From the NCBI GenBank assembly GCA_964016885.1, contig OZ024745.1:106826001-106890000 (forward strand): a stretch of DNA of 64,000 nt, in the 5' to 3' direction. The first letter of the stretch is position 1; each line of letters begins with the position of its first letter. The position numbers were made by a program, and so were the translations under genes. The notes below the pieces were generated by a model. It was not told the origin of the DNA. It searched no databases and saw nothing but the letters and a program-made list of their open reading frames with translations. Of this stretch, positions 1 to 64,000 are shown piece after piece. The stretch is from Eledone cirrhosa. Lineage: Eukaryota.

Positions 1-2
1 AG

Positions 3-329
3 CATAGGTTCTCAAAGTGGACGCTTGCCTCCACCCCACCGGGGGTTGGCGTTGAGAATGACGAGGGCTCGCTGGGGTGGCGATAGAGATGATATAATAG
101 TATATGAAATATCAAATGATAAATATATAGTAAAATAAAAAAAATATATAATATTTATTTATACATAGTATATATTATATTATTATATAGAAATTAACGA
201 TTATATTTATTACATATTTAGAATTTGCGTGTGTAGGCAGGTCTCTCTGGAAATAGGGGGGGGGGGGGGGGCTGAGGGCATTACATAGCCATGAAAGGGG
301 CAGTGGCCCAAATATTTCGAGAACCTCTG
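3..329. mobile_element. hAT-type MITE (non-autonomous DNA transposon)
   Basis: Imperfect TIRs CATAGGTTCTCAAA (3-16) and TTCGAGAACCTCTG (316-329). Right flank is CTTTAGAG, and its last two bases AG match positions 1-2, consistent with an 8-bp TSD cut by the window edge. Confidence 0.65.
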
Positions 330-334
330 CTTTA

Positions 335-440
335 GAGGATCGGACGAAATGCGCTGTTGTGTATATTCAAGCCCTGCGTTGTTAATTCAAATACCACAGA
401 GGTCAACTTTGCTTTTTACCCTTCTGTCGTCGATAAATAA
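335..440 (+). mobile_element. Degenerate tRNA-derived SINE fragment (Meta-domain-like family)
   Basis: Resembles the intact copies elsewhere in the window (aattcaaataccacagaggtcaactttgctttttacccttctgtcgtcgataaa). Confidence 0.55.
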
Positions 441-717
441 AATATAGCGTGAGGACGATTGACGGAAAAGTCGATAGAGCAACTGACAGAATGCCTTGCG
501 CTTATTGGTTAAAGTGCTTTGCTTTTCTGAGGTGAAATATGACCATGACCTACTTAGAGTCACTCACCTCAATACAACTACGAGGCCATTGGGATGCTTT
601 TAGTGAAGACTACTCTGTTGCAATCTTTCTGGCAAGGTCTCCGGTTTGATAATACCCCCCCCCCTCCTTCCATTAGTTTTGTCACTAAGTGTCAAAACTA
701 AATAAAATAAATAAAAA

Positions 718-784
718 CGGTCCAGGAATCGAACTCACAACCTACGATTGCGAATCCAATTTTCTAACCACTCAGCCACGCGCC

Positions 785-789
<5 letters not shown>
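718..789 (-). mobile_element. tRNA-like head of CORE-like SINE (family 2)
   Basis: Reverse complement has an A box (TGGCTGAGTGG) and B box (GAGTTCGATTCC). Matches the head of the 5425-5575 copy. Confidence 0.7.
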
Positions 790-824
<35 letters not shown>

Positions 825-1897
825 CTAAAAAAAAAAAAAAAGAAATTATTCTTTGAAAAAAGACAATAGTCTCAGGTGCAGATACGATTTAGCCACAGGA
901 CAATCCTCAAATAGACGTTTGACCAAAATACTTTCCATTTGTAACGATGATTTCAATCTCCGCTCCGAGTGTATATCAACGTTAGGGCGGGGGAGAGAGA
1001 GAGGGGGGAGAGAGAGGGGAGGGGGAGAGAGGGGGGGGGGGGGGCTATCATTAAAACCACAAAGAAACTTCCTTTGGGATGCAATCGCCTAGAACGTCAG
1101 CTAAACCTGTATAAGGTGCAAGCTGTAAAATTCATTCTCAATGAATAAGCCTCAGTGTGATCACATGGCTAGCAAGAAGTAGCAAAACATTGACACCAAT
1201 AAGATTAATACCACTTTTGTCTGCCTACGGTGAGAGAAAAAAAAAATGTACTGTAGCAATTGTGTTTACCTTTCTTTCACACCGACGTTAAATATTGTAT
1301 GTTTGCGAAAGGCTTGCCTTACATTTCAAATTATCCTGAATAACACTGTTTAGTGCATAATTAATACACACACATTATATATATACATATATATATTTTG
1401 TATATATAGACACAAGATAGTAACACTGCCTATATATATATATATATATATATAACGTAAAAGGACGTCAGATCATGCGGCAAAAAGAAGAATAAGACTA
1501 AGAAAATCTCTCTCTCTCTCGATATATAATCGTTTAAACTTGTATAATTAATGCTCGTGAACTAATCTTCATGGACCTTTTTTATTTATTTATTGAGAAT
1601 CATAATCAACATACTGTATATTTTATAGGCATCGATTAAATATACATTTAGTGTGTAATATAGAATTGAAACTATTTCTATATTAAATATTTATACTTTG
1701 CTATGGGTTACCCCCCGATTGAACCCGGGATACACAGAGACAAAGAGAAAGAAATGGATAAAAACGAAAGAAAAGAACGATCAATGGAATGTGTTGTTAT
1801 TTGTATATATTTTAATTATGTCCATGGTTCTGAAGGAAGGAGCTAAGAGTCTTAGTATCATGAAACCTCTGGTAATGCAGAGATAAGTCAAACTAAT

Positions 1898-2084
1898 ATA
1901 ATTGTTTCTACTTTTGGCACAAGGCCAGCAATTATCCCAGTGTATTACTGGTACTTTATTTTATCGACTCCGTAAGGGTGAAAGGCAAAGTTAACCTTGG
2001 CGGGATTTGAACTCAGACCATAAAAGGCCGTAACTCTTTGCTGCAAAGCATGGCGACCCACCCTCTACCGATACTGCCAATCCA
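1898..2084 (-). mobile_element. tRNA-derived SINE, Meta-domain-like family
   Basis: Minus strand reads TGGCAGTATCGG (A box), GAGTTCAAATCC (B box), CCTTTCACCCTTACGGAGTCGATAAAATAAAGTACCAG and the GTAGAAACAATT tail. More than 12 copies in the window. Confidence 0.85.
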
Positions 2085-2659
2085 TAATACAATATTATAT
2101 ATATATATAAAATATGAGAAGAAAGAAGAATACTGCGTGGTTGCACATGGGTTACATATGATAAAAATAGTCCTTCGTCAGTGATTTTCCAACCATCATT
2201 GGTATTTCATCGCATTAAAAATCATATACCTCAAGTTGGTGCGGGCAATAACTAAAAAAAGTTATTGGGACCAGTAAATCGCGTAAAGCGAGGGGGACAA
2301 GTAAACAACATAGAAGGATAAAAGCAAACCAAAGATAGGAAAAAAACTAGCAACATGGTTGTCCGGTCAGCATAAGCTGGGTGGATTTCATGAGCGAAAG
2401 GTACAGACCGTCCGTGGTGAGTGAGATGTAAGTAAGAAGAGACCCACTGTAAGCCAAACGGGAGGAAGTTAGAAGGGGAGAAACAGAGAGTGAGTGAGTG
2501 AAAGTGCGAGGAAGCGGTCAGTCGAGAGAAAAGTGTAACTGACAGAGGGGGCGAAAGAAGGTGAGAGAAACAGAGAGAACGGGGAAGCAGTAAGAGAGAA
2601 ACAGACAAACGCAGCAGAGGTAAATATATATTAAAAAAACATGAGAAGAAAGAAGAATA

Positions 2660-2810
2660 CATGCTTTCCAGCATAATTATGTCTCTTTACGGTCTGAGTT
2701 CAAATCCCGCCGAGGTTAACTTTGCCTTTCATCATTACGGGGCCGATAAAATAAAGTACCAGTAATGTACTGGTTAATTGCTGACCTTGTGCCAAAAGTA
2801 GAAACAATTA
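2660..2810 (+). mobile_element. Meta-domain-like SINE, 5'-truncated
   Basis: B box GAGTTCAAATCC, central domain and GTAGAAACAATTA tail. Confidence 0.8.
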
Positions 2811-3150
2811 TATATATATATATGTATAAATTAATACATTTATTAATTTATCTTGACTCTGTTTTCCTGTATTTTTCATCGGAAAAAATTTTTTTTGAAT
2901 ACATCTCTTTTCATGATATTCGGATTACATTCAGTTCTTCATACGGATTGGACACTACCGTACATTTTGGTAGATTTATCTACATATATATATATATATA
3001 TCATAAAACATGTCTATAGAATCACAAGATAAAATATATACTATTTCCTCTCCCAATTAGCATAATTAACTATATAAAAAAATCGAATAGACCAGGCTAT
3101 ACGAATGAGGCTTCTATGAAGGAATCGCCGACAAATAACCAAAACTAGCG

Positions 3151-3208
<58 letters not shown>

Positions 3209-3448
3209 GCACAAATGTACAAATATAATATACATATCAAAACTACCACCTATAATAATAACAACTAACGACAAGAAATTACCTCATTCTCTTCCTCTTT
3301 CTATGACTTTCTACCTGCCTGCCTCTCTCTCTCTTCCACTAGTTGAGTTCATGAACTCCTTAGCTCTGGAGTACTTCTAACAGAACGATAGGGATATATA
3401 TATATATATATATATATATGCCAAACAGGCGTGCAGAGACGTGCAGAG

Positions 3449-3479
<31 letters not shown>

Positions 3480-4196
3480 GAGAATCGTATAGACACATAT
3501 AGAAACACAGGCCCCCCCCCCCCCCCCATCGCCTTCATCTAACATATACATATGCCACTCAACAAGCACAGAGGCGAAGTATGAAATGCCACTAGCTTCA
3601 TCATCCACAGCTCCCAGCAAAATAATAATACTAATAATATCGCCTGACGCCACAGTTAGGTCGGCGCGGGTGGAATGGGTGGGCGTAGGGGGGGGGGTTA
3701 TACAACTAAAAAACAACTACTACTCTACTAAAACCAGCAGTAGTAGCATCATCATCATCATCATCATCACGAAGAATAGAGAAAAGAGACCCTTTCCCTA
3801 CTTTCGCATATAAATGAAAAAAAAAAAAAAAAAAAAAAGAAAGATGGTGGTGGTGGTAGGGAAGGAGAGACAGCTTGGTTGATCTTTGCAGCCCCCGTTT
3901 AAAGGATCATACGAAGTGCCCTGGCTGTGTGACCTTTGATTAGTAACAGCAGACAGAGGCAGAGAGAGAGAGAGGCGGGAGGAAAGAGAATAACACAGAG
4001 GCGGGGAGAATGAAAAAAAAAAAAAAAAAAAAGAATTGAGGATAAATACAAAAAGTGAAAGGAATTAGCTTGGAAATTGTGTAAAAGATATGAACAATGC
4101 GAGAAAATGTACAAAAACAGAGACAACAGTGGATGAGTAAAACGTGAAGGTGAAGACGTGAAGTGGGGGCTTCCTATATATATATATATATATATA

Positions 4197-4425
4197 TGTT
4201 TGACCCCGACGGTAGAGCTCAAGTCGTTTCGACGGCTATTTCCGGACTAAACAGTCTAGAAATAACCGTCGAAACGGCTTCAGCTCTGCTGTCGGCGTCA
4301 AACATTTTCCTATTACCCACTCTACTACCGTAAGTATTGAGTACTCTGGTGTGTTATGGTCCATCTGGTTCCTTACCACACCTCCTTCGTTATATATATA
4401 TAACGAAGGAGGTGTGGTAAGGAAC
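4197..4425 (+). mobile_element. Fold-back element family P1 (palindrome plus tail), with a short inverted tail copy
   Basis: Palindrome of ~110 bp at 4197-4305, tail CCTATTACCCACTCTACTACC..TGAGTACTCTGG..CCTTCGT, then (TA)n and an inverted tail piece at 4401-4425. Confidence 0.8.
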
Positions 4426-4522
4426 ATCTTGTTCAGTCAAACAAAGCCGTACGTTAAAACTACCCACGGCGCAGATTACTCACAACCTCTAACTGAACTA
4501 CCTATAACGATAATTTGTTATC

Positions 4523-4557
<35 letters not shown>

Positions 4558-4663
4558 CATAGATTCAGAGAGCGAGAGTTTATTCCACAACAATTACCAA
4601 ACGATACTCGTGGAATTAACTCTGCACTGGAATCGTCCTTTGGAGTGAGTGCTCTACCAACTT

Positions 4664-4717
<54 letters not shown>

Positions 4718-4757
4718 CACACATATATATAATTATTAAGGCCAGTTACGACAATTG

Positions 4758-4921
4758 AGCCATACAAGGAACCTACGTTTCGTTGGCCCAGAGGACGAAC
4801 ATTTTTAACCTGTGTCAGTGGAACTTGGGCCTCCGGACCAACGAAACTTACGTTCCTAGTATGGCTACGAACTTGAGTTGCTCTCGCGTTCTACCTTGGA
4901 TATTTATACTAAGTTATTACC

Positions 4922-4925
<4 letters not shown>
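4758..4925 (+). mobile_element. Fold-back element (distinct family) with half-hammerhead motif
   Basis: Inverted arms AGCCATAC..GTTTCGTTGGCCCAGAGG and CCTCCGGACCAACGAAACTTACGTTCCTAGTATGGCT. Tail contains TGAGTTGCTC. Sits between TA-rich tracts. Confidence 0.55.
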
Positions 4926-4976
<51 letters not shown>

Positions 4977-5130
4977 AGGAAAATGTTTAACCCCGACGGC
5001 AGAGTTCAAGCCGTTTCGACGGCTATTTCTAGAGAGAAATAGCCGTCGAAACGGCTTGAGCTCTACCCTAAGTATTGAGTACTCTGGTGCATTATGGTCA
5101 ATCTGGTTCCTTACCACACCTCCTTCGTTA
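4977..5130 (+). mobile_element. Fold-back element family P1, internally deleted
   Basis: Same palindrome and tail as 4197-4391, with the end of the right arm deleted. Confidence 0.8.
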
Positions 5131-5147
5131 TATATATATATATAAAA

Positions 5148-5370
5148 ATCATCATCATCATCACTTTACGTCCGTTCTTCCATGCTAGCATGGGTGAGAC
5201 GGGTTGTCCTGTTTTAGGCAGTGTCCGGTCGGCTGACCTTGTTTTGTTCATACAGGAACTGATTCTGGCTTGATTTCTACAGCTGGATGCCCTTCCTAAC
5301 ACCAACCTCATTTACAGTGAGTGCTGGGTGCTTTTTTCCGTGGCGCCTACACGTCCACTTTGCAGTGGAA
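5148..5370 (-). mobile_element. Short retroelement with (GAT)n tail (RTE-tail-like SINE family 3)
   Basis: Close inverted match to 40265-40515. Starts with (ATC)n followed by TTTACGTCCGTTCTTCCATGCTAGCATGGG. Confidence 0.75.
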
Positions 5371-5424
5371 TGATAGGGATCAGTTTACTCAGTTGTAGAA
5401 ATGAGATGATAGGGATCCCAGTCC

Positions 5425-5575
5425 CTATCATCTCATTTCTACAGCTGAGTAAACTGGAGCAAATGTGAAATAAAGTGTCTTGCTCAAGGAAACAGCACAT
5501 CACAGGACAGAGAATTGAACTCACAACCTTTCGATTGCAAGCCCAATGCTCTAACCACTAAGCCACGTGCCTTCA
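5425..5575 (-). mobile_element. CORE-like tRNA-derived SINE (family 2)
   Basis: A/B boxes followed by CCTTGAGCAAGACACTTTATTTCACATTTGCTCCAG..CTCAGCTG, which resembles a CORE domain. Confidence 0.75.
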
Positions 5576-5795
5576 CAATCCCTAAATATATATATATATT
5601 TATTTAGGGATTGTAACGTCCAGTTACTATAGGTTCACCAGAGTGAGCACTCGATGCGTACTTTCCAGTAAATATAGAGCTGTAGTACTAAGCAGAGTGT
5701 AATAGTAACACAAATCGCCCTTTTTATATAATAGTAGTAATAATAATAATAATATTAACTGGAATAGCTAAGCCGCTTTACCGATTGATTGTGTT

Positions 5796-5826
<31 letters not shown>

Positions 5827-5914
5827 GTGAAAAATTGAACGGGAACAAAACAGAGAGGCAGTACGAACAAAGGTTTATTAGTTTCACGCTCTTGAGAGTG
5901 GGGTGGTGGTGGGG

Positions 5915-5949
5915 AACGACGTTTCGGGCATAAGCCCTTCTTCAGGTGA
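5915..5949 (-). ncRNA. Minimal type I hammerhead ribozyme motif (Penelope pLTR-like)
   Basis: Minus strand reads CAC-CUGAAGA-A-GGGC UUAU GCCC-GAA-ACGU-C-GUU. Full core, 4-bp stem II, palindromic ACGU stem III and a weak stem I. Confidence 0.65.
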
Positions 5950-6087
5950 AAAAGTGTGCGGGAAGAGAGTTCAAAGGGTGTGTAGGGAAGTGGTGGAGAG
6001 ACATATAGCAAACAGGGGGTGAGAGGACACGGTGCAAATGAAATTAAAAATAAAGGCATGATCAAAATAAAATTAAAATGGGGTAAA

Positions 6088-6278
6088 ACAGGATATATTC
6101 CATTTAGAAGTGACAGCTACATGGCTAGTACTGTTCCATTCGGTGCTGAAGCTAGGCTATCTGATGATTTCACCTCCGAATGAAACAGTACTAGTCCCTT
6201 AAGAAATCTCTTCTAAACGGAATATTATCTCGTAGTTCACCCCCTCCCCCCTCCTCCATCATTTAATGGAATAACATT
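6088..6278 (+). mobile_element. Fold-back element with hammerhead core (family H2)
   Basis: CTGATGA (6161-6167), TTTCACCTCCGAAT, GAAACAGTACTAGTC. A degenerate inverted copy lies at 6088-6150 and the tail ends GGAATAAC before (TA)n. Confidence 0.6.
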
Positions 6279-6292
6279 CTATATATATATAT

Positions 6293-6326
<34 letters not shown>

Positions 6327-6516
6327 TCTACGCATTTATTCTACATATACATATATACGTGTGTGTGTGTGTGTGTAAAATGTTATTCCGTTAAATGATG
6401 GAGGAGGGGGGGGGGGACTACGAGTAAATTACTTAATACTTTGGCGTGTGTGTGTAATCCAGTTATCCATTCGCCGTCGAAACTGAAAGAGCTCAGCCGT
6501 CGGGACCTAATTCCAC

Positions 6517-6562
<46 letters not shown>

Positions 6563-6877
6563 CACACTTTATTATACCTACTTTATTTTATATGTGAACA
6601 AATACTAAAGTATACACAATTACGTCTATACAAATAAATATATAAATGTATTCAGAGCTTCGAGTTACTATATCCTGTTTGATGTCAAAAGATTGTGTGT
6701 GTGTATATATATATATAACCGATAGTTTTCATCTAATATTGGCCCAGGCCTTGTGTGTGTATATATAAATATATATATATATATATAGTAATAATAATAA
6801 ATTTGAAGACTAAAATCCTTTGAAGGCTCGATGAGGATAAATATATATCAAATATATAAGAACATTTTAATTAATAA

Positions 6878-6909
<32 letters not shown>

Positions 6910-7065
6910 GTATATATATATATATAACAGATAGTTTTCATCTAATATTGGCCCAAGCCTTGTCTATCCCCCACCCCCGAGCGTGGGTGAATGTAATAGA
7001 AGCTACAACCATAAGTGCGTGTATGAATATCATTTTCTTGATTTAAAGATATAAACGCACGCACA

Positions 7066-7102
<37 letters not shown>

Positions 7103-7219
7103 TGTGTAGTTAGTTGTAAACATTTCTGTGGATGTAACTGTGAACCACAAATTATAAGTTATTTCCTCTGACAATAATAATAATAATAATGATTTCATTT
7201 ATTAGCCACAAGGGCCGAA

Positions 7220-7365
7220 CAGTTTCTATTTTTGGCACAAGGCCAGCAATTAAATCAGTGTATTACTGGTACTTTATTTTATCGACCCCGTAAGGATGAA
7301 AGGCAAAGTTGACCTCAGCGGGATTTGAACTCAGACCATAAAGGGCCGTAACTCTATGCTGCAAA
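7220..7365 (-). mobile_element. Meta-domain-like SINE, 5'-truncated
   Basis: Matches the family consensus. Bracketed by duplicated ATAATGATTTCATTTTATTAGCCACAAGGGCCGA. Confidence 0.8.
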
Positions 7366-8463
7366 AATAATGATTTCATTTATTAGCCACAAGGGCCGAT
7401 TAATAATAATACAAACATCACCTATCAACTACGTGGTCATTTGACCTGCTAGAAATAATAGCCAGTCTTTCGTCAATTGATCATATTGGATAATGTGATC
7501 CTTGATTTACTTGCACACAGGATAATCATGATTGGTAAGACTTATCACATAGGACTACTTGATCAGGGCTCACCAAGGGCTAAACACAAACAACACCCAT
7601 CTAGTCTCTCTCTCTCTCTCTCACTCACACACACACGTTAGTTTGAGGTAGTGGAACGGCTGGTCTTCAGTAGTCAACCCTACTCTAGAAAACTGGAAGT
7701 TGTTTCTTTTAACATAGTAACTAACGAACGGGATAGTGTACACACACACACACATGTGAACGGGGTGGAGAAAGGGACCGTGAGTGAGTGAGTGAGTAAG
7801 AAGGCAACACAAATAAATAAACTTTCACGTTAGCATATATCATTGTTTACTTTTAATCTCGTACAGAGCCTGACCGGTGAGAGTTCAAGCGGTCATACAA
7901 TCATCATGTCCTTTCTTTTATTTCTTCCACCAAACCTCTCGTTTATTTTTATTTAGTTTTCTTTTTTAATTATTAAATGAGAGAAAACAGACACATACGC
8001 CACAACAATAAACACGAACAGTATATATAAACACGAAAAGTATATATACACACGAACAGATATACATTATATATTATCTTATTGGTTTCAGTATACGCAT
8101 ACACACATACATAGACACGAACACTATATATATATACACCAGAAAATTATATATATATATATATATATATACATATGAATGTGTGTATTTCCACTCCTAT
8201 ATTTCGGAGTATTTCATTTTATAATTTTCTAGATCACAATTTAAAAAGTTGTCCACTAAGAAAATGTGTTGAATTTTATCAACACCTACTACCTCCACTC
8301 CCCATGTGAAGACACTTCAATCCTCAACCCCCTCGCCACCCAAGAGAACTATCACTACCACCTCTGATACCCCTGTATATCACAGTAACCACTCCATCCA
8401 TATCAGATGCTCATTTTCAGGCCTCATTGAATGAAGGGAGCATTAATAGAATATATATATATA

Positions 8464-8659
8464 TAGGAACGAGTAGGACCCCGACGGCTGAGCTCAAGCC
8501 GTTTCGACGGCTAATTCTAGACTCAGAATTAGCCGTCGAAACGGCTTGAGCTCAGCCGTCGGGGTCCTACTCGTTCCTATTACCCACTCTACTACCCTAA
8601 GTATTGAGTACTTTGGCGCGTTATGGTCCACCTGGTTCCTTACCACATTTCCTTCGTTA
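8464..8659 (+). mobile_element. Fold-back element family P1 (near-perfect copy)
   Basis: Near-perfect ~117-bp palindrome TAGGAACGAGTAGGACCCCGACGGC...GCCGTCGGGGTCCTACTCGTTCCTA plus a ~78-nt tail, flanked by (TA)n. Confidence 0.85.
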
Positions 8660-8673
8660 TATATATATATATA

Positions 8674-8822
8674 TAATTATTTCTACTTTTGGCACAAGGT
8701 CAGCAATTATCCTAGTGCATTACTGGTACTTTATTTTATCGACCCCGTAAGGATGAAAGGCAAAGTCAACCTCGGCGAGATTTGAAATCAGACCATAAAG
8801 GGCCGTAACTCTATGCTACAAA
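8674..8822 (-). mobile_element. Meta-domain-like SINE, 5'-truncated
   Basis: Matches the family consensus. Confidence 0.8.
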
Positions 8823-9066
8823 AATAATGATTTCATTTATATAATGTTAAGTATATCCGTGTGTGTGTGTATGTATATATATATATATACACACACATAC
8901 AAATGGAAGTACAGCATAATCGAAGCTCTGGCTGCAGCTAAGCTAACGAATGCAATCGGAATGCGCTGCTAAGCACTCAAAAAGGTATTTTACCTTAGAG
9001 TTATAACATTACGTTTAGAGACCTCTGCAAATTGAAGACAGCTACCGGTAAGCCAGCCGCATATGC

Positions 9067-9092
<26 letters not shown>

Positions 9093-9098
<6 letters not shown>

Positions 9099-9255
9099 TG
9101 CTCCTACTTTTGGCATAAGGCCAGCAATTGCCCAGTGCATTACTGGCACTTTATTTTATCGAACCCGTAAGGATGAAAGGCAAAATTAACCTTGGCGGGA
9201 TTTGAACTCAGATCATAAAGGGGCGTAAATCTGTGCTGCAAAGCATAGCGTCCGT
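9093..9255 (-). mobile_element. Meta-domain-like SINE
   Basis: Matches the family consensus, including the B box. Confidence 0.8.
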
Positions 9256-9266
9256 TAAGTATATCC

Positions 9267-9309
<43 letters not shown>

Positions 9310-9671
9310 AAATGTATATACACTTTGATTACCTGTAGGGGCAATATTAGAATGCTGTTGAAGTGTGTATACATTTTGGTGGACACCATGTATATATCTA
9401 TGCATACATATGCTTGCAAACACACATGTATGTATGTATATATATATATATATATATATACATACATACAAAACATATGTATATATAAATACATGCATGT
9501 GTGTTTACAAGCATTTGTATGCATACAGATTATTTCCCAAATAACATCACGCCTCAACGCACACATAATGACCTCACGGAACTGACCAACCGTCACAAGC
9601 ACACGCGTTTTCACACCGATCACAGCGTTTTTCTTCAACACCATTAGACACGTCCCTCTCCTTCCCTGCCA

Positions 9672-9738
<67 letters not shown>

Positions 9739-9932
9739 GAGAGTGCCCTTCTCTCTCTCTATAAAATAAATTTGTCGATCGTCTTTCGTCAAATTGGAGC
9801 GAGGAAACAACGTTTCCGTTGGTCTTTCCAATTGCTAATACTATCTATCGGTCGCAACTCCAAGTAGAAGGAGCAACGTGAAATAAAGTGTCTTGCTCAA
9901 GGACATAACTCATCGCCCGGTCCAGGAATCGA

Positions 9933-10006
<74 letters not shown>

Positions 10007-10082
10007 ATACTTTGGGAGGGTTATGTGGCCAATAAAAACACGTACTATTTTATTTCCACTTGAATTTATAAATTCCAGTCAA

Positions 10083-10571
10083 TCTTAACTATAATAAAGG
10101 AAGGTCTGGGGGATTGCGCCCAGAATGTATTTTTTTTTACCCCGTTTGTAAAATAAGTTGGATTACTTTAATAAATAATGAATGAATATTACATAATTTA
10201 TGTGCTAAATTTTGTGGCTGTTGATTAAATATATTTTATAGCTTATAAAGATCTTTAAAATTATCAATTATCAAATGTCAACACTTCCGGTTAGCGGCCG
10301 TTATATTATAACACTTATAATCGCATATATTTCCGTCGCTAATTTTTTCCTGATGCAGTTTATATATAATGTCGTCTTTTTTTTTAATATATCATGGATT
10401 ACTGATTACAGAAGACTGTGTAACATAAGCTTTGTTCAATTTCTGTGTATATTGTCAATTACGATTTTATTTGATGTATCAAATTTACATGCATATATAT
10501 TTGTGTATAATATCAATATATACACTACATATGCTAGCAGAAAACCACCCGTAGGGTGGTTTTTCTGCTAG
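10083..10571 (+). mobile_element. Non-autonomous Helitron-like element
   Basis: 5' end A|TCTTAACTATAATAAAGG, 3' hairpin GCAGAAAACCACCC-GTAG-GGTGGTTTTCTGC ending CTAG|T. Inserted between A and T with no TSD. The 3' end is more certain than the 5' end. Confidence 0.65.
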
Positions 10572-10593
10572 TTAGTTTAATAAACAGATGATT

Positions 10594-10636
10594 GTCAAAG
10601 CTCTTTCGTCACACATTTTATGACCTCTACAGTGAC
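10594..10636 (-). ncRNA. Degenerate minimal hammerhead motif (A6U core change)
   Basis: Minus strand reads GUCA-CUGUAGA-G-GUCA UAAAAUGUG UGAC-GAA-AGAGCU-U-UGAC. Stems I and II pair perfectly and the core has one substitution. Confidence 0.5.
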
Positions 10637-11059
10637 TACTTTTGTTACTTTGTATCTCCTAGTTGTTTTACACCATAAAAAGTCGAATCCAATATGTTTA
10701 GCAGATTCTTCTGTTACTCATGGTACTTTTGCTTCAAAACCAAAATGGCCTAATATCAACCTAATATATATATAAAAAAATGCCGTTACAGATTAATCAG
10801 CAAAAAAAGTCGGATACCGATTATCTGCCGATTAATCGGTGAAACTCTAACATTATATATCAGATAGATTTGCCCACTTTTCCCCACCTCTACCAAATAT
10901 CATTCCCAGTGACTGTGTGTGTAATCTCTTAAGAAAACAAAATCAAGTTTATAATATAGAAATTATAAGCAACTGCAGGATAAAAATATTTCCTTTCGAA
11001 ATCACAACCATATACTAATACTAATGTATTTAACAGGGGTTGTTTATTATATATATATA

Positions 11060-11445
11060 AGGGAGAAAGGTAAGTATGTGAGAGAGCGATGGGAGAGAGA
11101 GGAAGGAGAAAGAGAACAGTGAGAGAGAGTGTGGGAAGGAGAAAGTGTGAAGTGAGAGAGAGAGTGGGAAGGAGAAAGAGAGAAGTGAGAGAGAGAAGTG
11201 AGAGAGAGAGTGTGGGAAGGAGAAAGAGAGAAGTGAGAGAGAGAGTGGGAAGGAGAAAGAAAGAAGTGAGAGAGTGGGAAGAAGAAAGAGGGAAGTGAGA
11301 GAGAGGGAAGTGAGAGAGAGGGAAGTGAGAGAGAGTGAAGGAGAGAGAGTGAAGGAGAGAGAGTGAAGGAGAGAGAGTGAAGGAGAGAGGGAGAGAGAGT
11401 GAAGGAGAGAGAGAGAGAGGGGGGAAGGAGGAGTGGGGAAGTAAG
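11060..11445. repeat. Polypurine compound tandem repeat (GAGAGAGTGGGAAGGAGAAA / GAGAGAGTGAAG units)
   Basis: Directly visible; almost purely purine on the plus strand. Confidence 0.9.
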
Positions 11446-11719
11446 AAAGATAAAGGGATTTCAGTTTGAAATCAAAAGACGATCTAAGATCAAATAATCA
11501 AGTACAACTCCCTCCTCCACACATTGATTAATTTATTTGAAACTAAAACTTTCTTCACTCGAACTCTGATTTTCTAGTGTCTACAGGTCACAACTGCACA
11601 TACAATCGCTCTACTGTCTGAGACACAACACGGACAAATTACTGGTTTCAATCATTAGAATTGCGGCCATGCTGGCACATTATAATTTAGTAGTTCTTAC
11701 CCCCCCCCCCCCCCTCCCA

Positions 11720-11769
<50 letters not shown>

Positions 11770-11773
<4 letters not shown>

Positions 11774-11974
11774 ATAATAATAAATTTGAAGACTAAAATC
11801 CAAAGAGGGCTCGACCAGGATAAATATATATCAAATATATAAGAACCGTATAGCAAATATTTACTAAAATAACAGATTAAAGTTTAAGCAAAGAATCGCT
11901 GCCTCCACCCTCAACGGGATCCTCTGAGGGTGGAGGCAGCGATTCTTTGCTTAAACTTTAATCTGTTATTTTAG

Positions 11975-11981
<7 letters not shown>
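11770..11981 (-). mobile_element. Fold-back element (palindrome 11857-11981 plus tail 11770-11856)
   Basis: Near-perfect ~57-bp arms around AACGGGATCCTC. The tail recurs at 6787-6865. Flanked by (TA)n on both sides. Confidence 0.75.
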
Positions 11982-12011
<30 letters not shown>

Positions 12012-12484
12012 TTGTAAGAGGCTTAGCTCTGTGTTTGACCGCTGTATCACGTGATAAATTCCCCCTCCGCCTTTCGGGATTCTATCTCGCGTCCTACGGA
12101 CGTGTTTTGAAACTCTAAATGAGGTATCCTCTTGATAAGTCGGCAAACCTCACAAAAATACTGCATCTCTACGATGTAATGTTTTTGCATAATAGCCACG
12201 AAACTACGTCGTCGAGGATAATGAAGGAATTTAGGTATATTATATCTTTTTATTTATATCTAATGTTTCTTCTTTCTTTATAATGTATTATATAGCTCTG
12301 ATATTGAATCAATCTAATCCATTCAGATTATTTTGTGCCTATTATTCATAGAGCTACAACGGTTAAGGTTGGCACCACACAAATTCAGGGATATATGTGG
12401 GTATATGCATGTATCTGTGTATTTCTTTGTATTGTATATATATATATATATAGAAGTGGTTACACAACAGTTAGTTCACCATAC

Positions 12485-12522
12485 CGAGAACAATTGTTTC
12501 ACCTGAGCGGATCCTCAGCTCG
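12485..12522 (-). ncRNA. Minimal type I hammerhead ribozyme
   Basis: CGAG-CUGAGGA-UCC GCUCA GGU-GAA-ACAAUUGU-U-CUCG. Full core, 4-bp stem I and palindromic stem III (ACAAUUGU). Confidence 0.65.
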
Positions 12523-12534
12523 TAATCCTGATTA

Positions 12535-12572
12535 CCAGCTGAGGATCCGCTAAGGTGAAACAATTGTTCTCG
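12535..12572 (+). ncRNA. Minimal type I hammerhead ribozyme (mirror copy)
   Basis: CCAG-CUGAGGA-UCC GCUAA GGU-GAA-ACAAUUGU-U-CUCG, with one mismatch in stem I. Confidence 0.55.
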
Positions 12573-12678
12573 GTATGGTGAACTAACTGTTGTGTAACCT
12601 CTTCTACCTAACTCGTCCCATGGACTGAGTGCTATACCACTACGGATATTACCTTCCAGTTCTCTCTCTCTCTCTCTC

Positions 12679-12716
<38 letters not shown>

Positions 12717-12768
12717 AAAATGGAACGGGAACAAAAAGGTTTATTAGTTTCACGCTCTTGAGAGTGTG

Positions 12769-12816
<48 letters not shown>

Positions 12817-12829
12817 TAGATATACATTT

Positions 12830-12981
12830 TAAAAGGATTCTGGACGTCGACGGCTGAGCTCCGAACAGTTCCGATCTAGCTGTTGAAACGGGTGGATCTC
12901 AGCCGTCGGGGTCCCGAACCCTTCCTATTACCCATTCTCTGGCGAGTAATGGTCTAACTGCTTTTTACTGCGTCCATTCTG
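12830..12981 (+). mobile_element. Divergent P1-like fold-back element
   Basis: GACGGCTGAG...GAAACGGG..CTCAGCCGTCGGGGTC..CCTATTACCCA. Related to 56161-56283. Confidence 0.65.
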
Positions 12982-13036
<55 letters not shown>

Positions 13037-13188
13037 GGCGGGCTTCTGCAGTTTCCGTCTATCAAATTCCACACGCGATTGATTAATCAACCCGAGGCTA
13101 TAGTAAAAGATTCAACACAGCGGTACTGAACTCAGAATTATGTGGTTGAGAAACGAACGTTTGAACCACACAACCAAGCCCGAGCCAG
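13037..13188 (-). mobile_element. Degenerate CORE-like SINE (family 4)
   Basis: Minus strand has a tRNA-like head (GGTTGTGTGGTTC...GAGTTCAGTACC), then CTATAGCCTCGGG and GACGGAAACTGCAGAAGCCCGCC. Related to 60053-60200. Confidence 0.55.
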
Positions 13189-13719
13189 CATGAAGTGAGT
13201 AACAAAAATTAGGGATGACCTCAGCTAAATTACCTTTTGCCTGTTGTCCCTGTTCAGGTCCGACGTATGTCTTAAGGATTCGAACCGTCACATATCGACG
13301 AGCAAGGTTCTTGTTTACAGAAGAAAAATATAAGCAGAAATGAAATTCAATACTTCCTTACATCACCCACACACATTCTTTTTTATCCCCCAAAATAATT
13401 TACTGAAACAGAAAATTATGAGCCATCAATCCAGATCGCAAGTATGAAATAATGACAGACCCTCACACAGTAACAATGTGACCTTGACCGAGTGAGAGAA
13501 AAAAAAAAAAGAGGTTAATTCATATGTTATGTTATAATCCAAGGTTTCGTATTAGTATTAAATACACACACACATACATACATACATACATACATACGTA
13601 CGTGTGTGTTTAATACTAATACGAAGCCGTGTGTGTATGTGTATGTGTGTGTATGCGTGTGTGTGTGTGTGCGTGTGTGCGCGCGCGCCTACAATGCTCC
13701 GGGTGGCGGGACCGAATCC

Positions 13720-14035
13720 ACAGGCCTTACTATTTATTGGGGTTGACTAGAATAGCTCAAACTTTACTCTCTCCAACGTCGCCGTGAGCGCTACATTATC
13801 TGCATGATGTGGAAAATATTCCATCAGCATTGCCCGAATTATGTTGACATCATCTTCAAAGTACAACCAAGTCTTCGGCCTCGCGCTATCCGCATACAAC
13901 AAAAATCAAACTTGCATCTCATCGGACCCCATGAAATTCAAAAAGTCTTTGGACAAATTGCTCCCAAGAAATCCTGGATAAACCTCCTACACTCGGATAT
14001 GTCTTCGTAAACAATAACTCTCTACCTGAGTGGGA
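13720..14035 (+). mobile_element. LINE (CR1/L2-group-like) ORF2 C-terminal remnant
   Basis: Translates to YWG*LE*LKLYSLQRRRERYIICMMWKIFHQHCPN and, after frameshifts, FKKSLDKLL...DKPPTLGYVFVNNNSLPEW. These are typical post-RT C-terminal motifs of non-LTR retrotransposons, here with stops. Confidence 0.75.
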
Positions 14036-14107
14036 CATGGTGTCCAAATCCTGATGTGAAAGATTTCGCCAGGAGTTAGACATGGTTTGGGCCAATACTG
14101 GCCGAAA

Positions 14108-14148
<41 letters not shown>

Positions 14149-14150
<2 letters not shown>

Positions 14151-14280
14151 GTTATTCCGGGTTGAATCGGAGGTTACCACAGTAAGTAAGGTACTCAATA
14201 CATTGCAGAGTATAAAAGTTTTAATATGGATGAGATTCTACAGGACTAGAACTGTTTCATTCTTTAGAAATCATCAGAAT
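14149..14280 (-). mobile_element. Family H2 element with hammerhead core (14235-14280)
   Basis: Minus strand reads AUU-CUGAUGA-UUUCUAAAGAAU-GAA-ACAG UUCUAGUC CUGU-A-GAAU. Tail contains TGAGTACC and ends GGAATAAC. Lies in (TA)n. Confidence 0.7.
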
Positions 14281-14303
14281 ATATATATATATACACATAC
14301 ATA

Positions 14304-14509
<206 letters not shown>

Positions 14510-15307
14510 TTTAAATCTAACAATTTAACGGTCCGACAAAAACAAAACAAAAAAAAAAAAAACATTGAAAAGTTCTGAGTCAATGTAATCGATTAAATCA
14601 AGGCAGAGTGTTATAATCGAAACCGGTAAAAGAATCACACATACACATACACATACACATACTATATACACCTCAAAATACAAAAATATTAAAAAATGCA
14701 AACAAATATATTAGAACGTACATCGCTTATAAGACCTGAATACCTGAAGCTTCAATCTCGTTTCACTTCCTCTCGTGGACTCATTCAACTACCAAATCAT
14801 TCGCCTCTTAGAAACATAATCAAAGTCTCCCCCTTATCAAACTTGTGTCTTAAAAAAAATATCGGCAAGATAGGCCGCCTTTGAATATAGGTCTTGTTCG
14901 AATGGAGCTATAATCGAAGGCATTGCAACTATGATCACCCTGTCTTTTTTTGTTTTGAGACAGAGGGTTTTAGATACAAATTATTTAATGTCTTCCTTTT
15001 TTTTTTTTTAAAAAGAAATTTGGTATGGCGTTATTTGGCAGGTATTACGTGACCAAGCCGAGGGCCACTTAGCAAAAGTACACAGTAGACGGCGAAGTGA
15101 GTGCAGCCAGGGAGGCGAGAAGGAAGGGCGGTTAAGTGTGTGTATGTAATATATACATGCACACATACATACATATATATACATACATACATACATACAT
15201 ACATACATACACACACGTGTGTGTATATATATACATATATATATATACATACACAAACATATATATATACATACATACATACATACATACATACATACAC
15301 ACACGTG

Positions 15308-15344
<37 letters not shown>

Positions 15345-15565
15345 ATACATACACAAACATGTGTATATATACACATATATATATATATATATATACACAA
15401 ACATGTGTATATACACACATATATATATATATATATACACATAAACATATATATATACATACACATATATATGTGTATATGTGTGTGTATGTGTGTGTGT
15501 AAAATAAGCGAAGATTATCGTTGCAACCAAAGTGTTTGCACACCTCCGTTATTATTCCCTTAATC

Positions 15566-15625
<60 letters not shown>

Positions 15626-16030
15626 TGTATGCCCAAACGCCCCACATCTGAAAACAATGTACTTACTGCAACAATCAAATCAGAATGCCTGGCAGGAAAA
15701 GAGAAAGAGAAATGGAGAGAGGGGGAGGGGGAGATGAAGAAAGAAAAGAGAAATGAAAGAGACTAGAGAAAAGCCGATTTCACAGCATGTATAAAGCACA
15801 TGGATGTGTATATAATTAAGCAGATAATCCCCAATAAATAAAACAGGACGGCGCTAATTCATTTGCATAATACCATAAAATTAATTATTAAGCCAGCAGG
15901 TATTAAGGCAGTAAGTAACACACGCAATCAACACACATATATATTTATATATATATGTATATACAGAGCTGAGCTTAAAGCAATATCCACACACACACAC
16001 ACGTATATTATTGGAAGCATGTATTTTCAA

Positions 16031-16191
<161 letters not shown>

Positions 16192-16256
16192 AAAGTACAT
16201 TCTTCCAATATGTGCGTGTGCGTGTCTGTGTGTGTATTGCTTTAAGCTCAGCTCTG

Positions 16257-16336
<80 letters not shown>

Positions 16337-16424
16337 CATGATCTTATCAAAACACGAATAAAAAGTCACAAATGTAGAGGTTCAATCAGTGCCAGTCAGA
16401 TTTATAAAAAGTCTAAAGTCTGTC

Positions 16425-16590
16425 TCGTGCCAGAAAGCTAATCAGGCAGGTGCTATCTCACTTTCCGAGGAGTTAAGTGAAAGAGAGTGCAATACTTCTC
16501 CCTGGACAGGACGCCAGTTTATCGCAGGGTTAAATCCCCAGCTATTGCTGGTATACTGGTACACATCTTCAGCTGGTATACTGGTACACA
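16425..16590 (-). mobile_element. 3' half of CORE-like SINE family 2
   Basis: CCCTGGACAGGACGCCAG..CAGCTATTGCTGGTA is the reverse complement of part of 40130-40200. Confidence 0.5.
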
Positions 16591-16703
16591 TTTCAACCGC
16601 AAAATGATAAAAAGTAAAGTCGTATTCAGCAAGATAGGAGCCGGGCTAAACAAAGTATTTAGTTCATATTCATAAGTTTACAGAATATACTTTCCAGCAT
16701 TAA

Positions 16704-16908
16704 CCCATTAACATATACATTACTCTATATTTACTATTATATTTTCATGGTAAAGACTTTACCTCATATAATATTGAATCTATGAGATTTTGATATTTAT
16801 TTTGAGAACAATAACTTAACATCACTATGAGGGGCCAGTTATAGCTGGTTTGAACAGAAAGAGGTGAGAGAATTCTGGCCGGATATGGCCGGTTTAAATG
16901 CTAAAGGG
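16704..16908. mobile_element. piggyBac-type MITE
   Basis: TTAA|CCCATTAACAT...ATGCTAAAGGG|TTAA, i.e. TTAA TSDs and CCC...GGG termini. Copies at 27347-27784 and 23623-23760 (partial). Confidence 0.8.
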
Positions 16909-17212
16909 TTAAGAGTAGTAAGATGAACCCACAGTTCCATGCATTCTTATTCTGGTCTTGAGCTCCACTAATGAATACGTGTTGTCCATCGTCACACACA
17001 ATTGTACGAAATATTAATTGTTGTTAAATGATGGCTAGAAATACTTTACTCTTGTAAAGCATCATTTTGATTGGCCTATTTGTTTTACTTTTGCGAGAAG
17101 AAGAATCTACATCATAATTACTCATTAATAGAAACAACTATATCATAATCACATATATGTATTTTAATCTGAACTAGAATACTTCAGAGTAAGGTTCTTT
17201 ATGAAAACCAGA

Positions 17213-17520
17213 TATCATCATTATCACTGTTTAACGTCCATTTCCCCCACGTTAGCATGGTTTAGACGAGTTATCCTGTTGTGAGCAATGATAGGTCAGG
17301 TGACCATGTCTTGCTCACACAGAACTATTCTGACTTAGTTTCCACAGCTGGATGTCCTACCTAGCGCCAACCTCTCTTTACAGTGTCGACTGGATGCTTT
17401 TTGCGGTCTCGCCATCACGACCACTTTTCAATGCGTACTGGATGCTTTTTGTCGTGTCACCATCACAACCACTTTACAGTGTGGACAGGATGCTTTTTGC
17501 CGTGTCACCATCACGATTTT
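17213..17520 (-). mobile_element. Family 3 retroelement with internal ~50-bp tandem units
   Basis: ATCATCATT..TTTAACGTCC.. start, followed by three CCACTTTACAGTGT.GAC.GGATGCTTTTTG-like units. Confidence 0.65.
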
Positions 17521-17967
17521 TGTCGTGTCGAGATAATAAAATGAAATAAATTTATTCTCAAACCAGAAAAATAAACAGAGAGGGAGAGAGGTGAGGCAGA
17601 ATATTAAACAGATTAATTTGTTTCTCTCAACATAGGCTTTTTCAAATATTTCCAGGGAGGCACTTGTTTACCGTCGCTTTACTGACTACTAATCTACTAG
17701 CTTTGATAACAATGTTAGTGATTACAATAACGACATCAATAACAACAACAGTACAAATATTAATAAAGCTTGCACCGACAACAACAACAACAACAACGAA
17801 TACTGTAGAATAAATGGTTCAACCATACGTGACGTGTAGATAGCAGAAGGAAAAGAGCGTCGTATAAAATAGCTGGTGGTTTTTATTAGTAAAAGTAAAG
17901 GATACATTAGACACACTACTACTGAAAAAAACTAAGAATAAATAATGGATGCCATGTGCTTATGAAT

Positions 17968-18157
17968 ATAATTGATTCTACTTTTTTGGCACAAGGCCAG
18001 CAATTACCCAGTGTATTACTGGTACTTTATTGTATCAACCCCGTAAGGATGAAAGGCAAAGTTAACTTCGGCGGAATTTGAACTCAGAATGGCAAGGGCC
18101 GTAACTAAATGCGTCAAAGCATGGCGTCCGACCCTCTACCGATACTGCCAATCCACC
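17968..18157 (-). mobile_element. Meta-domain-like SINE, full length
   Basis: Head to tail match to the family consensus. Confidence 0.85.
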
Positions 18158-18355
18158 AGAGGCTAAACAACAAAGAAAGCAGAAATACTGGGTTCGGCTC
18201 AATATCTACATTATTCCAACAAACTGATGCCAAAAGAATAATTGCGAATTCAAAATTGGAATGCAGCAGGGCGGATTAATGCTTGTAAAGAGCATGTATT
18301 ATGTGGGGTCTCATTAATATATGTGTGTGTGCGTGTGCGTGTATATATATATATT

Positions 18356-18435
18356 TATTGGGTTGTCAAGTATGAAATTTGTAGAAAAATAACATGACCA
18401 TATGCCTCACTACAAATTTTATAGTTGACGACCAT
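18356..18435. mobile_element. Short mariner-like MITE or palindrome
   Basis: GGTTGTCAAGTATGAAATTTGTAG...CTACAAATTTTATAGTTGACGACC inverted arms in a TA context. Confidence 0.45.
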
Positions 18436-18976
18436 ATATATATATATATATATATATATATCCAGTCGTGCCTCTGGGGCAGCTACCAAATCAAATTTCA
18501 CTTAATTCCGGCTGTAGCAAGGACCATAGAACAAGAGAATGCGGTATCTACTAATTATAGTATATTTAAACAAGTATATATATATATATATATAATATTC
18601 TTTATTATGGTCTTCTTATTCTGAGGTTTATACACACACACACACGCATATTTGTATGCATATAACAGTAGACACTTACTTTGCACTTTCAAGATAAACC
18701 TCAGTAAACACCACACACGCGCGCGCGCGAGATGAGGAATTAAATGTACTAGTTCACCTCTAGACTTTTTTTTTATGTCAATAGGTGTTATTAGCTACAT
18801 CACTGATCCTTTTGTGTTTGCATTCTCCAGGGGTATCAAATCATTACAGGTCAGAGTAGCAGGCGGTAGCAAGCATGTAAGTGAAGCAACTAAAATATAT
18901 AGTTTTTAGTTGCATTCAACACACACACACACACACTGTTTTGTGAAAATCAGTAGAGAGAGGGAGAGAGTAAGAG

Positions 18977-19009
<33 letters not shown>

Positions 19010-19135
19010 AACAACACATCGTGCAGTGTTTTATTTAAGTTTCGAGTTCATATCCTGCCAAGGTCGACCCTGATTCGGTTGCTATTACCAGAATTTATAC
19101 GAGTAGGGAGCAAGACAACGAGATATGCTTTATAT

Positions 19136-19324
19136 CAGGCATGTCAAACTCAGGATCCCTCCGAGGGCCACGTGGGTCACATATGTGTTGTCTGAGGGCC
19201 ACACATGACAACTAATTACGCACATTACAACTATTATTTTTTTTCATTTTATATTAGAAAGATATGTGACCCATGCTCGCGCTGTAAACAATCTTTATAA
19301 AGGGTCGCATGTTTGACATGCCTG
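19136..19324. mobile_element. hAT MITE with perfect 8-bp TSD
   Basis: Perfect 14-bp TIRs CAGGCATGTCAAAC / GTTTGACATGCCTG. TSD CTTTATAT at 19128-19135 and 19325-19332. Confidence 0.9.
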
Positions 19325-19597
19325 CTTTATATGTTCGTTTGACCTAACAGAAATAGCAGTCGAAATGCCTTTGATATCATAGATCTGTTCGATCTGTTCG
19401 ATCAGTTTTGACCTAAGGCTAAGCAACAACAACAACAAACTAAATGAGAACAAGTCCACAGAAATAGACTTGATAGATGGTAGAACACAAAAAAATATCA
19501 AGGCTACATACGTACCTGCCAACCACTAAAAACCCAAACCGGGAGTACCATGAAAAACGGGGCCCCAAAATGGAGAGAAATGAGGGAGAATTTTACA

Positions 19598-19786
19598 TAA
19601 TTGTTTCTACTTTTTGGCACAAGGCCTTCAATTACCCAGTACATTACTGGTACTTTATTTTATCGACCTCGTAAGGATGAAAGGCAAAGTTAACCTCGGC
19701 AGGATTTGAACACGGATCAGAAAGGGGCGTAACTCTGTGCTACAAAGCATGTTGTCCGACCCTCTACCGATACTGCCAAACCATCA
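19598..19786 (-). mobile_element. Meta-domain-like SINE, full length
   Basis: Matches the family consensus. Confidence 0.85.
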
Positions 19787-19812
19787 CCCTATTATTATTA
19801 TTTTACATAATA

Positions 19813-20003
19813 TGGCGGTGGATTGGCAGTATCAGTAGAGGGTCGGACGCCTTGCTTTCCAGCATAGTTAAGTCCCTTTACGATCTGAGTTCAAATCCCG
19901 CTGAGGTTGACTTTGCCTTTCATCCTTGCGGGGTCGATGAAATAAAGTACCAGTAATGCACTGGTTAATTGCTGGCCTTGTGCCTAAAGTAGAAACAATT
20001 ATT
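19813..20003 (+). mobile_element. Meta-domain-like SINE, full length
   Basis: GGCGGTGGATTGGCAGTATC head, B box, central domain and tail. Flanked by duplicated ATTTTACATAAT. Confidence 0.9.
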
Positions 20004-20738
20004 ATTTTACATAATGAAAGCTATACCAATTTTCAGAAGAGAAGACATCTTTCACCCAGCCCAAAGGCTACTGCAAATCTCCCCGCCGAGCGGAGAGAGT
20101 TGACAGGACTGAGGCTATCACACTACACCTTGTAAAAATTAACCACTGCATGCCGAAATATTCAGCATAGTCCGCAAATAGTATGTGGTGTATCTGGAAA
20201 TCTAACGTTTGTGTGAGACATTTAGTCGTTTGGCTGACTACCTACTTTGTTATTTACTCCCAAGTCATCTCTGATCAAGTATACTTATAAGTAAAGGGGT
20301 TGAATTAATGACCACCACACACCCGAGCCGTAGACCTTTTAAACAAGCAGCGAACTCTGTCGTTCTCTAAGATAAGATATCTTTTGTTCAATCAACCGAA
20401 TTTCTATTCGTTAAATCAACGTGTAAACCCCTGAACCTTCTTCAGTCACTTGTACTTTTACTGTAGCTCTCCAATCGAGTCAGTTTAACAAATCTGAATC
20501 TGGCTTTGGAGAGAGAAAGAGAAAGAGAGAAAGAGAGAAAGAGAGAAAGAAAGAGAGAGAGAGAGAGAGGGGGGGGGGATCTTGGCGTCCGAAAGAATGA
20601 AAAGTTTGGCTCAATTGCATTTGAACCCAGAGTGCCACGGATCCGGAAGGAATAATGCAATACATCGCCGTTTATTTCAGGGGAAATGTATCTAGAAGTA
20701 CATTAATCAAAGTTCCCATTTATTTATTATTATTATTA

Positions 20739-20770
<32 letters not shown>

Positions 20771-21501
20771 ACGACAGGTTATGTGCAATTTGAATGAAAT
20801 TTGACTGGATTTTTTTTAGCATGTCAAGCGACTTCGCTGGCTTTTTGTGTGTGTGCGCGCGCGCGCGCGTGTTTTGACTATTGCGATGACTAAAGCAAGG
20901 CAACAGAACAAAACACCGTCCCCGCTATTGAGGTTAGATGGTTGTATAGAATAAGAGGAGTCATATTCTCTCAACCACTCTCACCATCATGCCAGTTGTT
21001 TACTTGTTTTCCTATTTAATACTTTTCCCTTTTATTTTTATTTTTTTTATTTTATTTTAGTTTAGTTTTTTTTTCGGAGCTGTCCAAATTTGATTAGAGT
21101 TATTTGCCAATGGAAACGGAGACAAGAATTTTCTAGAACAATAAATAAACGAAAAACTGAAGAAAAAATAAACTGTAATAAAACACCACAGACTGATGAA
21201 AAGGGAGAGAGAAAGAGAGAGAAAGCGAGGGGGAGAAAGAGAGAGGGAACGAGAAAGAAAGAGGGGAGAGAAAAAGAGGGGAGAGAAAAAGAGGGAGAGA
21301 GACTGATATACATTAAATTACAAATTATAATAACACAGAAATATATACAGATACACACGCATACACAAACACATGAACGTGTACAAGTACACATCCAAAA
21401 TGCATACGAATATACAGAAACAAAATCTATGAACAATTTAAGTATCAAAGAAAGCTTACAAATAAATTGCACACACTCACACACACTCCACTGATACATA
21501 C

Positions 21502-21554
<53 letters not shown>

Positions 21555-23577
21555 CAGTGGTGTGTGTGTGTGTACACACACACTTCACCGATATATATAT
21601 ATATACACACACACAGATATATATATAGATATATATACACACACTTCACTGATATATATATATATATAAATATACACACACACTTCACTGAGATATACAC
21701 ACACACTTCACTGATATATATCAACATGCTGCCATGTGTGTGTGTGTGTGTGTGTGTGCGTGTTACTGGTATTGCCATACTCAAATTAGTATAGGGGTTT
21801 CGCCTATGAATTCATAAATAAAATCGTCCGCATGAATATATGTAATATATAAGATATGATAAAACTGTCATTACTAGTAAAAATAAATAAACACATACAC
21901 ACGTTTCAAACACAATCTAATTAAAATTATGTTCTTGGAACTGAAACCTATTTGGGATTATGTATGTGCCAGCATCACATATACATTTATTAGATTGGGT
22001 GCACTCCAACCCAACTAATTCAATTGATAATACAAGGATAGGCATAATGGGGCAAATGCTTTTAAGCATACATATCACATAGGATCTGTGAGAAATAATA
22101 GACAGAATCCTTCAAATCACACACTGATCTTTAAAAGGGGAGGATACATTGGGCATTGTATATTCCTTGATGTGTAAAGAAACAGGATGTTTACAACTGG
22201 ACACTTTTCCTCATTCAGCTGTTTGTTCAATCCAAGACAGCCTGAATATATGTAGACAGGAAACATTGATTGAGGAAGTGACCAAATGCTTTGTAACAGA
22301 GTAGACCCTGCTCACGCCTGCCGATGAACATTTGTTGGACCTATTAAACCGGTTTGGATATAAGATTACTGATAATTGTATTTCATTCTTTTCATTTGCT
22401 GGTTTCAGTTATTGGAATGCTATTGGACAATCTTCAAAGATTTTAGTCAATTATAATTACCCAGTGCTTATCATATTGATTTCTTAGTTGAATTGTAAAT
22501 TTATGAGACACAAGGGGACATAATATAAATGGAAACATAAATAGACACACATGTATATTACATATATATGTGTGTGTGTGTGTACATACATATGTATCTT
22601 GTACCTCACATTTCTCATTTAGCAATTCCGACACAATATGCACATCTCTATATATCTTGTCATATCAATCATATCTCAGCAACTTTGTTTTCCACTTTTT
22701 ATTAGGTGTTACTTTTAGCAAAGAAAGAGAGGTGGGGTTAAAAGAAACATTTAAAAAAAAAGAGTTTTCACTCAATGTACAAAAAAGTACAAAACAGGAC
22801 ATCAAATTTTATCATTTAGGATCTTGGTGAGTGAAAAGATTCCCACTCTTTTTTAAAAAAAAGTAAATGGCCACCCGAGAAGAATTTGTTTTAACTTCAA
22901 ATGTTCTTTTGATTATGTAAGCCAAACCAATTTCTTCTACTCAGCCACAAACAACTATATTTATACAAGTTGTCAGAGTGCAATTTTCCTAACTCTTTTT
23001 AGTTGTAATTCTGAAATTCAAAAGCATTTCTAATGTGAGAATTCCACAAAAGCCAAAACAACACCATTATACATACAGATGATGACATTTCTAAATCGAC
23101 GGCCCTCAAAAGAATATTCAAATACACAGACAATTTCAGAAGGTTAATGTAAACAACTGTGCTAGCCTTAACTCTACTGGTGTGGAGTAGGAGTAAAAAA
23201 AATAACTAAAGCTAGGCTATATATTTTCTGTGCCTATGAAGTTGATGAAAGACATTTCCTGGTGGATGAGGAATTCCAATTTCCAGAAAAGACCATGATA
23301 GATGAAACTTGAGGATGGAAATATTTCAAGACCTTTGAGCTTTAGTAATTTTCCTTACAGAAAAAACAAAACAAAAAGACAACCAACCAAAAAATTCTCA
23401 CATCAGCAGAATGTTAAAAAGATTACTAGTGTCAGTATATGTATACATGCTTAGATGATCTTGTATACACAAATATATATACATATATATATATATTATA
23501 TATATATATACATATATATATATTTGTGTATACATGTGTACTAAGTGTAAATGCATGCACATGATTTTAATATACAG

Positions 23578-23622
<45 letters not shown>

Positions 23623-23624
<2 letters not shown>

Positions 23625-23760
23625 AACACTTTAGCATTTAAAATGGCCATATCCGGCCAGAATTATCTCACCTCTTTCTATTCAAACCGGCCGTAAACGG
23701 CTGCACATACTATTGTTAAGGTATTGTTCTCAAAATAAATAATATCAAAATTTCATCAAC
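23623..23760. mobile_element. Partial piggyBac-type MITE
   Basis: TTAACACTTTAGCATTTAAAATGGCCATATCCGGCCAGAATT matches one end of 16704-16908. Confidence 0.65.
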
Positions 23761-24249
23761 TTGATAATTATGTAAGTCATAATTAGTACTGGGTGCTTTT
23801 TCTTGTGATGCCTACATGACCACTGTGGGCTGGGTGCTTTTTGCCCACTAGGAATTATTATTTCATGACTTAGAAGGAAAGTCAGTGCCCATGACTATTT
23901 TCAGGAGTCTCCGCGTGTAAGACATCCTTAAAACCAATCCAGAATGCTTGCAAAAGAGAGTTCTGTTAAAGGCCTCCAAGGCCAAGTGCTATTATTAAAG
24001 TAGAAGATGATTAAGTGTCTCATCAAAGTGGGTTATGGCAGAATTTTAACTCAGGGAGCTGAAATAAATAATGAAAATCTGACACTCTAATGACCCTGTT
24101 AGTCCACCCCCCTAGATTAGTATTTTACAGCTGTTGAACTGGTGGAAATTTAGTGGAGAAAAGAATGATACCCAATACAACTAAAAATAACAACAATATC
24201 AAAGATCAATTAATCAGTGTAGTAATAAGTAAGGAAAATTGAAACCTAC

Positions 24250-24722
24250 CAAGCTTGTAGCAGTAGCACTGCTATCCAGACCAACTCGCTTATTTGTTAC
24301 CATAACAATGAGATGTTTATTGTTGACCAATGACCATGCACCTTCGATCTTACAAGTTTGGCACTTATGATCAAACGTCCGTAAGTGAGGATCACCAAAC
24401 AACCCACAGTGTTTGTAAGCCCCTTTCCCTTTGTAAATACACTCGGGGTCTGGTGGGTGCGCAGGCGGTCTTTGTATAGCATTGGTTGTGTTGTAAATAT
24501 CTCCTTCGGAAGCACATTTGTACAAATCCATTTGGCTTCTCACCCGTGACTTTTCAGTGTAATAATCTAGGCTACCTGCACAGCCACGTGTTACTTTGTG
24601 AATGCAGTGCCAGGTCGTTCGCAGAGAAATGCACTTGTGTGAGTCAGAATTTGAGTCCTTGCTTCTGCTTAAATGGTAAGCTGGCCAATGTTTTTGACAC
24701 ATATTCACCTTACATTCTCCAG
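24250..24722 (-). CDS. RGM: Internal coding exon of a Repulsive Guidance Molecule (RGM/hemojuvelin family) gene: RGM N-terminal Cys-rich helical domain plus start of the vWF-D-like domain
   Basis: Translation xGECKVNMCQKHW...KCISLRTTWHCIHKVTRGCAGSLDYY...YKCASEG...HCGLFGDPHLRTFDHKCQTCKIEGAWSLVNNKHLIVMVTN...SSATATSL matches the RGM cysteine pattern and the CGLFGDPHLRTF / TCK.EGAW.L..N / ATATS motifs. Acceptor tttctatttccAG at 24724-24723 (phase 1) and donor GTAGGT at 24249-24244 (phase 0). Length 473 nt. Confidence 0.95.
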
Positions 24723-25318
24723 CTGGAAATAGAAAAAATATTTGATATAAGATAAAATTCGATACTAACTACGACACACTACATATATACTAGCAATCAT
24801 ATATTCTACAGTGTTTATGACTTTTCAGTTAATTTTGAAAGTAAAACAATAATTCAAAGATATTTAGTAGAATTGGTTTTAATTTCAATAAAAGCTCTTT
24901 AAAATGATCAGATATGTATCATGGAATGAGAATCAGGGCTTGTGAGTTGGTGGTATAACAAAATAGAAAAACCTGAATTATTAATTTCTTGCCTCATTAC
25001 AAACATCTATTTTGACAACTTGCATAACAAATATCGGTTCCTGTTGGGGTGAATTTAAAGCAGTAGCAAAAACAAAAAGGGTTATAATTTAGGTAGTTTG
25101 TATTCGTTTTTTTAACACCCTCAGAGTGTAGAAGGGAATAACTATAATAAGTGTAGAAATTCAACCTTCTACAGAAATGGTGATCAGGTTTACATTTAAC
25201 CTATATACAAACATGACAATTTGAATAAACAACCCTACAGCAGACAGAATGACCTGATTATATATGCACACACACACAATCAGACACACACACATATTGT
25301 TTTGAGTGGACTTGTGTG

Positions 25319-25373
<55 letters not shown>

Positions 25374-27346
25374 CAAGTCCACTCAAAACAATCCAAATGG
25401 CAGCAGAATTTAACCTCATACAAACAGAATGACAAAATGTTTATGGGGTTTTCTTTACTCTATATTAGTTAATTATATTATAACTGATTGTTAGTAAAAA
25501 TTGATTAGGACATTTTATTATAAATCAGGATTATTCCATAATATTTATAAATCCAAAACTGGGAAGCAATTTGGTTAACTTCAAGTTCTAGTTGTTATTT
25601 TAAGAACACACACCATATAAAACCCTTTTACACTAGCTGACAACTGATGTGTGTACGCATGCATAAAAGTGCATGCGCGGACTGTATGTGTGTAGGTGTT
25701 TCAGTGTACATGTACATATGTTCACGTGCCTATGCAGAAATCTATATACAATTTCACATAGCGATGTTTATATATAGATTTCTTTCATTTTCAATGAAGA
25801 GTGTGGCTGAGTATTCTACAAAGGTGTGTAGTTATAATGTAATCCTAAGACAAAAATCAACATAGATGGTGTGTGACAAAGCTTGTTCCTGAATTACAGG
25901 TACAATCCACTTTAAGGGCTACTCCAGTTTCCTCAACCTAATTTCAGAAACAAGGTTTTGGTTAACCTGAAACTATGCTACAAACTGAAAATGACATGCA
26001 TTAGGATTATACCTGGACCCTCATAATTACAAAGAAACTCCTGAAACAATCGATCAAGTTGCATCCACTATAGCTTATAATGATTTAATTTAGAAGCACA
26101 TTGACAATTCCTACAAATTGTTACTCAAGTTGTTTAACTTTTTGTCAATTTAAAGAAATAGGGTACCATGTTTAACAGGAGAAACAGGAAATGGGGAGGG
26201 GTGCTGGGTAAAGAGAGTGTATGAGTGACAGAAAAATGTTAAAAGATGTTCAAAGACATAACACACACTTTATCGTGCAAAAACTTTCACCAACTTTCAT
26301 ACCAGATCTTAACCAATTTCCTTAGAAGTTTAAAAGTCTGGGATTCAATTATGTTTTTGTGTTTATTTTTACTTTTGTTTTGTTATTCTAAACCTTTTTC
26401 TTGTCTTCATTATTATTATTATTATTATTACTGCTACTACTACACCAATTACCTCTGCAATTCCAACTATTGAATAAGACATTTGCCAAAGAATGAACAG
26501 GATAGACAAAAGAAACAAAAACAAAACAAAACAAAACAAAACAAAACAAATGAAATACAAGTTACAGCAACATGAGTTACCATGTCAACCAAAACACTGA
26601 ATACTAAGATACCAAGATTCTTCACACACCCAATTTACAATTTACTCTTGTTAAAGTTGGCTATAAAATGGAACAAGCCCCTAGCCCTTTTGTTCTATTA
26701 CTGGTTTTCCTAAATTTTTTTTTGCTTTGTTGAAATTTTTAAGGAGAATCTCAAATGAAAAATGTTGCACTAGTTTATAATGTTATCAAGAAGTGATATG
26801 TAGTATGTGTGAATGTGAAATAGTGAGAGATAGAGAGAGAGAGGGACAGTAAGTAAGGTCCTAAAGGAAGTGGAGAGTAACAGCAGAAGCTATGTGTGGA
26901 TAAGAGCATCTGTATGTGTAAGAGTACATGTACATGTGGAAGTATTAGAGAGAGAAGAGAGAATCAGGGTGACACCATGGAGGAGCTGTCATTTGTAAAT
27001 ATTGTGTGCACATGGTTTAAAACATTTACACGACCTAGCAATAAGGTCCTACCCATAGTACACAGAAACAGCTATGAAAACTGAGCCAATCATAATCCCA
27101 TCTGTTCCCTGCAGACAACAACCAGAAATCTATGTTGCAGCACAAAAATGAACCTCTATGTGGTTGCTTGATATGGTAGGAAAAGCCACCAAATTTCCCA
27201 TGAAATCCCACCCTACAATCTTGAAAAATGGAAGGTCACATTAGAAAGTTGAATCCAAGATTTACATTAAGATTGAAAAATAAAACAGACACTAGATCAT
27301 ACTAGTTGGGAAACCTTCATTAAAATACTGCTCAAATATGGATTAA

Positions 27347-27784
27347 CCCATTAACATTTAAACCAGCTGTATCCGGCCAGAATTCTCCCACCTCTTTCTG
27401 TAATTATGTTAAGTAGGGCCGGTGAAAGCATTTCTGAATTGGGGCAGCCAAATTTGGTCAATATACTTGTAGTTTAGCTGTTATCAAATATCAACCAAGA
27501 TAAATAAAAAAAAAAAATTTGATATGCGATAAACATAACATGTACATAAACTGTAGCACATATACAAATGGATGCACGCATTGGTAGTTTGGGAGAAAAA
27601 TATAATTATTGGGAGACCATAGCCCCCCCCCCCCCCTGTTTCCACTGGACCTGTTTAGATATTGTTCTCAAAATAAATAATATCAAAATCTCATAGATTC
27701 GATATTATGTGAGGTAAAGCCTATACCATGAAAATATAATAGTATATATATATATATATATAGAGTAATGTAAATGCTAAGGGG
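27347..27784. mobile_element. piggyBac-type MITE carrying a nested insertion (27414-27653)
   Basis: TTAA|CCC...GGGG|TTAA, inverted relative to 16704-16908. The insert has imperfect TIRs TAGGGCCGGTGAAA / TTTCCACTGGACCTG. Confidence 0.75.
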
Positions 27785-28211
27785 TTAATTCAGGCACCCC
27801 CAAAGAGGTCGATATCAACACCCAGTTAGATTATTTGAAGTTCTGAATAAGAAAGAAAAATATATAAAATTCAATAAAATACAACTTGCCTATACAGGTA
27901 TCTGGTTTTATATGTAATTAGCCTTTATTATGAATTTATTTTGTATTCTCTATACTGATTTATATATTTTCTTATTTCTTTTTGTACATACCCAAAATAC
28001 CATGGGTGAAAGAAAGGTCAAGGATTCCATGACAACAGAGTTGGTGGTCTAAAAAGTTTGGGTATCCCTAGATTTAACAAAAGCCAATTAGAATTATGAG
28101 AGAGAAATATATTCATTAGTGAGGAATTAACACAGGGGAGTTTGACTGTGTACAGAAGAGGAATGAATAAAGGGGTCAAAGTGATGAATGTTGAATGAAA
28201 ATCTTAATGAT

Positions 28212-28352
<141 letters not shown>

Positions 28353-28503
28353 CAACATATGTATAAACACACACACATATATACACACACGCATGTATAT
28401 ATATATATATATATACATATACACATACATCTAAGATATGTGCGCATATATATAAACATCTAATTGTGATCTAATTATAAAGAAGTGCTAATCAGAAACA
28501 TCA

Positions 28504-28541
<38 letters not shown>

Positions 28542-28963
28542 ACAAACACTTTCATTGATGTTATGGACTTCTATGAACAAATAAATAAAATATATACAAA
28601 ATCCGAATAAACCGGAGAGCAACAAAAATTTCTACTGTAAACTATATTATATGTTAGCTTCAATAGCTGTTTCATTACCACGAACGAAATTTAATAAAAA
28701 AAACTGCCGTCCATCGAAAGGGACCACCACTACGACTACCACCACTACCCCCACCCCCACCCCCACCAGCACTAACACCCCACCATCACCGTGTCCACAT
28801 CATCAACACAATAATTACAACTACTGACATCAGAGAAAAGGGTCGTGATTAGCCAGTGAGTGACTTTATTAGAGGAAAAACATTAACAGATACACACGCT
28901 AACACAGGCATTTCTTAATTAACATTAGTAACGCTTCTATGGGAATCAGTGACTGTCACGGAA

Positions 28964-29001
<38 letters not shown>

Positions 29002-29107
29002 GATAGCATAACATACACACAACAGCAATAGTTAATTAAAAAAAAAAGTAAGTTGTAATTTCTTGGGCTGATGATCTCAGCTGAATTCATCATATGCAAC
29101 ACGTCAA

Positions 29108-29138
<31 letters not shown>

Positions 29139-29175
29139 ATCCCCCACACATGTGTTCGTGTGTGCTTGTGAGCGA

Positions 29176-29218
<43 letters not shown>

Positions 29219-29222
29219 AATA

Positions 29223-29297
29223 CAGGGTGCCTCCAAAAAATATATATACACATTTTTATTTGAATGCTGTTGAAGTATGGATACATTTTGGGGGGAC

Positions 29298-29301
<4 letters not shown>
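29223..29301. mobile_element. Tiny Tc1/mariner-like MITE
   Basis: Homologous to 14304-14375. Confidence 0.6.
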
Positions 29302-29373
<72 letters not shown>

Positions 29374-29847
29374 TATATTATAGAACTCCGCTGTGGTCAG
29401 ACTTGAACAAATATTAAACATTTTGATCCTGGCGGCGCCCATCCCTTTCCAAGTGACAAGACGGCAACCCCACGACTCCATAAGCAGTTATGGGATCGGT
29501 GATCAGTGATATTCCAGTGAACGGAGATAAAATGACAGGGAAATTCACATTTAATTTAAATTTTATAAATAACAAAGTAATTAAATAATATTTTGAGTCT
29601 CTTAGTAACTGAACAAAGACGATATGTATACGATAGCAAATACGTGATTAAATGACGTTAGAGATACTTGAACAAAACCCCTTTATGGAACATCTTACAT
29701 ATAACAACGACAAGGAAAAAAGCATTAAACCAGCCCTTGAATGAGGTTTTCATATTCTATATCAAGAGTGGAAGTATTTGAAAACTAGTAACGAAATTGA
29801 ACTTAAGAACTGTCAATACCAACATACAGTCTTAATAACAATAACAA

Positions 29848-30142
29848 TGTTTTCTGATTTAGACAAGGCCAGCAATTACCCCAGTGTATTACTGGTGCTT
29901 TATTTTATCGACCCTGTAAGGATGAAAGGCAAAGTTAACCTCGACAGGATTTGAACTCAGACCGTAATAATGGTTTCTGATTTAGGCACAAGGCCAGCAA
30001 TCTTTGGGGAGGAGAAAGTCCATTAAATCGACACCAGTACGATACTAGTACTTTCTCTTATCGACTCCGTAAAGATGAAAGGCAAAGCCAACCTCGGTAG
30101 GATTTGAACTTAGAACGTAAAGGGACATAACTATATGCCGCA
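29848..30142 (-). mobile_element. Two tandem Meta-domain-like SINE fragments
   Basis: Two GATGAAAGGCAAAG..GGATTTGAACT blocks. Confidence 0.75.
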
Positions 30143-30880
30143 AAAAAAGATAGCTAGAACTCCTTTTACCGCATATTTTTTTCGACAAAAGCTACTCTGG
30201 AATTAAAACACAACAACTACTGCAATATTAAAAATCACTAGGATGTATCTTTTTTTTTAAATTCTGTGTAAGAGGATTAACTGGTATTGATGTTCGATAA
30301 ATAAAAGTGGAATTAACTAGTATTTATTAATGGCCAAAACCACACAAAAAAAGACAATGTTCACAGCTGGAAATCCCTTCACAAGAAAGTAGTCTAATTG
30401 ATCAGCTCTGAATTGGGGCCAAACAACAACAACCACTATAGCAGGATTTAAATTAATTTCATTCAGTTTAGGAAGATTAGTTGGCATTGATTTATTGAAC
30501 TCAATATTAGATGTTGTATGGCATGGCACATGTCTAAAGCGGGGGCTACAAACAACCATATATTACTGATAGATTGTTGAACCAACGAGGAAGCCTTTAC
30601 ATAGTTGATCTGCCATAAATGGTAACCAAAACCTCAAATACCTAGCGAGTGGGAAAACAATAGATGAGGAACAATGGATAACACATTGTTCCTGGATAGA
30701 CTATTCTCGAAAATAAGTTACGTCAAGAATAATTTTATAGGCCTGCCCAACATGTAGTTAAACACCACCAGCCATAACATCAACACTAACAACAACAAAG
30801 ATGTTGAACAGGCTACAATATCTATCAGATTTAAAGAGAATTTGTGGTATTAGATAACCCTCTTCGATCGATGGTTATTG

Positions 30881-30913
<33 letters not shown>

Positions 30914-31087
30914 TGTGCACGTGTGTGCGTGTGCACGTGTGCACATGTGCGCGCGTCTCCAGCCATTAGCACGTAAACCTGACAACGGTGACTAGCGTGG
31001 TATCGCTTGCATTCCTGCAAACTTCGTTCGTTTATGAAACCAATGGTTGCGGGGATTATAATATCGCTTAATCGAATGAACACACGC

Positions 31088-31162
31088 ACGGGGTCGATAA
31101 AATAAAGTACCAGTAATGCACTGGGTAATTGCTGGCCTTGTGCCTAAAGTAGAAACAATTAT
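31088..31162 (+). mobile_element. Meta-domain-like SINE 3' fragment
   Basis: CGGGGTCGATAAAATAAAGTACCAG...GTAGAAACAATT. Confidence 0.8.
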
Positions 31163-31205
<43 letters not shown>

Positions 31206-31208
<3 letters not shown>

Positions 31209-31402
31209 CGAAGGAAATGTGGTAAGGAACCAGGTGGACCATAACGCACCAAAGTACTCAATACTTAGGGTAGTAGAGTGGGTAATAGGAACGAGTAGGA
31301 CCCCGACGGCTGAGCTCAAGCCGTTTCGACGGCTAATTCTGAGTCCAGAATTAGCCGTCGAAACGGCTTGAGCTCAGCCGTCGGGGTCCTACTCGTTCCT
31401 AT
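31206..31402 (-). mobile_element. Fold-back element family P1 (near-perfect copy)
   Basis: Nearly identical to the reverse complement of 8464-8659. Confidence 0.85.
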
Positions 31403-31876
31403 ATATATATATATATATATATACACACAATGATATTAAATAAATGGAAACTATATTTATAAAACCATATTTATTTTATTATATATATTTCTAGGGTACC
31501 AAGACAACATTGGTACGCTTTCATCAGATAAAATACAAAGCTTGTTTTACAAATAGAGACATACCCATGAAAATCATACCTTATCAGTTGGAAATTCACT
31601 GGGTAGTTATAAACGTTTATATTTATCAGACTTCAAACAAATTAAATACTCCTACTTTATATAAATATATATCTATATTCACATATATTTTTATTTGTTT
31701 GACCCGAATTACTTGGTCGTTTTTGTGGCTATGCGGATGATTGTTTAACCATCGTCTCAGTGTGTTTAACCTTTAACGTATGTTGTAGCTCTGGTTCATC
31801 TGAATCATTGAGCGCTTGCCACACATCTCGGAAGTTGTTTTTCGTTCATTCCTAAGCCGAAATACGATTCTCGCTA

Positions 31877-31918
<42 letters not shown>

Positions 31919-31927
31919 CCACTACAA

Positions 31928-32121
31928 GGGCGGAGGATTTGCAGTATCCGTAGAGGGTCTGACGCCATGCTTTGCAGCAAAGAGTTAAGGCCCCTTTATG
32001 TTCTGAGTTCAAATCCCGCCGAAGTTAACTTTGCCCTTCATCCTTACCTGGTCGATAAAATAAAGTACCAGTAATACACTGAGATAATTGCTAGCCTTGT
32101 GCCAAAAGTAGAAACAATTAT
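31928..32121 (+). mobile_element. Meta-domain-like SINE, full length
   Basis: Matches the family consensus. Confidence 0.85.
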
Positions 32122-32667
32122 TATATAACTAGTGCAACGAATAGTGAGAAACGAGCACACACGAGTATGAAAATATTGAATGACATAAATAACTAAATTT
32201 ATATAATACAACGGATATATTCCACCCAGAGTGGTAGTAGTTGTGACAGTAGCGTTAGTAATACAAGGAGAGGGGGGGTGCGCAAGAAATAGAGGGAGGA
32301 GGACAAGGAAGCCATGTCATTCTAGTGTGAAGACATCGAACCTTTTCTGTTTAGGCTTCTGCCTTGCTTTTTTTTATACCAAGGGATCCGTACCTATGTC
32401 ATTGAGTGTCGTGAAGGTGTACGTACGTGCAGTGCGCTGCGACGGTAAATTTGTCATTGGCAGATAAGAAATGTAAACTCTAACTCATCTGACCTTCCTA
32501 CCTCCTACTGATATTTCACTGTCCATAGTAATTTTTTCGATAAGAAATAGGAGACTAACGAGATACTTATTCTACTTCTCTGACTGCCCTTTCCACCTTC
32601 TAACAGATAGATCTATTGTTTTAGGTAAAAATGTGTGTGAGTGTGTGTAAAAATCTACAACGACCTA

Positions 32668-32870
32668 ATTGTTGCTGTTTAGCCCCAGGTCATTTCGAAT
32701 CCAGTAGACCTACTATGATCAAACAGCTCTCTTTCCACGTGCCACTAATAATTTACCCGGTAAAATGTTTTAATCCAAGTCTAACTACATCGTTGTGTGT
32801 CCTTGCCCAATTATTTAAGGGAGATTTGTAAGCTATTTCTAATAGCTCAAGAGAGGCCGCGCGGGCTCAA
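32668..32870. repeat. Old interspersed repeat (GTTTAGCCCCAGGTCA family)
   Basis: Diverged related blocks at ~7430-7595, 19330-19435, 30370-30430 and 33905-34075. Confidence 0.5.
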
Positions 32871-32974
32871 TTTGATCTAGCTCATTGATAGAAGCTGCCA
32901 GCGACTACCTTTGCATCGCTTAGTCATGAAGAAGGACCAGTGCTCATGAACCTTTCAAGGCCTCCAAGTTTGAT

Positions 32975-33017
<43 letters not shown>

Positions 33018-33502
33018 AGAGAAGGGGGAAGATAGAGAGGAGAAGAGAGAGAGAGGAAGAGAGATAGGGGAAGAGAGATAGGGGAAGAGAGAAGAGAGAT
33101 CCTCAAACCGAAGGGCCCACCTGCAATGCTTGTAACGACGTGGACTGTTAAAGCGCACCCCCACGCAAACAAACCCAGGCCAGGTGGTGGTGACGGATTA
33201 TATCTACCACTGAAATAGGTCACAACGAGATTTAAACTCAAAACGCAAAGAGGTGGAACTAATACCACAAATCACCCCACCCCCCACCCCCCAGACGCTC
33301 TAAAATTTTCGCCAGTTCATCGACCTTGACTATCAACCACGTAAAGGATGAAAGGGCTGGGAGAAAACATTTGCTTTTGGCATGTCAGTAATCTGTGATT
33401 TTGTGTATGATGACCCGAATAATTTTACTTGGTTGTCCTATTTCTTGAGGATTCTATTTGTTAGTTTCATCTTTATTAAATTTCCCTTAGTTATTGCTCT
33501 GA

Positions 33503-33656
33503 TGGCGGTGGATTGGTAGTATCGATAGAGCGTCGGGCACCATGCTTTGCAGCATAGAGCTACGGCCCTTTGATGATCCGAGTTCAAATCCCGCCGAGGT
33601 TAACATTTCCTTTCATCCTTAACTTTGCTGGCCTTATGCCTATATAAGAAACCGTT
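33503..33656 (+). mobile_element. Meta-domain-like SINE, internally deleted
   Basis: Head and B box present, central part missing. Confidence 0.8.
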
Positions 33657-35490
33657 ATTGCTATACGATGCAGATACCCACATGCACACGTTCTTATTTT
33701 TCTATGTATTTCGCCTTTGCACTGTCTCCTTTAAACTGGAATCGTTTGGCTAACAATATAAGCTACCTTCAAAGGAAGATGGAAGAAGGGGGGATGAAAT
33801 AAAAGTAAAACAAATATGGAAGGAAAAAGAACATTTGAAGAATGCTTTATATTGACATCGATTCAAGGGTGGATAAAATGCAAATGTCAATAATATAACG
33901 AAAGATCCTCCACATAGTTGCTGCAGCTGCTAAAAACAGCAGTCAAATCCCTATCAATTAATATTTTACCATCTTATTCGACAAGATATGTATCCAAAAG
34001 GATGAGTATATTTACGGTTGGATCACCTGTCATCATATGTCTGCTCAACTGGGACTGACCTGGGGCTAAACAACAAGAGCCAATTCAATTCTACCTTCCT
34101 CCGCCGCTAATCTATAAAAAAAATTGGGTCTTCTGTTTAGTTAAAAGAAATCCCTTTACAGACCTATGTGAGTATGTGTATGTACTTATGTACAAAGTGG
34201 AATCAGTTGTTATGCCCTGTAGATATAAACGTCTTCCTTTACACCTTGTAAGGATAACAAGCTTGCTGAAGCGTATCACCGTGTTTCTGTATTCACTTAT
34301 ATGCCCCGGGTATTCTCTGTGTGACTGTATGTATATGTGCGAGTACGGATGTAGACACGCACAGACGTGTGTGTGTGTGTGTGCGTCTGTTAAGAGCGTG
34401 CATAGGCGAAGATCAGTAACGCGCATGTGCGGGTGTCTATTTCAAAAAAATCAGACCACAGAGCCTGTAGTTAACAAGGCCAAACCTGTAGATAAGACAA
34501 AGGTCAACAGGCAGCCATCTGGGTGTTCCGCATAACCAATAATTTGGCCGTCAGGCTAAGCACACACACATGTGTGTGTATACACACACACACACACGAG
34601 AGGGGCGGGGGGTGCACGCAGCGGAGATATAGTAATATTCGAGGCCAGGTTATGGAGACGATTGCAGCAAGGAAAGAAAATGATTAGTTGATGATAAGTT
34701 GTAAATTGATAAGTAGTAGTAGTAGTAACAAGAACTTCACAATTTTGAGTTTATCTTTCATTTCGTATATTACACACATACGCACCTAGTTTTTCATCTA
34801 CAATTATGGTTATAAATTAAACATTAACTGTCCTCACTTCACCCAGTTATCTCAAGATTCTCCCTTTCTCAAACGCACACTCAACATGATCTATCTTGTT
34901 CGCATATAATAATGGGTTCAAATTTTTTTGTTCATTATACCACCCTTAGTTTCGAAAATAGGTACACGTCCAGAAATTTAAGGGAAGAGGAAATGTCGAT
35001 TAAATAAACCCAAGCATTCTGCCCAACGCTCTATAGATTCTGCCAATTTAATCACGTATTTATTGGCTATCTCGACCTAACAGTACAAAAGACGGGATAC
35101 AAGATTAGGAGTTTACATGAAACCTAATAAAAAGCGTAAAATCCACACAAAAATATCAAGAACATTTCCCAGTAGGAGGTAGTGCAGCCAGCTCAGCGAG
35201 CCTCATATAAGTAGAATTACACAGACCATCAACGGAAAATGCTTTGTACCAGCTGTCATCCTCCGGTCTACAGAAAGCCTATTTACTCGGGGCATGTTTG
35301 TCATTGAACAAATTTACTAAGAGGATATGTACCTCCTAGCTGAACCACAAAATGCCGATAGGGGCTAGACCGAGAAGAAAAGTGTTTTCATTGCTTTTTC
35401 ATAACATCGAGTACACAACTGTTGCCGCAGTCACGAAGACATACAATTACCCCCATCCCCAATTACCCCTTTCGATAAAAGGAAGGCGGT

Positions 35491-35665
35491 AGTCGCCAGA
35501 TAGACGGTCGTAGAGTGTTCTTTACAGTGGACTCGCCAGATAGACGGTCGTAGAGTGTTCTTTACAGTGGACTCGCCAGATAGACGGTCGTAGAGTGTTC
35601 TTTACAGTGGACTCGCCAGAGGGACGGGCGTAGAGTGTTCTTTACAGTGGAGTCGTCAGATAGAC
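35491..35665. repeat. 40-bp minisatellite, ~4.4 copies
   Basis: Unit ACTCGCCAGATAGACGGTCGTAGAGTGTTCTTTACAGTGG in direct tandem with no spacers. Confidence 0.95.
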
Positions 35666-35845
35666 AAAGTCGTACACGGTCGACATCAGCTATTCGACAC
35701 AAACCTCACAAGTTAGCAATGCATAGATGCTAATCGAGTGCATGCAAAACAGTTTCGTCATTCGGTGGATATCACGGATAAGAAAAAAATTACATGTGTA
35801 TGCCAACATATTGAAACCTTTGTGTATCCTTATACAGGGGTGTGA

Positions 35846-36045
35846 NNNNNNNNNNNNNNNNNNNNNNNNNNNNNNNNNNNNNNNNNNNNNNNNNNNNNNN
35901 NNNNNNNNNNNNNNNNNNNNNNNNNNNNNNNNNNNNNNNNNNNNNNNNNNNNNNNNNNNNNNNNNNNNNNNNNNNNNNNNNNNNNNNNNNNNNNNNNNNN
36001 NNNNNNNNNNNNNNNNNNNNNNNNNNNNNNNNNNNNNNNNNNNNN
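35846..36045. other. Assembly gap (200 N)
   Basis: Run of 200 N. The round length suggests a scaffold join of unknown true size. Confidence 0.99.
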
Positions 36046-36555
36046 TATATATATGTTTGTATATATATATATATGTTTGTATATATATATATATATGTTT
36101 GTATATATATATATATATATATGTTTGTATATATATATATATATATGTTTGTATATATATATATATATATATGTTTGTATATATATATATATATATGTTT
36201 GTATATATATATATATATATGTTTGTATATATATATATATATATGTTTGTATATATATATATATGTTTGTATATATATATATATATGTTTGTATATATAT
36301 ATATATGTTTGTATATATATATATATATGTTTGTATATATATATATATATGTTTGTATATATATATATATATGTTTGTATATATATATGTTTGTATATAT
36401 ATATGTTTGTATATATATATGTTTGTATATATATATGTTTGTATATATATATATGTTTGTATATATATATATGTTTGTATATATATATATATATGTTTGT
36501 ATATATATATATATATATATGTTTGTATATATATATATATATATATATATATGTT

Positions 36556-36599
<44 letters not shown>
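36046..36599. repeat. (TA)n-TGTTTG compound satellite
   Basis: Directly visible. Confidence 0.95.
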
Positions 36600-36601
<2 letters not shown>

Positions 36602-37055
36602 GTCCCTGAGTGTATATGTGCGTATCATTCAGTATGTAATGTGTGCGAACCATGTTTATTTATGCATTTATTATGAGAGATTTGATTATTTTTAATACAG
36701 CCTAGACAAGTTTTGTGCACTCGAAATATGTGAGCAAATGGAAATTATGTGTGTGTGTATATATATATATATGTGTGTGTATGTGTGTGTGTGTGTTAAT
36801 ATATATACACATGTACGAAAGTGTGTGCGAGAGAAAGACAATGAGAGAGAGAGCGAGAGAGAGGGAGTGAGAGAGGGAGTGAGAGTGGGAGTGAAAGAGA
36901 AAGAAGCAGGCGTTGAGATGTGCGTATGTGGGTGTGAGAAGTCGGAAAAATTATATTTTTATAAGAACTATGATACATGACGTATTAGATTTAAAACATG
37001 TGTGTTGTATATGTGAACAAATATTGTGTATAAGTGCCTGCGGGTGTGTGTGTAC

Positions 37056-37120
<65 letters not shown>

Positions 37121-37315
37121 GCTTCAAGTTATGTTTCTAGGGTAGACAATTCGAAAGTTATTCTGTCCACGTCTTAAAAGATAAATAAAGAGGTGGGGGT
37201 AATTACGGATGCACATGTATACTCGAATATATGCTAATACAGCTCTACACACCTACGTATGTGTGGATGTATACCTGCAAACATTTTACACACACACACA
37301 TGCATATATATATAT

Positions 37316-37354
<39 letters not shown>

Positions 37355-38070
37355 TATATAGACATAGACATATATAGACATATACGTATAGATATATAGA
37401 CATATACGTATAGATATATAGATATATAGATATATACATAATGTGTGTGTATATCTATACATATAAAGCACATAGGTCACATGACAACCACTTTGTACTA
37501 ACTTTGATAGGAAATGGTAATTTGATATCTTCCTCCCTACCTGCTTTCTCTCTCTCTCTCTCTCTCACACATTGTCGAGAGATAGCAACTGCTGCTATTT
37601 TTAACTAACTTAGGACACTATAAACAGCATCTATCTGTGTTGTCTATTTATCTATCTATCTATCTATCAACCTCCCCATCCAACTGTCTGTCTGGCAGAC
37701 ATATTTATTTTTATGCAACAACAATAACAAGCCACAAATCACGATAGCAGTCCGAGAATAAATAGAAAGATAGAGTACAGTCATTGCAATCTAATGCATA
37801 TTATATATTTGGTAGTGGTTAAAGAAAATATAGCAGAAAACTATTGTAACTGTTTTCAATGAATGTAAAAGAAATACCTTGATGGATGAAATGATAAGTG
37901 ATGTAATCAAGGAATTATTAAAACACTTTTTTGACGGGTACTCAGGTGGTGTGTGTGTGTGTGTGTGGTGTGTGGTGTGTGTGTAGTGTAAGAAAGTAAA
38001 GGAACACAAACAAGAGATGGACATTTTCCTTCATCTACTACAGATGTTTCAGCGCATTTTAGACTCTCTT

Positions 38071-38107
<37 letters not shown>

Positions 38108-38110
<3 letters not shown>

Positions 38111-38303
38111 CGAAGGAGGTGTGGTAAGGAACCAGATGGACCATAACGCACCAGAGTACTCAATACTTAGGGTAGTAGAGTGGGTAATAGGAAAATGTTT
38201 GACTCCGACGGCAGAGCTCAAGCCGTTTCGACGGCTATTTCTGAGTCCAGAAATAGCCGTCGAAACCGCTTGAGCTCTGCCGTCGGGGTCAAACATTTTC
38301 CTA
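38108..38303 (-). mobile_element. Fold-back element family P1
   Basis: Tail followed by a ~117-bp palindrome, flanked by (TA)n. Confidence 0.85.
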
Positions 38304-38473
38304 TATATATATATGTATATATATATTATATATATAATTACAACAGTCACATGAACAGGTACTTATGTTTCGTTGTGTTGTGGACCCCAACTCATTCAGC
38401 TTCTCAGTGATTATGTACTATCTTAAAGAACCTATTACAAGTTCAGTGGTTTTTCTGGCTCAAAATATATTAC

Positions 38474-38534
<61 letters not shown>

Positions 38535-38568
38535 ATATATATATATTACACAGATTACATGTGTGGGC

Positions 38569-38612
<44 letters not shown>

Positions 38613-38618
<6 letters not shown>

Positions 38619-38783
38619 AAGTAATTAAGTCAAATATTTCAGATTTGGCTTCGTTAATATTTCTTAAATATTTGACTCAATTACTTTAGTTTACATTACT
38701 CCGGAGTAACCAAAACAACCTGCGTACTTCGTCGAGTGCTCCAATCTGCATACTTAGGTGTCGGTAAACAACAAACATATACT

Positions 38784-38787
<4 letters not shown>
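38613..38787 (+). mobile_element. AT-rich fold-back element with tail
   Basis: Arms AAAGTAATTAAGTCAAATATTT / AAATATTTGACTCAATTACTTT. Tail contains CGAGTGCTCC. (TA)n on both sides. Confidence 0.55.
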
Positions 38788-38827
<40 letters not shown>

Positions 38828-38977
38828 GACATACAAATTACATATATGTATTATAAATTTATATTCAATCATTTCAGAATGTGCATGTGCACCATAGCCA
38901 ACTTATGGCTTTCCAAAGTCTGCAAATCCATCTATATATTATATTATATATCTATTACATTATCTATATATGCAGAA

Positions 38978-39166
38978 GGCGGTGGATTGGCAGTATCGGT
39001 GGAGGGTCGGACGCCATGCTTTCCAGCATAGTTACGTCCCTTTACGATCTGAGTTCAAATCGCGCCGAGGTTGACTTTGCCGTTCATCCTTACGGGGTCG
39101 ATAAAATAAAGTACCAGTAATGCACTGGGTAATTTGCTGGCCTTGTGCCAAAAGTAGAAACAATTA
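38978..39166 (+). mobile_element. Meta-domain-like SINE, full length
   Basis: Matches the family consensus. Confidence 0.9.
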
Positions 39167-39724
39167 TCTATATATACAGATGGAATAGTAGGAGCACCGT
39201 TATCTCATACAGCGCGTTTTGGTCACTTTAAACCAGGAGGAAGCGATATATCTCATGGGATTGGTGTTTGTATGGATATTTTGTACTGGCAGTGAATTTG
39301 TACAATGTTTAGGGACGTCATATTAGATGTTCATCAGTTTTTTTGTTTTGTGTTTTTTTCTGGCTCAACTTGCTCTAAGTTCCCATCTCACCGACGTCAA
39401 CTTTGCATTTTATCCTTTCGAGATCGATAAAGTATTAGTATCGATTCTATCTTTGGAAGAAATTGGCTCGGCTCCGACTTGGAGAGGGATCGGCTATACC
39501 AGATTTAAAATGTCCAAGACACACTTGTCAAGACAGCGTCACCTACGACTCCATCACGAGTTAAGGTCCTAGAAACCAATATAAGAAACATGTTGCTGTT
39601 GCAATAATGTGCGAGTAAACGTGGTTCCCCTACACATATGGTCAGTATTAGAATATATTTACTGCAGACAATTATAACTAAAGATATCAGAATGATATTG
39701 CATTGTCAAACTTTATGCTAGAAG

Positions 39725-40205
39725 CGAAGCCGCATGAATTAGCGGCTAGTGTGTTGGACTCACAATAATAATTTTGTGGGTTCGATTCCTGGATTGGAAA
39801 CTGCATTGTGTTCTTCAGAAGAAGAATGCTTTATTACTCGTTGCTCTCTCAGTCAGAAGATGCTATGAAAGGATCAATGGAAACATTCTTTCCTTGTTCT
39901 GATCTATTATTTGGATCCTTTCTGTATTTTCCTTTCCATGAAAATATGTCCACCCACCTTCATTTGAGAGAGAGAGAAGAGAGAAGAGAGAAGAGAGAGA
40001 GAGAGAGAGAGCACGTGGTAGGAGTGTTGGACATACGATCATAATGTCGTGGGTTCGATTACTGGGTTGCGTGTGTGTTGTGATCTTGAACAAAACACTT
40101 CATTTCACGTTGCTCCAGTATACTCTGCTGAAAATGATTACCAGCAATAGCTGGCGTCCTGTCCAGGGGGAAATCTTGTACTCTCGGTCGCTTCACGCCA
40201 TGAAA
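39725..40205 (+). mobile_element. Two CORE-like SINE family 2 copies (~39725-39860 and ~40010-40205)
   Basis: GGGTTCGATT B boxes followed by TCTTGAACAAAACACTTCATTTCACGTTGCTCCAG-type cores. Confidence 0.6.
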
Positions 40206-40264
40206 TAGAAGCGTCGCTGTAATATTTTGACTACATAATATAGTCTAATAATATATATATATAG

Positions 40265-40513
40265 GTGGTCGTGGAGGTGCCACGGCAAAAAAGCACACAA
40301 TGTAAAGTGGACGTGTAGGCGCCACGAAAAAGCACCCAGCACTCACTGTAAATGAGGTTGGTGTTAGGAAGGGCATCCAGCTGTAGAAATCAAGCCAGAT
40401 CAGTTCCTGTATGAGCAAGGCATGGTCAGCCGACCAGACACTGCACACAACAGGACAACCCGTCTAACCCATGCTAGCGTGGAAGAACGGACGTAAAACG
40501 GTGATGATGATGA

Positions 40514-40515
<2 letters not shown>
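40265..40515 (+). mobile_element. Family 3 retroelement with (GAT)n tail
   Basis: GGTTGGTGTTAGGAAGGGCATCCAGCTGTAGAAA...CCCATGCTAGCGTGGAAGAACGGACGTAAAAC then (GAT)n. Confidence 0.75.
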
Positions 40516-40585
<70 letters not shown>

Positions 40586-41119
40586 GTTGGTGTGAACTGC
40601 TTTTAAACTCCAATATATTCTAGCGTATAATACGCACACTTTTCCGCGTAAATCGACTTCTCTACCATAGCTACAACTCATCAATTCAAAATATGGAACA
40701 TTGTAAATGTTGTATGTAAAATGGAGGGACGACTTATCTAAGGGCACAAGTCATAAACGTGTCTGTGTGTGTGTGTGTGTGTGGTACATCCGTTTCAGTA
40801 CAAGCATCAGTTTGCCCATCATGACATGTTGAATAAAATAGGTCATATTCACTTTGATAAACAGAAACAGAACAGAAAAAAAACAAAATATCTGTATGTA
40901 TGTGTGTGAATGGGTGGGCGAGTGCGTGTAGGTGTGAGAGCGAAAGAGGGGTTGAGGGAGAGTGAAAGAGATCGAGTGAAAAAAATAAAAATGGAAACAA
41001 ACACTCAGAGTAGCGGAGGTGAAATTCCTCATTTTCACATATATAAATAAATACTTCATGTATTAAGAACATGTTCCATACACAAACACACAAAAACAGA
41101 CGTTTTGTTTTTAATTTCA

Positions 41120-41700
41120 TAATTGTTTCTACTTTAGGCACAAGGCCAGCAATTACCCAGTGCATTACTGGTACTTTATTTTATATGTTTTTAATTTCAT
41201 AATGGCGAGTTATAAAAGAAAAAAAACTCGTTCTAACCATGTTCCATTGGGAAGAACACATAGATCTTGCATGCGTTATCTATTAGTCGCCCTTATGGTG
41301 GATTGCAGAATCGGTAGAGCGTCGGACAAAATGTTTCGCAGCAAAAGTTATGGCCCTTTACGTTCTGAGTTCAAATCCCGCCGCGGTTAACTTTGTCTTT
41401 CATCCTTACGGGGACGATAAAACAAAACACTAGTAATGCACTGGGGTCGATTTAATCGACTTTCCCCTCCTTCAAATTGCTGGCCTTTTGTCTAAAGTAG
41501 AAACAAGTATTATTCTGGCGGTGGATTGGCAGAATCAGTAGAGCGTCTAACACACTGCTTCGCGGCATAGAGTTACGGCCCATTACATTCTGAGTTCAAA
41601 TCCCGCCGAGGTTAGCTTTGTCTTTCATCCTAACGGATGTATGAATATACATATAACCACACGTAAATTGCTGGCCTTTGTCAAACGTAGAATCAATTAT
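41120..41700. mobile_element. Cluster of Meta-domain-like SINEs (41120-41182 minus fragment; 41296-41510 and 41516-41700 plus)
   Basis: Repeated heads, GAGTTCAAATCC B boxes and tails. Confidence 0.8.
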
Positions 41701-41779
41701 TATATAAACATTATTGTCATCAATAAGTGTAAATAATGTAATAGATTTGTGAGGACTCAATAATTATTGAGGGGGTGGT

Positions 41780-41935
41780 AAAAGCGCGTAGTTTAGTGAT
41801 TAGAGTGCTTGGCTCACGATCGTAATGTCGAGATTGTTTTACCGCCCAGACGGCGCGTTGTGTCCTCGAGTAAGGCAGTGGATTTCACAGGGCTTCAGTT
41901 CACTCAACTGGCAAAAATAAGTTGCCCCTGTATTC
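41780..41935 (+). mobile_element. Degenerate CORE-like SINE family 2
   Basis: GCGCGTAGTTTAGTGATTAGAGTG head and GTGTCCTCGAGTAAGGCA..TTTCAC core. Confidence 0.5.
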
Positions 41936-42472
41936 AAATGAGGGGGGGGGGGGGTACACATTGTCGCATACTGTCAAGCTGAAGATCCCTCAGAACAACT
42001 TCAAGGCCGCACAATGCTATGGAATGCTAAGTCACTTCCACGTTACTTTCAGAAGCAGGCTCTTCCGTCGACCAAGCAGTTTGGAAGAACACGTCATCAT
42101 CCAACATTAACATAACACTAGGTGGTGGTGGTGGTGGTGGGGAATCGGTCAATAAAACGTTATGGAAGTGCGGGAGAGTCAAGGAAGGTTATAATAATTA
42201 GAAATGACAAATAAATAATTAGCAATGACAAATAAGCACTCAGCGTTATTGCCGGAGGAGATGTCGGCGTTGCTGTGGTAATGGTAGAAAGGGGGAGGGA
42301 TCAAAAAGGAAAGAAGGGAGGAGGGAAGCAGGTGTAGGAAGAAAGAGACATGTTTTCACCCCACACCCCCAACTCCGTAACCTACTTTCTGGATATTGTT
42401 CTTATAAACCAAACAAAATCCATGGATGACAGCTCTTTGCAATTAAAGTGCGTGCGTCAAAGTATGCCTGTG

Positions 42473-42527
<55 letters not shown>

Positions 42528-42961
42528 CATACATACATATACACACATATACGTTAATACTTATATTATATTATATTATATATATATATATATAGTGGCG
42601 AAACATATACAAACGTTTATGCTTATACACACACACATATCGCCGTTTATACTTTAAACGTGTGTGTGCGCGTGCGTGCGTACTTCTGGTGCGAGTTGTG
42701 TTCTTGAGCAAGGAATTTTATTTCACGTGGCTTCGGTCAGTTCAGCTGGAAAAACGGATTGTATAGCTAATTCAAGGTGCTAAGTTTGGTAATGAATCTC
42801 CCGTAGAACTACGTGCACGTGCCTCGAATGGAAGAAATATATTTACCCGCGTTTTCATACATATTCTTACATACACACACACGTGGGTGTGTGTGTATTT
42901 TATATATATACATATTTATATATAGAAATCTACATATATAAATATATATATTTTTTTTAAA

Positions 42962-42996
<35 letters not shown>

Positions 42997-43211
42997 CTCG
43001 CATTTTCATACATATTCTTACATACACACACACGTGGGTGTGTGTGTATTTTATATATATACATATATATACATATATATATACATATATATACATATAT
43101 ATACATACATATATATACATATATATACATACATATATATACATATATATACATACATATATATACATATATACATACATATATATATACATATATATAT
43201 ACATACATATA

Positions 43212-43499
<288 letters not shown>

Positions 43500-43506
43500 A
43501 CATATA

Positions 43507-43598
<92 letters not shown>

Positions 43599-43671
43599 TA
43601 CATATACATACATATATATATATATATACATACATATATATATACATACACATACATATATATATACATAC

Positions 43672-43704
<33 letters not shown>

Positions 43705-43741
43705 CATATATATATATACATATATATATATATACACATAC

Positions 43742-43920
<179 letters not shown>

Positions 43921-44316
43921 CATATATATACATATATATATACATATATATATATATACATATATATATATACATATATATATATACATATACATATATA
44001 TATATACATATATATACATATATATATATACATATATATATATATACATATATATACATATATACATATATATATATATACATATATATATATACATATA
44101 TATACATATATACGATATACATATATATATATATACATATATATATATACATATATACATATACATATACATATATATATATATACATATACATATATAT
44201 ATATATACATATATATATATACATATACATATATATATATATACATATATATACATATATATATATATACATATATATACATATATATATATATACATAT
44301 ATATATATACATATAC

Positions 44317-44367
<51 letters not shown>

Positions 44368-44368
44368 C

Positions 44369-44437
<69 letters not shown>

Positions 44438-44439
44438 CA

Positions 44440-44525
<86 letters not shown>

Positions 44526-44536
44526 CATATATATAG

Positions 44537-44621
<85 letters not shown>

Positions 44622-44626
44622 TATAT

Positions 44627-44887
<261 letters not shown>

Positions 44888-44890
44888 CAC

Positions 44891-44951
<61 letters not shown>

Positions 44952-45188
44952 TACATATATATACATATATATATACATATATATACATATATATATACAT
45001 ATATATATATACATATATACATATATACATATATACATATATATATACATATATACATATATACATATATACATATATATATATATACATATATATACAT
45101 ATATATATATACATATATATATATACATACATATATATATACATATACATATATATATATACATATATATATACATATATATATATAC

Positions 45189-45223
<35 letters not shown>

Positions 45224-45450
45224 CATATATACATATATATACATATATATATACATATATACATATATATACACATATATACATATATATACATATATAT
45301 ACATATATATATACATATATACATATATATATACATATATACATATATATATACATATATACATATATATATACATATATACATATATATATACATATAT
45401 ATATATATATACATATATATACATATATACATATATATATACATATATAC

Positions 45451-45493
<43 letters not shown>

Positions 45494-45670
45494 TACATAT
45501 ATATATACATATATACATATATATATATATACATATACATATATATATATATACATATACATATATATATACATATACATATATATATATATACATATAC
45601 ATATATATATATACATATACATATATATATATACATATACATATATATATATACATATACATATATATAC

Positions 45671-45701
<31 letters not shown>

Positions 45702-46396
45702 ACATATATATATATATACATATACATATATATATATATATATACACACATATATATATACATATATATATATATATACATATATATATGTATGTATATA
45801 TATATATATACATATATATACATATATATACACATATATATATACACATATATACATATATATACATATATATACATATATATACATATATATATACATA
45901 TATATACATATATATATACATATATATACATATATATATACACATATATACATATATATACATATATATATACATATATATATACATATATATATACATA
46001 TATATATACATATATATACATATATATATACATATATATACATATATATATACATATATATACATATATATATACATATATATATACATATATATATACA
46101 TATATATACATACATATATATATATATATACATACATACATATATATATACATACATACATATATATATACATACATATATATATACATACATATATATA
46201 TATATACATACATATATATATATATACATACATATATATATATATACATACATATATATATATATACATACATACATATATATATACATACATATATATA
46301 TATATACATACATATATATATATATACATACATATATATATATATACATATGATATATATATACATATATATATATATATACATATATATACATAC

Positions 46397-46427
<31 letters not shown>

Positions 46428-46446
46428 CATATATATACATACATAC

Positions 46447-46477
<31 letters not shown>

Positions 46478-47038
46478 CATATATATACATACATACATAT
46501 ATATATATATATACATATATATACATATATATATATATATATACATATATATATACATATATATATATACATATATACATATATATATATATATACATAT
46601 ATATACATATATATATATATATATACATATATATATACATATATATATATACATATATACATATATATATATATATACATATATATATGTATATATACAT
46701 ATATATACATATACACATATATATACATATACATATATATATGTATATATACATATATATACATATACACATATATATACATATACATATATATATATAT
46801 ATACATATACACATATATATACATATACATATATATATACATATACATATATATATATACATATACATATATACATATACATATATATATATATACATAT
46901 ACATATATACATATACATATATACATATACATATATACATATATACATATATATATATATACATATATATATATACATATACATACATATATATATATAT
47001 ACATATATATACATATATATATATATACATATATATAC

Positions 47039-47085
<47 letters not shown>

Positions 47086-47086
47086 C

Positions 47087-47134
<48 letters not shown>

Positions 47135-47160
47135 ATATATACATATATATACATATATAA

Positions 47161-47244
<84 letters not shown>

Positions 47245-47399
47245 CATATATATATATATACATATATATATATACATATATATATATATACATATATATA
47301 CATATATATATATATATACATATATATACATATATATATATATACATATATATACATATATATATATATATACATATATATACATATACATATATATAC

Positions 47400-47452
<53 letters not shown>

Positions 47453-47465
47453 CATATATATATAC

Positions 47466-47497
<32 letters not shown>

Positions 47498-47501
47498 ATA
47501 C

Positions 47502-47533
<32 letters not shown>

Positions 47534-47769
47534 ATATATATATACATATATATATACATACATACATATATATATACATACATACATATATATATACATA
47601 CACATATATATATATATATACATATATATATACATACACATATATATATATACATATATACATACATACATATATATATATATATACATATATACATACA
47701 TACACATATATATATATATACATATATACATACATACACATATATATATATATACATATATACATACAC

Positions 47770-47800
<31 letters not shown>

Positions 47801-48278
47801 CATACACATATATATACATATACATACATACACATACATACACATATATACATATACACATATACATATATACATACACATATACATACATACACATATA
47901 CATACACATACATACATACACATATACATACATACACATATATACATATACATACATATACATATATATACACATACATATATATATACACATATATATA
48001 CATACATATATATATACACATATATATACATACATATATACACATATATATATATACATACATATATATACATACACATATATATATACATACACATATA
48101 CATACATACACATATATACATACACATATATATACATATATACATACATACATATACATATATATATACATACATATACATACACATACCTATATACATA
48201 CGCATACATATATATATAAATACACATACATATATATATATATATATATATTTATATATTTATATATAAATATATATT

Positions 48279-48328
<50 letters not shown>

Positions 48329-48821
48329 AATATATATTTATATATATATATAAATATATATTTATATATATATATAAATATATATTTATATATATAAATA
48401 TATATTTATATATATATATATAAATATATTTATATATATATATATAAATATATTTATATATATATATATAAATATATTTATATATATATATAAATATATA
48501 TTTATATATATATATATAAATATATTTATATATATATATAAATATATATTTATATATATATATAAATATATATTTATATATATATATAAATATATATTTA
48601 TATATATATATAAATATATATTTATATATATATATAAATATATATTTATATATATATATAAATATATATTTATATATATATATAAATATATATTTATATA
48701 TATATATAAATATATATTTATATATATATATAAATATATATTTATATATATATATAAATATATATTTATATATAAATATAAATATATATTTATATATAAA
48801 TATAAATATATATTTATATAA

Positions 48822-48852
<31 letters not shown>

Positions 48853-48889
48853 AATATATATTTATATATATATAAATATATATTTATAT

Positions 48890-48922
<33 letters not shown>

Positions 48923-49008
48923 TAAATATATATTTATATATATATAAATATATATATAAAATATATATAAATATATATAAAAATATATATAAATATATAT
49001 AAATATAT

Positions 49009-49039
<31 letters not shown>

Positions 49040-49040
49040 A

Positions 49041-49071
<31 letters not shown>

Positions 49072-49502
49072 AATATATATAAATATATATTTATATATAA
49101 ATATATAAATATATATTTATATATAAATATATAAATATATATATATATATGTATGTGTATTTATATATATATGTATGCGTATGTATATATATATGTATGT
49201 GTATGTATATATATATGTATGTATGTATATGTATATATATATGTGTATGTATATATATGTGTATGTATGTGTATGTATGTATATGTATATGTATATATAT
49301 ATGTGTATGTATGTATATGTGTATGTATATATATATGTGTATGTATATATATATATGTATGTATATATATATGTATGTATATATATATGTGTATAGATAT
49401 ATGTATGTGTATATATATGTATATATATGTATATGTATATATATGTGTATGTATGTATGTGTATATAAATATATCTATAAATATATATATATCTATAAAT
49501 AT

Positions 49503-49632
<130 letters not shown>

Positions 49633-49653
49633 AATATATATAAATATATAAAT

Positions 49654-49702
<49 letters not shown>

Positions 49703-49713
49703 AATATATATAA

Positions 49714-49774
<61 letters not shown>

Positions 49775-49775
49775 A

Positions 49776-49810
<35 letters not shown>

Positions 49811-49957
49811 AATATATATATATATAAATATATAAATATATATATAAATATATATAAATATATCTATAAATATATATATATCTATATATAAATATATATA
49901 TAAATATATATATATATTATATATATATATATATTATATAGTTTTAATATAGAAGAG

Positions 49958-50004
49958 ATTCTACAGGACTAGAACTGTTTCATTCATTAGAAATCATCAG
50001 GAAT
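49958..50004 (-). ncRNA. Complete type I hammerhead ribozyme motif (family H2)
   Basis: AUUC-CUGAUGA-U UUC UAAU GAA U-GAA-ACAG UUCUAGUC CUGU-A/GAAU. Stem I 4 bp, stem II 3 bp plus U.U, stem III 4 bp, GUA cleavage triplet. Confidence 0.75.
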
Positions 50005-50012
50005 ATAAATAT

Positions 50013-50099
<87 letters not shown>

Positions 50100-50158
50100 A
50101 ATAAATATATATATATATATAAATATATATATATATAAATATATAAATATATATATAA

Positions 50159-50191
<33 letters not shown>

Positions 50192-50192
50192 A

Positions 50193-50261
<69 letters not shown>

Positions 50262-50272
50262 AATATATATAA

Positions 50273-50303
<31 letters not shown>

Positions 50304-50304
50304 A

Positions 50305-50335
<31 letters not shown>

Positions 50336-50336
50336 A

Positions 50337-50367
<31 letters not shown>

Positions 50368-50368
50368 A

Positions 50369-50399
<31 letters not shown>

Positions 50400-50484
50400 A
50401 ATATATATAAATATATATATATATATAAATATATATATAAATATATATATATATAAATATATATATAAATATATATATATAAAT

Positions 50485-50515
<31 letters not shown>

Positions 50516-50572
50516 AATATATATATAAATATATATATAAATATATATATATATATAAATATATATAAATAT

Positions 50573-50603
<31 letters not shown>

Positions 50604-50618
50604 AATATATATAAATAT

Positions 50619-50689
<71 letters not shown>

Positions 50690-50701
50690 AATATATATAT
50701 A

Positions 50702-50797
<96 letters not shown>

Positions 50798-50950
50798 AAT
50801 ATATATATATAAATATATATATATATTTATATATATATATATTTATATATATATTAATATATATATATATTTATATATATTTATATATATATTTATATAT
50901 ATATTTATATATATAAATATATATATATATAAATATATATATATATAAAT

Positions 50951-50981
<31 letters not shown>

Positions 50982-51052
50982 AATATATATATAAATATAT
51001 ATATAAATATATATATATATATAAATATATATAAATATATATATATATATAA

Positions 51053-51093
<41 letters not shown>

Positions 51094-51115
51094 TATATAT
51101 AAATATATATATATA

Positions 51116-51179
<64 letters not shown>

Positions 51180-51238
51180 AATATATATATAAATATATGT
51201 ATAAATATATATATATATATAAATATATGTATAAATAT

Positions 51239-51435
<197 letters not shown>

Positions 51436-51451
51436 AATATATTTATATATA

Positions 51452-51549
<98 letters not shown>

Positions 51550-51584
51550 AATATATTTATATATAAATATATATATATATATAA

Positions 51585-51649
<65 letters not shown>

Positions 51650-51670
51650 AATATATTTATATATAAATAT

Positions 51671-51701
<31 letters not shown>

Positions 51702-51704
51702 AAT

Positions 51705-51753
<49 letters not shown>

Positions 51754-51800
51754 AATATATATATATATAAACATATATATATATATAAATATATAAATAT

Positions 51801-51868
<68 letters not shown>

Positions 51869-52079
51869 ATATATATAAATATTTAAACATATATATAAAT
51901 ATATAAACATATATAAATATATAAACATATATAAATATATAAACATATATAAATATATAAACATATATAAATATATAAACATATATAAATATATAAACAT
52001 ATATAAATATATATATATATAAATATATATATATATAAATATATATATAAATATATATTTATATATATATATATAAATT

Positions 52080-52110
<31 letters not shown>

Positions 52111-52123
52111 ATAAGTATATATT

Positions 52124-52155
<32 letters not shown>

Positions 52156-52247
52156 AATTTATATATATATATTTATATATAAATTTATATATATATAAAT
52201 ATATATTTATATATATATAAGTATATATTTATATATATATAAGTATA

Positions 52248-52289
<42 letters not shown>

Positions 52290-52328
52290 ATTTATATATA
52301 TATAAATATATATTTATATATATATAAG

Positions 52329-52359
<31 letters not shown>

Positions 52360-52402
52360 TTATATATGTTTATATATTTATATATATATATATATATGTT
52401 TA

Positions 52403-52433
<31 letters not shown>

Positions 52434-52447
52434 TTATATATATATAA

Positions 52448-52482
<35 letters not shown>

Positions 52483-52515
52483 AATATATATATAAATATA
52501 TATATATATAAATAT

Positions 52516-52548
<33 letters not shown>

Positions 52549-52550
52549 TA

Positions 52551-52598
<48 letters not shown>

Positions 52599-52820
52599 TA
52601 TAAATATATATATATATATATAAATATAAATTAATAAAATAATGAATAAACAAAGAAACAGTTCCTTATATTAAAAAATTCATCATTTTACGATCGTTTC
52701 TAGGATATATATGTGTTAGAGTTGGTATGCATATTCTATAGATCTATGTACGATATTTATTCAAACTATCAGAGGGAATATACATACCTACACATATATA
52801 TGCTGTCTTCAGAAATAATC

Positions 52821-52897
<77 letters not shown>

Positions 52898-52970
52898 ACA
52901 TATAAATATATATATATATATATTTACATATAAATATAAATGTTTACATATAAATATTTACATATAAATG

Positions 52971-53057
<87 letters not shown>

Positions 53058-53072
53058 ATATATTTACATATA

Positions 53073-53108
<36 letters not shown>

Positions 53109-53289
53109 AATATATATATATAAATATATATATATAAATATATATATATAATATATATATATAAATATATATAAATATATATATTTATATATATATATAT
53201 AAATATATTTATATAATATATATATTTATATAAATATATATATTTATATATATATATATATTATATATATATATATGTATAAATATATA

Positions 53290-53325
<36 letters not shown>

Positions 53326-53423
53326 TATATATTTATATATATAAATATATATATATATAAATAATGTATATATGCATATTTATATATAAGAATACATATA
53401 TATAAATATACCTATATATAACA

Positions 53424-53740
53424 TATATTAGTAAAAAGGAAAAGGAAATGCTGACAAAATTTTCCTAGTGAAAAATAGTTTAATTTGGAATAAGTATAAA
53501 TTAGTAATAAGTATTAGTTAGTATTCATTTTTAGATTTAAGTTTTTACCGGTTGCGCATCTCAAAATTATTTTTGAAAAGCATAAGAAATGCGCAACCGG
53601 TAGAAACTTATAACTGAATACTAACTAATACTTATTACTAATTTATACTTATTCCTAATTAAACTATTTTTCACTGGGAAAAATTTGTCAGCATTTTCTT
53701 TTCCTTTTTAGCAATATATCACAACTCGTGTGTCACACCT
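53424..53740. mobile_element. Long AT-rich fold-back element (~135-bp arms)
   Basis: AAAAAGGAAAAGGAAATGCTGACAAA...TACCGGTTGCGCAT / ATGCGCAACCGGTA...TTTGTCAGCATTTTCTTTTCCTTTTT. Confidence 0.75.
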
Positions 53741-53774
53741 ATATTTTTTAAATATAAATATATATATAAACATA

Positions 53775-53963
53775 TAGGAACAAGTATGACCCCGACGGCA
53801 GAGCTCAAGGCGTTTCGACGGCTAATTCTGAATTAGCCGTCGAAACGTCTTGAGCCCTGCCGTCGGGGTCATACTTGTTCCTATTACCCACTATACTACC
53901 CTAAGTATTGAGTACTTTGGTGCGTTATGGTCCATCTGGTTCCTTACCACATTTCCTTCGTTA
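53775..53963 (+). mobile_element. Fold-back element family P1
   Basis: Palindrome TAGGAACAAGTATGACCCCGACGGC...GCCGTCGGGGTCATACTTGTTCCTA plus tail. Confidence 0.85.
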
Positions 53964-54601
53964 TATAAACATATATAAATATAAACATAAATAAATACAT
54001 ATAAACACATATATATAAATATAAATATACATATAAACATATATATATAAATATAAATATACATATAAACATATATATATATATAAATATACATATAAAC
54101 ATATATATATAAATAAATATACATATAAACATATATATATATAAATAAATATACATATAAACATATATATATATATATAAATAAATATACATATAAACAT
54201 ATATATATATATATAAATAAATATACATATAAACATATATATATATATATAAATAAATATACATATAAACATATATATATATATATAAATAAATAAATAT
54301 ACATATAAACATATATATATATATATAAATAAATAAATATACATATAAACATATTATATATATAAATAAATATACATATAAACATATATATATATATATA
54401 AATAAATATACATATAAACATATATATATATAAATATAAATAAATATACATATAAACATATATATATATAAATATAAATAAATATACATATAAATATATA
54501 TATATATAAATATAAATAAATATACATATAAATATATATATATATAAATATAAATAAATATACATATAAATATATATATATATAAATATAAATAAATATA
54601 C

Positions 54602-54634
<33 letters not shown>

Positions 54635-55096
54635 AACATATATAAATATAAACATATATATATATATATAAATATATAAATATAAATAAATATACATATA
54701 AATAAATATATAAATATAAATAAATATACATATAAATAAATATACATATAAATAAATATACATATAAATAAATATATATATATACACACATAAATATACA
54801 TACATATATATATATACACATATATATATAAATATACATACGCACATATATACATGTATATGGACAAGCCAATGCATGCAGTCATATAGACTCACACATG
54901 TGTAAGTATCTGGATGTCCATGTGAGTTATATGTGCCAATTGTAGCTTACAAGACAAATAGAATACGTATGCATAAGTGTGTATATGTGAACATAATTTA
55001 ACGTATCACTGCCTTTCAAACTAGGTGTTTTAAAGCTGGTAATTCTGCTTTTACCCCCTTTCAATTAATCATGTTAATTATTTCTCTCCCCCTCTC

Positions 55097-55211
<115 letters not shown>

Positions 55212-55970
55212 ATGTGTTTGTAGTTCACAACTCCGTTCATTGAGAGTGTTTACCACAGCTGTCATTATCTCAATTTGCCTATCCCAACTGGTAGCTTTGA
55301 ATACGGTGGACGTCAACCGTTACCCTGCATTAATAAGCAGATAGAGATATCCAAAAATCATTACCAATTTACTGGTCTGTGGTGACCAATGCCATTAAAC
55401 AATAAACACACAAAAAAAAAAAAAAAAAAAATACACACCAGCTCAGCAAGCTCTTTAGTTTCTATATATCCCTACAGGACATTTGTGTGCATTGCATAAT
55501 TTCAATTGATAGGATTGATAGCATAACTCCAATTGATCGCAACTTTGGCAACTCACAATAATATAACACATGAAAGACTATCGTGTAGCTGTTTTTTTAA
55601 TATGTAGAAAGCTCCCCTGATGTGTATTTTCCTCACCCACATTTTTTTGTTTCATCAATGATGACTTCAGCGGCACTAATCGTTAAACTAAGCGTTCCAC
55701 TACTCCGTGTATTCTTCGGTTGGTTTAGGAACCGAGTGGTTATTTATTACAGGCAGACAAAATGGAGTGACGAGAACGAAATCAAAACGAAGAGGAGATA
55801 CAAAGTATAAAATTAATAATCGAGAAGGTCATAATTATAACACTATCTGGTGACTAACCTAATACCTGACCAATAATATACCCGAAGCGAAAATCATCTG
55901 GCCAGAGTGTTTTTATTGGCAGCGTGACCTCGGCAACGCATAATTTGTATGTGTATATGTATATATACAT

Positions 55971-56283
55971 AAACGGCTTGAGCTCTGCCGTCGGAGTCTT
56001 GAACATTTACCTATTACCCACTCTACTACCCTAAGTATTGAGTACTCTGGTGCGTTATGGTCCACCTGGTTCCTTACCACACTTCCTTCGTTATATATAT
56101 ATATATATAACAAAGAGGGTGGACCACAACGCGCCAATACTTAAGGTAGTAGAGTGGGTAATAGGAAAAGAATCAGGACCTCGACGGCTGAGTTCCTGTC
56201 GTTTCGACAGCTAGATCCGAATCTAGTTCGGATCTAGCTGTCGAAACGGCAGGAACTCAGCCGCCGGCGTCCTGACTCTTTTC
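55971..56283. mobile_element. Two tail-to-tail P1-family elements (55971-56092 plus; 56109-56283 minus, variant palindrome)
   Basis: P1 right arm and tail, (TA)n, a deleted inverted tail, then palindrome GAAAAGAATCAGGAC...GTCCTGACTCTTTTC. Confidence 0.75.

Positions 56284-64000: not shown

Follow-up and report, generated by a model that had tools for sequence, protein, structure and literature searches.

A 64,000-nucleotide stretch of Eledone cirrhosa DNA (the window), AT-rich and microsatellite-rich animal DNA, contains a perfect palindrome, here called P1, in which both strands carry the motifs of one half of a hammerhead ribozyme. The locus raises the question of how such a palindrome was made and what became of the catalytic half. 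A first-pass annotation had proposed that a cDNA folded back at the stem II hairpin of a hammerhead and copied itself, leaving a mirror arm in place of the CTGANGA strand.

P1 is likely a stripped-down passenger of Penelope-like elements (PLEs), a palindrome with a one-sided tail, ~190 bases in all, set in (TA)n of animal DNA. Derivation from a PLE is very probable. The fuller account, in which P1 is a non-autonomous PLE that arose from the 3' end of a Hydra-like PLE and kept its GAAA, stem III and GTC half, is the best explanation and a reasonably probable one. P1 would then be a minimal, non-autonomous form of an already known PLE-type element, the minimal form being what is new. The origin of PLE inverted ends and tails is still open according to PMC11167929 and PMC8557442. 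Since P1 is only 190 nt long and has thousands of young copies, it allows PLE end formation to be tested from sequence alone; rare mirrored changes, the orientation of the centre and the two 3' ends could separate self-priming, dual priming and later gene conversion. Likenesses to published Naiad and Hydra sequences were judged by eye and carry no statistics.

Layout of the P1 element

The palindrome, with 55-bp arms, spans 8464-8580, is followed on one side by a 77-nt tail and is set in (TA)n. The left (TA)n run (8451-8465), likely the insertion target, leads into the left arm (8464-8518, - strand), which is the exact reverse complement of the right arm and ends at a short 3' end, 41 nt past CGAAAC. 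Between the arms is an unpaired centre of 6 nt (8519-8524, +), whose length and orientation are identical in copies 31401 and 38303. The right arm (8525-8580, +) contains GAAA at 8538-8541, a likely homologue of the GAAA in the hammerhead core at PLE 3' ends, a stem III-like hairpin at 8541-8559 (ACGGCT/AGCCGT, 5-6 bp, loop TGAGCTC), a GTC triplet at 8558-8560 and the G-rich GGGGTC at 8561-8566, by position the 3' strand of stem I, which has no core-bearing partner strand (all on the + strand). A central hairpin with a 6-nt loop occupies 8506-8537. The tail (8581-8657, +) carries a hairpin of its own, ACTC...TGAGTAC (8586-8611, +), and ends 121 nt past CGAAAC at the right (TA)n run (8658-8675). 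The right-arm motifs and central hairpin of the first-pass annotation are thus where it had placed them, and CTGANGA, which it had reported missing, is found on neither strand of P1 when all CTGANGA sites of the window are listed.

The heptamer GACGGCT/AGCCGTC occurs six times within 118 nt of P1. The same heptamer supplies a strand of stem II and a strand of stem III, so that a competing hairpin, AGCCGT-CGAA-ACGGCT, can form. The predicted fold of the RNA is a single 55-bp hairpin of -128.3 kcal/mol (z -16.9), and none of 200 shuffled sequences was equally stable. P1 is not an assembly artefact, as raw reads of two runs span both arms and the centre and a contig from a third run covers 8458-8610.

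Copies in the window and abundance in reads

A BLAST search of the window with P1 recovered ten related copies, P1 itself included, and one weak further match at 19348. A near-identical copy (31401; 99%) lies at 31208-31399 (-). Second and third subfamilies are represented by 53775 (53775-53963, +), which has the shortest centre at 19 nt, and 38303 (38110-38301, -), which has the same centre as 31401. Copy 4202 (4198-4390, +) has a 34-nt centre and a shorter left arm, and another at 4977-5128 (+) has an internal deletion in the right arm. The copy at 55972-56091 (+) is cut short at its 5' end inside GAAAC and has an intact tail; it lies tail to tail with copy 56281 (56110-56283, -), a member of a diverged subfamily with arms matching those of 8464 at 33/46 positions and each other at 40/46. 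A further diverged copy, with its left arm partly deleted, is at 12833-12981 (+). The relative at 6466-6519 (6469, +) is unfolded: it has a single arm, stops at the short end (+42) and has no CTGANGA upstream. A separate 122-nt segment between TA runs at 4403-4524 (-), tail to tail with 4202, has no more in common with P1 than the final 23 nt of the tail.

At 80% likeness, 26,908 of the 12.5 million reads in one raw-read run and 27,780 of the 12.8 million in another fall on P1 (~0.2%). There were 22,589 contigs on P1 in a run with the same organism label and six in a run from another organism. The reads are of the reduced-representation type, from which a copy number of 10^4-10^5 is only a rough inference. 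Reads joining 8675 back to 8452 through the TA run numbered 98 and 77. Read ends at 8516 and 8527 sit on AATT and were rejected as biology in favour of a restriction-library effect (the enzyme being inferred). Pattern scans of contig collections matched 0, 0 and 15 viral, four metagenome and 0 and 0 genome loci; these 19 loci were taken as chance since the matches are at most 29 nt and have no TA run.

Likely hammerhead origin of the right arm

The right arm is probably the GAAA, stem III and cleavage half of a type I hammerhead, and there is good reason to think that the GAAA in particular comes from a hammerhead. The claim of a half-hammerhead draws its strength from positional homology, both to neighbouring elements that have the two core halves and, by eye, to the ends of Hydra-clade PLEs; the direct case is thin, with no core strand and no stem I partner, and the stem III covariation that might have accompanied it was not seen. 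Two neighbours matter most here. Sister element 14277 (14148-14278, -) has CTGATGA, stem II, GAAA, GTC and the tail hairpin, with the 5' strand of its stem I cut off by (TA)n, and sister palindrome 12452 with its tail (12453-12665, +) has both core halves in each arm and a centre ~12 nt upstream of the core. The tail hairpin, ACTC...TGAGT(A/G)C, follows GAAA by 48 nt in P1, 47 nt in 14277 and 54 nt in 12452, although the motif was defined after seeing these sequences and its shuffle control (0/100) is therefore partly circular. Alignment of the P1 region after GTC to the tail of 14277 beat 1994 of 2000 shuffles, this being one of eight targets tried; the other seven, 12452 included (796/2000), were not significant. 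In Hydra-2_Amil and Hydra-2_Ajap (PMC8557442 File S7, by eye) a like hairpin lies 56 and 51 nt after the GAAA of a canonical type I hammerhead, with GCTC/GAGC replacing ACTC/GAGT. Among five of six Hydra 3' ends inspected by eye, two have the tail hairpin at 51-56 nt and a third has a looser, closer one.

P1 itself has the GAAA, a stem III closed by A-U and an NUH triplet; among 14 distinct arms the A-U pair is found in 13 and C-G in all 14. None of the six stem III pairs changes on both sides across these 14 arms, so the covariation across subfamilies on which the first-pass annotation had staked its reading did not appear, the sequences being few and the power low. The sixth pair is broken in 11 of the 14. 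A core strand CUGANGA before stem II is absent from all copies in the window and from the 24 of 790 read loose ends that were listed, and no stem I partner is found just before the core position, the mirror arm being the sole complement of GGGGTC. CTGCTGG in a loose end of a diverged read class was rejected as a core, as it lacks a stem I partner and has four of six core letters, easily had by chance. The idea that CTATTA, at the end of the arm, is a decayed core was dropped for want of a stem II partner. Rfam gave no hammerhead at gathering score anywhere in the window and none on the sister elements; on P1 its sole match was a fragment of Hammerhead_3 with an E-value of 8.4. At E-value level over 1-42000, microsatellite matches dominate the 150 of 323 rows listed.

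The motifs might instead be a chance by-product of the heptamer within a PLE-derived palindrome, each subfamily having one palindromic master. The six heptamer occurrences are consistent with this, as are the pairing rates, 85% of cells for the competing CGAA hairpin and 75% for stem III, neither of which covaries. It leaves unexplained, however, the 47-54 nt spacing to the tail hairpin in core-bearing elements, and with the evidence on masters considered below it would seem improbable.

A different ancestry, in a Naiad-type PLE 3' UTR, would place GAAA upstream of CTGATGA, with the core half having decayed downstream and never having been removed by a fold. Octopus Naiads target (TA)n and, by eye, carry GTCGAAAC, a hairpin with a 7-nt TGATATC loop, GGGG, and CTGATGA 23 nt after GAAA. 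In PMC8557442 (Files S1 and S5) Naiad 3' UTRs appear under 'HHR_half_core', with a (TA)n target in cephalopods and GTCGAAAC ~105-120 nt from the 3' end. Copy 56281 has CTGA 25 nt after GAAA, and a weak P1 look-alike at 60847-61010 (-; 60948) has CTGATGA 44 nt downstream of GAAA. CTGA is nevertheless found at that place in only one of seven copies inspected, the likeness of 60948 is matched by 6-39 of 500 shuffles (the four best of eight queries), and the tail of P1 matches elements in which the core precedes GAAA, the opposite of the Naiad order. A Naiad origin is accordingly a minor candidate of low probability, and the upstream-core, Hydra-like ancestry is preferred.

The Naiads themselves show an unusual arrangement. 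By eye, seven Naiad 3' UTRs in File S5 (three from Acropora, one from Morbakka, two from Octopus and one more) contain every hammerhead block, arranged as cleavage site, GAAA and then CUGAUGA; stems I and III covary between species, the pairing having been checked in four. The strand before GAAA pairs with an upstream strand and not with the strand that follows the core. The arrangement is similar to type SGC of PMC10085705, and the authors of PMC8557442 list Naiads as without canonical hammerheads; the order of the Naiad hammerhead blocks may be more novel than P1 itself.

If the right arm is a hammerhead relic, it is predicted to be inactive, since stem III does not form in the whole P1 RNA (pair probability 0.0), and P1 would be unable to cut itself.

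The centre of the palindrome and the position of the fold

The proposal that the fold-back was centred on a native stem II fared less well. The spacing of the two GTCGAAAC motifs across the centre was 19, 24, 26, 26, 26, 31 and 34 nt in the seven copies measured, and the P1 loops read as the remainder of a longer left arm. Loose ends that lengthen the right strand before 8524, seen in 882 reads (X13) and one tail-anchored contig (X6), are AT-rich. Mirror-form loose ends were found in 80 contigs of X1 (agreement 0.49-0.58); compared by eye, X1 and X6 have the same letter at 22 of 26 positions. Neither CTGANGA nor a GACGGCT partner was present in the 38-44 nt before GAAA in the extended loose ends of three runs. 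The centre varying in length and the extended forms having no stem II partner, the central hairpin is mostly a product of the mirroring.

Several observations favour a native type I stem II at which cDNA fold-back swapped the CTGANGA strand for the mirror arm. The fragment 8506-8572 folds as stem II, GAA and stem III (z -4.7; stem III pair probabilities 0.63-1.0), the same stretch as cDNA is a strong hairpin (z -5.7), and another family, at 4758-4866, likewise has its centre immediately before a GAAAC. File S2 of PMC8557442 includes stems II of 6-9 bp and loops up to ~35 nt, so that a core could lie beyond the 44 nt seen. Against this stand the 19-34 nt range of the centre over seven of seven copies, the further-reaching AT-rich ends with neither partner nor core in three runs (one of them tail-anchored, in the single X6 contig), and the absence of any loose end at ~8505, where an unfolded progenitor would be expected to depart, among the 24 of 790 listed. 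Fold-back at a native stem II is thus doubtful, and the full account with strand replacement at that hairpin rather more so.

An unfolded progenitor with CTGANGA, which the fold-back account had called for, was found neither in the window nor among these 24 loose ends. A rare one could still exist, as only those 24 were listed and the smallest raw-run classes among them held 843 and 816 reads. The diverged read class departs from the reference at 8530 in 1492 and 1473 reads, with a median of ~80 loose letters of which 30 were seen; its upstream motif was not found in the window.

Arm identity within and between copies

The first-pass annotation had further claimed that arms match within each copy while differing between copies, and that the mirror arm is therefore regenerated at each insertion or homogenised. 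The three arm variants it quoted were located in copies 8464/31401, 38303 and 53775. In five of six full copies the left arm is matched best by the right arm of the same copy, although two of these five cases are ties, 8464 and 31401 being identical. In the sixth, copy 4202, the left arm matches its own right arm at 37/46 positions and that of 38303 at 39/46. The variants are also common in reads (G8471A 1972/4415, G8476T 1320/4457, each with more than 180 start places), although these counts show frequency and not mirroring, since single-arm reads map to either arm. What stands is that arms have been homogenised at least once per subfamily, whereas the quoted variants proved to be common subfamily markers. 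The frequency of the variants would fit the one palindromic master per subfamily that accompanies the heptamer explanation, but at least four subfamilies need repeated arm-to-arm copying.

Excluding the last column and the end of 4202 that TA has replaced, 13 changes in six copies affect a single arm, and at one site both arms are altered but not alike. No mirrored change private to one copy could be demonstrated in the window, several in 56281 being either private or shared. Copies 31401 and 38303 differ at 7/46 arm positions yet share a lopsided centre, which indicates that the centre is inherited while the arms change together. Going by this pattern in the sequences, the simplest account of the shared centre would be that an arm is re-made at each retrotransposition, although occasional conversion in master copies also fits. 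Regeneration of an arm at each insertion is plausible, and the re-making of one arm in every retrotransposition cycle is slightly favoured.

Probable derivation from Penelope-like elements

P1 has the form of an inverted 5'-truncated copy lying head to head with a direct copy, with a tail at a single end. Its two 3' ends, at +41 (short arm) and +121 (tailed arm) from CGAAAC, both meet (TA)n, and sister families likewise have two, at 49/126, 51/83 and 48/99-112 nt from [CT]GAAAC. Both ends adjoin (TA)n in copies 8464, 31401, 38303 and 4202; 2.3% of non-TA positions are at a TA-run edge. Among the reads, most 3' loose ends of the leading classes continue into (TA)n (3711 and 3949 reads). There is one clear case of 5' truncation with a fixed 3' end, 55972, though a later deletion would look alike. 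No PLE reading frame was identified in the window among the ORFs of 1-44000, one of which was scanned.

PLE ends as described in PMC8557442 similarly have an inverted 5'-truncated copy beside a direct copy, a tail at one end and a bias to (TA)n. P1 shares the (TA)n target, the inverted truncated copy and the one-end tail with the EN+ PLEs of the Hydra clade (Craig et al, 2021, PMC8557442), in which GAAA lies some 50-130 nt from the 3' end, as in P1; the inverted copy is at the 5' end, and in Penelope-13_HM the hammerhead is found on both strands. Unlike Hydra PLEs, P1 has no ORF, is 190 nt in total and lacks CTGANGA, and its stem III, which has a 7-nt loop, exceeds most of those in File S2 in length. 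Its tail is 77-80 nt, against 30-40 nt in published PLEs. The inverted pLTRs of Adineta Penelope elements (Arkhipova et al, 2013, PMC3846280) are also head-to-head repeats with a junction palindrome and an optional tail; they flank low-copy, ORF-bearing elements, however, whereas in P1 the inverted pair is the entire element and is very abundant. Non-LTR retrozymes (PMC7761336; bioRxiv 10.64898/2026.07.22.740005) are small, non-coding, related to type I hammerheads and thought to be moved by PLEs, but are tandem direct repeats with complete ribozymes, and P1 is a dispersed inverted pair with half a core.

The palindrome taken alone reads TA-arm-arm-TA, and could suggest a MITE (Tc1/mariner-like, with a TA target), in which the repeated heptamers might serve as transposase sites, or else a rolling-hairpin element. 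The tail, however, lies outside the palindrome and accompanies it in seven of seven two-armed copies aligned, and the 5'-truncated copy retains it; the orientation of the centre is constant in three of three comparable copies, with no flipped loop among 40 of 246 variants listed. Because the tail always travels with the palindrome, either kind of element is very improbable here.

On the preferred Penelope-like reading, a PLE protein supplied from elsewhere would bind the P1 tail, nick (TA)n and reverse-transcribe the RNA from the far end. The mirror arm may arise at that stage, by self-priming or through the priming of a second cDNA at the near end, on the opposite strand. An arm made during reverse transcription would carry any change of the source right arm into both daughter arms, with the centre inherited. 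The CTGANGA half would have been lost by 5' truncation upstream of GAAA, not necessarily at stem II, and the P1 ribozyme would be both dead and dispensable. Head-to-head PLE junctions carry palindromes, for which self-priming was proposed in 2013 (PMC3846280), and according to PMC11167929 the PLE tail lies between two reverse transcription start sites, cutting and extension involve both strands of the target, and in vitro the process can do without hammerhead cleavage.

Sister elements and other palindromes

The left arm of 12453-12665 passes a type I hammerhead descriptor. The strict descriptor was passed at 12518, at 50000 and at 31527, the last probably a chance match, and failed by 14277 and 6161. 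The elements at 6095-6279, 14148-14278 (-) and 49935-50008 (-) are a single family in three states, one folded with CTGATGA in the loop and two unfolded and cut right before CTGATGA, of which one is tailed and one tailless. The palindrome at 4735-4924 is tailed and centred upstream of GAAAC, with a 35-nt unmirrored centre; kinship of P1 with this 4758 family was rejected as not significant (83-198 of 500 shuffles). Across the sister families the fold falls upstream of the core, on it or downstream of it, an arrangement suggesting that spread does not depend on ribozyme activity, in line with the in vitro result of PMC11167929.

A bolder reading, held only tentatively, is that P1 and the sister palindromes form a class of Penelope parasites shaped as hairpins, which at each jump rebuild an arm from its partner, have shed the catalytic ribozyme half and give the genome tens of thousands of self-contained, perfect dsRNA hairpins. 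If so, they would be a natural record of PLE second-strand making and a major ADAR substrate in cephalopods. In an octopus host, such palindromes could help explain the high dsRNA load and hyper-editing described in PMC5625713. No description of minimal palindromic PLE derivatives in cephalopods was found in full-text searches of mostly non-subscription papers, and the family may already be catalogued in Repbase or Dfam; 'palindrom' and 'ribozyme' are absent from the main-text passages of a 2026 Octopus vulgaris repeat annotation (PMC13282606).

In the segment 5827-5945 (-), CTGAAGA, a 4-bp stem and CGAAACGTC make up a minimal hammerhead core, which lies ~100 nt from a (TA)n run; a 59-nt 3' piece of the segment recurs at 12713-12771. 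Hairpins like that of the P1 tail, with no GAAAC upstream, are found at 8973-9001 (-), 31788-31816 and 5633-5651 and could be what is left of further truncated PLE ends. The window has other long palindromes, at 11857-11981, 38613-38692, 53424-53719 and 5381-5456, in which no hammerhead motif is clear.

Genomic setting

The window also contains an exon of an RGM (repulsive guidance molecule) gene at 24217-24768 (-) and part of a tRNA-like SINE at 5502-5572. Between 44000 and 53000 there are ~9 kb of nearly pure TA/CA microsatellite, with GC down to 0.6%.
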